DNA of 64,000 nt, from contig NW_025963913.1 of the NCBI RefSeq assembly GCF_023055435.1, forward strand, positions 5,580,001-5,644,000. Reading direction: 5' to 3'. This DNA is from Haliotis rufescens. Its lineage: Eukaryota. The translations under genes and the position numbers were made by a program. Under the pieces are notes generated by a model, which was given only the letters and a program-made list of their open reading frames with translations, searched no databases and had not been told where the DNA came from. Of this stretch, positions 1 to 64,000 are shown piece by piece (the stretch's first letter is position 1; the number at the start of each line of letters is the position of its first letter).

Positions 1-155
1 CTTAACTCCCATTTCTTACCACCCGGGCTGATATTGATCAATATGTATTGATAAGCAATATCAACCCGGCAGGGGATGTAATACGAGTTGGCTCCATGTT
101 GGCTTTATCACACATGCAAAATGCCTCACATCATTGATAGGTATATGATATTTAC

Positions 156-361
156 CCTTAGCTGGCTTGCAGTAACAGAGATGGTCATCTGACTTGTTGT
201 AGACGATGAGGGGGTGACTTGGGGAGATGTCAAGGGGGTATGTGTGGACCGGGGCAATGTGGTCAACTAGAGAGGTCAACTCCTGGCCATCATACAGGAT
301 CAGCTGGTCACTCGCCGGAATGTCCGTCTGCTCTGCAATCTTCTCTTGGAGCTTTGAATAA
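156..361 (-). CDS. TBK1: TBK1-like exon 9 (ubiquitin-like domain); gene continues beyond window start
   Basis: YSKLQEKIAEQTDIPASDQLILYDGQELTSLVDHIAPVHTYPLDISPSHPLIVYNK...; donor G|gtaaat; phase 2-1. Confidence 0.88.
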
Positions 362-1265
362 CTTTAAAGGAACATATACATACGTATGAAAACTTTCAAT
401 GACATTTGTATTTTGTGATGTCCAATTTGTACTGAGTAGCCAATGACAACAGGGTATCACATGTTTCCCCAGCGTTAGGTCTCTTATCTAAATATCATGT
501 TTACAGATACTATTTTCAACACTATACCCTTTGGATATTCCGGGTTAAAATTGGTTTCCAGCAATTAATGCTGGTCATAAGACGCGACCAAATGGATCAG
601 GTGGTCAGGCTCAGTGAAATGGTTGATAGCGTGTCATCGTACCACAACAGTGTGGATCTTTGTTCACATTATCAATCACTGGATTGTCTGGTCTGCGAGC
701 ATCTGATCACATTCTGTTTAATACAATAGATATGTCATCTGGAGTTGATTTGAAAATAGAAATGTGAAATTAGATAGAAACCATATGTTATTCTAGTAAT
801 GGAAATAATACCAACATTTCTTCTGAACAGGGGTTGTGTCGAAATTGTTCACTCGCAATGTTCTATAATTCAATGCGGTGGAATACATGATAAAAGGAGC
901 ATTATTGAGGTTTTCCTAATTATACGAAGAACTCATTAAGCTGTGCAACTCACCAGTAGCAACAATCTATACCAGGAGCTCTACCCACCCACTAGAGAGG
1001 CCCCAGTGGGTAATTTCGGGTTAACATTGGTCCCCAGGAACTAATGTTGGTCGGAAGATCGGGTGGTCAGGTTCAGTGACTTCGTTGATAGCATGCATCA
1101 TTGTTCATTTATCAATCACTGGATTGTCTGGTCCAGTTTCGATTATTTTCAGGATGCCATCACATACTGGAATATTGGTGAGTTGGGTGTTAAACAACTA
1201 ACAACCTATTGCATTCATACGCTGGCAGTGAACCAAGGACTACCCCTGGATGATGGACAACTCAC

Positions 1266-1445
1266 ACATCAGATCTGTCCAGGAACACCCGGATGCTGGC
1301 ACACAGGGCAGGACAGAAGATGTCCGTGCTCAGCTTGGAGGATATCGTTGCAGACTCATGGAAGAACTTCTCAAACAGCATGGTTCTCTCGGGGTTCCGC
1401 TCCAGCAGAGCCGCTAGAACCGGTGTCATCAACAGCTTCAGACCA
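1266..1445 (-). CDS. TBK1: TBK1-like exon 8 (end of kinase domain, start of ubiquitin-like domain)
   Basis: GLKLLMTPVLAALLERNPERTMLFEKFFHESATISSKLSTDIFCPALCASIRVFLDRSD; phase 2-2. Confidence 0.9.
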
Positions 1446-2110
1446 CTGAAACCAGGAGTCATGTAATCACTGGTCAAACTACACAGTCATTGCAGTTGAT
1501 CACAGCATGACCTCAATAGATAAATAATAATAATAACAATAATAATCAAGTCTTCCCTAACAGTAATAATGACGAGTACTTACAATGCACTACATTCTAT
1601 ACACAAGTGCATGACACCAGTATTACCCCAGTCAATGGATCAGTGTGCACTTGATTGTCATTCTCAGCTCCCTGGGGAGTATGCATTGCACTATGAGGCA
1701 CTAGAACATTAACAGTCAAATTACCATCACATCTTACAAGGTACCCACTTGCTGCTGGGTGAACAGAGATATAGTTTGAACAAAGTCACTTGCCCCTAGA
1801 GACACCCTATGTGTTACATGTGCTTCAGGTTGGGGCAGGGCCGAAGCCCTAGAAACTCTCAGGAGTCAAGCTTGCACTCGGCCACTATGTTTGAATATTG
1901 ACAGATCAATAGAATTAAATACATGATAAATGAAGTAGTACTGATACACTAGAAAGCTCTTTACCAATGGTTTGTATTAAAGAGAACCATGTATGAAGTG
2001 ATATGTGCATATATCCTGAACACCTATACTTCTACCTGGCAATCTATTAAGTTACGGATAAAACACAACACTGAGGTTTTGGTTGAAAATGTAAATCCAA
2101 AAGTGAGGGA

Positions 2111-2386
2111 GTGAGGGAGTGAGTTGGGCTTAACGCCGCTTTTAACAGTATTCCAGTTATATCACGGTGTGTCAGCTTGAGAGGTAAGCCCGAAGTGATG
2201 CAGGTTTCAGACGTTTACCACTTCGGTGAAACCCACGAGCACGGGTATGGTGCTGACAAACCTAGAAACATAATTGGGGCAAAACGGGATTCAAACCCAC
2301 AATCATAGGTTTCTGGTGTGTCCAAGGGACGCAACACTGCACAGCGAATCGCTGCGCCTAAGACGACTGGGCCACCCGTGCCCCCG
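2111..2386 (-). mobile_element. SINE family D copy
   Basis: 11-bp TSD AAAGTGAGGGA; further copies near 19417-19685 (-), 32460-32680 (+) and 55603-55800 (-, degenerate). Confidence 0.84.
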
Positions 2387-2897
2387 AAAGTGAGGGAAAA
2401 GCCCAGAGGGATGAATATCCAACTAATGAACTATCTAAATGCAAGAAATACAAGAAAGAAAATAAGTAAAATAATATAGATACCTTACAGTGAAACAATA
2501 CAGTGTGTGGCGGTATAAAGGAATTCTATCAAAGCATGCGAGAGAAAAACCACATGCAGCATGAACACAACTTTAGTCATGATATGTAAAATTGAACAAA
2601 CTTTCATCAGCTGCCCTGATGGCTCAGTGGGAAAACAGTGGGTGACAAAACTTAACATGATATGTGAGGTTGCAGGTTCGATACAAATCATGGAATTTTC
2701 ATGTGAAATAAAAATGACCAGGTGGACGAGGTGATTAATGGCAGGACATGTGCACCATAAGAAATTTACTCATAATACTTCTGCCATAGGGTCGTTAACC
2801 ATCTTAATACTGCAATATCAACTAACTGGTTAAGACAACCACAGCTGACATGTCTGCTACCCAGATAAGTCCCAATCCCAGAGGTACATGTACACAC

Positions 2898-4035
2898 CAG
2901 GGGTCCGGAAACCGTCATATGCGCCGGACATGTCCGATTGGGAATCTCGAAACGTTTTAAAATATTGCTTACCGGACATTTTAAAAAGTATTGTCCGGAC
3001 ATTCTTAAATTTTGACCGGACATGATCAACAGTTAGGACTGAGCAGTTTCTGTCTGCAGTTGCAACACAATGAAGATTAACTACACTGACAAGCTTTGTT
3101 TGTTTTGATTGCTGTAAATACATCGTACCTACATGATAGTCCAATCGGTCAATCACTGTAATAGACAATAAACTGAGTTGACACTGATTAATCGAGGATT
3201 AATTACTGAGAACATCTTGTTAATTTGAGTGAAAGGTGTTTACAACTGTACATTAATACCTTGCATCATCGATGTACCTCATTATCCTCACAATGCTACG
3301 ATACGTAACCTCAGACAAGAAGCGAAAGCGTGACGACAGCCAGTCAACCGATGCAGATCAGTCGAGCGGATCTGCCAAACCCTCAAAGTCTGGACGATCA
3401 TTTTGTAAGTCGTGGCTAACGACTTTCACTTGGTTGACATACAATGAGGATTTGCAGATTTTATTGTTTTCAGTAGCTAGTCGTAAATTGAATCTTGATT
3501 GACCGCCATTTTGCTTTCTCGGACGATCGATATCCAATTTTTTTTATGGTCAATAAATAAGTACAGATGAAAAAAGTATTCAAATAACTATTGCTATCAA
3601 CGATATTTTAGTATTTGTGATTAAATTATCTGTCTTGTTTTTAAAAAAATCTTTAGTATAAAAAAAGAAATATCCCGTGAGGTCACGTGATAACCAAATA
3701 TGGGATAATAGTCTCGATCCAAATGTTACAACGCGTACACTTGAGCAGACTCATGAATATAACTCATGAATATTAATTAGACCGTTCACTACGTTAACAG
3801 ATCGTTATTATAACAGAAACAAACGTATGTTTTCCATGTAAATCTAAAATGATATTATTTGTTATTAATTGTCCGGTGAATTAAACAATTTAAATTGAAA
3901 CAATTCATAATTCATCCTATTATGAATACGTAAACTTGTAATGTGTGTGAAAAGTCGTACTAAAATACGCTATTTGAAGGGGGCGTGGCCTAAATGCAAA
4001 TGTCCGATTGGGATTATAAATTTTCCGGACCCCTG
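2898..4035 (+). mobile_element. Non-autonomous hAT DNA transposon with transposase N-terminal relic, in a TBK1 intron
   Basis: 14-bp TIRs CAGGGGTCCGGAAA / TTTCCGGACCCCTG; perfect 8-bp TSD GTACACAC; ORF 3272-3502 contains RSFCKSWLTTFTWLTY (TTF-type zinc-finger start). Confidence 0.9.
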
Positions 4036-4316
4036 GTACACACAGATGACAACCCACACTGAGTTCATCATGAATATCTGGAAAACAGACACGGCTTTGA
4101 TAAAAATAATTAATATTTTTCAAAGCATTTTACCAGCCAAACTTCTCAAACACTTTAAACCTTTCTATCCAAGCTGAAACAAGTGATTATTTACTGATTA
4201 TTCATTGTTTGTATATGTGGCAATGACTATCAATGTTTTTGGACAGATTTCCTTTAATATTTTACTTATTCGTATGCAAAGTTTCTTATTGTCCCTAGTA
4301 TATGATCATGACTCAC

Positions 4317-4427
4317 TTTGTAAGTCGTGACGTCTGTGGGAGTTCTCGGTTCCAGTCGATCGGTCCGCCCTCACACCGCTGTACCCCAGATATCACACCA
4401 TATTCCTTCTTCGTAGTAATCTGGTAC
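4317..4427 (-). CDS. TBK1: TBK1-like exon 7
   Basis: YQITTKKEYGVISGVQRCEGGPIDWNRELPQTSRLT; donor gtgagt; phase 2-2. Confidence 0.93.
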
Positions 4428-4788
4428 CTGGGGACAGAACACAGGAATGGAGCACCAGTTCCTTGTCTACTCAACCATGGCCATCTGTGTGAACGTGTCT
4501 CTACATGAATTGAAGGCATAAATATGAGCCACAAAAAATATCAATTTCTTCAGTAAAGGACACAGAGTAGATGCAACAACATCATGAGAGGTACAAACCA
4601 GGATTCACAGTCAACATGTTGTGTTCATCTTATGCTGTGGTCAGCAATACCACAGCAGCCTGTAGAGAGTGAGTATTGTTTTCTGCTACTTTCAGCAATA
4701 TCACGGTGAGGGACACCAGAAATCGGCATCACATATTGTACCCATGTGGGGAATTGAACCTGTGCCCCAGATTAAGTCAGAAGATTAC

Positions 4789-4946
4789 ATTGTCTCCCTG
4801 TTGCGACGTCCCCCGAAGGGCCTGAAGGGGAGGCTGCCGGTGGCCGTGTGGTACAGGGTCACTCCCAGGCTCCACAGGTCAACAGTGCTAAAGAACTTCT
4901 GTCCAGATCCTCGTCTCAGCACTGCTCTCTCGTACATATCCGGGTG
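4789..4946 (-). CDS. TBK1: TBK1-like exon 6
   Basis: [52 protein letters not shown]; phase 0-2; this frame is not in the ORF track. Confidence 0.95.
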
Positions 4947-5224
4947 CTAGACAACAGGAAGCAAGTCACATTCATTAGTGTTAATTAACTTTTGTTGGAT
5001 ATCTAACTCTGTAGGAATGCTGCTTCTTATTGCAGACAGATTGACTAAAAACAAATAAGTAAAAGACTCCTGATACAAAACAATTTGCACCTACCAAAAG
5101 ATATCCTTAATAGTATTGAAAAAGTGTTTTAAATACATTTGCCATACACATAAAGTTCTTCATCTTAGAACATCGTAATTTCCACATGTCTGTACTAGTT
5201 ATGCGCTCGAATTTGACTCTTAAA

Positions 5225-5364
5225 AAGAGTGAGTGAGTATGGGTTTATGTCACGGCGGGGGACACAAGAAATGAGCTTCACACATTGTACCCATGTCGGG
5301 AATCGAACCCAGGTCTTCAGCGTGGTGAGCGAACGCTTTAACTAATAGGCTACCCGAACGGCCC
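5225..5364 (-). mobile_element. SINE family A copy
   Basis: 10-bp TSD GACTCTTAAA; other partial copies near 4668-4762, 13161-13290 and 63290-63410. Confidence 0.82.
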
Positions 5365-5436
5365 GACTCTTAAAGGAAAGTGCCACTACAACTGCATCAC
5401 TGTTGATGATGCTGCAGTATGTGTGCCTCACTGTAC

Positions 5437-5527
5437 CAGGTATTCCTCTGTCCCATACAGTGAAGTGAACCGCTCCTCATCGTGAAGTTCTCGTGCTGCA
5501 CCGAAGTCCGTCAGCTTGTAAATGGAT
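5437..5527 (-). CDS. TBK1: TBK1-like exon 5 (DFG and activation loop)
   Basis: [30 protein letters not shown], the TBK1/IKKe signature; phase 2-0. Confidence 0.95.
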
Positions 5528-7136
5528 CTGCCGGCAAACACTGTTAACATTACAACCCCGAAAACTACAAACATTGAAATAATAAAACAAGATTTTCCTT
5601 CACAAAAGATTCCTTTAAAGACCTCGTAATCATCAATATCTGTCAAAGATGGTGTCAAGAAACCAGTGTCCAATGCTAAGTCCTTTACGCAATGCACAAA
5701 TGTGCATCCAGCATGCCCAAATGTAAAGAATGGACGCAGAAAAAAATATACTGTACAGTAAATGTACAGAACACTACACCATTTCATTACTTTACAGGAC
5801 ACTCATGTTGCCTGCAAGGACCCTTAAAATTAATTATTACTGGTCCCCTGGACCCAAACTTTAGTAAGTCAAGGTAAAACCCTGTATGCTAATATAGGCA
5901 CCTTGATGTGACTCTTCCTACACTGAGCACTAACACTGAAGGCTGCTTTCAAACTAGATCCGAACATAAGCTTACTACAATATGGATTGGTCATGTGACA
6001 GAGCACAAGCTAACCTCCTAACTGACTTACACAAATTATACATAATTGACTTTCTATTTGCCAAACATTCTTAAAGCACCAGGCCGATGTTTGCAAACAA
6101 TAGCCGGTAAATCTCAAGCTTATCTTATTCCGCGAGAGAGGTTTCTGCTCCAGTGACCACAACATGGGAGTAGGATCACTAGCAGGTCGGGAAGAGCTAC
6201 TGTCCGGGAAGTACCACTGCCTTGTTTCTGGCTTCATCCGACCGAGGCATTTCTATTATAATGTAGGCTTTAATACACAATCAAGCTGGCAAGTAGTATT
6301 TTGAAAGTCATCCAATAAAAACATGGCCGAAGCCCTAATGTTTTGGTTTGGGAATTGAATCGTAAAGGTTTGACGTCACATTCAGAAAGTATTACTTGCA
6401 TGAGACAAAAGCACCAAGAACTGTCCACATTAAAGTGGGCATCAAATGTGTGATTGAATATGTATCACAATACCTTACTAACGATCCAAAACGTATCACG
6501 ATACTTATGTGTGCCCCATCTGTGGTGCATAAGCCATCTTTTTCATATACAGGATGGCCAAATACCTGGCACACTAACGATTTACAGTTGGCGGTGTTAA
6601 GTATGGAGCAATGGATGAAAATATTTATGTTTTCACTACTCATTTGAACTGGTAATTAGTGTTTGGTGTAACATTTATTAAAGAATACATTTAAGGGAAG
6701 AACTTTTTGCTTCGTGTGTGATTGTGATCAATACTTGTATCGAGAAGTACAAAATTGTGTTCCACCGATGCACCACTACTAGTCGACATCCTGATCCTTT
6801 ATTTTTCATTTCCTTTTTGCACCATAGCAACACAGACCTGATAACATGGCTAGGCACTGATGTATCGTCATGACATCGATACAAAAACTGTCTTGCGAGA
6901 CATATGTTGCTAAGAGTGGACATTCTGAACAGTACATTTCTTTTGTTCAGTGCATAATATGAATACAAACAGTGTTGTTATCCAGTTATTTGACAACATT
7001 GGGTAGGCATTACTCTAAGACTATCCAGATGAGATCACAGTCCACATGGTCCAGTAGCCATGGTGACTGAGAGTGTAGAGCTAACTGTGTAGGGGTGTCA
7101 GACAGTGGTGACACCCACTACAGCCTGGGGTCTCAC

Positions 7137-7227
7137 CTGCCGTCTTCTCCGATGTGCCTGAGGATGTTCCCTGGTTTTATGTCTCTGTGCACCACATCCA
7201 GGTCCCGCAGGTGCTTCATGCCCAGAG
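7137..7227 (-). CDS. TBK1: TBK1-like exon 4 (catalytic loop)
   Basis: [30 protein letters not shown]; HRDIKPGN motif; phase 1-2. Confidence 0.95.
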
Positions 7228-7539
7228 CTGCAGAATTACACCACAACCATCACTCCCTGCTACTGACACACACACACATGGTAAACCAACATCTTATTGA
7301 CAATTCTACAGTGCACTCAGTCTGAAGGAAAGAAGACATTGCATGCTGGTAAATGTTTTGCATAATTTCTTTTTATAAATAACACTTACAAATAGAACAA
7401 TTTGCAAAATCTACTTGTGACAAAAGTATGCAAGTGTTGGGAGAGACACAGTAATCATTAGTTTCATGCCTTGTGTACTCTTATTGACTGACGGATATCT
7501 GAAACCAGTCCATTGTCACCCTGTCCAACATTAGTGATG

Positions 7540-8130
7540 TCCATGCTCTCACAAGGCGACCTACAGACATGTTTCAGCACCCTGTCCTTGCTCTCACAAG
7601 GCGACCTACAGACATGTTTCAGCACCTTGTCCATGCTCTCACAAGGTGACCTACAGACATGTTTCAGCACTCTGTCCATGCTCTCACAAGGTGACCTACA
7701 GACATGTTTCAGCACCCTGTCCTTGCTCTCACAAGGCGACCTACAGACATGTTTCAGCACCTTGTCCATGCTCTCACAAGGTGACCTACAGACATGTTTC
7801 AGGACCCTGTCCATGCTCTCACAAGGTGACCTACAGACATGTTTCAGGACCCTATCCATGCTCTCACAAGGTGACCTACAGACATGTTTCAGGACCCTGT
7901 CCATGCTCTCACAAGGTGACCTACAGACATGTTTCAGGACCCTGTCCATGCTCTCACAAGGTGACCTACAGACATGTTTCAGCACTCTGTCCATGCTCTC
8001 ACAAGGTGACCTACAGACATGTTTCAGGACCCTGTCCATGCTCTCACAAGGTGACCTACAGACATGTTTCAGGACCCTGTCCTTGCTCTCACAAGGTGAC
8101 CTACAGACATGTTTCAGCACCCTGTCTATG
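7540..8130. repeat. 45-bp minisatellite (13 copies) in TBK1 intron 3
   Basis: Unit CCATGCTCTCACAAGGTGACCTACAGACATGTTTCAGGACCCTGT. Confidence 0.95.
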
Positions 8131-8610
8131 CTGGGTGAGATTCTGAGTTACAGTCATGTTTCAGGACCCTGTCTATGCTGGGTGAGATTCTGACTTATTG
8201 GCCTGTTTCAGCTCCGAGTCAATGCCGGGTGAGATTCTGACTTATTGGCCTGTTTCAGCTCCAAGTCTATGCTGGATTAGATTCTGACTTATTGGCCTGT
8301 TTCAGCTCCAAGTCTATGATGGATGAGATCTGACTTATTGGCCTGTTTCAGCTCCGAGTCTATGCTGGGTGAGATTCTGACTTATTGGCCTGTTTCAGCT
8401 CCAAGTCTATGATGGATGAGATCTGACTTATTGGCCTGTTTCAGCTCCAAGTCTATGATGGATGAGATTCTGACTTATTAGCCTGTTTCAGCTCCAAGTC
8501 TATGCTGGGTGAGATTCTGACTTATTAGCCTGTTTCAGCTCCAAGTCTATGATGGGTGAGAATCTGAAATAGACATGTTTCAGCACCCTGTCTATGCTGG
8601 GTTAGATTGT
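8131..8610. repeat. 46/47-bp minisatellite (about 10 copies) related to the 45-bp array
   Basis: Unit TATGCTGGGTGAGATTCTGACTTATTGGCCTGTTTCAGCTCCAAGTC. Confidence 0.93.
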
Positions 8611-8630
8611 GGTCTAGGAAGTTGACTCAC

Positions 8631-8760
8631 AGACATGCATCAGCACCAGCAGGAATTCCTCTTCTGAAAGCCCAAAGCCATTATCTGGTTCCTCCAGCAG
8701 CGTGAAGAGACTCCCATGTGGGCAGAGCTCCATCACTAGCACCTTCTGGTAGGAGGTTTG
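8631..8760 (-). CDS. TBK1: TBK1-like exon 3 (hinge region)
   Basis: QTSYQKVLVMELCPHGSLFTLLEEPDNGFGLSEEEFLLVLMHV; ttccag|...|gtgagt, 130 nt, phase 0-1. Confidence 0.95.
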
Positions 8761-8767
8761 CTGGAAC

Positions 8768-11182
8768 ACAGGTGTACTCAATACAGTGCAGGTACACAGT
8801 CAATACAGTGCAGGTACACAGTCAATACAGTGCAGGTACACAGTCAATCAGATACAGGTAAACAGTCAATACAGTGCAGGTACACAGTCAATACAGTGCA
8901 GGTACACAGTCAATACAGTGCAGGTACACGGTCAATACAGTGCAGGTACACAGTCAATACAGGGCAGGTACACACTCAATACAGTGCAGGTACACAGTCA
9001 ATCAGATACAGGTAAACAGTCAATACAGTGCAGGTAAACAGTCAATACAGTGCAGGTACATGGTCAATACAGTGCAGGTACACAGTCAATCAGATACAGG
9101 TACACAGTCAATCAGATACAGGTACACAGTCAATCAGATACAGGTACACAGTCAATCAGATACAGGTAAACAGTCAATACAGGGCAGGTACACAGTCAAT
9201 ACAGTGCAGGTACACAGTCAATACAGGGCAGGTACACAGTCAATCAGATGCAGGTACACAGTCAATCAGATGCAGTTACACAGTCAATCAGATACAGGTA
9301 AACAGTCAATACAGTGCAGGTACACAGTCAATCAGATGCAGGTACACAGTCAATCAGATGCAGGTACACAGTCAATCAGATGCAGGTACACAGTCAATAA
9401 AGTGCAGGTACACACTCAATCAGATACAGGTACACAGTCAATACAGTACAGGTACACAGTCAATCAGATACAGGTACACGGTCAATACAGGGCAGGTACC
9501 CAGTCAATCAGATACAGGTACATAATCAATACAGTGCAGGTACACCGTCAATACAGTGCAGGTACACAGTCAATCAGATACAGGTACACAGTCAATCAGA
9601 TACAGGTACACAGTCAATCATATACAGGTACACAGTCAATCATATATTGTAACACAGTCAATCAGATGCAGGTACACAGTCAATCAGATGCAGGTACACA
9701 GTCAATCAGATACAGGTACACAGTCAATCAGATACAGGTACACAGTCAATCATATACAGGGACACAGTCAATCAGATACAGGTACACAGTCAGTCAGATA
9801 CAGGTACACAGTCAATCATATACAGGTACACAGTCAATCATATACAGGGACACAGTCAATCATATACAGGTACACAGTCAGTCAGATACAGGTACACAGT
9901 CAATCATATACAGGGACACAGGCAATCAGATACAGGTACACAGTCAATCATATACAGGTACACAGTCAATCATATACAGGGACACAGTCAATCAGATACA
10001 GGTACACAGGCAATCATATACAGGTACACAGTCAATCAGATACAGGTACACAGTCAATCATATACAGGGACACAGTCAATCAGATACAGGTACACAGTCA
10101 ATCATATACAGGTACACAGTCAATCATATACAGGTACACAGTCAGTCAGATACAGGTTCACAGTCAGTCAGATACAGGTACACAGTCAATCAGATACAGG
10201 TACACAGTCCACGAGATACAGGGACACAGTCAATTAGATGCAGGTACACAGTCAGTCAGATACAGGTACACAGTCAATCAGATACAGGGACACAGTCAAT
10301 CAGATACAGGTACACAGTCAGTCAGATACAGGTACACAGTCAATCATATACAGGGACACAGTCAATCAGATACAGGTACACGGTCAGTCAGATAAAGGTA
10401 CACAGTCAGTCAGATACAGGTAAACAGTCAATACAGGGCAGGTACACAGTCCATCAGATACAGGTACACAGTCAGTCAGATACAGGTACACAAACAGTCA
10501 GATTCAGGTACACAGTCAATCAGATACAGGTACACAGTCAATCAGATACAGGTACACAGTCAATCAGATGCAGGTACACAGTCAATCAGATACAGATACA
10601 CAGTCAATCAGATACAGGTTCACAGTCAGTCAGATACAGGTACACAGTCAATCAGATACAGGTACACAGTCAGTCAGATACAGGTACACAGTCAATCAGA
10701 TGCAGGTACAGTCAATCATATACAGGTACACAGTCAATCAGATGCAGGTACACAGTCAATCAAATACAGGTACACAGTCAATCAGATACAGGTACACAGT
10801 CAATCAGATACAGGTACACAGTCAATCAGATACAGGTACACAGTCAATCAGATACAGGTACACAGTCAATCAGATACAGGTACACAGTCAATCATATACA
10901 GGTACACAGTCAATCAGATGCAGGTACACAGTCAATCAGATGCAGGTACACAGTCAATCAGATACAGGTACACAGTCAATCAGATACAGGTACACAGTCA
11001 ATCAGATACAGGTACACAGTCAATCAGATGCAGGTACACAGTCAATCAGATGCAGGTACACAGTCAATCTGATGCAGGTACACAGTCAATCAGATACAGG
11101 TACACAGTCAATCAGATACAGGTACACAGTCAATCAGATACAGGTACACAGTCAATCAGATACAGGTACACAGTCAATCAGA
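8768..11182. repeat. 22-bp satellite (about 110 copies) filling TBK1 intron 2
   Basis: Units CAGGTACACAGTCAATCAGATA and CAGGTACACAGTCAATACAGTG. Confidence 0.97.
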
Positions 11183-11231
11183 AGGTAGGAACGGAGTCAG
11201 TTTCCATTATGTTCTGTGAGATCATCCCTAC

Positions 11232-11372
11232 CTCCTCTTCCACTGCCAGGAACTTGACAATGTTTTCGTGATTTAGTTTCTTCATGACCTCATATTCCCT
11301 GAACTGGACCTGTGCAGGACGCTGGTAACTTGAGGCGTTGAACACTTTCACAGCCACAGCATCCCCCGTCCT
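11232..11372 (-). CDS. TBK1: TBK1-like exon 2 (VAVK lysine, alphaC helix)
   Basis: [47 protein letters not shown]; cag|...|gtaggg, 141 nt, phase 0-0. Confidence 0.95.
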
Positions 11373-11823
11373 CTGTAACCATGACAATACAGGCAATTAT
11401 TGTCAAGCTATAATCAGTTTCAACAACTGTTGTACATGGCAAAATATAGTTGAAGATCATACATTTGTCACTCCTTCAAACAGTACAGCTTTTGTCACTC
11501 AGATTGGCCTCTTGACCACATAAGGATACAATCATTCCCCTTTCTCTATAACCTGATAAGATACATTATCTTGACAGCAGAAAACTGCACACATTCTTCC
11601 ACCATATCTGAATCCCTGGACAATCATACACATTAGTTTCAAATCTTCTAACCATGCTAACCATATGTAAGTTACTTACTTAGATTTAAGTCATAGTTTA
11701 TATGTAATGCCATAATAAATGAATGAATTAATGGATGGCCATCCTTAGGCTGCCCCATTGCCCCTCCATCATACGATGAAAAGCTTGGCATTTATGATAC
11801 ATTCTCTGTCAACTGTTTCAAGG

Positions 11824-12344
11824 TTGGGCTGGGACAGGTAACTTGGGTACTTGGGTCGGGTGGGTACTGAGTAGGACCCGGGTACCCACAGGACTACCCA
11901 GACCCATGGTTAGTCATGTGATATATTGTTTAAAGACAAAAACTCACTATAGCTCAGTGGTTACAATACAAGTTGATATGCATGTCATCGCGTCCCAATT
12001 GTGTGGATCGATGCTCATGTTATCAATCACTTGATTGTCTGGTCCAGACTCGATTATTTACAGACCACTGTCATATAGGTGGAATATTGCTGAGTGTGGT
12101 GTTAAACCACAAACAAACAAACAAACAAACAAACTACATGACGCTTACGTTTGCATTTCTGAGTAAAGATAAAGCTTAAGTCTACATCAGTATATGCATG
12201 ATCTGATTGTTTCATACATGTATTTAAATAGTTTTGGCCAGGCCTGCGGTAAAACAATTCCCAATCAGACATTTTTGTTTGTTACCAACCCTTGAGACCT
12301 ACACTGGGTACCCGGGTAGTAAATTTGGACTTGTCACAGCCCTA
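11824..12344 (+). mobile_element. hAT-type MITE with nested SINE fragment (about 11972-12133)
   Basis: Ends TTGGGCTGGGAC / GTCACAGCCCTA; 8-bp TSD TTTCAAGG/TTTCAAGT; second copy at about 25025-25382. Confidence 0.8.
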
Positions 12345-12359
12345 TTTCAAGTCATCAAT

Positions 12360-12650
12360 AGGTGAGGTGAGGAGAAATGGGGCTTAGGTTGTGTCCAAGA
12401 TTACTGCACTTCTATAGCGATGTGCATGCATGTGTAAGTGTGTGTGGCTACTTGTACTAGTGCCAGCCAACTGAGATAGAATGCCGCAGTTTAACATGAA
12501 TACCCCACTCAGACACAGTATACTGAATCTTAGCCGACCAGTCCTAGTTTTAGCCCCATAATGTCGAGTGCCAGGTGCCAGGCAGGGTAACAACATGTAC
12601 CATCTTTTAACATCTTTTGGTATGACGCAGCCGGGGATCAAGCCCCGGGT
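12360..12650 (-). mobile_element. SINE family C copy (5'-truncated)
   Basis: Reverse-complement homology to 25566-25916. Confidence 0.8.
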
Positions 12651-13936
12651 GGACAAAAGTCAGTATCTCTTTCTAAAAATCTGCTTGGGTTGGAAGGAGG
12701 GGGGAGAGACTTTGCATTGATATTGAGTTGCATTTTTGGCTAGGATGCAGCAGTTGCATTAATTTAGAGGCGCATTTATGTCAAGATTTACGGTACACAG
12801 TCCTACTGAATACTCATGCTCTATACAATCACACCTGTTGACAGTTAATGTGTACAGAAGCCTTGAAAAGTTTAAGATAAAAAATATATATATTCTAATA
12901 AAAAACCCTGTCTGATGTTTTATTAACATTTGGATGCAGTTGAATTAATATCAAATTGTGGCCCAAGTCACAATTATTGTCAGGTAAGCCAGGTGAGCCA
13001 GGTGAGCGTATCTTCAACGTGATCAATCTGATGATGACAGGAGAAACAGTACATGGCACTATTACAATATGTAACATGACTTCACGCTGGAATTCAAGTA
13101 TCCTAGCTTGTCCAGCATATTATTTCTACATTCTATTATCATAAATACCCATGACCCATTTGAGTGAGTGAGGGAGTGGGTATGGTTTTACGCTGCCTTA
13201 AGCAATATTCCAGCAATATCCTGTTGGGGGACACCAGAAATGGGCTTCACACATTGTACCCATGTGGGGAATCCAACCTGGTTCTTCAGTGTGAAGAGCA
13301 AACAGTTTTAAAGAAGTGACGATACCATCTCTTCCAATTTTGTTGTCTCTTGTCCGAAAGCTTGAAATCAACAAATGAACTCTTCTGAACAGTTCAGATA
13401 GATTCCAAAACTGTGTGAGCGAGTCCTCCGCAAGCTTCATCAAATCAGAAATATCATGATGTTTGCACTGGAATACGGTTTCCCTGAGTATTAAGACTGA
13501 GGCAGGTAAGTCCTTATACTCTCAGCCAATCCTAGGTGTCCTGGAGGCGATATCCAACAAGAGGAGACAGGTACAGGTGATGTGTCAATCATGAAAAAAT
13601 AGGTTAATTTGATTGGATGGCTATTCCTAGCATCCTGTCATTTGAACTGGACTTAAGATTCTAAGAATGCAGCTATAGTGTGAATTGGCCTAGGGAATTT
13701 ATCAAAATATACTGGGTAATACACTAGATACTTAAGAATGGTTTGTTCGTTAGTCTGTTTGTTTGTTTAACGCTGAACAATATTCCATCTATGACAGCAT
13801 GTAAATATTGAGTCTGGACAATCTACGCAATTGGGAAACGATGACATGCAACAACCAAGTCTGACTTCTATGTTCATAAATCCCTGTTTTCACCAGGGGT
13901 AAGCATGATGGCCATAGCCCAACAGACAGTATTTAC

Positions 13937-14062
13937 CTTGTTCCTGCCACTGTAGACCATGCTGGTGGCCCCCTGACCCAGCGGTCGGCTCAGGTCCCAT
14001 ACGAAGTTGTTGGACCCCCGCAGGACAGAGGACGACGATGATGATGATGATGAGGATGTCAT
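13937..14062 (-). CDS. TBK1: TBK1/IKK-epsilon-like kinase, coding exon 1 (poly-Ser N-terminus, Gly-rich loop)
   Basis: MTSSSSSSSSSSVLRGSNNFVWDLSRPLGQGATSMVYSGRNK; LGQGAT loop typical of TBK1/IKKe; acceptor tag|ATG, donor AAG|gtaaat, phase 0. Confidence 0.92.
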
Positions 14063-15611
14063 CTAGTAGCATTGATATAATGATATTGAAGACATGTCAA
14101 ATGGATCTAAAGGAGAGTGAATTGAGCCCAATATTACCATGATTACAGCAATATTATAACTGAGATTTGAAGGAAAGATAGTGACAGACATGGTAGGAAT
14201 GTGGCTCATGAATTATCATGTCAAATAATAGTTCTTTCTTTGTTGTCTAATACCATAGTTAGCAACGTTCCAGCCTTATCATGACAGCCTTCAAATAATG
14301 GAGTCTGAACAAGACAAACCAGTGATTGATATTATGAGCAACGTCCCATATCAGACCCTATTAACTTAGTCACTAAGTCTTAGTGCCCACTCTGCTAAGT
14401 CATCTCATAAGACAAGCAAGGGCTGGGACCTAGCTTTTCTAGCCCAGAAGTATTTCTAAAGTGTACCACTACAATCTGATTGATAGAAAAACATAGGTTA
14501 AGTAGGATTGGATCCAGAAATATATGTGACTTATGAATACTTAAAAATACTTCTCTTTGCATCATTTTTATCCCTCAATCATATATTTGGAATAAATGGG
14601 CAATGTGACTTGGCAAAATGGATACCACACTAATCAAATATTAAGTTTGATCAATATTCATCAAAACAACTTTTTTCCACACTCTGCTTAAAAGGTGGAT
14701 TCCGTTATCACACATCAGTAATTTATATAGACCTGCTCAGAGACCAGTTTTCAGCCCCAAGCAGTGATCCATGCCATCAGGGATCGATAGCAATCAGCAA
14801 GTCACCAAGCATGGCCATCAACCGTTACAACAAGCAAACTGGCTTCTGGGAAGGGAGCAATATTGAAGACAATAACCCCACAAGCAACCACTTTTACTGG
14901 GGGTAGTAATTTTACTCAGTAGGGCCTCTTACGGCCTCTTACGGCCTTTAGTCTGCAGGCAGTAATAATTCCTTCAGTAAAATTAATGTGTTTGAGTTTT
15001 GAAATAACATTTATTCTTCAAACAACTTTTGTTTGTTTCAAATCATTCGTTTTAATGCAAACACTGTCTTACATTTTGTATGTAGGAGTGAGCAGCATTT
15101 CATTGTGATTTTTGTTACACTTTTACAGTAAAACTTTGATCAATCTTTCACTTACGCTGGTGTACATGGTGTATACAAGTTGTTTTACCATAGCTTGTAA
15201 AACCCATAGGGACACAGTTAAATATTCCCTGGTGCTAAATATAGTAAATACACATACACATTAGATACATATTTGGGTAATAAGGCACTGTTTTCTCTAT
15301 ATGTAAATTGCATGGCGCACGCTACATCTAGTCCTACACTGAACACTGGCACAAGACCACTGGGGCCGATACACCTCAAAAGGAAATAATGTAATCAATG
15401 TATTTCGACATCATATGTGAACATGTCATGTTTACTTGAATAATAAAAAAAAAATGTGATCATTTGATACTATCATTATAAAGATCAAAACATACATGAA
15501 TCTGATAATGAAAGACAACTTTGGTAAGCAATGACATAATATCTTGTCTCACTGATGGACAAGCACGACTCCCGTTATGGACGGTGAACAAGTTGTCCTG
15601 AATCCACTCAC

Positions 15612-15800
15612 ATTGATTACGGCTGTAACACCTCCTGGTAACGTTATTTCTTTTCTGGTCTCATCATTATCCACTCCGACCGAAATCTGCCAACGATACA
15701 GTCGAGTATTTCCCCTCTAATTTAGCCTTGTAGACAGAGTGCCATCACAGTAGTACTGATCAAGGTAAAGGTCAGGACTGGCTTTCGCTTCCGGGATGAA
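15612..15800 (-). promoter_or_regulatory. Putative non-coding first exon and promoter of TBK1
   Basis: Donor AAT|gtgagt at 15611; ETS-like CCGGAAG at about 15788-15794; the ATG exon at 14062 is preceded directly by an acceptor, suggesting an upstream 5'UTR exon. Confidence 0.45.
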
Positions 15801-18512
15801 AGCTCCATACCGCGAACCAGTGTGTGAAGACACGATGAAGCGCCTATGAAAATATCATGTTAAGAGTTTACGAACTTATTACATCAACACAAAGATATAG
15901 GTGACGCATCGACACCCACCCAAATTGTTTCCATTTTATAACTCACCGTTTATATTGTATGTTCGCCGATAACGATTATACAGTGTAAATTATGAATGAA
16001 TGAATGAATGTAAATATGATAATTAAAATTGGTATGTATGATTGTGTGAGTTAGTGAGTGAGTTAGTGAGTGAGTGAGTGAGTTTGGGTTTTACGTCGAT
16101 TTTGGTTCATTCTCCACTAAGACTTAGTGTGTAAATTGAACTAATTTCATGCTCCAGTCATCTGTTTATACCGTTAGTTACAATGGAGCCAATGAGTACT
16201 CAACTCACCCCTTAGGCATATATTTTTGTCACAACATATGATTTGGTAACACTAGAGCTTCAGTACGCCAACTGAATGTCTTTAAATTATATCTAAAATG
16301 AGATAGATCTAGGTTTATTTTCTATACTTCATGAGAACTTCTAATAAATAGATACTTGCATCTTTAACGGAATCCCAAATGTTGGTTTGAACATGAAGAG
16401 AAGTTACGCACATATCGGTTTTCTTGTCTCAAACTCATTACGTTTCAAGAACAAAGCTAGGTGCATGTCTCCAGTTTGCAGAACTGACACGTTACCAACG
16501 AAAGTGGGAAATAGGACCCCAATAAAAGGTTGCATCTTTATCATTACACATAATCACAATTTGAAGATGCTCTTTACAATCAGCCACAACTCAACACGTG
16601 ACACAGACAACACGGATACGTTATGTTTTTACATTTCATAAAATGCCCTAAATTATGTGAACTCACAAGCTATACTTGTACTGTCTTTTAAAAATTAGGG
16701 GTAGGGATAGCTTGTAGTTTGAAGTATGAAGTGTCTGAGTGGGTTCCGGACTGGTACAAGCAGCCACACAGACACGTGCACATCGCTACATGAGTGTAAT
16801 TATCTGTACTCGTACTGTCTTTTAAAAATAAGGGGTAGGGGTAGCTTGTAGTTTGTTTTAAATCAAAATGAAAATCTCTCTGCTGGTTTCAGTTGTATGA
16901 TCTTTAAAAAGAGATGTAACGAACAAACGGTTTACAAAATAATAATATATAACATCATTCTGTGCGATGCAGTCTCATCATATCTGTTCATCTGTGATGT
17001 TAGTCAATCAACTGGCCAAAGTAGCTAATTTAGTCAGAGAAACACCACCGTCGATTATCCAGTGTACCATGTCGGACAGCTTCGTCTTGAGACCGACATT
17101 AATGCCACGACGCTAAAAACAACCGTCACGGACGAGAGAATTTCTGTGTTGACTTTCTACGAAACGAAGTTATGATGACGAATGGGTTTAGGGTATCCAT
17201 TGTAACACAATGGTGACTTGGTGAAATTGCGGTAAACGTCACTTCGAAGATGATTACACTCATGTAACGATGTGCACGTGTCTGTGTGGCTGCTTGTACC
17301 AGTCCGTAATCCACTCAGACACTTCATACTGACTCCGAGCCGTCCAGTTGTATCATTTCATTTAATTTGTTTGTTTGTTGAAAAACGCAGCACAGACCAG
17401 TGTTTGTTGTGTTGTGATGTTTACTCATATATTTAAGAAATAAACGACGAGAGGGAATTGTTTATCGTGCAATAAAACGCCGCACTCAGCACAATATTCC
17501 AGCTACATGTGGCGGTCTGTAAATAATCGAGTCTGGACCAGACAATCCAGTGATTGACATCCTGAGCATCGACCCACGCAATTGGGATACGATGACGCGC
17601 ATCAACCAAGTCAGCGAACCTGACCACCCGATCCAATTCGTCGCCTCTTACAAACATAGTCGCCTTTTACGGCAAGCATGGGTCGTTGAAGACCTATTCT
17701 AAACCGGATCTTCATGAAAAATGAAAAAATTGTGGTTGGTTTGATTAAATATAGCTTTTAAGTATGTCTTATAATGTGACATCACCTCTTGCGTGTGGAC
17801 GAACATGAGTGAATGTTAATTGACGCCAGTCCGCAATATTCCAGCTGTTATCGCGATAATCTAGTCTAACCAGTGGTAGACATGACACACAGTAAGATAA
17901 CAGCAGAGAAGTGAAGATTGTTTCACCTCGCTTGTTGCAGTATTATAGGACAGGGGGAAGGACTCAACCTCTCCGAGTGGAAGTAATAGAAATCTATTTA
18001 TATACGCATGAGGTCGTGTCTACCACTATCAGACTTATAAGTGGGTGAATCCTGTGTGTGGGTGTATGGATGTTTATGTGTTGGTTTGAGCAAATATTGG
18101 CTATATAGCGGATAAAATAATCGCCCTTCGACAGCCTTTCTCATTGATTGTCAGGTAACTATGTTTACACTGTCCCCACGAAGTAACATTGGAGGGGCGG
18201 GGCCAACAGAAATTCAACCTTCCTGGTTGCCTGGGGCAAACCCTCCACTGTTTCCTATACCAACATATTTTGTGGAGGTCAAGAAAGTGACAATTTTGTT
18301 TACTGTCCTTAGTTTACTGGTTTGGAAGATAGGGTTGTCAGGGTTCATTCATCACTACAAGTCTGACAAATGTTCATGACTTTTCCAAGGTATGATGCCA
18401 GTTTTCAATTATATTATATCAATGAAAATCCAGACAAAATAACCAACTTAACTCACTTAATTCAAACTTCTTACTTTGGTCAAAATATGTATTATTAATT
18501 ATTATATTTTGC

Positions 18513-18729
18513 CATGACTCTTTTACGATTTAATAAAAGAATATTTTCCAAAACTAATCCTAGATTTGGAAACTCAAAACTACAATTCCATGGCTTCTCC
18601 AAGATTTCATGACCCATACTCTTCATGACTCTTTTACGATTTAATAAAAGAATATTTTCCAAAACTAATCCTAGATTTGGAAACTCAAAACTACAATTCC
18701 ATGGCTTCTCCAAGATTTCATGACCCATA
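18513..18729. repeat. 111-bp tandem duplication
   Basis: Two near-identical copies starting at 18513 and 18624. Confidence 0.92.
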
Positions 18730-20089
18730 TGTCTATAACTGTCATGGTGTCAGACGTCAGCATCTCATGGACTGGTGGGATATCAAGGATAAGCTATTAT
18801 TCAATCTGTTTGTTCAGCTTTCAGAGTTTCTATTTAAGTCCTACACCTGTGTTGCAAACCTATCAGATAAGGAAGACAATGAGACAGATAGAAATTGAAG
18901 CATGGATGCATCAATTCCAAGAAACAAATAATTAGTAAGTTGTGGCCCAAACGTTAGAAACAGTTATATTGTCCTAAACAATGTAAGGTCATAGTAATAT
19001 TTGTATCATCAACCCTAAAAACAAAGCAATCCATAACAGAACATGCTTCACATATAACTCAACACTGAAACCTGTTTGAGAACTTTTATTACACAAAGGG
19101 AAAAAAGAAGTACTGCTCATTCCTTGACAGTCACACTTTTCTTTACATTCCTCAAGTCTGAATAATGATACAAACAAGGACTACAAACATCACTCCCCAT
19201 CCTCAGAAATAACAATGCATGATGTAAACAAACATTGGTTTCCCAGACACACATAAGTGAAACACCAGTGCAAGCATTCCTTCTCCCAAACAAATATTAT
19301 TTTCATTCTTCTAGTGTGAAGAACTGAAAGGTTTGTTTATCATGGATGAGGATGGTACACAGAGATTTGAGAGCAGCTGCTCTGAACATTCACACCAATA
19401 CATGCAGCAGAACTATGAGTGAGTTGAGTTCAACGCCACTTTAAACTGTATCAGTCATATCACTGCATGTCAGCTTGATGAGAGAGAAAAACTCAAAGTG
19501 ATGCAGGTCTTAGACATTAACCACTTTGGTGCAATCCACAAGCATGGGTATACTTCTACAAACCTAGACAGATAATCAGGGCGTACAGAGATTCAAACCC
19601 AGCATCGCAGGTTTCTGGCACCCAAGGGATGTAACTCTGCACAGCAAACTGCAGAGCCTTAGATGACTTGGCTACTGTGCCACCATCCCAAACAACTGAT
19701 ACAGTAAACTATGTTATAACATGCATGATGTATGGTGAATCTTTATATGCTATTTATGCTTATTTGATGCCACAGTCAGCAATATTCCAATTATATCATA
19801 GCGACTTGTAAATAATCAACGACTTAGGTGACTGGGGCACCTGTTTCCGAGCACAACTACGAGGAGTGTAGGATGACAAGGAAACTCGAGATAAATACAC
19901 AGTAACAGCATATAAATGACACAAGTATATCAATATTGACATCAAGTCTGTATTTTTATCTTATTCCTCTATACACTAAACAACAAATGGTACAAAGATA
20001 TCCTTAGTATAGTGTCAGAATATCAGAAATGAATTGTTTTTACGAACAAAATTTATGACTTACATCAATACATAGCTCAATGATAATGA

Positions 20090-20292
20090 TTATGCAAATT
20101 TGTTTTTGATGTATATAGTTTCTGGCTGGATGATGCCCCCTGTGAGCTCCTCCTCCACCGCCTCCAGCATCCAGTCATGAGTACACACCTCCAGGGCCTC
20201 CCACTCGGCCTTGAAGGCCTTCATGGGGTCCGGAGGTGCCATCATGGCCGACCCTGACATCTGCTCCTGCATAACTCTTGTCTGGTCAGCAG
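20090..20292 (-). CDS. EMC3: EMC3 exon 7 (terminal)
   Basis: AADQTRVMQEQMSGSAMMAPPDPMKAFKAEWEALEV...KNKFA*; total CDS 771 nt. Confidence 0.95.
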
Positions 20293-20721
20293 CTGGCAAC
20301 AGGCAATAGGTAAATGGTAATCAACATTTTTCAAAAACATTCCATGGCTTTTGGGGGAGTATCGGCAACTAGGCTTTTGGCTATTATGCAGTCCTCACAG
20401 ATTTAAAAAGAATCCCTGAATCACCATTTTATCCCATTCTTATTGTTCCACGATGAGGACATCAACCCACGTGTCTATGATTACCTGAAAATTTATACTG
20501 ACACAGTGTCCCAGTTTCACACATAGTTATTTACACAGTCTAGATCCTGGTAAAAAATATGGCAACATATAGTGCAGTGTTCAAAATAGTTTCTGGACAA
20601 CCCAAGCCGTTCATGTTCAGGGATGCAAATTAGCACTAGCCTGCTAGCCTGGACCAGTTTTGTTAATATTAAAGGCATCCTAAGCATTAGTAGAAATTCA
20701 AACATTTGGGGGGTATTGCTA

Positions 20722-20973
<252 letters not shown>

Positions 20974-21067
20974 CTAACATTTATCAGGATCTATATGAGT
21001 GCATCCCAAGTCTTCATTTCACTATCCTATACACTATTCAATATTAACATGGTCTTGGGAGTCCTTG

Positions 21068-21403
21068 GACTGCCTCTATGTTCTGGTGGTAGAGTGTCCG
21101 CCCGGAGAGCGGAAGGTCCGGATTTTAATCCCGGCTGTGTCATACCAAAAGACACTAAAAGATGGTACTTGTTGTTACCCTGTCTGGCGCTCAGCATTAA
21201 GGGGCTAAAACAAGGACTGGTTAGCTCGAAGTCAGTATACCATGTCTGAGTGGGTTATTCATGTTAAACTGCTTCATGGTATCTCGGTGGCCTAGCACTA
21301 TAAATCGGCATCAGTCCGAACTAGTACAAGCACGCACACTCACACGCACACGCACACACGTCGCTATAAGTGCAATAATCTTGGATGCAACATTTCACCT
21401 CAC
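21068..21403 (+). mobile_element. SINE family C copy
   Basis: Homologous to 25566-25916; 14-bp TSD CTTGGGAGTCCTTG. Confidence 0.88.
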
Positions 21404-21650
21404 CTTGGGAGTCCTTGAGGTTTGCTGCTATTGTATCAGCATCTAGAGGCCCCTCAAGTTTCATTTAAAAAATAAGGGTTATGACAAGGGCCCTATTACT
21501 TTCAAGCTAAATGTTGTACACTGCTAAAGTTAAATCTGAAAACCACATTAATGTCATCAGGTTCATCTTGCAAGAAAAGGGGAGCACTAAAATAAATTAC
21601 ATTTGAGATCTTCTTACACCATGAACACAGGGCACAGAATCCTCACTTAC

Positions 21651-21732
21651 CATGAAGCGTCGAGAGAGGCCAGCTCTACTCCTCGCTGCAACATTGGCTT
21701 AAATCTCAGCGTTAGAGGGAAGGGAACCTTTG
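21651..21732 (-). CDS. EMC3: EMC3 exon 5
   Basis: [28 protein letters not shown]; phase 1-2. Confidence 0.96.
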
Positions 21733-21890
21733 CTGTAAGCAGATGACACTTGGTTAAATTTCAATGCATCAACCACTGTCAACAATAGTCAACATTCGTG
21801 TTCATGTATAAATGTTAAAAATAAAACACAAGCACAAGATACTGAACAGGCATTTTCTTCTGTTTATTTCATGTCTTCTTCAAAAAGTAA

Positions 21891-22030
21891 GTGAGTGAGC
21901 AATATTACAGCAATATCAGACGGGGGACACCAGAAATGGGCTTCACACATTGTACCCATGTCGGGAAACGAACCCGGGTCTTCAGCGTGACGAGTGATTG
22001 CTTTAACCACTAGGCTACCTGACCACCCCC
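21891..22030 (-). mobile_element. SINE family A copy
   Basis: 14-bp TSD TCTTCAAAAAGTAA; homologous to 43518-43680. Confidence 0.86.
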
Positions 22031-22602
22031 TCTTCAAAAAGTAAATTAAGTTGAACAAAATATTCTCTTGTCTGCTTTTCATGCTTATTATTAACCCCTA
22101 TATATAAATAGCTACGTTACTGAAAATATACCTATACCTATCACTTTAACAATAAACACTAAAATGTAATAGATACTAAGATAGAAAAATATGCTACCAA
22201 TTCAAACAAATTTTAAAAGTAAACAAACTTCATATAAAATATAACTTATAAGGGAATTGATCGAAACTATTATATAATATCTATAGCTGAAAAATGCATT
22301 ACAGTAGTACCAGATTACTAATAACCCTGAGTGGTGGCACAAGGGGAAAAGCCATGACTTGTCATGTCATGTGCTTGGTTTGATTCCTGAGAAGGGGGAC
22401 AATGTGTACAGACCATTTCTGATGTTCCTCTGATATGACATGAAGGGAATGTTTCTAAAAGTGGTGTAAACCCATACTCCCTCGTTAATAACCCTTGTAC
22501 CAGTTCTACTCGGAATGTGATAAAGATAAGATTTATTTTCAATGATTATACATTGTATATGGAGAGACTGTTTGGTCATCAAAAAGGGTCTAGTCTACTT
22601 AC

Positions 22603-22707
22603 TGGTCAAGAATCCTGAAAAAGCCCAGTTGATCCAGCCCCCGATGACAATCATAGGAAGAACATTGGTGATGTTGCCTTTCATCATGTCTGTCATCATT
22701 GTCGGGT
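22603..22707 (-). CDS. EMC3: EMC3 exon 4
   Basis: [35 protein letters not shown]; donor gtaagt; phase 1-1. Confidence 0.96.
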
Positions 22708-22968
22708 CTGATAAAGGTATGATTAACATGATGAAGCTTCAGTTTCATGTATTTCACACTTGAGTCATGTACAATGTGATATGATTAAATGATGTTTCAG
22801 GATCAATTTAATAATAATTGTGTTTATTACTTTACAGGATTAAATCAAGATAATAAGTGAATACTTAAAGAGATTCTTTTCATTTACCCCCCCAATGCTT
22901 TTACATGTCAATGTCTTCCTACACTACATGTATAACACAGAGCTCTAGCACGACATGACCAAGTTTAC

Positions 22969-23062
22969 CTGTCATAGGATTCTTGACCTGGGCTTCCCTT
23001 TTTTCTGTTTTGAAGAATCCCTTTTCAGCATTGTTGAAGAAATTCTTACGAACCAAGAATGA
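22969..23062 (-). CDS. EMC3: EMC3 exon 3
   Basis: SFLVRKNFFNNAEKGFFKTEKREAQVKNPMT; phase 0-1. Confidence 0.95.
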
Positions 23063-23182
23063 CTGGAAAACAGAACAATAATTATGCATATAATTATGAA
23101 ATTTATTACTTCATCATTTTCAACAATGTTCAAGTTGGGAAGTGAAATAATAGAATAAGTTTTCTGCAACAACATAAGTTAC

Positions 23183-23240
23183 CTGTTTTGGTATATATTT
23201 TCCATTTTCTCTCAGTATTCTGCTTCTGATGAGTGCATGG
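23183..23240 (-). CDS. EMC3: EMC3 exon 2
   Basis: HALIRSRILRENGKYIPKQ; phase 2-0. Confidence 0.95.
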
Positions 23241-24186
23241 CTGTAAGAAAGCAAACAATTAATAAAGCACTGTGTATGCATAAAGCTTATAAAATCATGA
23301 CTATGATCATGAAGTTGGCAAAAAGGTTTCCTACATACAAATCCTTGGATCATAGGGCTATAGCATAAACAGCACCAAACAAAACGGTAACTAGCTTCGC
23401 ATAAATTAAACATGTTTGACATGAATATAAACTGATTTTAGATTGTTGTTGTTGTCATAGGATGAATAAACCCTAGGGAGTACTGCACTTTACCAAGTGC
23501 ATTTTTTCGGATTTAAAAGCAACGGGGGGCTTGTGCACAATCACACATAATGCATGTTAGTATTGTTACACTAAATTATATTGGATTAACGTGTTGACAG
23601 CGGTGAACTAGCTAACGCCTAAACTGAAGGGTCGTAAAGGGTTGTTTTATTTGGCAAGGGGAACTCAACCCTAAGGACCGTGAAGGTGTGTTTTATTGGA
23701 ATACCTAACCCTAAAGATCGCCAAGGGAACTGGGTCAGAAAAGGAATCCAAGGTCTAAGAGTAGAGTTGGGGCACAGTACTACCCATATACAATTCTATA
23801 ATAACAATTATAGAATTGTAGTGATGTGGTCCTATGGCTGGGTGTAGTATACCCTAACCCACAGGACCATGTGCCTCGTCTACGAGTTTTTTGCGAATTT
23901 GTTTATTATTATTAGTTAAATGATCCTGTGCCTAACCCTAAGGCAGGATCAACGAGGCACGCGTGCCACAGAGAGGAGTCTAATCAAGTCGCCAATTAGC
24001 GCTTTAAGCTGCGCCCGGTAATCTGCAGTCTTACCCAGTAACCCTGCAGTATTGCCAAAAAAATTGAATTTTCGTCTGAAAGTCTGAACTTTTGTACCGA
24101 TGCCAAAATTTATATTCGCAAATATGAGCTGTAGCTGCACGTCCGTAAACCGGCGAAACAAATTAGCTATATCCATTCCGACATAC

Positions 24187-24335
24187 CTGTCAGATACTTG
24201 CTGTAATTCGGACTTCTTTTCTGAGGATATCAAAATTGTCACATAATGTCTAATTATGCCAATCAGAAATGTGATTAAAACTATAGGTAAGAAAACCCAA
24301 ACTCTAATGTTGGAATCAAGCAGCAGCTCCGCCAT
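24187..24335 (-). CDS. EMC3: ER membrane protein complex subunit 3, exon 1
   Basis: [49 protein letters not shown]; donor gtatgt; phase 2. Confidence 0.96.
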
Positions 24336-24674
24336 GTTGATTTTCAGAGGAAGTGACGTCGGGTATCAGGGACTGTTCATTTCTATGAATTAAAATACAT
24401 TAGCATAATAGAATATTAATAAGTTGATTATCAAAGATACATTTTTTCACACTATTAATTAAGACAAATACTGTATATGATATCATAAGGCGGGTAGATA
24501 CTTACATGGTCATTGTTAATCATAATGAACGAATAAAAATATATAAAGAAACAACCCGTCCCTCGGCAACGAGCACCTGCGGGTTGACTACTTTTTACTG
24601 ATTGTCCTAGTCACTGAGGCATGGTCAAAGCAAGATATCAAGAAATGTGATATGCATTGAGGTTTCATGCAATC
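24336..24674. promoter_or_regulatory. Bidirectional promoter region between EMC3 and UXT
   Basis: Divergent ATGs only 339 bp apart; ETS-CRE composite GGAAGTGACGTC at 24349-24360; YY1-like AACATGGCGG over the EMC3 ATG. Confidence 0.65.
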
Positions 24675-24745
24675 ATGGCAGAAAGAAAATCCAAAGTAGT
24701 CGAATATGAAAAGTTCCTTAATGAAACGTTAAGAGAGGATTTAAG
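24675..24745 (+). CDS. UXT: UXT (prefoldin-like chaperone), exon 1
   Basis: MAERKSKVVEYEKFLNETLREDL; donor AG|gtatct; phase 2. Confidence 0.9.
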
Positions 24746-24971
24746 GTATCTTAGTTAAACATAGTTCAATTATCACTGAGTATTGATCTAATATTTTTGT
24801 ATAAGATCATGTTTGTTTTTGAAAGGTTATCAGCTCCTTATAAAATGTTTCCTTATATGACTCTCCTATTCAGACTTGCTAAAGTTATAGATTGGAACAT
24901 GTTGATGATCCTGCTACACATAATCAGATAATAAATAAAAACGTACCTACACTGATGATGTTACTGTAGAT

Positions 24972-25523
24972 TAGGGCAGGTACAGGTATATGTACAGGTT
25001 TAGTTGGTGCAAAGACATATATACAAGGGCTGGGACAGCTAACTCGGGTCTGGTTGGTCCTGAGCAGGATCCGGGTACCCACAGGACTACCCTGACCCGT
25101 GGTTAGTCACATATAACTCTTTCTTTCTTTCTGACGATGCACACATTACTTTTGACATGTATATGTTTGAGTAAAGATAAAGCTTCAGTCAACTTCAGTG
25201 TACACATGATCTAATCGACTGATACATGTGTATCTAAATAATTTTGCCAGGGCTGCGGTAAAACAATTCCCAATCAGACATTTTGTTCCCAACTCTTGAG
25301 ACCTGCAGTGGGTACCCGGCTAGGGTCGGGTAATAAGGGGGTCGGGTATCCGGGTAGTAAATTTGGACTCGTCCCAGCCTTAATTTAATATATATACATC
25401 TTTGGTCGGTGACAATAACATAAAACTCCATGGTTACGCTCAAGTCGCTAATGTTCACATTTCCTTCTGACCATGTGGGTAGGGTTGGATAATAGGGTGG
25501 TCGCGTACCCGGCTAGTGCCCTA
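24972..25523 (+). mobile_element. hAT-type MITE containing a nested related MITE (about 25025-25382)
   Basis: TAGGGCA...TGCCCTA termini; perfect 8-bp TSD CTGTAGAT at 24964-24971 and 25524-25531. Confidence 0.8.
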
Positions 25524-25565
25524 CTGTAGATCATGCATCAAGGTAGATCAATTCTCAAACTATGA

Positions 25566-25916
25566 GACCGCCTCCGTGGTCTTGTGGTAGAGCGTCCGCC
25601 CGGAGAGCGGAAGGTCCGGGGTTCGATCCCGGGCCGCGTCATACAAAAAGACGTTAAAAGATTGTACTTGTTGTTACCCTGTCTGGCGCTCGGCATTAAG
25701 GGGCTAAAACAAGGACTGGTCGGCTCGGAGTCAGTATACTGTGTCTGAGTGGGGTATTCATGTTAAACTGCGGCATGGTATCTCAGTGAGCTAGCACTAT
25801 AAATCGGCATCAGTCCGGACTAGTACAAGCAGCCACACACACACATACACGTGCATGCACGTCGCTATATAAGTGCAATAATCTTGGACGCGACGTTAAA
25901 CCCAATTTCACCTCAC
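25566..25916 (+). mobile_element. tRNA-derived SINE with V-like domain (family C), full length
   Basis: A/B-box head (GTGGTCTTGTGGTAGAGCG...GGTTCGATCCC); V-SINE-like GTCATACAAAAAGACGTTAAAAGATTGTAC core; (CACCT)n tail; 12-bp TSD CTCAAACTATGA. Confidence 0.88.
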
Positions 25917-26343
25917 CTCAAACTATGAACCACAGGTTTACTGCCCCTCATAGAATAGGTCTTCAGCAACCCATGCTTGCCATTAAAGGTGACTGTGCTT
26001 GTCATGAGATCGCAAGAAGCGACTAACAGGATCAGGTGGTCAGACTTGCTGACTGGTTGATGCATGTTATCGTATCCCAATTGTGTGGATTGATGCCTAT
26101 AATATCAATCACTGGATTGTCTCATCCAGCCTCAATTATTTACAGACTGCCATCAGAGAAGCTGGAATATTCCTGAGTGCAGCGTTAAGCAGCAAACAAA
26201 CAAAAATTCCTACAGCTGTGAGGTTGTTATGAGGCTAGGGTGTAAAGCCCTTTTCTTGTGTTTACTTGTCACATGTAAACACCATGCATGTATGTATTAT
26301 CCAGTGATCATGATATGATTGTTTTCAAATATCTTGTGCACAG

Positions 26344-26425
26344 GAAAATACTTGATGAAAGAGACAAAGTGTACAGTCAGATTGCAGAATACCTCCAACT
26401 GAAGACAGTCATTGAAAAAACAAAG
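26344..26425 (+). CDS. UXT: UXT exon 2
   Basis: KILDERDKVYSQIAEYLQLKTVIEKTK; phase 2-0. Confidence 0.93.
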
Positions 26426-26907
26426 GTGACAGTTTAGTCTTTAACAGATTGCATGGCTTGAAAATATTCATTTTAAGTCTGTCAACACAAATTCATACAA
26501 TAATATTGCTATATATCACATAACTGAACACCTGTCAAATGCAGTTTAGCGAACTTGACCATGCATATCCTGGTGTAATGCAAGGGTGACAACACTGAAT
26601 GTGTGTGCATAGGTTGTCTGGTATCTGTCAAGATGTCTGTGAAATGGTTTGCTACCATACTGAAGAAAACATTTGAGATAAACAAGGAAAAATTATGCCG
26701 GTAAGATAAAGCTTTCTGTCAACCGGTCCATGGGGTTATACAATGTGATGTACCCTGTGTGAGAGGCTATGTAGTCCTCGCTGGTACATAGACACACTCT
26801 CAGGGTACATCACCCGATTTACCCCTCAAGACTGGTTGACAACTAATACTATAGTATAGTATTGTGTTTCAGCTTTTATCAAGTTTATAATATTTTCTCA
26901 TCTCCAG

Positions 26908-26975
26908 GATGCTGATGGCGGAGAACTGAAGACACAGGTAGATCTGGGCTGTAACTTTTATGTTCAAGGCAAAGT
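26908..26975 (+). CDS. UXT: UXT exon 3
   Basis: DADGGELKTQVDLGCNFYVQGKV, with the UXT DLGCNF motif; donor gtaagt. Confidence 0.95.
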
Positions 26976-28184
26976 GTAAGTAAAAATGTGTTCACTGTGA
27001 TTGTGGGCAGACAAATATGGGCCCAAGGAACATTTAAAAAAAATGATTTCTGTGCTACAACTATTGTTTTTCAATGTTTGACCTCTACTTTTAACTTGGT
27101 TACATAACATAATTATTTGCAAAACCTGTCAAGTCTTGGGATAAAATAAAAATTAATTTGAAACTTTAGAAACATGTTTGTTAAGTGTGTTTGTAAACAA
27201 ATTGTTGGACAGTTGAAATACAGAAAAATTCAAAAAGTGAAATTTGTAGGAATTAGGAAACATCAAAATATTAACTTGCTTCATGTGTTAATCTTTTTTA
27301 TTTTTGTAAATTGCTGCACTAGAATTAATAAAATTTTACCACAGGTTCAAATAATCTACAGCTGAGGCTATTTATGCACGCAGACCAGGGTTCATTATAA
27401 TGGGGTTGGGGGCGGGTGAGGTGGATGGGGGGCAGGTGGCCCAGTCATCTATGGTGGCTCTGCAAGTCTCATCCCTAGGGCAGAACAGAAACAGTCAGAG
27501 ATCTTCATCAATACAGGCTTTCCTCCCACATCTCACCCAACTCACTCACTCCCACTGTATCAGTGATTTTGGCAGGTACAGATGACTACATATAAATGCT
27601 TTTTCTGTTGACAGCTTCACTTACTGTTTTGGGCCGAATGTCTTTGCAGGCAGTTGTGTACCTGTGATATTACAGACACTAATCACTCTCTGACATTTGA
27701 ACAATAGTGTGACCATCTTCTTAACTAAATGTAAAAGTCCAGTTTCCACCCTTGCTGAACTAGTCTGGAGTTATGGAGTCATATTTTAGCTGAACTAACA
27801 AGTCTATGAATAGTCCAATCAAAATCGCATAACAAAATCGACATAAGGTTCATAAATAGCTGCGCAGATTTCTGTCGATTGCAGGATTTGTAAAGCATGT
27901 GTACCACCAACTCGGCATCAGCAGATATTTTCTTAATCTTTTCATGTTTTTAATGAAGGTGCTCATGTGATTTGATGCATATCACAAGTGATATGAGAGG
28001 TGGAATCTGATTGGTCAATAACAGGGACATAGATGTGATATTGTAATAGCAACTAGTGGTGCTTCGATCAAGCCCAGAAATTCCAGCGTAGTTTGGCAAG
28101 GATGGAAACTGGACTTGTACAGTCATTTAACTCCCTGGCCTCGAGAAGATGTAGTGTGACTGTATTTCCTGTGTGTGTTTGCAG

Positions 28185-28356
28185 ACCCGATACCGCCAGG
28201 ATATGTGTAGCTGTAGGATTTGGCTTCTTCCTGGAGTTCAGCCTGGACGAGGCTCTCAAGTTTATTGATAAGAAGACTGCTGCCCTGACAGACAAAACTG
28301 ATCAACTGTCTAAAGATGCAGCTAAGGTCAAAGCTCACATCAGGCTAGTTCTGGAG
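28185..28356 (+). CDS. UXT: UXT exon 4
   Basis: PDTARICVAVGFGFFLEFSLDEALKFIDKKTAALTDKTDQLSKDAAKVKAHIRLVLE; phase 2-0. Confidence 0.95.
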
Positions 28357-28499
28357 GTGGGTTGGACAGATGCCCACTATCATGGCCACTTGGCACAGTT
28401 CTTACATTGTTTGTTGATACATAGTAATTGTTATATTTCTCATCTTGAAATAAGTAGATCACACCAGTCCTGAAGTATCCAAGCTTGTGATATAATATG

Positions 28500-29160
28500 G
28501 GGCAGGGGGTATAGGAACAGAGTTTGTCTGCCCATCCTCCGTCCATCCGCTTCTCAATAAGGACAAATTTTCTCAAAATCTTTTGAAGTTAGAGCAATGA
28601 ATTTTTACACGCATTTTACTCGTCACGATTTCAAAATTAGTTCGAAAATTGTGTGTTAAATTCAGTTTTGTAGAGTTAAGGACCTTGCTCCAAGCCTTTC
28701 AGCTCAGTGCATACTGTGTGAAGTGGGGACAAGTTTTCTCAGACACTACTAAAATTACATGAATAAAAGTTTGCTTGCCTATCTAAAAGATACTTCTCAA
28801 GGCTGAGTTTGAAAATTGGTGCCATAAATTATTTTTTCCCAGAGTTGCATCCCTTGCTACATGTTCTTAGAATTTGTCCATTCACAGTTACAGCCCTTGA
28901 TCCATATTAATTTACTTTGTGCGTAGTGTTTGCAATGGGGACAGGTTTTCTCAGAAACTACGTAAGTTATATTAATGAAACTTGGCAAGCACATCTAAGA
29001 GATACTTATCAAGACTGAGTTCGGAAATTTGGAGCCATAAAATATTTTTATCAGGGGCTTCTTGTGTGTATTATTTTTACATTTAATCAGATTTTTCTTG
29101 ACATAAAAGCCACCCTTGTGCATATCAATTCTTTAAGTTTTATTGGGACTCTTTTTAGTT
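28500..29160. mobile_element. Probable Helentron-type non-autonomous element with tandem core repeats
   Basis: CCGTCCATCCG microsatellite-like segment followed by about 210-bp degenerate repeats (GGGGACAAGTTTTCTCAG...GAGTTTGAAAATTGG...CCCTTG). Confidence 0.5.
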
Positions 29161-29624
29161 AAAGTTAACATTAAACTCCATATTATTCACTCCTGAATGA
29201 ACAAACAAAGTTCTAATGTGCCCAGTGGCTTTGTTTTCTTGTTTTAAATGACTTTAGGCTAAAAGGAAGAGACAGCCTAGGTTTCTGATATACATTAATT
29301 AATACCAGTGTCCACTACTACTGATATCCTTTTGGCATTTCCTGGTTAGAGCAGGTGCCCAGCAAGCTTAGTTTGTTGTATGAGGTGACGATATAGACGG
29401 TCAGGCTCAGTGACTTGCTGGTATGTGTGTCATTGGTCTCAGATAGCATTGGTCAAAATGTCAATCACTGGCTTATCTGATCCAAGTTATTTCCATATGG
29501 CTGGAATATTGGTGAGTGTGGCGTTAATCAACACAGATGTTACATCAATCAGCCACAAGTTGGCAACAATACTTGGGTGTTAGCCAGTGTCAAGTGGCCA
29601 CAAAGCCTTCTTTTTTGTTTTACT

Positions 29625-29875
29625 TTGTTTGTTTGTTGTTTAACGCCACACTCAGAAATATTCCAGTTATATGATGGCTGTAAATAATGACCAGACAATT
29701 CAGTGACTGACATCATGAGCATCGATCTACGCATTTGGGATACGATGAAATGCATCAACCAAGTCAGCGAGCCTGACCACCGAATCCCATTAGTCGCCTC
29801 TTATTACAAGCATAGTCACCTTTTACGGCAAGCATGGGTTGCTGCTGACCTAATCTAACCTGGATCTTCACAGAT
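29625..29875 (-). mobile_element. SINE family B copy
   Basis: Homology; more copies near 537-695, 1015-1203, 17475-17713, 25950-26203, 33150-33347 and 39579-39820. Confidence 0.82.
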
Positions 29876-30149
29876 CTTTTTGTATTGTTGGTTTATGAAA
29901 TGCTTGATCTAAAATTTAAGTTCCAAATTAACTTTAAGTATCAGCTGGTTTCATTGAGTTTTGTAAACCAACAAGTAGAAATATAAGGCCTAATCTGGGT
30001 TTAGGACCCCATTACACAAAGCGATCTCGACTATCGTAAAATCTATGTTAAAGTATCGGAGTTATGATCACCTCTTGCTAGGGTAGCTTTGCGATAGCTT
30101 TAAAATTATTCAGTTCATACTGTTGACAATCTTAAGTGTTCATTTTAAG

Positions 30150-30215
30150 GGCTTGAGAGAGGTACAGCTGATCAGTGATAAACCTGATGTGGAATACCGT
30201 GACCCCCAGGCCTGA
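30150..30215 (+). CDS. UXT: UXT exon 5 (terminal)
   Basis: GLREVQLISDKPDVEYRDPQA*; matches the UXT GLRELQ C-terminus; total CDS 459 nt; candidate AATAAA at 31110-31115. Confidence 0.88.
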   Translation, partial: GLREVQLISDKPDVEYRDPQA

Positions 30216-30289
30216 TGGAGCACACAGTGAGATGAGGGGTGGGATGCTGACAGTGCTGATGGAGCACATCATCCTTGGCCTAACCTCTG

Positions 30290-30645
30290 ATCCCCTAGCC
30301 TGATGGAACCTGATAGAAGTCACCCTCCTGCCCTGATGCAAAGTCACCCTCCTGCCCTGATGGAACTCACCCTGATCCTTCTGCCCCGAAAAAACTCAAC
30401 CTGACCCTCCTGCCCCGAAAGAACTCAGCCTGACCCTTCTGCCCTGAAAGAACTCAGCCTGACCCTTCTGCCCTGAAAGAACTCAGCCTGACCCTTCTGC
30501 CCTGAAAGAACTCAGCCTGACCCTTCTGCCCTGAAAGAACTCAGCCTGAGCCTTCTGCCCTGATGGAACTCACCCTGCCCATATGGAACTCACCATGATA
30601 CTCCTGCCCCGATGGATCTCACCCTGACCATCCTACCCTGATGGA
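30290..30645. repeat. 29-bp minisatellite in the probable UXT 3'UTR
   Basis: Unit CCTGAAAGAACTCAGCCTGACCCTTCTGC with TGATGG variants. Confidence 0.9.
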
Positions 30646-30952
30646 TCAGGCCTGTGTTGAAGCGAGCCATTGTTTATCAGGTTTGTGTTGAAGTGAGCCA
30701 TTGTTTTTCAGGCATGTGGTGAAGTGATCCATTGTTTATCAGGCCTGTGTTGAAGTGAGCCATTGTTTATCAGGCCTGTGTTGAAGTGAGCCATTGTTTA
30801 TCAGGCCTGAGGTGAAGGACACCATTGTTTATCAGGCCTGTGGTGAAGTGAGCCATTGTTTATCAGGCCTGTGGTGAAGTGAGCCATTGTTTATCAGGCC
30901 TGTTGTTGAAATAAGCCACTGTGGTGTGTATCATTGTTTATCAGGCCTGTTT
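30645..30952. repeat. 31-bp minisatellite in the probable UXT 3'UTR
   Basis: Unit ATCAGGCCTGTGGTGAAGTGAGCCATTGTTT. Confidence 0.92.
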
Positions 30953-33639
30953 AACTGTTTATACAGAGATACGATTTTCACCCAAGATACTTCAAGAGTA
31001 CTCTCAAACTCAAAACATGGAATGAACTTGGGCATATTTACAGATCCATGGTTTAGAAATGAGACGGAGTATTGTGAAATAGACACATTGTATATATACT
31101 ATTCATGACAATAAAACACATCATCATAAACTATAAAGTGGACAATATCATTTGCCAGATCATTCAGGTGGAGGGACTGTCAGATTTGATTTACCAGCTC
31201 TGCTCTTCAAATGGGGGTCAAAGGATATCAAACACCTTGAATAGCTGACATATTTCTGATGCCGACGCTGAGGATATTTAATGTAAGATTAAAGGACAAC
31301 TTAATTCTTGTGTATGACTACTAAAGATTTGATAATTAGGAGGTAATTTCTGTTCAGATTTGTAGGTGTTATTGAGTATATGATGCCTGGAAATTTGGAG
31401 CCAAATGCTTAATTTTTTTAATTTGTGAAGGCGAAGATAAAGATACTTATATTCAGTAAAAAGTCCTGGTTTCTGTGTTCCACTCCCATTTAGATTGCAT
31501 CACACGCTCCCAGCAAGGTTAGTTACAACGAGGATGCAGTCGGAAAGCAAATATGGACGTCATGGACACATATTGTACCTACATTCTATTCCAAATTTGA
31601 TGTGTACATTTGTCGTGTCATGCTCTATATCTGCAGGGCTCTTGAAATCGCGAGAACCACGGAAATGGATCCAGGGGTTAGTGTAGGTTTACCGAAATGC
31701 TTGCCCTGGATGTTGTCACTTGTGCTGTGATGGGTAGATGGCTAAGGTTGTCGTGGATACACATATCTGCGACTTGTGATTGAAAGTAACTGCTTTGAAC
31801 ACAAACTGTTAACTATTAATTTCAACAAGCTCATTTCACATGTTAAGTACCCTAGTCTGGTCTCACCATCAAAAGAACGGGTCTTTGAAAACTACACAGT
31901 GACACACTGTAATAGACACTCAACACATGCAAAAGACCAACATTTATACTGCAGTTGTGGAACACTTTTATTTCGTTACATTATACAGTGACCTGATAGC
32001 GCACCCACACAAACTGATTGCAAGTACCATTGGAAAGGAGAGAAATTGGAAGTGACATGCTGGCCCTGTTGCATGTAATTGATGCGATACACATGTGAAC
32101 ATTGACTAAGACTTTGATATATTTTAACAATATTTTCCATGCAAAACACATGCCATAGAGAACGCCATTTATCATCCAAAGCTGGCTCCAACAGGAGGTA
32201 CTGCTGCACTGACATTGCTTCACAGTGCTTACCATTGTGACATCATCGGTTACCATGACATCACTATCAAATGACATCACTAATGGCTCTGCTACTGAAG
32301 CTGGTTAGCAGTACATTTTACACTTCAGACATGCTTTTAACTGTCTACAAACTAAAAAAGTTTGAAGAATGATTTTGGATGAAAAAATAGAATCTCACCA
32401 GAGTGTCTTTTGATATCAAACATATCAACAATCATTGATAAAAGTTTAAATCTCCTTGGCTTGGTGGGCCCAGTCGTCTAAGGCGCCGCGATTCACTGTG
32501 CAGAGTTGCGGCCCTTGGGCACGCCAGAAACCTATGATTGTGGGTTCGAATCTCGGTACGCCCCGATCATGTTTCTAGGTTTTGTCAGCACCATACCCGT
32601 GCTCGTGGGTTTCACCAAAGTGGTAAACGTCTGAGACCTGCATCACTTCGGGCTTGCAAACATAATAGCTTGTGTCAGTCAAAATATATATGTGTAGATC
32701 AAGTTTTGTTCATATCATTTTGGGCATAATTTATTTCATTTTTGGTCGGTGTTGTGAGAAAATAAAAATGCTTATGGACAGATAAATACCAAAAAAATGA
32801 TGCTAATTTTATTACCTTTTCACTCCAGTCAGTCAAATATGTAATTCCTGACTCAGAAGTCTGTTATTCAGTGATAGTGTTTACCATGCTGACTTGTATA
32901 TGTACTTGGCTGAAACCTCCATGTGCCAACGTAATAAACTGCAACTAGTGGTGTTTGCAAGTACTTTCACAATCAGAAGTAGCCTTCAGTCTTAACTTAT
33001 AACTTCCAGTTGGGCAAACACATGCTAACTACAGAAAAAGCTTAAACTTGAAAGTACCATGTCTATGGATAGGGAACTGGGGATTCTGGGTTTGAATAGG
33101 GATCCCCTGCAATTTATGCTTGTCCACCCCATGGGGATTCTGGGCTGGAATATAGGTCCCCATGCTTGTCATGAGAGATAACTAAATGGACCAGGTGGAT
33201 CCTTGGTTGTCCTGGTATCCCAATTGTGTTGAGTGATGTTCATGATGTCAATCATTGGATTGTCTGGTCTAGACTTGATTCTTTACAGACTGCTGTCATA
33301 TAGCTGGAACATTGCTGAGTGCAGCGTTCAACAACAAACCAACCAAACGCCCAACTAGGCTAATAAGAAACCCAAATAAACTTATGATGTAATGTGAATA
33401 CTTCAGGAGGCCTAGTACAGTACAGAATGCTCAGTGCTTTATAAGAAAGACATATGCTTTATAATCTGGCGATGTCACATCTGAATTTGGCAACATGGTT
33501 AGTGTAGCATGTATTGTGAAAGGAACAAATACCAGTATGACATCATCTAACATCAACTAAGGTGCAACAGTGACTGGCAATGAATGACACAACCACTCCA
33601 CAATGACCTCAAAGATGACTGACATTTGATGAGGGATTC

Positions 33640-33674
<35 letters not shown>

Positions 33675-33856
33675 AGTCATCAGGGCTGTAGAGGTAAATG
33701 TGCCTCGGAATGAGGATGAAAAAGAGTAACCTTGACCTGTGACTAATCTTGGCTGAAAGTTTTTCAAAGAAGGGACCCATTCTAGTGAAGACATGTTCTT
33801 TGTTTAATGATAAAAGTACCTGCCGTGATATTGCTTGAAAGTTGATAAAAGTAGCG

Positions 33857-34297
33857 TAAAGCCAAATGGATCCGTTCACGTGGTTCTTGCAATCTCAAAT
33901 TAACCGCCCCTGATTTCCATAAATCACTTTGATTTACTGTGCTACTCAGTCTAACGGACCAATCAGAATGCGAGTTACAAAACAGCCTCAAAATTTGGAT
34001 CAGCAATATCAACAACATGGCGACCAGTACCACTGATTATGATAGAGCATGCAAGAAATCCAACATTGAAAAGCTGACTGACATGAGAAAGAAAGCCCTA
34101 AATAATGTTTTTGATGGAAAGGATCTCTTCATGTCTATTAACACTGATGGTGGCAAGTCCCTTTGCTTCCAAGCATTCCCTGCAATCTGCCTATTTCCTT
34201 ATTCCTTATCTCCACATTTGATTGGTCGGTAAAATGTTAATGAAAATGAAGGAGGGTAAATTGAGATTGCGAGAACATGGAATGGATCCAGGGCTTA
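33857..34297 (+). mobile_element. Inverted-repeat-bounded relic carrying a RecQ-like helicase fragment (Academ-like?)
   Basis: About 40-bp imperfect inverted repeats (TGGATCC...TTCTTGCAATCTCAAATT); ORF 33939-34232 contains KALNNVFDGKDLFMSINTDGGKSLCFQAFP, a degenerate RecQ motif I. Confidence 0.6.
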
Positions 34298-34349
34298 GTA
34301 TAGGCTTGCTGAATTGCGAGCCCTGGAGATGTTGAGGATGATATAGTCA

Positions 34350-35078
34350 CAGTTGTGCCATGACTGTCAGTAGTGATAATCTAGCTGTACCAGACGTTGA
34401 TCAGTCAAACTGGAGACCAAGGGAAGATGTGCCATTAGCTGTCAGTAGTGATATTCTAGGTGTAGCAGACGTTGATCAGTCAAACTGGAGACCAAGGGAA
34501 GACGTGCCATTAACTGTCAGTAGTGATATTCTAGCTGTAGCAGATGTGGATCAGTCAAACTGGAGACCAAGGGAAGATGTGCCATTAACTGTCAGTAGTA
34601 ATATTCTAGCTGTAGCAGACGTGGATCAGTCAAACTGGAGACCAAGGAAAGATAACCAGTTGTGCCATTATTTTCAGTAGTGATATTCTAGCTGTAGCAG
34701 ACGTGGATAAGTCCAACTGGAGAACAAGGGAAGATAACCAGATGTGCCATGAACCGCCAGTAGTGATATTCTAGCTGTAGCAGACGTGGATCAGTCAAAC
34801 TTGAGTCCAAGGGAAGATAACCAGATGTGCCATTAACTGTCAGTAGTGATATTCTAGCTGTAGCAGACGTGGATTAGTCAAACTTGAGTCCAAGGGAAGA
34901 TAACCAGTTGTGCCATGAACCGCCAGTAGTGATATTCTAGCTGTAGAAGACGTGGATCAGTCAAACTTGAGACCAAGGGAAGATAACCAGTTGTGCCATG
35001 AACCGCCAGTAGTGATATTCTAGCTGTAGCAGACGTGGATCAGTCAAACTTGAGACCAAGGGAAGATAACCAGTTGTG
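34350..35078. repeat. 75/83-bp minisatellite (about 9 copies) overlapping the FAM185A stop codon
   Basis: Unit TCAGTCAAACTTGAGACCAAGGGAAGATAACCAGTTGTGCCATGAACCGCCAGTAGTGATATTCTAGCTGTAGCAGACGTGGA. Confidence 0.94.
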
Positions 35079-35149
35079 ACAAGTGATCCTGACTGCTCCT
35101 TTCCTTGTGTGTGCACATATCTCCCCTCCCCCTTGGCTGGTGAGAAAAC
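35040..35149 (-). CDS. FAM185A: FAM185A exon 7 (terminal)
   Basis: GFLTSQGGGEICAHTRKGAVRITCHNWLSSLGLKFD*; resembles the FAM185A C-terminal W-x-x-S-L motif; total CDS 1272 nt. Confidence 0.88.
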
Positions 35150-35736
35150 CTGAAACAGAAATTGTTTCAGTTATTACAAACGAAGATCTCAGAGAGGCTC
35201 TTGTCTGATGGAGTTCGTCACTGGGTCCATCTGTAATACAAGTATATCCCAACAATGTTGTCCTACAATACCCTTTACACAACAACCATTCAAACTGCAT
35301 GGATCTTAAAATGCACACACATAACATCACTGTTTGGCTGTGCTCAAAGACAGATCCAGGACTCGTAATTGTACACTTTTAGGATGAAAAGTGACAGGCC
35401 TCGCCCTGTTATCCTCATTACTGTGCTTTAAAAGTCACTCATCCTCTCACACATTAAATCATTAAATATGGTATGAAGGTTAAGCTGAAATTAGGCTGAA
35501 ATAAAATGTTTGTTCTGACTTGAACTATTTTTTTTTTGCTCAGTTGGTTTTTTCTGCTCAACTTACTTTTCACTTTACAAAGAAACACAGTCAAGACAAT
35601 GACAAGCTCATGGTGTTGGCTGCAAATGCTTTAACATACAATCATACCCAAGGACCTGAGAGTTTGATGAGGGTCATGTTTGCACAAATATACAACCATT
35701 ATCTGATGTACAGATACAACACATCTTCCTGCTGAC

Positions 35737-35868
35737 CTTCATGTTTGGTTTGACCTTCGTGAGATGATGTCGTGTGGTCAAACTTGATGTCATCATCAAC
35801 AGCCATGGAATCAGCTATGACTCTCATTTCGGATTCTAGGTCTTTTCTGCATTTCAGACTGATGTCAC
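35737..35868 (-). CDS. FAM185A: FAM185A exon 6
   Basis: GDISLKCRKDLESEMRVIADSMAVDDDIKFDHTTSSHEGQTKHE; phase 1-1; donor gtcagc is less certain. Confidence 0.8.
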
Positions 35869-36756
35869 CTGCAAATACACACAACACATGTACAGAGAAT
35901 ACTAAACATTGCTAAATGAGCTCCCTTGTAATACCTATTCACTCGTTTCATGAAACTGGTATCACAAGGGAGCTTGTTTAGTATTTTAATTATTACCTGC
36001 TGTTTATAACTTTTCAAAATGTCATTTGATCAAACTATGGGAATTCCCATTATAAACTAGGTCAAAGATATGAATACAACATTTCACTGTCAAGTGTAAA
36101 TAAGCAGACATCGATGTGATCCACAACACAATCCAACTGAGTTTAACAGAATAATACAGATCAAATACATTAAAAGCTGACACATATAACTTTAATACCA
36201 TACAACTGCCATACTTTAGAACTCGGCACCAAAACGTTTATAAACATGTCACAATGTCATAGGACATGATATGCAAAAATGTTGTTGCAAGATACATTGG
36301 CGAAGTAATGCCCTGTGACCTCAGCCGAGCAACAGGGTTGTGGGGGTCATTGTGTGTTCATAAGCTCCTCCCAGTGATCTTATCAACCCCACACATTGTC
36401 ATTGTCAATGTCATTGAATAAGCCCAGCGATGTTGAGAGATTAAACACTGTGTAATGTATGAGGTAGACAACTGGGGTAGGGTATTCACATTGTCAGACC
36501 AGTCCCTTAAGTACTGGTAATAATGGGAGATGACCAAAATTGGTATTGTGTGGCCAGAATGGCAGCTGAGAATGAATATAGCTAACTTGGATCAGTAACC
36601 ATTGGTTAATGTGTTTTGTTTGTTCAGCTGTGACCGGTGTCATCCTGTTTATATAAATGCTCACACTATCAACCACTAGTTTGCATGGTTCACGTCTCTG
36701 TAGCGTGACACCACTGTGATGCCGCTACAGACGATGCCCAGCCACTGAAGACTCAC

Positions 36757-36852
36757 CTGCACCACAAGACACATCTACTTTGTCGTGTCGCTCTATGAAG
36801 ACATCAATATTGCCATTGTCAATTGCAGCAGTCAAATCTCCATTTAAAGTAT
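36757..36852 (-). CDS. FAM185A: FAM185A exon 5
   Basis: DTLNGDLTAAIDNGNIDVFIERHDKVDVSCGA; donor gtgagt; phase 1-1. Confidence 0.9.
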
Positions 36853-37657
36853 CTGAAGGCAATGTTTTAAAGGATGTCAGAAAACATGTTTTATGATAAT
36901 AGAATTCATCAATATTAAAATTCTTAAGGATGTCCACAATGTGTATTAACTTTTTTCCACTATGTATTTCTAAAATCTTTATCAAATAATGTAACTGTCC
37001 AAATGAAAAAAAGAGAATGGGGTTAGCATGCATTCTATTGTTAGGATTGTGTCAGGCACACTTGTTCACTACCATGTCAAACTCACACTTTATTATATAC
37101 ATGTAGCGAAAATCATTCATCGCGATCCTAGTTTCACATATTTTAAATACACGAATGTATAATAAGAATTAATTTTTGGAATATTATAACCAGATGTGGA
37201 TATTAAAATCTCTCTCTCTCTCTCCATGTGACTTTTAATCAACAATTCTTGATGTCATTGTTTCAAATTGGCAATAGATTGATTTCAATTATGCAGCTTA
37301 AATACACAACAGTTCCAGTTCCAGTTGACATCCTTATGACCAAAATGTGGACATTTCAATGATTATATGCAATAAACCAACATATTACTCATTGCAGTTT
37401 ATATATTACACACATATATGTATGTATTAATAGTGACTGGTTTCAGGTCAGCTTCCCAAAGTCATACTGGATCTACTACTTCAAACAGACTGCATTTTCT
37501 TCAGCTGATTTTGAAACTCAAGGGAGATAACTCAGACCATACAACAGTCATCACTGTTCTGCTGGATGGGTCTGTGTGGTCTGTGTTGTCCTAGGACGTC
37601 CTATCACAGGGTGGAGCTGCAAGGTTCAGAGTAGGTTTAAGATGTACCAGTACACAC

Positions 37658-37838
37658 CTACAGTGAGGCTCCCAGTGTCAATTTTTACATCAGTATTTCC
37701 ATGGCAAGAACCAAGATGTACATCACCATGGCAACTGAAGAAGTGACTCTTGTCTGCATAGATGGCCCCTATATGTAAGTCTCCCGCATCTGTGATACAC
37801 TCTACAGTTGAACCCTGGAAGCGTTTCCCCTTGATATA
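37658..37838 (-). CDS. FAM185A: FAM185A exon 4
   Basis: YIKGKRFQGSTVECITDAGDLHIGAIYADKSHFFSCHGDVHLGSCHGNTDVKIDTGSLTV; beta-strand repeats of DUF4097 type; phase 0-1. Confidence 0.9.
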
Positions 37839-38587
37839 CTGAAAGGAAGAGTGTTCAGTGAGTGAGAAACTCTTATTAAGTTTACAGATTCGAACAAACG
37901 AAAAAACACAATCAGAAAACAGAAATAGTTTCAATTTATTTTTTATTTAGCTGACCACTCAATCTTTGATGGAAGACAACAAAAAAAGTCAGCCACTAAA
38001 ACCTAATTGTGAGCTTTTTAAATCATGAATGACACATTCTCAGCTACTAGGAACACAATATAAGTTCTTCTCTGCAACATTAATACATATATATATTATC
38101 GTAAAAGCATTAAACATGTTGCACTAACAGATTTACCATTTGATGGTGGACAAGGTGGGTATGTTTGATGTAGCCTTGATGTTGGACAAGTTCTTAGATG
38201 CGGCCTTGAACATTATTTCAGTTCTGTCAGTTTAATGTGGAAAGAGAGCCAACAGTAATGGAGGCTAAACTCTGGAACCTGGCACAGTGTTGCCACCAAA
38301 CTAACTTAAGTCAAGGGATTCTTGTCATAACTCTAAATTTTAAAGTAAAAAAAAGAGAGTGTGGACATAGGTCCATGTATCAAACCTGGGATTTGACCCC
38401 ATGACCAGTGGCCCTGAAGCTGAAGATGAAGCTCAATGAGCCAGACATGCCAGATACCCCATTTGTGTTTTGAAAAAATTGATTTGAAATAAGAATACAG
38501 TAGAGACTTTATCAAATATTAATTATTACTCAAAGCACTGAAATGACACAACATGAAAAGTTTGTTGCCATGGAGACATCAATTTAC

Positions 38588-38680
38588 CCCTTTTCCTGCG
38601 GCTCTGAGTTTGATGTTGCCCTGCAGCAGAGAGTCACTTGTGATATTCCCATTACTACATTCCACTGCCACCCGGCCACT
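38588..38680 (-). CDS. FAM185A: FAM185A exon 3
   Basis: SGRVAVECSNGNITSDSLLQGNIKLRAAGKG; phase 0-0. Confidence 0.87.
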
Positions 38681-39214
38681 CTGAAAGGAGGAAGACATCT
38701 TATGATTTGTTTACTGGTTGATAATCTTTCAGTAGTTGGTTTAACGCCCATTACAGATTATATTATCTTTTTTTAAAATGTGCAAAAAAGTAACAGATAG
38801 ATTTGAAACAGAATCAACAAAGTGGCCTAGCCTGGGGATATAATATGGTAAAAAAATTGGGGTGGGGGGTTTGGGAGGTGGGCTGAAATGATTCACAGTT
38901 TGGGGCATGGGCAGAGAGAGTTATTTAATTGATAAACATGATAAGTATTGAACATATTTTTCATATTTTCCTGATGTAATTTGATTTTGACAAACTGGTA
39001 TCCTCTGGGAGGGCTGGGAATAACAACATGTTGGTAGTGTTTTCCCCAAAAATGGAATCAATGTACAATTATATTTGTTTTTCTATATACTCATTCAGGA
39101 AAAATCGCAACATACGCCCTGGTCCCCATAATGACTTAAATAATGTCTTCCTAAATAGTGTATTCAGAACAGTGGAACACCAGACAAATGTCAGTCATGT
39201 GAGAAAGACAGTAC

Positions 39215-39324
39215 CTTCACACTCTTCAACAGGCAGTCTCCCTTTGTGAGCACCACATCAATATCAGCACACTCCGTCTTCTTGATGGACACATCACATG
39301 GCTGTGTATTTCTCACTCTCACAT
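39215..39324 (-). CDS. FAM185A: FAM185A exon 2
   Basis: DVRVRNTQPCDVSIKKTECADIDVVLTKGDCLLKSVK; phase 1-0. Confidence 0.87.
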
Positions 39325-41148
39325 CTAAATAACAAAGAGTGAGTGATCGAGCGATCCAGGGCTAGATTGAAGAAATACCCCCTTTTATGTCGTAAACATG
39401 CAAGAATTTTTGTTTTGTCATACAAATATTTTCTAAAAACAGTTGAGATGCCGTGTTTGTCATGCCAGTCTCTTTGGTCCTGCATTTTCATGGACTTAAA
39501 GCGTGATATTTGTTCCTCTTTTCAGTTCCTGTCACTGGCAGATCACACAAAAAGTATTGCCGAAGCTGCATACAATTAGTTTTGTTTGTTTGTTGTTTTA
39601 CTCTGCACTTACTCCACTCAGCATTATTCCAGCTATATGACGGCGGTCTGTAAATAATCAAGTCTGGACCAGACAATCCACTGAATGACATCATGAGCAT
39701 CAATCTACACAATTGGGATACAATGACATGCATCAACCAAGTCAGCGAGCCTGACCACCCAATCCCGTTAGTCATCTCTAACAACTAGCATAGTCGCCTT
39801 ATATGGCAAGCATGGGTTATATTTATTCTGACGCCCCCCCACCCAATATTTAGACCCAAAAAATGTCTGAGGTTATTAACATTCCACAAAAGACCTCCTA
39901 TATGTTTTCCCTTCAAAATGGCATCCTCCATGGTACATGTTTGTTTGTCACGATTTATTGTTTTATTGCATTTTGACAGCTGCACAATCTGATATATTAT
40001 GAAGACTCTTGGTAAATATGTTCTCAAATGTCATTTTGAACTATTTTGTCATTTCACATTTGATTACCGGTACATTCATTTGAGTGTTTAAAGCACCTCA
40101 TTTAACAGTCTGCATATTTAAGTACTTAAACAAAACTAGCTCTCCTTCAAATGCTGTTTCAGGTGACATCTAATTTGCAATTGTGCATCATGTGATCATA
40201 CAGCCCCTAAGTGTGTCCCATGTCACACTGACACACAACAGTCTGACATTTATCTCCACTCCATCAATCAGCACAGAACTTCCATGCATTAATATACTGC
40301 ATTAGAGTTCATGCATGCGTGATGCCTGCATTCAATCAGATATGAAACACAGGTGTGCATCTGAGTTAATATATTGTGTTTTATTGTGGGTCGTCACAGG
40401 TCATGATTTATTTATCATATTTATGTATTTTATGCAAACACGAAGGGATCTGGAGCTCTGAACTACATACAGTGCAACCCTTTACTATCTACAATGATCT
40501 AGCTCATTGCTGATTCCTACTAACGTAAATGAACATCTCCGTAATAAATGTCTGCATGTTTTAAGTGTATTTTTTAAGTTTTCTACTAACTGACAGATAT
40601 TTATCTGGTTCTATTCAAATTTTGGAAAATATTGCAGCCCATATTTAAGAAGGAACTTGAATAATTTACAATGCAGTTTACACTGTACATCACACAATTT
40701 GAGTTTACAGACAAACAAAGTGGGTTTATTATGGCTGGAATCTAATTTGCTTGGACTGCCAAATGTGTAGACTAACATCCAGTCTTTGAAATGATATTTT
40801 TACAGAAAAGTTCACCGAAATATCTGGCAACAAAATATCACAGATAAAGTCATAGGGTATTATTGCGTGTTTGACAATTTTGTGGTACTGTATTCTAAAG
40901 GTAGGCCAATATGATAAAAAAGAGCCCAGAGACTTTCTTCATTTTCAAAACTGAAACTGTCGTAATCTAGGCTTGCCAACTATTATAGACCTGCATGGGC
41001 TGGACTTGTTTTAGGAACTGAATCACAGACTACCTAATGATTACTGAAATTAATATGGGTCGACTGTTAATTGATGATTATGGTACATGCCTAATAAAAC
41101 ATTATGATTTGATGGGGAATCTTGGTTGAATAAAAACGTGATATTTAC

Positions 41149-41698
41149 CAAACTTCAGCGGCAGTTTAATGCTGCATATCACAGGTAGGACTATCCCGTC
41201 TGCCATGGCGGTCGTCACTGTTAGGTTCTTCTTATCACCACATAAATCTATCTTTAAGTTGTAAATGTCTGCGAATGATCTGGCTTTGTCATTCTGACCA
41301 TCTTCCTTGGTGAGTATTGTTATTAACGCCTTGTTCATTTCCGGATATTCCTGTGGATTTAGAGTTGAGATTTCAACGTCAAACGGGACATTAATGTCAA
41401 GTTTACCGAAAGGGTCCACTTCGTAAATCCATTTTTCTATTAATCTGCTTGCAACGGACAATTCGCCAGTTGTCAAAGTAAGATTTTTTGCTAAAACTCT
41501 CTTTGAAACAACGGGTTTGTGCTTACGAGTCATTGCAACCAGCATCATTGCAGATCGGTGAATTTTTCGATGAGATTGTGAGGCTTGTTGGAATAATTTT
41601 GTTATCATTTCGTCAGCTTGAAACGTTCGGCAGGTTATTCCATGTTGGAAATACGCACATCTTTGTGTTACAATCCTTGATAACACACATTGAAACAT
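41149..41698 (-). CDS. FAM185A: FAM185A-like, exon 1 (possible mitochondrial-type presequence)
   Basis: ...KWIYEVDPFGKLDINVPFDVEISTLNPQEYP...CSIKLPLKF; donor G|gtaaat; phase 1. Confidence 0.88.
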
Positions 41699-42115
41699 GT
41701 CACGATTGACAGGCTAGCGCCGACCTAAGTTCTATCAGTGAAATCGCTGTTTTTCTACACAAAATAATTATGCATTGAAACGCTTGTTCACAGCGACATC
41801 TGTAAGGGAATCCCCAGCCTCGTTTTCATATTTTGGGAAATCCCTTCCGGTGGAATTCCCTTCAGATAAAATTCAACGAAGAGGACGTATAATATACTTA
41901 TTGTGTTTGTGGACATATTTTGTGAACGTCGACCTGTGAACAATTTCTTTGATTGTTTTAGTGTTTTAGATTGATGCTTTTTATACGTGTTTTGGTTAAA
42001 ATGTTACATAAAATAAGAGTTTGCTTATAACAGCTTAACTCTCACCTTCCGAGTGCTGACATAAAGATATATCAGTTCCGACACTGGCATATGGAAGGGA
42101 ACGCGACGGGAATGT

Positions 42116-45100
42116 GTGTGACATGGTATCACATACACCGCGTGACATGGAATCGCATACACGGTGTGGCATGGTATCACATATATGGTGTGACATGGTA
42201 TCACATACGCCGCGTGACATGGTATCACATACACGGTGTGGCATGGTATCACATACACCACGTGACGTGGTATCACATATATGGTGTGACATGGTATCAC
42301 ATACACCGCGTGACATGGTATCACATACATGGTGTGGCATGGTATCACATATATGGTGTGACATGGTATCACATACACCGCGTAGCATGGTATCACATAC
42401 ACGGTGTGACATGGTATCACATACGCCACGTGACATGGTATCACATACACAGTGTGGCATGGTATCCCATATATGGTGTGACATGGTATCACATACACCG
42501 TGTGACATGGTATCACATACAGGGTGTGATGTGGTATCACCTGAACCGCGTGACATGGAATCGCATACACGGTGTGGCATGGTATCACATATATGGTGTG
42601 ACATGGTATCACATACGCCGCGTGACATGGTATCACATACACGGTGTGGCATGGTATCACATACACCACGTGACGTGGTATCACATATATGGTGTGACAT
42701 GGTATCACATACACCGTGTGACATGGTATCACATACATGGTGTGGCATGGTATCACATATATGGTGTGACATGGTATCACATACACCGCGTGACATGGTA
42801 TCACATACACGGTGTGACATGGTATCACATACGCCACGTGACATGGTATCACATACACGGTGTGGCATGGTATCCCATATATGGTGTGACATGGTATCAC
42901 ATACACCGTGTGACATGGTATCACATACATGGTGTGATGTGGTATCACATGAACCGCGTGACATGGTATCACATACACGGTGTGGCATGGTATCCCATAT
43001 ATGGTGTGACATGGTATCACATACACCGTGTGACATGGTATCACATACATGGTGTGATGTGGTATCACATGAACCGCGTGACATGGTATCACATACACGG
43101 TGTGGCATGGTATCACATATATGGTGTGACATGGTATCACATACACCGTGTGACATGATATCACATACATGGTGTGATGTGGTATCACATGAACCGCGTG
43201 ACATGGTATCACGTACACCGCGTGACATGGTATCACATATGTGGTGTGACATGGTATCACATACACCACGTGACGTGGTATCACATATATGGTGTGACAT
43301 GGTATCACATACACCGCGTGACATGGTATCACATACATGGTGTGGCATGGTATCACATATATGGTGTGACATGGTATCACATACACCGCGTGACATGGAA
43401 TCACATACACGGTGTGGCATGGTATCACATACACGGTGTGACATGGTATCACATATGCCACGTGACATGGTATCACATACACTGTGTGACATGGTATCAC
43501 ATACACCGCGTGACATGGTGAGTGAGTATGGTTTTACGCCGCCTTTAGCAATATTCCAGCAATATCACGGCGGGGGACACCAGAAATGGGCTTCACACAT
43601 TGTACCCATGTCGGGAATCAAACCCGGATCTTCGGCGTGACGAGCGAACGTTTTAACCACTAGGCTACCCGACCGCCCCTCCGCGTGACATTGTATCACA
43701 TACACGGTGTGACAAGGTATCACATACACTGAGTGACATGGTATCACATACACGGTGTGACAAGGTATCACATACAATGCATGACATGGTATCACATACA
43801 CGGTGTGACAAGGTATCACATATACTGCGTGACATGGTATCACATACACGGTGTGACAAGGTATCACATACACCGCATGACATGGTATCACAGATATGGT
43901 CTGACATGGTATCACATACACAGCGTGACATGGTATCACATACACGGTGTGACAAGGTATCACATACACCACATGACATGGTATCACATATATGGTGTGA
44001 CATGGTATCACATACACCGCGTGACATGGTATCACATACACCACGTGACATGGTATCACATACATGGTGTGATGTGGTATCGAATGAACCGCGTGACATG
44101 GTATCACATACATGGTGTGATGTGGTATCACATACATGGCGTGACATGGTATCACATACACCGCGTGACATGGTATCACATTCATGGTGTGATGTGGTAA
44201 CACATACATGGTGTGACATGGTATCACATACACAACGTGACATGGTATCACATACATGGTGTGATGTGGTATAACATACACTGCGTCACTCGGTATGACA
44301 TACACCACGTGACATGGTATTACATACATGGTGTGATGTGGTATCACATACACCACGTGACATGGTATTACATACATGGTGTGATGTGGTATCACATACA
44401 CCACGTGACATGGTATCACATACATGGTGTGACATGGTATCACATACATGGTGTGATGTAGTATCACATACAGCGCGTGACATGGTATCACATACATGGT
44501 GTGATGTAGTATCAAATACACCACGTCACATGGTATGACATACACCACGTGACATGGTATTACGTACATGGTGTGATGTGGTATCACATACACAACGTGA
44601 CATGGTATCACATACACCGCGTGACATGGTATCACATACTCGCGTGACATGGTATCACATACACCGTGTGACATGGTATCACATACACTGCGTGACATGG
44701 TATCACATACACCGCGTGACATGGTATCACATACATGGCATGACATGGTATCACATACACCTTGTCACATGGTATTACATTCATGGTGTGATGTGGTATC
44801 ACATACACCTTACGACATGGTATCACATACATGGTGTGACATGGTATCACATACAGGGTGTGATGTGGTATCACATACACTGCGTGACATGGTATCACAT
44901 ACACAATGTGACATGGTACCACATACACGACGTGATATGGTATTACATTCATGGTGTGATGTGGTATCACATACACAGTGTGACATGGTATCACATACAG
45001 GGTGTGATGTGGTATCACATACACCATGTGACATAGTATCACAAACATGGCGTGACATGGTATCACATACACCCCTTGACATGGTATCACATACACAGCG

Positions 45101-46490
45101 TGACATGGTATCACATACACCCCATGACATGGTATCACATACACAGCGTGACATGGTACCATATACACCGCGTGACATGGTATCACATACAGGGTGTAAT
45201 GTGGTATCACATACACAATGTGACATGGTATCACATACAGGGTGTGATGTAGTATCACATACAGGGTGTGATGTGGTATCACATACACAATGTGACATTG
45301 TATCACATACACCTTGTGACATGGTATCACATACACCGCGTGACATGGTATCACATACATGGTGTGATGTGGTATCACATACACCTCGTGACATGGTATC
45401 ACATACATGGTCTGATGTGGTTTCACATACACAGTGTGACATGTTATAACATACATGGTGTGACATGGTATGAAATACATGGTGAGACATGGTATAACAT
45501 TAGCAATGTGACATGGTATCACATACACCTCGTGACATGGTATCACATACATGGTGTGACATGGTATAACATACACAATGTGACATTGTAACACATACAT
45601 CTCGTGACATGGTATCACAAACACGATGTGACATGGTATCTCATACACCTTGTGACATGGTATCACATACATGGTGTAATGTGGTATCACATACATGGTG
45701 TGACATGGTATCACATACATGGTGTTATGTGGTATTACATATATGGTGTGACATGGTATCACATACACCTTGTGACATGATATCACATACATGGTGTGAA
45801 GTGGTATCACATACACCTTGTGACATGATATCACATACACCTTGTGACATGGTATGACATACATGGTGTGATGTGGTATCACATACATGGTGTGACATGG
45901 TATCACATACACCACATGACATGGTATCACATACACCGCATGACATGGTATCACATACACCGCGTGACATGGTATCACATACATGGTGTGACATGGTATC
46001 ACATACACCGCGTGACATGGTATCACATACATGGTGTGACATGGTATCACATACATCGCGTCACATGGTATAACATACACCGCGTGACATGGTATCACAT
46101 ACACAGTGTGACATGGTATCACATACATGGTGTGACATGGTATAACATACTACGGTAATGTGGTATCACATACACCGCGTCACATGGTATCACATACATG
46201 GTGCGATGTGGTATCACATACATGGTGTGACATGGTATATCATACTACGGTAATGTGGTATCACATACACCGCGTCACATGGTATTACATACACCTCGTG
46301 ACATGGTATCACATACACCGCGTGACATGGTATCACATATATGGTGTGACATGGTATCACATACACAATGTGACATAGTATCATATACACCTTGTGACAT
46401 AGTATCGCATATAGGGTGTGACATGGTATCACATACATATGGTGTGACATGGTATCACATACAGGGCGTGACATTGTATCACATACACGA
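42116..46490. repeat. 24-bp satellite (about 175 copies), interrupted by a SINE
   Basis: Unit CATGGTATCACATACACCGCGTGA and variants. Confidence 0.97.
43518..43680 (-). mobile_element. Short tRNA(Asp)-like SINE (family A) inserted in the 24-bp satellite
   Basis: Head GGGGCGGTCGGGTAGCCTAGTGGTTAAAACGTTCGCTCGTCACGCCGAAGATCCGGG; (ACTC)n tail; flanking duplication CCGCGTGACAT. Confidence 0.88.
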
Positions 46491-46530
46491 CTGGAGAGAG
46501 TTTGGTAAAAACATTATCCAATGAATGAAT

Positions 46531-46844
46531 GTTTATTTGTTGTTTAACGCCGCACTCACCCTTATTCATGCTATATGACGGCGGTCTGTAAATAATCGAG
46601 TCCGGACCAGACAATCCAGTGATTGATATCGTGAGCATCGATCTACGCAATTGGGATACGATGACATGCATCAAACAAATCAGCGAGCCTGACCACCCGA
46701 TCCCTTAAGTCGCCTCTTACGACAAGCACAGTCACCTTTTACGGCAAGCATGGGTTGCTGAAGACTTCTTCTAACCCGGATCTTCACGGGTCTGGCAAGC
46801 ATGGGTTGCAGAAGACCTATTCTAGCCCGGATCTTCACGGGTCT
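46531..46844 (-). mobile_element. Abundant SINE-like element (family B) with tandemly duplicated 5' segment
   Basis: About 290-bp consensus with CAGCAACCCATGCTTG...CGTAAGAGGCGACT core and GGAATATTGCTGAGTGCGGCGTTAAAC(AAAC)n tail; about a dozen recognisable copies in the window. Confidence 0.85.
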
Positions 46845-47004
46845 AACGAATGAAGGAGATAAGACACAATTACTTATCTATTCAGACATGTTTTTAAACT
46901 GAACCTCTAGTTATATATACGTGGAGTTGAATCAGTAAGGTAACACACCACACAAGCTTCGCTTGTCGACCGCAGCGAGAGTCGCTGTTTGAAAGATTAT
47001 TCAG

Positions 47005-47050
<46 letters not shown>
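47005..47050. repeat. (GATA)n microsatellite
   Basis: About 11 GATA units. Confidence 0.95.
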
Positions 47051-48201
47051 ACTGTAATGATATTGTTTACAAGACTCGGTGGTAATTCGACCTGCGTGAC
47101 GAGATGCGTGCCTCGAGTTTCAGTTGTTATCGTTGTTTACACGGCTAATTTGTCGACATAATGAGAACTAACCAGAGCTGTGATGGGCGGAAATATACAC
47201 CTTAAGTCAATCGAGAAAATGGATACTACGACAGAATGTGGCAAACCTATCTTGTATAATGACGTTTCGGGCCGTTACAAACCTTTGACTTATCCGTTAT
47301 ACTGACTTGAACGGATATACAAATGATACATTAAGATTTCTTTCGGGGCCTTGACGTTACAGCGTCTAAAGCAATTTGTCGACTTCATTGATACAGTTCA
47401 ATGGGTTTCGCTTTTTCTACAAAAAAACCCAACACCTTTTGTGTTGCCAAGACAATACAACTCTTTATTTATGGAATGGTTCGCATTTTGTTGTATTGTC
47501 TGTTGATTGCATTGATCTACTAAATGTCAACTCTAATTTAACCATACGTGATGCACAGTACAGCCAAATACACATACTATATATAGAGGGCTAACAATTT
47601 GATATGTCTTAAACGTGCCCAGTGCAGAGAACACATATCACATAACTTGTGTTAAACTGTGCTATAGTCCGGACTGACTATCCTGTTCATTGATTTCATT
47701 GCGAAGCGTACACTGCCTTCAAATCTGGTGCTACCCCACGCGACGGTCTACCTTTTTCATGGTAATTCAACCGGCACAGTTTTCCTGTCACCAAGGAGCT
47801 GAATGCTTGTCAATATCACAACAACACGTCAATCAATCGAAATCGATTCAGCTGGGAAATGCGCTCGGCTGGATCTGTGTTGGTGAATGGTTGTTACCAA
47901 CGAAGAGCGCATTGAGTATATGTCTCTTAACAGAATCTAGTAATTTAATCGTAATTTAGGACACACTTTTGGTTCAAAATTGATATCAAAGGGTTTTATT
48001 TTATTTTGTAAAATGAATAATATAATTCATTTCACGATAAGTAATATCATATAGATATAAGTAAAGCGTTTTTGTCTTTGGCTTGGGTCCGGGTAGAATG
48101 AAAGGATACCACACCCTGAATTAAAACACAATCAGGATAGGGTCATAAAAAATGAAAACAATGTTAATATACTTGTCTTTTCTTGAAACAACCTGACCAT
48201 T

Positions 48202-48304
48202 TACACCAGAGTACACCATGACGTACACCAGAGTACACCATGACGTACACCAGAGTACACCATGACGTACACCAGAGTACACCATGACGTACACCAGAGT
48301 ACAC
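48202..48304. repeat. 22-bp minisatellite (about 4.5 copies)
   Basis: Unit TACACCAGAGTACACCATGACG. Confidence 0.92.
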
Positions 48305-48542
48305 ACATGCGTGATGATATCCGATCAGCTGGAGGCCGCTTGCTGAAGGACCACTCGCCTGGGATAAACTCAACCCTTCTACAGTGGAACCTCTTTATAC
48401 CACACTAGGTACACTGGACGCTTCACTTGCTGGACAGTATATCCGGAAATCCTCTTTATTTGGAGATACTGCGGATATGTTTCTAGTGTTATAGCCGCGG
48501 TACCATGCTGTCCTACCTATCCTTCTCTCATATTAGGGCTAG

Positions 48543-48850
48543 TTTGTCTGTTTTTGTTTTTTTAACGCCACACTCAGCAATATCCCGGCTGTATGTTGAT
48601 GGTCTGTACAAAAACAAGTCTGGACCAGACAATCCAGTGATTGACATCATGAGTATCAATCTACGTAATTATGATACGATGACATGCACCAACCAAGTCG
48701 GCGAGTCTGGTCACCCGATCCCGTCAGTTGCCTCTTTCGAAAAGCATGGGACGCTATATGGCTGAAATAATGCCGATGCGACGTTAAATTTTAACTCACT
48801 CGAAAAGCATGGGTTGCTGAAGACCAATTCTAACCCGTAATCTTCACGGG
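48543..48850 (-). mobile_element. SINE family B copy (interrupted)
   Basis: Homology to other family B copies. Confidence 0.78.
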
Positions 48851-48981
48851 AATATTATTGTGAGTGAGTTATGTTTAATGTCACTGTGAATAGTATTGCA
48901 ACTAAATAACAACTTGTGCCCTTAGTGTTTGACGGAGGCCAATGTGACCCAGGTCGGGCTATTTTGCTGGAACACACAAAC

Positions 48982-49782
48982 ACAGACGTGGAGGTCACAG
49001 GCGTGGAGGTCACAGGCATGGAGGTCACAGGCGTGGGGGTCACAGGCGCGGGGGTCACAGGCGTGGGGGTCACAGGCGTGGGGGTCACAGGCATGGAGGT
49101 CACAGGCGTGGGGGTCACAGGCGCGGGGGTCACAGGCGTGGGGGTCACAGGCATGGAGGTCACAGGCGTGGGGGTCACAGGCGTGGGGGTCACAGGCGTG
49201 GGGGTCACAGGCGCGGGGGTCACAGGCGCGGGGGTCACAGGCGTGGGGGTCACAGGCGTGGAGGTCACAGGCATGGAGGTAACAGGCATGGAGGTCATAG
49301 GCGTGGAGGTCACAGGCATGGAGGTAACAGGCGTGGAGGTCACAGGCATGGAGGTCATAGGCGTGGAGGTCACGGGCATGGAGGTCACAGGCGTGGAGGT
49401 CACGGGCATGGAGGTCACGGGCATGGAGGTCACAGGCGTGGAGGTAACAGGCGTGGAGGTCACAGGCATGGAGGTCATAGGCGTGGAGGTCACAGGCGTG
49501 GAGGTCACGGGCATGGAGGTCACAGGCGTGGAGGTCACGGGCATGGAGGTCACGGGCATGGAGGTCACAGGCATGGAGGTAACAGGCCCGGAGGTCACAG
49601 GCATGGAGGTCATAGGCGTGGAGGTCACAGGCGTGGAGGTCACGGGCATGGAGGTCACAGGCGTGGAGGTCACGGGCATGGAGGTCACGGGCATGGAGGT
49701 CACAGGCGTGGAGGTCACGGGCATGGAGGTCATAGGCGTGGAGGTCACAGGCGTGGAGGTCACGGGCATGGAGGTCACAGGC
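48982..49782. repeat. 15-bp GC-rich minisatellite (about 53 copies)
   Basis: Unit GGAGGTCACAGGCGT with ggg/atg variants. Confidence 0.96.
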
Positions 49783-50045
49783 TAACGATCACATCCAGGC
49801 CGGATCTTTGACATCATATTTTAATTTTCAAATTACTCGTCAGTATGTTGAGTAGAAATCCACCCGAATTAGTAAGTTAACGTAATAATCAGTGCAATAT
49901 TTAACAACTGTTATAACATAATCGTAAGAAAACAATGATTACTTAAATTGGCACTGCTTACACATTACCGAATTATCCATTAGATGTTTTCCCACGGGAT
50001 GAATATATAACATTTTACACATGTGTCGTTTCTGCCAGTGATTTG

Positions 50046-50335
50046 AGGTGGGGAAGTGGGGTGGCGATGTGCATCCACGTGTATGTGTGTGGCTGCTTGT
50101 ACTAGTCGATATCCCGATATTATAGTGCTAGTCCACTGAGATACCATGCCGCAGTTTCATGTCAATTCCCCACTGAGACACACTATACTGACAGTATTTT
50201 AGCCTCAAAATACCGAGCGCCAGGCAGGGCAACAACAAGTAATATCTTCTTTTTGTAAGACGCGGCCGGGGATCGACCTCCGGGCCTCCCGCTCTCCTTG
50301 CGGACGCTCGACCACTAGACCACGGACACGGCCCC
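50046..50335 (-). mobile_element. SINE family C copy
   Basis: Reverse-complement homology including the tRNA head. Confidence 0.78.
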
Positions 50336-52884
50336 ATTGATTTGAGGCTGAGCTCACATTGTTTCTCTTTGGCATGGATGTACTTCCTGTCAATACAATA
50401 TTTGTTTGTCAGCCATGGGCTTTTGAGTTTTCAAGGACCGATAGCGTCACTGCGAACAAGACTATTCGATTTGCTCCACAAAGAATCCTGGAGATGAAGA
50501 CTTATAGGCAAACTGTAGTTACCATGGCGGATTGGGCGGCACAACACAGATCAGCGTGGTCGGATGTGGATGATTATCATTTATTCATATACCCAATAAT
50601 ATATCTGAATGACTAAGTACTCGGAGTCATTTATTCGTATTTGAAGCCACATCGTTACTTTTACACAATTTAATCTAAGGCAAACCGGTTATTGAACAGA
50701 AATACAAGCAATGCATGTTTCATTATCGATAATAACAAATCTTTCTTTACAAGGACAGTTTTGGTTTGTCACCTAGTTTAGTTTAGTCAACCTAATAACA
50801 CTTTAAGAAGGCACACAATAGCTGCGAGTCTATTATGTTGCTATTATTAAGAAATATGCGTTATCAAAACATAAATTGTCCCCGAAAGTTCTTTATAAAA
50901 ACATGACTGTTGAAAAAGAAAGAAAGGAATTGCCTTACACAAAAATTACATTGTTGCAAGGCGTTTTTCTAAAAATAAAATCAGACTCGTTGTTTTAAAT
51001 AAAATAACATCTGGTTTTGCAGCTGTAGCTGAACAAATAGCTAGTCTCGATAGACAATCCCAGCTCTCCGCCTCATATCAAATGGTCGGGGCCAAACAGA
51101 ATTATATATATCATTTGCACGGAATGTATGACATGTTAATTTAACATATACATACAAACACACTGTATGTATAAGCCTTGGTATATATTATATGTGTGTG
51201 TAACATTTAGAGCGGCCTATTGCAGTTACATGGGCGTTAACACTACACAGGAACAATCAAAGTGAAAGGAGGTAAACAGGTTTGTCAATCGTTAACTGCG
51301 ACGCTTAAGTTTTCATAAAGGGCTCATTGTTTTCATTGTGGCATATCTCCCAATTGAATTCAGATACACTATCTAAAAAATTGTATATTTCGCAACGGTC
51401 AAATATGTGTGCTTTGACTGTGTATTACGTGTGGACGCACTGGCTTACAGTAAAGGTTAGTCAGTTTGCTTTGTTTAGAATCCAGCAGAGCGTAGGAAAG
51501 TAAATTGAAAGGACTAGTGTTGTTCTGTGAGCATGGTGATTTTGCCAAACATGAACCCTGTAGAGGTCGGGGAGAATGGTATGTCAACAGCTTGTTGGTG
51601 ACCCTGAATACTGAATATCGACCTCAAGTCACACCGTGTGCTGATATGCAGACAAGACGGTACATATTGCACCATGATATCGCGGAGTTCAGAAATGCGG
51701 GACGTATCGGCCACTTTCGAAAGTCCATGCAATAGCGGGTTTATTTGATATGAGGGTGACTGTCTCTGTGGGTAGTCTTACACACACTAAACATATGAAG
51801 ATGATATTATAAAGAAATTAACACAATGGGTTTAAAGTATTTATTAAACTTGCAGAATTTTAAAACTGATTTATGTGTCATTCTCGGTATGATCTGAGTT
51901 GAAGACGAGCAAGAGAGTGTGTGGGGGTGGGTGGTGGAATGGGGGGTGGTGAGGATGGGGAGGGAGGGTGTGGGTGAGCAACGTGTGGTGCTAACGTATC
52001 ATTGACTGTAGCAAACACTTCCCTAAACGTGTAGTGTAGATTTCATATACCTATCACCTGGCGGTGACGTCGCTGCACGAAGTTCAGCCCCTGACACGCA
52101 CCATGGATGTACTTGCTGTTGTCTGTTCCGCACAGAATACTGAGGTGGTGATGTGAAAAACACACACTAATCATATCATGTAATTTAATGCAGCTAATCA
52201 AGATGTGGTCTGGATCTTTTTTTCACACCAGTAAATCACTATCACTTGTGAGCAAACGTAGGCTAGTATTCATTATTCACACACGATCCCGAGTAAGGCA
52301 AAGTATAGTTGACATACACACTGACTTAGCAACGCGGCATGTCGCGTCTTGTCCGTGAACTTGACAAGTATGAATAGCAAGTGCATATGAAGTACGCATG
52401 CCTCGATGGCAGCCCTGGAGATATCGTATTATACACCCTTACCTCACGCGCTGAAGAATAGATTCCCTCAATACTGCATTCGTCTTTTGATTTCGTCCAA
52501 CGTCACCGATTATTGAATCAAATTAGTTATTTTTGTCATCTATTGTAGGGATTGTGTTAAACCGACTGACCTTTCTGTATGAAGCCAGCTCATAGCGAGC
52601 CGGATCTAGTTAATTGATTTCTGTATTTGCATCAGGCAATGTCAGCTTCCAAATTAGATATGATTAGAATTTATCGAAACATTTAACAACAATTACTGTA
52701 TGACATTACGCCATGAATATATCAGTGTGTAATATGGGTTTCTGTCACCCAATTAAGGACGTTATGTTTACATATTCCCTTGTAGATAACCTAATTAAGC
52801 ATGTATTAGCAACAGACAACGAAATGTGGACACAAATACAGGCCATAAGTAACCGGAAGTTTCATATGTGTAACGTGTTATCAT

Positions 52885-53122
52885 TGAAGTGAAATAGGAT
52901 TTAACGTCGCGTTCAAGATTATTGCACTTACATATATAGCGCGCGTGTGTGTGTCTGCGTGTGTGTGTGTGTGACTCCGAGCCGACCAGTCCTTGTTTTA
53001 GCCCCTCAATGCCGAGCGCCAGACAGGGTAACAAGTACCATATTTTAACGTCTTTTGGTTTGACGCGGCCGGGGATCGAACCACCAACCTTCCTTTCTCC
53101 CGGCCGGACGCTCTACCACTCA
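52885..53122 (-). mobile_element. SINE family C copy (internally deleted)
   Basis: Reverse-complement homology to head, V-like core and tail. Confidence 0.78.
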
Positions 53123-53887
53123 GGAACTTTACTCGTGTTTAGGAATGACTGCTTGTTTTGGTATGAAATTTATACAACAGAGAGTTTTGCATGCAAATGA
53201 TTTTAGATCATTATTTCATCATAATCCTACTCTATACAGAATGAACACATGTGATTATTATATGTCTCTTGTATATTGTAGAATCTGTCTTTACAAAACA
53301 ATCTTACACAGATTTAGAAACTATATGTGTGCTATATTAACATTATTTTATTTATTTAAAGATTTCCCTCACTCATTTCAACTGCAACGCAATGATTATA
53401 TTACTGCATTAATGTGCGCCTCAAAAGTACACCTAAAAGTCGGCCAGCGCGTGTGCTCGGTCAATGGCGACGTGCTATACGGGAATGGCGGACACAATGG
53501 TTGCTAGGGACGCACAACAACAACTCCGCAACCATGGCTGCCGATCCACAAGTTTGGAGGTTGACACAACCGTGGTTGTTTATTCTCTGACACAGTTTAC
53601 TACACATCTCCATGTATGTCCCGTCCCCCGCATTCCCCCGCTCCCCGTGGCTGTGACCCGCACCAACACCGAGCCGCACCACAAGGTCGTTGTAAGGGAG
53701 GCGGGAGGTGTTGGGGCGAGGGAGGGTTGAGAGACCAAAGTCAAACGTATAAACATATACTCTTAGAGATCAACCTGGATTTCAATGGTGTCTATAACTT
53801 CTTAATCTAGGACCTACAAACAAAACAAATTAGTAACAAAAATGTAGTCAACCGTCACTATAGAACGTCTGTTTAAGTGTCGTACTG

Positions 53888-54130
53888 ATCCGTGAAGATC
53901 CGGGGTAGAATAGGTCCCCAGCAACCCATGATTGCCGTAAAAGGCGACTATGCCTGTCGTAAGAGGCGACTTGGTTGATGCATGTCATCGTATCCCAATT
54001 GCGTGGATCGATGCTCATGATATCAATCACTGGGTTGTCTGGTCCAGACTCGATTCTTTACAGACCGCCGTCATATAGTTGGAATATTGCTGAGTGCGGC
54101 GTTAAACAACAACAAAAAACAAAACAAAAA
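53888..54130 (+). mobile_element. SINE family B copy
   Basis: Homology to other family B copies. Confidence 0.82.
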
Positions 54131-54409
54131 ATAAACGTCGTTCTTATATGCACGACGCACAGTGTATACCGAGGGCCTCGTGTGCCCCGCCGAAATATTG
54201 CTGGAATATTTCTTAAAGCGGACTAAAACAATACTCACTTATTCATACTATCTACTGTGTTACCTAAAAATTAGGAATAATCTCCAAGTCTAACAAAACA
54301 CAAGGGACAACATTATCAGATAAAAATAAACTGTCTTTCATTTTAATTTGAACAATGCACGCAGTTTGCAATGTATTTAATGTAGTGAATCATAAACATT
54401 ATTTGTTTC

Positions 54410-54663
54410 GGGGGCACGGTTGGCCCAGTCGTCTAAGGCGCCGCGATTCTGGTTTCGCAAGAAACCGATCATTGTGGGTTCGAATCCCGGTTCGCCCCGA
54501 TTAGGTTTCTAGGTTTGTCAGCACCATACCCGTGCTCGTGGGTTTCACCGAAGCGGTCTGAGACCTGTATCACTTCGGGCTTTCCTCCCACATTAAGCTG
54601 ACACGCCGTGATATAACTTGAATAATGTTAAAAGCGGCGCTAAACCCAACTCACTCACTCACT
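54410..54663 (+). mobile_element. tRNA(Leu)-like SINE (family D)
   Basis: Head GGCCCAGTCGTCTAAGGCGCCGCG...GGGTTCGAATCCC; (ACTC)n tail; 13-bp TSD CATTATTTGTTTC. Confidence 0.86.
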
Positions 54664-55008
54664 CATTATTTGTTTCATTACGAAGGAATCACATATTGAC
54701 ACATGATATATTTCGACAAGCACAGACATAATTTTGGACGCTTTACGCATTAGGACCTGACCCTCATATGTGAGGTATCCCAGCCACCAGTGCGTTTGCC
54801 AAGTGAACGACTGAAATAATGTTCCACACCACAGTTAGCACCATATATAAACCCGATCACTGCGCAACCAACCGTTCAGTCCACTACATGAGGGATACAC
54901 ATGTTCTGTTTTCCCTGTTGTTCGCATAAACTGAATATGATAACGAGGATGGATCGGACTTGACTGCCTTCCAAACATTGGCTTCACTGCATTGAGAGAA
55001 ACTAAATG

Positions 55009-55311
55009 TACGGAAGCCTTTTAGGGCCATCTGCTTTTAAATTGTTTTTGTTTGCCTTGAAATTTCAAGTTACTAATTTGAAAATTCAAGATAGATAATT
55101 TGAAATTTCAAGATAAGAAACTACCTCGGAATACATGTATCTAGTACTGGTGGACAAGTATAGTAATGGTTTCAAAATTTCAACTTATTATCTGAAAAAT
55201 TCAAGATCATTATCTTGAAATTTGAACTAACGTATCTTGAAATTTGAACTTGGTATCTTGATATTGTAAGAAAAAAGATAGAAAAGCAAATGGCTCTAAA
55301 AGGCTTCCGTA
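55009..55311. mobile_element. Foldback MITE with 29-bp TIRs, TA-flanked
   Basis: TACGGAAGCCTTTTAGGGCCATCTGCTTT versus the reverse complement of 55283-55311, 27/29 identical; internal TTGAAATTTCAAG-like repeats. Confidence 0.8.
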
Positions 55312-56008
55312 GAAATGTGTCAATCCACAACATAATGCCAAGCAGATATTTTGGTCCCTTCGCATTAACAGATCTTTGTAAGGAGATCACATATACATAT
55401 GGTACTCTGTGAATTTCCCACATGCGAGAATTTCAGTCCTTATTTATTGACGTTTCTATGAACGATGAGTGTTGTCAGCGGGTCATGGGTAGTCAGGTAT
55501 TTATGGAACGGCAATGAGAAGTCTTCGATTAAAAGTGTCCGGCAATAGTTATCAGTAGTAAGAATTGATCACCTACGCCATTAAGTATTGGTGAGTATAG
55601 AGTAGTGAGTGATGTTGTTCAACGCCGCTCTGATGTGGGGGGAAACCCGCAGTATTGTTGGTCGAATTATAAGATGGTTAGCGCATCGGGAAAACGAACG
55701 AACACGACTGTAAAATTCGAACCTATGGTCATAGGTTCCTGGCACCCCCAAGGGACGCAACTATGTACACCGAATTGTTTCGCCTTCGACTACTGGGCCA
55801 TCCTGATACAAGAATAAAAAATACCGCTGTGGCTTTATTTGAGAAGATTCATTCAATGAGAACCTGACACCATGTCTGCCATGTGCTTCTGTCTGCAGTA
55901 GGGGACACCCGTGGTTGTTATTTACGGGGACAGAAACTACTGTTATATTGTATATTACACTATGTATATATATTGTAAGTACTCATAGTTCAATGAAGTG
56001 AACCGCTT

Positions 56009-56147
56009 NNNNNNNNNNNNNNNNNNNNNNNNNNNNNNNNNNNNNNNNNNNNNNNNNNNNNNNNNNNNNNNNNNNNNNNNNNNNNNNNNNNNNNNNNNNN
56101 NNNNNNNNNNNNNNNNNNNNNNNNNNNNNNNNNNNNNNNNNNNNNNN
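56009..56147. other. Assembly gap (139 N)
   Basis: Run of N. Confidence 0.99.
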
Positions 56148-56229
56148 TAATGACTGTTAAAATTGTTTTTGTAAATGTTGTTGGTGCTGTTTGATTTTAT
56201 AATGACCGTAGCTGTTGAGTTTGTAACAG

Positions 56230-56990
56230 GTCGTTGCTGTTGCTGTTGTAGTGACTGGTTCTTTTGATGATATAGGGGTTGTTGCTGTTGTACTGACTGT
56301 AGCTGTTGTACTGACTGTAGCTGTTGTATTAACTGTAGCTGTTGTACTGACTGTAGCTGTTGTAATGACTGTTGCTGTTGTAATGACTGTTGCTGTTGTA
56401 ATGACTGTAGCTGTTGTAATGACTGTTGCTGTTGTAATGACTGTTGCTGTTGTAATGACTGTAGTCATTGTAATGACTGTTGCTGTTGTAATGACTGTAG
56501 CTGTTGTATTCACTTTTGCTGTTGTATCGATTGTTGTTGTTGTATTGACTGTTGTTGTTGTAATGATTGTTGTTGTTTTATTGACTGTTGCTGTTGTAAT
56601 GACTGTAGCTGTTGTCATGACTGTTGTTGTATTACTGTAGCTGTTGTAATGACTGTTGTTGTATTACTGTAGCTGTTGTAATGACTGTTGTTGTATTGAC
56701 TGTTGCTGTTGTAATGACTGTTGTTGTATTGACTGTAGCTGTTGTAATGACTGTTGTTGTATTGACTGTTGCTTTTGTAATGTCTGTTGTTGTATTGACT
56801 GTTGCTGTTGTAATGTCTGTTGTTGTATTGACTGTTGCTGTTGTAATGACTGTTGTTGTATTGACTGTAGCTGTTGTAATGACTGTTGTTGTATTACTGT
56901 AGTGGTGTAATGACTATTGCTGTTGTAATGACTGTTTCGGCTGACTGTTGTTGATTTTATACCGGCTGTTGTTATAATGGCTGTTGCTCT
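56230..56990. repeat. Low-complexity 18-bp-based GTT/GCT repeat (Thr-rich on the minus strand)
   Basis: Unit GACTGTTGCTGTTGTAAT and derivatives. Confidence 0.88.
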
Positions 56991-57000
56991 TGTATTGACA

Positions 57001-58292
57001 TGGTGGTGATGTTGTTATGGCAGTTGCCAGGACAGTCACAACTGGGGAACTGGTTGGTTGTGTGTCTCCTCTGGGTGACGTGGCGGTGATGTTGTTATGA
57101 CGGTTGCCTGGACAGTCACAACTGGGGAACTGGTTGGTTGTGTGTCTCCTCTGGGTGACGTGGCGGTGATGTTGTTATGACGGTTACCAGGACAGTCACA
57201 ACTGGGGAACTGGTTGGTTGTGTGTCTCCTCTGGGTGACGTGGCGGTGATGTTGTTATGACGGTTACCAGGACAGTCACAACTGGGGAACTGGTTGGTCG
57301 TGTGCCTCCTCTGGGTGACGTGGCGGTGATGTTGTTATGATGGTTACCAGGACAGTCACAACTGGGGAACTGGTTGGTTGTGTGTCTCCTCTGGGTGACG
57401 TGGCGGTGATGTTGTTATGACGGTTACCAGGACAGTCACAACTGGGGAACTGGTTGGTTGTGTGTCTCCTCTGGGTGACGTGGCGGTGATGTTGTTATGA
57501 CGGTTACCAGGACAGTCACAACTGGGGAACTGGTTGGTCGTGTGCCTCCTCTGGGTGACGTGGCGGTGATGTTGTTATGACGGTTACCAGGACAGTCACA
57601 ACTGGGTGAACTGGTTGGTTGTGTGTCTCCTCTGGGTGACGTTGCGGTGATGATGTTATGACGGTTGCCTGGACAGTCACAACTGGGGAACTGGTTGGTT
57701 GTGTGTCTCCTCTGGGTGACGTGGCGGTGATGTTGTTATGACGGTTACCAGGACAGTCACAACTGGGGAACTGGTAGGTTGTGTGTCTCCTCTGGGTGTC
57801 GTGGCGGTGATTTTGTTATGACGGTTACCAGGACAGTCACAACTGGGGAACTGGTTGGTTGTGTGTCTCCTCTGGGTGACGTGGCGGTGATGTTGTTATG
57901 ACGGTTACCAGGACAGTCACAACTGGGGAACTGGTTGGTTGTGTGTCTCCTCTGGGTGACGTGGCGGTGATGTTGTAATGACGGTTACCAGGACAGTCAC
58001 AACTGGGGAACTGGTTGGTTGTGTGTCTCCTCTGGGTGACGTGGCGGTGATGTTGTTATGACGGTTGCCTGGACAGTCACAACTGGGGAACTGGTTGGTC
58101 GTGTGCCTCCTCTGGGTGACGTGGCGGTGATGTTGTTATGACGGTTACCAGGACAGTCACAACTGGGGAACTGGTTGGTTGTGTGTCTCCTCTGGGTGAC
58201 GTGGCGGTGATGTTGTTATGACGGTTACCAGGACAGTCACAACTGGGGAACTGGTTGCTTCTGTGTCGTCTCTGAGTGACGTGGCGGTGATG
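57001..58292. repeat. 80-bp minisatellite (about 16 copies)
   Basis: Unit GGACAGTCACAACTGGGGAACTGGTTGGTTGTGTGTCTCCTCTGGGTGACGTGGCGGTGATGTTGTTATGACGGTTACCA. Confidence 0.96.
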
Positions 58293-58994
58293 ATACTTTC
58301 AACCACATGGTTGCAGTTAGCGACTGCTGTGACAAAGTTCAGAATTCACTGCCAGAGTGGGACAGCCGGCGACCTGATCATAACGTATTGATCTCATCAC
58401 CGCGATGTCGAGTCGAGTCAATCTGATGTCTATTACTGCGATATCATCTATATGGGTCGGGTACCATGGAAGTCAATTAAAGCCTCTCTTAAGCTTTGAT
58501 CTGGTTTGGTTTTCCACACGAGGCACAAACAGCACATATCCGGGCGTTGACGACAATTACTGCCAGTACTATATTGCTTTCTCGATTAAATAAGCACATC
58601 TCAAGGATCTAGTACAAATAAACACCTACGTAATAGAGTTATTCGCCATTTCATATAGGATTTAGATAGAAAAACTAATCACACTGAGTATGTGACCAGT
58701 CATCTGATGGCAATAAAGAATCAGGGACTACAGTTACTAGAGTTACTACAAGTTGAATACACAAGGTTAAATTAGCATATACAGAGCTGAAGTAGCATAT
58801 GTAAAAGTTATAGCACGAGTTTAATCGTTGAAATGGTCAGACAAACCAGACATGATATGGAAAAAAGAAGTTCTGTCATTGTCAGTGGTGTTTAACTGAC
58901 AATTCAGTTAATCAATACACGGAGAATGGAGACATGCTTTAAACAATGTTATAGTAGCGCGTACAGTGTTGAAACTTTATTGACAAATGTAGAT

Positions 58995-59231
58995 TTGTTT
59001 GTTTATTTGTTGTTTAACGCCTCGCTCAGCAATTGTCCAGCTATATGACGGCGGTCTGTAAACTATCGTGTCTGGACCAGACAATCCAGTAATTGAATTC
59101 ATGAGCATCGATTTACGCAATTGGGATACGATGACATGCACCAACCATGTCAGCGCGCCTGACCACCCGATCCCGTTAGTCGCCTCCTTTTAGTTGCTGA
59201 AGACCAATTCTCACCCGGGTCTTCACGGGTC
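58995..59231 (-). mobile_element. SINE family B copy
   Basis: Homology to other family B copies. Confidence 0.82.
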
Positions 59232-59774
59232 GAACGTAACTTCAAATGTAGAGTGTTTCAAAATGAAATGGATGGCAGCCACCTTGACTTCAGGATTTCA
59301 AATCATTACATGTGGTGGTGTCTTTAAGAAACAAGATAGTGCCTTGTTTCGTGTACAACGCCACAAATATGCTTGTGTTGATTGATCATATTCGTTCCTT
59401 GTGTATTTTGACGTTTTACAAGAGTGCACGTTACGGGGAGTCTTATTTCAATTTGTATCACACCAGTTATCCTGGCATATCTCATTGGAAACTGACACCT
59501 ATATGGCCTTGGGTCACTGTAATATCAAGTGTACGTAGTGCATTGTACATGTATATTTCAGTAACTAATAGTACCTATAGCGACCTGCGTATATACTTAG
59601 TTTGCTTTGCATATACTTAAAACTTACCATGATGTTGTCATATAGTTTTTACACCCATACATTATACTGGCATCTCAGTTGATTTTAAACGTTTCTTTTT
59701 TGTATTTATTTATCAAATTTTACTTAGACATTTGCAGGACAAACACATCCATCGAGTAACAGGTGAGACCCGTA

Positions 59775-60200
59775 ACAGGTTTTTCTACGACAGGGAGATC
59801 GCGCAATAGGCCTTTCTTCCACAGAGAGATCGCGTAAGAGGTCTTTCTACGACAGAGAGATCGCGTAAGAGGTCTTTCTACCACAGAGAGATCGCGTAAG
59901 AGGTCTTTCTACGATATAGTTATCCGTGACAGGTCTTTTTACGACAGTGAGATCGTGTAAGAGGTCTTTCTATGACAGGGGTGTGTGTGTGTGGGGTGGG
60001 TGGGGGGTGGGGTTTGGGGTGGGGGTGGGGGTGGGGGTGGGGGTGGGGGTGGGGTGGGGTGGGGTTTGTGTGTGTGTGTGTGTGTGGGGGGGGGCTATCG
60101 AGCCTTTCTACGACAGATAATGCGCGTGACAGGTATTTCTACAACACAAATATCGCATCACAGGTCTTTTAATGACATAAAGAACGAGTAACTTTCTACG
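59775..60200. repeat. 31-bp degenerate minisatellite interrupted by a (GGGGGT)n/(GT)n block
   Basis: Unit TTTCTACGACAGAGAGATCGCGTAAGAGGTC; G-rich block at 59978-60094. Confidence 0.85.
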
Positions 60201-60572
60201 ATAGAACTTCCACGACAGAAATACCTCGATTTCTCGAAAGACTCGATAAGAACACATCCAAGACAAAAATATAGCAAATTTCTCACAACGTATTTCTGGA
60301 TGTTCGTGAATTAAAGCGCCGGCTCTTTGTTGTCTGGCAGACACATTTCCGAGACGATGTTAAATTCTAACTCATTGAGGGGCCGACATTTACTCGCGGT
60401 TGTCATGGAAAGCAAGGATAGGATAATTACATCATTTCATGGGTAGTAGGTTTGTAAAATGTCATGGCGTTGTGGAAAGACCTCGGGGTCGTTGCGTTGA
60501 GAGAATAATTTCGACCTCCGCTTATTCTCAACTCTTCAACCAACCAACCAACCTCTGCCCTTTTGCAGCCAT

Positions 60573-60577
<5 letters not shown>

Positions 60578-60650
<73 letters not shown>
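60578..60650. repeat. Compound (CT)n(GAT)n microsatellite
   Basis: Seen directly. Confidence 0.95.
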
Positions 60651-61320
60651 CTTACTTGCACTGAAAATGGTTTTAACCAGATGTAACTACAAAAAGTTGG
60701 AAAGTTGGTTCAGCCCCTCTTGAGTCGATTGTGTTGAGTTGATGACCTCATGTCGTAGATACCATATGTCCCTCAATGTAAAAATTAAATATGATATGTT
60801 CTAAAGGATTGAACAGCATGAAAAATGTGTATCGTGCCTGAAAATATGCTCAGGCCAAAGTCACCTCGGGATCTGGATTGCTCCAACAACTACAACTCCT
60901 TATAATGTACCTTAACGCAAATATATACCTGATCTTGTCCCTTTGCTTATCAGAGACCGGAGTAGGGAATGTTTACCAAATCACTTAAAACTCTCAATCA
61001 ACTCCCACTGGGGGGTAACCATAGCAGAGAGTTTTGAATAACCATCAAGCTAACAAGTGAATTCAGGGACATTGAAATTTGAGACAGGTCACGTGACCTG
61101 TCGTCTGCTGTAACGTCCATCCAAAGGGGTGTGGTGTGCTCCATTTTCGAGCTATTCGTAAACTTGGACACGTTGCTGCTTAGCAATCGGGGATAACAAT
61201 TTTTGTTGGGGACATTTAAGGGCCAGTGTCAAGGCAAACGGCCTTAGTTTCAGCTTGACAGTCTCCGTGCAACAACTCGGTGTCAAGGGTTAATTTACTT
61301 GATAATCACCAAATCTCAAA

Positions 61321-61377
61321 ATGGCAGAACTTGACATGATGAACAGGGATCCCAACAGTCTCAATGACCACTTGAAG
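61321..61377 (+). CDS. Caveolin family protein, first coding exon; remainder probably beyond window
   Basis: MAELDMMNRDPNSLNDHLK|gtacgt matches the caveolin D-x-x-NRDP-x-x-LND motif, with the phase-0 intron just before the expected FEDVIAEP signature. Missed by the ORF track; I found no FED..EP exon in the window. Confidence 0.85.
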
Positions 61378-62744
61378 GTACGTATTTAATAATAACAATG
61401 ATTTGAAAACATGCATCAAAGTGCAAATTAAGTTTTGAACGTACATGTACTGCTTATATTCCCCTAATTACTCGCTGTATACAAAAATGGGAAATAAAAA
61501 TGTTAAAGAAACTAAAAAAGAAACTAGATTTTCCATACGAAAAACGGATAGGATAAAATTGCTGGTTTGCTCAATATATTGTTTATTTGGATGGATTTTT
61601 TATTCGTCTTAAAAAGATATTTTTATTTAAAAGTGCAATATATGAAGGTTTCTCCGTCATGTATTGTAAAAGACTGTATCATTTTAATGACACACATATA
61701 CTGCTCAACGATATATATGATGTCCACAAAAGTCAGACTTTTAATCAATAATATGTTCAATTCTCTTATCAGCCAGCATCGTGTCACGGGGGCATGTCAA
61801 TCATTACATCTCGGTAACTAAACGTGATGGTTTAATGTGACTCTGTGGGTTTGCCTATATCAAATTTCCCTCCACGCCACACTTTGACATAAATCATCAA
61901 CGCTATAGATACGTGATCGATCGTGCCAAGTGTCGAGTGAATGGTTCTGGGTGAATGCAGACGCACCCAGGCATACGAATCAATGAAACCTTATTGAAAG
62001 TAGCAGTACAAGAACTGGGTTACGGGTTGTGTTCTAGGATCGTGTATAATGTGTAGGTATTTCAGTAACGTATGGCCACGCATATTTGTATGCTGAAAGC
62101 TACCGAAAAATATGGATCAACAGTCAAAGAAATACAACAAGTTACTGGAGAGATTATGGAACTATTTATCAGGTTTCGGAGCAACATTAACAATTCCCGA
62201 TTCTGGCATATCGTAATTAGTTGCTTACACTTGAGCACGTCTCTCAAATGACATAGTATGTACTGTTTTCTGTAAAATTGTTTTACCTTCAATTTACTCA
62301 TATCTGTTACTGAAGACTTACAATAGATTTTCGATATATCATGCCATATATATATATATATTTTTCTAATATATTCAAAGTTTGGATCGTTTGTATATCG
62401 TTGTTACGTTGCTAGGGCCCTGTTGCCAATGACAACACAGTGATCGGCACGTAGGGACCGCAGGGGAATAGTGAAATGTATGTGTTATGATGGGTTTGTC
62501 AATAAAAGCTTTTGTCCCCCACTGGGGAAGTGCCCGGTCTTGTGTCTATGTAGACGAACTATGTGTGTAATCATAACTATAGTACGTCGCCCCTATGGGG
62601 AAAAGTCCTCCGACTTATAAGTGTTTCTTATGAAAAGACCTGGACAATATCTGGTGTTAATATGAACCCCAAATCACGTATTGGAGACCTATCTATATGC
62701 ACGTATTTATGTGTTAGCTGTCCGCATAGTAATGTGTTAACTGT

Positions 62745-63040
62745 ACACGCATTTACGTGTTAACTGTGCACATATTTATGTGTTAACTGTGCACATATTT
62801 ATGTGTTAACTGTGCACGTATGTATGTGTTAACTGTGCACATATTTATGTGTTAACTGTGCACGTATTTATGTGTTAACTGTGCACGTATTTATGTGTTA
62901 ACTGTGCACGTATTTATGTGTTAACTGTACATGCATTTACGTGTTAACTGTGAACGTATGTATGTGTTAACTGTGCACATATTTATGTGTTAACTGTGCA
63001 CGTATTTATGTGTTAACTGTGCACATATTTATGTGTTTAC
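62745..63040. repeat. 23-bp minisatellite in caveolin intron 1
   Basis: Unit TGTGTTAACTGTGCACATATTTA, about 12 copies. Confidence 0.93.
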
Positions 63041-64000
63041 ATACAATCTACGCATTTGCGATTTGCGAGAATAAAAACTGCTTTTGATATATAGAAGCAA
63101 TAGTAAAGCATTTTGAACCGAGAAGCCAGTGGAATACTTCATGCTGCTGAATTGTCTTCCTTCGTGTCTCCCTCTCTGGCCGATGTTGAACTGTTCGACC
63201 ATGATAAGCTTGACCCAAGGTAAATGGAGTTGTTGATTGTCAGATATCTTCACTTACTGGGTTGATCAACTTGGTAATAAGCAGGAATGAGCAAGAGAGT
63301 GTGTTCTCACACTCTTCAAATAATATTGCTAAAAATGGCTGCACACAGTGTACCATGTTGGGAATCGAACCTGTGTCTTCAGTTTGACGAGTGAATGCTC
63401 TGCTGCCACAAGGGTAAAAAGACAATTTACCATATCATGCAGCACAGCGTTCAGTTGTCCAAACTGCGTATTATGATTCCGAACTGTGCTTGTGATGCCC
63501 TCGGCTTTGCCGCCTGCGTTAAGACGGCATGTCGTGATAGACGTGAAATGTTCAAAACGGTGTAACCTCCCTCATGCACCCAACCACACACTCTAGCCCA
63601 TGCTGTTGGTAGTCCCCACTTAGGAAGGCAGTCATAGCGTACAAAAACGACATTTACACATAACTTGCAACACAAAAATGACACAGTTTATTAGTTCATC
63701 TTTAATCTGGCGTCAGAATTTCCTTAGGGTATTACGTTTAAATTTTGCTAGAACTACAAAACAGATCTTGGTAAGAAGGATGGACTGATTATTTTATTAT
63801 ATCCTTGCCGTTTTCTTGTCTTTTATGAACCATGCTTCTGCATTGTCCACGATGTCATTATGTTGTACTTCCCAAATCGAAAAAAAACCCTAGAATTCAT
63901 CCCATTATACTTAGGCGTAATACAAATTGTTGTCCACAACCACATCTATCTTATTTCGTGACGTTGATATCTAGAGCTCACACACAACCTATTTCCCTTG

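Follow-up and report, generated by a model that had tools for sequence, protein, structure and literature searches.

A junction-spanning minisatellite, probably derived from an exon end and its donor site, in a TBK1-like gene of Haliotis rufescens

An intron of a TBK1-like kinase gene of Haliotis rufescens carries a minisatellite whose units resemble the end of the preceding exon together with its 5' splice site. The locus raises two questions: whether the array grew out of the exon-intron junction, and whether the splice sites copied within it influence the expression of the kinase. An initial annotation of the window, i.e., the entire 64,000-nucleotide stretch of DNA analyzed here, had proposed that the array grew from the junction and could provide decoy donors for an NMD-type dosage control of an innate-immunity kinase. 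We consider it quite probable that the array is a locus-specific junction-spanning minisatellite (a "mirage"), which arose when a 60-bp piece comprising the end of exon 3 and its donor was duplicated in tandem, and which is tolerated since splicing uses the first, authentic donor.

Host gene and architecture of the array

The host gene resides on the minus strand of the window. Its exon at 8631–8760 matches human TBK1, all 12 of the 12 PDB matches being TBK1 (best E-value 6e-12), and is 95–98% identical to Haliotis TBK1-like proteins. TBK1-like proteins of Haliotis relatives contain the domains PF00069, PF18396, and PF18394, in keeping with the TBK1/IKK-epsilon kinases, in which a kinase domain precedes ubiquitin-like and coiled-coil domains. 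The name TBK1-like follows the best matches. P0123 (labelled Haliotis rufescens) maps as 18 exon blocks over the window and the adjoining 20 kb, defining 17 introns, all with GT-AG borders. What is called exon 3 here is third among the coding exons and corresponds to human exon 4. The gene features surrounding the array are as follows (a slash marks the splice junction).

8631 to 8760, minus strand: third coding exon of the TBK1-like gene, 130 nt, ending in VLMHV plus T (human TBK1 match with E 6e-12, P0123 mapping, spliced contigs)
8625 to 8630, minus strand: authentic 5' splice site TCT/GTGAGT, with GTAAGT seen in a DNA contig from organism B (joint 7227–8631 in 4/4 putative RNA runs; 8628 C>T in run X12)
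8614 to 8616, minus strand: in-frame TAG reached by any extension of exon 3 (reading-frame translation)
7228 to 8630, minus strand: host intron, 1403 nt, phase 1, at the position of human TBK1 intron 4 (human alignment, P0123 mapping, contig joints)
7137 to 7227, minus strand: fourth coding exon, 91 nt, with the HRDIKPGN catalytic loop (P0123 mapping, contigs)

His42 of the abalone exon is aligned with human TBK1 residue 118. According to the part of the human report consulted, this residue, Asp118, contains c.352, and the donor of exon 4 comes after c.358 (PMC5629935). The abalone intron follows the same base as human c.358 and is therefore ancient; the array is contained in it. The initial annotation had also linked the array to intron gain, and a model of intron gain by tandem duplication has been published for mirages, as far as the consulted part of that paper goes (PMC3087553). 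However, the intron does not occupy a new position absent from outgroups, because it agrees with human c.358 in both codon and phase, and the position also recurs in a distant paralogue. Furthermore, no copy lies outside the intron, and inclusion of any of the copied exon pieces would bring an in-frame stop. The array being an intermediate of intron gain is thus exceedingly improbable, and the suggested relevance to intron gain falls away.

The array itself comprises the following elements, listed from the exon outward.

8588 to 8647, minus strand: founder monomer, 60 nt, the last 17 exon and the first 43 intron nucleotides (end-to-end alignment with all unit types)
8543 to 8587, minus strand: first copy, 45 nt, with 15 of 17 exon nucleotides identical and the donor GT lost (register alignment)
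8169 to 8542, minus strand: eight copies of 46–47 bp with ATAAGT (no GT) at the donor position and the founder's distal 21 nt kept (15–20 of 21) (TRF, alignment)
8122 to 8168, minus strand: hybrid copy, 47 nt, with GTAACT at the donor position (alignment)
7537 to 8121, minus strand: thirteen 45-bp copies, each with TCT/GTAGGT and a second CTT/GTGAGA (TRF, 17-mer search, alignment)

On the sense strand, the founder is followed in exon register by 23 copies (1 + 8 + 1 hybrid + 13), and the first monomer spans the exon-intron boundary of a head-to-tail array, as in mirages and in the human F7 IVS7 array. The splice signal is also reiterated, with a GT at the donor position in 14 of the 23 copies and none in nine. 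The thirteen 45-bp units reported initially were recovered at 7537–8121 (TRF calls this array at 7538–8132 with 13.2 copies), and the 47-bp array indeed grades through hybrid units, which flank it. Both arrays are present in organisms A, B, and C. In organism B, the array is multi-copy, judging from a depth of 253 versus 32 in run X12, in whose contigs the array is collapsed. The persistence in the three organisms fits short-term neutrality but also retention.

Origin of the units from the exon-intron junction

The 27-mer across the junction (8621–8647) reads as first described, and it matches the 45-bp units at 22 of 27 positions in two of the 13 units and at 21 of 27 in the other eleven. At 125,686 other places in the window, the best ungapped match of this 27-mer was 18/27, and none of 1000 shuffled units reached 22/27 (maximum 20). 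For each of the four unit types, none of 2000 shuffles equalled the global alignment score with the founder.

A coincidental likeness, with the array being a dispersed repeat or an unrelated minisatellite, would be favored by the minisatellite-rich genome (39 TRF rows in the window), beyond which we found no support for it. It is opposed by the shuffle and window controls, by the in-register head-to-tail continuity of the array with the junction, and by the occurrence at a single locus. DNA searches of the genome (G000) with each array retrieved no unit at other loci, in a loose search that does not prove rarity. The 17-mer of the 45-bp unit has 13 exact matches genome-wide, all inside the array, and its 23 one-mismatch matches outside the array compare with 27 for the reversed control; 17 of these 23 sites were compared with the 45-bp unit and are only 22–27/45 identical. 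For the 21-mer of the 47-bp unit, all eight genome-wide matches with up to two mismatches fall inside the array. The unit is accordingly specific to this locus, and the dispersal over unrelated loci that the initial annotation had considered was not encountered in the genome searches. Within the sensitivity of the searches run, coincidence appears already refuted and deserves next to no probability.

The 45- and 47-bp families preserve complementary parts of the 60-bp founder: the 45-bp family keeps the intron positions +1 to +12, and the 47-bp family the founder's distal 21 nt. The alignments make it likely that different deletions in the 60-nt junction monomer gave rise to the two families. 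The initial view of an array grown from the junction is therefore supported as to origin, but the founder would be 60 nt in length, and the families keep different parts of it. A first local duplication would have generated a 60-bp repeat, from which a 13-nt deletion may have produced the 47-bp family, and a 15-nt deletion plus some change the 45-bp family. Each family would have expanded by slippage or unequal exchange and then been homogenised. Later, the exon may have changed from Lys to Met and, in this species, the donor +3 from A to G, with the copies keeping the older letters.

All 23 copies carry the Lys codon AAA at the position where the exon reads ATG (Met). TBK1 of H. cracherodii, H. 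asinina, and H. rubra reads VLKHV, and LMH occurs once among the homologues tallied, in P0123 (VLMHV). Lys is likely the older state at this position, in agreement with the check proposed initially as to whether K is ancestral to M. At the donor, +3 is A in 22 of the 22 alignable copies and in the junction of organism B (GTAAGT in a DNA contig). The genome holds two distant TBK1/IKK-epsilon-like paralogous exons (L044 and L045 on G000:C68; 53% and 49% identity). L044 has Lys (AAA) and a GTAAG donor at the same intron position as abalone TBK1, where it lacks an array. In the runs of organisms B and C, the codon does not deviate from ATG and both arrays are covered by pieces, from which it follows that the array is likely older than the Lys-to-Met change, and this change likely older than the split of B and C. 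The letters of the exon have changed and those of the copies have stayed, evidence against continuing exchange between the two. The copies may thus serve as a fossil record of the exon, with the older Lys codon and donor letter ordering events in abalone, albeit of modest value. The Lys-to-Met substitution relative to the three other Haliotis species (8638–8640, minus strand) lies in the kinase domain.

Splice sites in the copies and use of the authentic donor

The RNA evidence consists of contigs from the related species B and C, whose status as RNA is guessed and which drop rare forms; targets of NMD are exactly the rare forms that such contigs would miss. The canonical joint 7227–8631 appears in all four putative RNA runs (organisms B and C, assembled contigs), in accordance with regular splicing at the authentic site in related species as far as contigs blind to rare forms can tell. 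In none of the three putative RNA runs with a complete joint table (7140–8770, assembled contigs) does a joint lead into one of the two arrays. Unspliced pieces of low depth across the arrays, possibly pre-mRNA or DNA, were excluded from the evidence. In the contigs of two organism C runs, a 75-nt gap occurs at 7372–7448 in intron 3, outside the arrays, which is probably a genomic deletion. Continued splicing at the first, authentic donor is the likely reason why the array is tolerated.

The quality of the copied sites bears on this reading. The initial annotation listed 13 pseudo-donors; TCT/GTAGGT is present in 13 of 13 units, but these sites differ from the true donor (GTAGGT against GTGAGT) and carry a change at +4, GT is absent from the donor position of the nine copies closest to the exon, and the second donor-like GT in each 45-bp unit (CTT/GTGAGA) had gone unlisted. 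The first 45-bp pseudo-donor is located 526 nt downstream of the authentic donor. With a matrix from 22 local donor sites, which can serve only as a rough local guide, the authentic donor scores 0.39 bits (leave-one-out range of the sites −1.06 to 7.03) and is weak, ranking among the weakest of 23. The 45-bp pseudo-donor scores −1.43, under all 22 real donors, and the second GT 0.71, similar to the true donor. A count of U1 pairing gives 5.5 for both the true donor and the 45-bp pseudo-donor, without separating them. Competition between the weak authentic donor and the second GT is therefore conceivable and speaks against simple tolerance, as does the use of some pseudo-sites in IFI6 (6-16), CBS, and ABCA7, as far as the consulted parts of those reports describe it.

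As for acceptors, an AG precedes the pseudo-donor by 17 nt in 11 of 13 units, in line with the "most" of the initial annotation. The acceptors of such micro-exons have 2–3 upstream AGs, versus 0–1 in the 17 acceptor contexts of TBK1, and a pyrimidine share of 0.35–0.41 in 12 of 13, versus 0.47–0.82 in the acceptors of the gene. A 17-nt micro-exon had been suggested to act by a frameshift, but in 13 of 13 units its inclusion would immediately introduce an in-frame TGA, so that a frameshift would have no chance to matter. Read-through of the authentic donor meets the in-frame TAG at 8614–8616 that was predicted initially. Since extension meets TAG and the micro-exon TGA, no alternative product gives a kinase. 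Rare use of a copy would thus cause a premature stop before the catalytic loop with predicted clearance by NMD, presumably noise rather than regulation.

The stop in every alternative outcome also speaks for a decoy model, in which decoy donors or micro-exons divert part of the TBK1 pre-mRNA to NMD and the length of the array thereby sets how much of this innate-immunity kinase is made. With the weak authentic donor facing 13 GT-bearing copies and 13 second GT sites, the model has material to work on, and precedents exist in the consulted parts of two reports, namely the relation of VNTR length to expression in ABCA7 (PMC5954066) and the dose sensitivity of human TBK1 at the corresponding donor (PMC5629935). 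However, all three runs with a complete table show the canonical joint only and no array joint (contigs of related species), the first 45-bp donor is far downstream and scores below 22 of 22 real donors, and the micro-exon acceptors are poor. Moreover, the isoform retaining one unit in ABCA7 did not vary with VNTR size, as reported in the part consulted (PMC5954066). The GT-bearing copies are distal and altered, and the gene contains a further two arrays of this type, of which one has 31 exact strong donors (see below), leaving the initially proposed dosage control unsupported and making the decoy model very unlikely. In its boldest form, the 13 distal units with two donor-like GTs each would divert a length-dependent share of TBK1 to NMD and, together with the 58-copy ladder in intron 11, constitute a heritable dial of kinase dose, which we regard as highly doubtful. 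If array length did tune the TBK1 dose, it could be a usable immunity marker in a farmed mollusc.

Alternatively, the copies might have been defused: lineages with damaged donors (+1 G>A, +5 G>C, +4 A>G) would have expanded beside a weak donor and intact ones been purged. The three families each have a different donor substitution, the first copy lost the site, and the nine copies nearest to a donor ranking among the weakest of 23 are devoid of GT, all as this scenario would have it. Given the divergence, however, the chance of a donor hit in all three families is p = 0.097, which is not significant; the second GT of the 45-bp unit scores like the true donor; and intron 11 of the same gene carries 31 exact strong donor 9-mers. 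We therefore consider this scenario unlikely.

Related arrays in known systems and in the neighborhood

The array, which we read as a tolerated mirage, has close counterparts elsewhere; the following comparisons draw on the consulted parts of the cited papers. In amphioxus, mirages of Adh3 and the globins BflGb6 and BflGb9 are boundary-spanning tandem copies that leave regular splicing undisturbed (PMC3087553). Like them, the abalone array has copies spanning exon and intron, many but not all with the splice signal, as well as a homogenised interior, divergent boundary units, and several loci per genome. It differs in residing in a mollusc, in having 47- and 45-bp families from one 60-bp founder, and in preserving an older codon. 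The first monomer also spans the junction in the human F7, CBS IVS13, IFI6 (6-16), LMNB2, and PDGF intron 4 arrays, and in F7 minigenes the most upstream donor alone is used (PMC1557585). The human F7 IVS7 37-bp VNTR thus shares with the abalone array the first monomer across the boundary and splicing from the most upstream donor. However, the pseudo-sites of F7 have the same sequence as the authentic donor and adjoin it, whereas none is identical in abalone, where GT is missing from the nine nearest copies and the first 45-bp site is 526 nt away. Neither GTGAGT nor GTAAGT occurs at the donor position in any of the 23 copies, which places the array outside the strict F7-IVS7 subtype.

The ABCA7 intron-18 25-bp VNTR, whose length is correlated with reduced expression and with exon skipping, and for which an isoform retaining one unit exists (PMC5954066), resembles the abalone array in being intronic, in beginning at the donor, and in that use of a repeat donor leads to an out-of-frame transcript. 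In contrast to the abalone unit, the ABCA7 unit starts at GT and holds no exon sequence, and its splice products and length-expression correlation have been measured, whereas the abalone array is known from sequence and contig joints. In the literature searched, we found no description of the abalone TBK1 locus or of an abalone/TBK1 case; one paper reports a 27-bp intronic minisatellite, with no junction link stated in the part consulted (PMC6905558). The abalone TBK1 array is a clean molluscan example of an already known repeat type.

Within TBK1, junction-spanning arrays occupy three of 17 introns. Intron 11 (L037:5691–7448, outside the window) contains ~58 copies of a 32-bp unit, composed of the exon-11 end and the donor and starting at the junction; the strong donor 9-mer recurs exactly in 31 copies, and read-through would meet a stop within the second unit. 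With these exact 9-mers, the intron-11 array belongs to the strict F7-IVS7 subtype and is a better F7-like donor ladder than the exon-3 array. Intron 14 (L037:1356–2825, outside the window) contains ~40 copies of a 37-bp unit across the acceptor of the next exon, with 25 matches to the acceptor 8-mer. The three TBK1 arrays, having weak, perfect, and acceptor-type sites, offer a natural test of splice-site choice outside mammals.

A 22-bp array of ~109 copies (8789–11182) fills 2394 of the 2471 nt of TBK1 intron 2 and, without reaching across the exon-3 acceptor, ends 28 nt short of it; together with the exon-3-derived array, exon 3 thus has arrays on both sides. None of the six introns of FAM185A has a junction-spanning array. 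At 34354–35078, an 83-bp array of ~9 copies in this FAM185A-like gene has grown from the last codons, the stop codon, and the start of the 3' UTR. The three of 17 introns in TBK1 together with the stop-codon array of FAM185A indicate that parts of genes are commonly amplified in place here and that this is not peculiar to the exon-3 donor.

We rejected an origin of the intron-12 array in the end of exon 12, as 2763 of 5000 shuffles were equally good. The 45-bp unit and the unit of intron 11 share an inverted match of 11/12, which 82 of 5000 shuffles reached (uncorrected) and which is probably due to chance. The exons at 20093–24365 belong to a putative EMC3-like gene, named from its translation, and the TRF list has no tandem array there. 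Further long minisatellites at 42116–46489, 48981–49782, and 56280–58292 have units of 24, 15, 18, and 80 bp and contain long low-complexity open frames.
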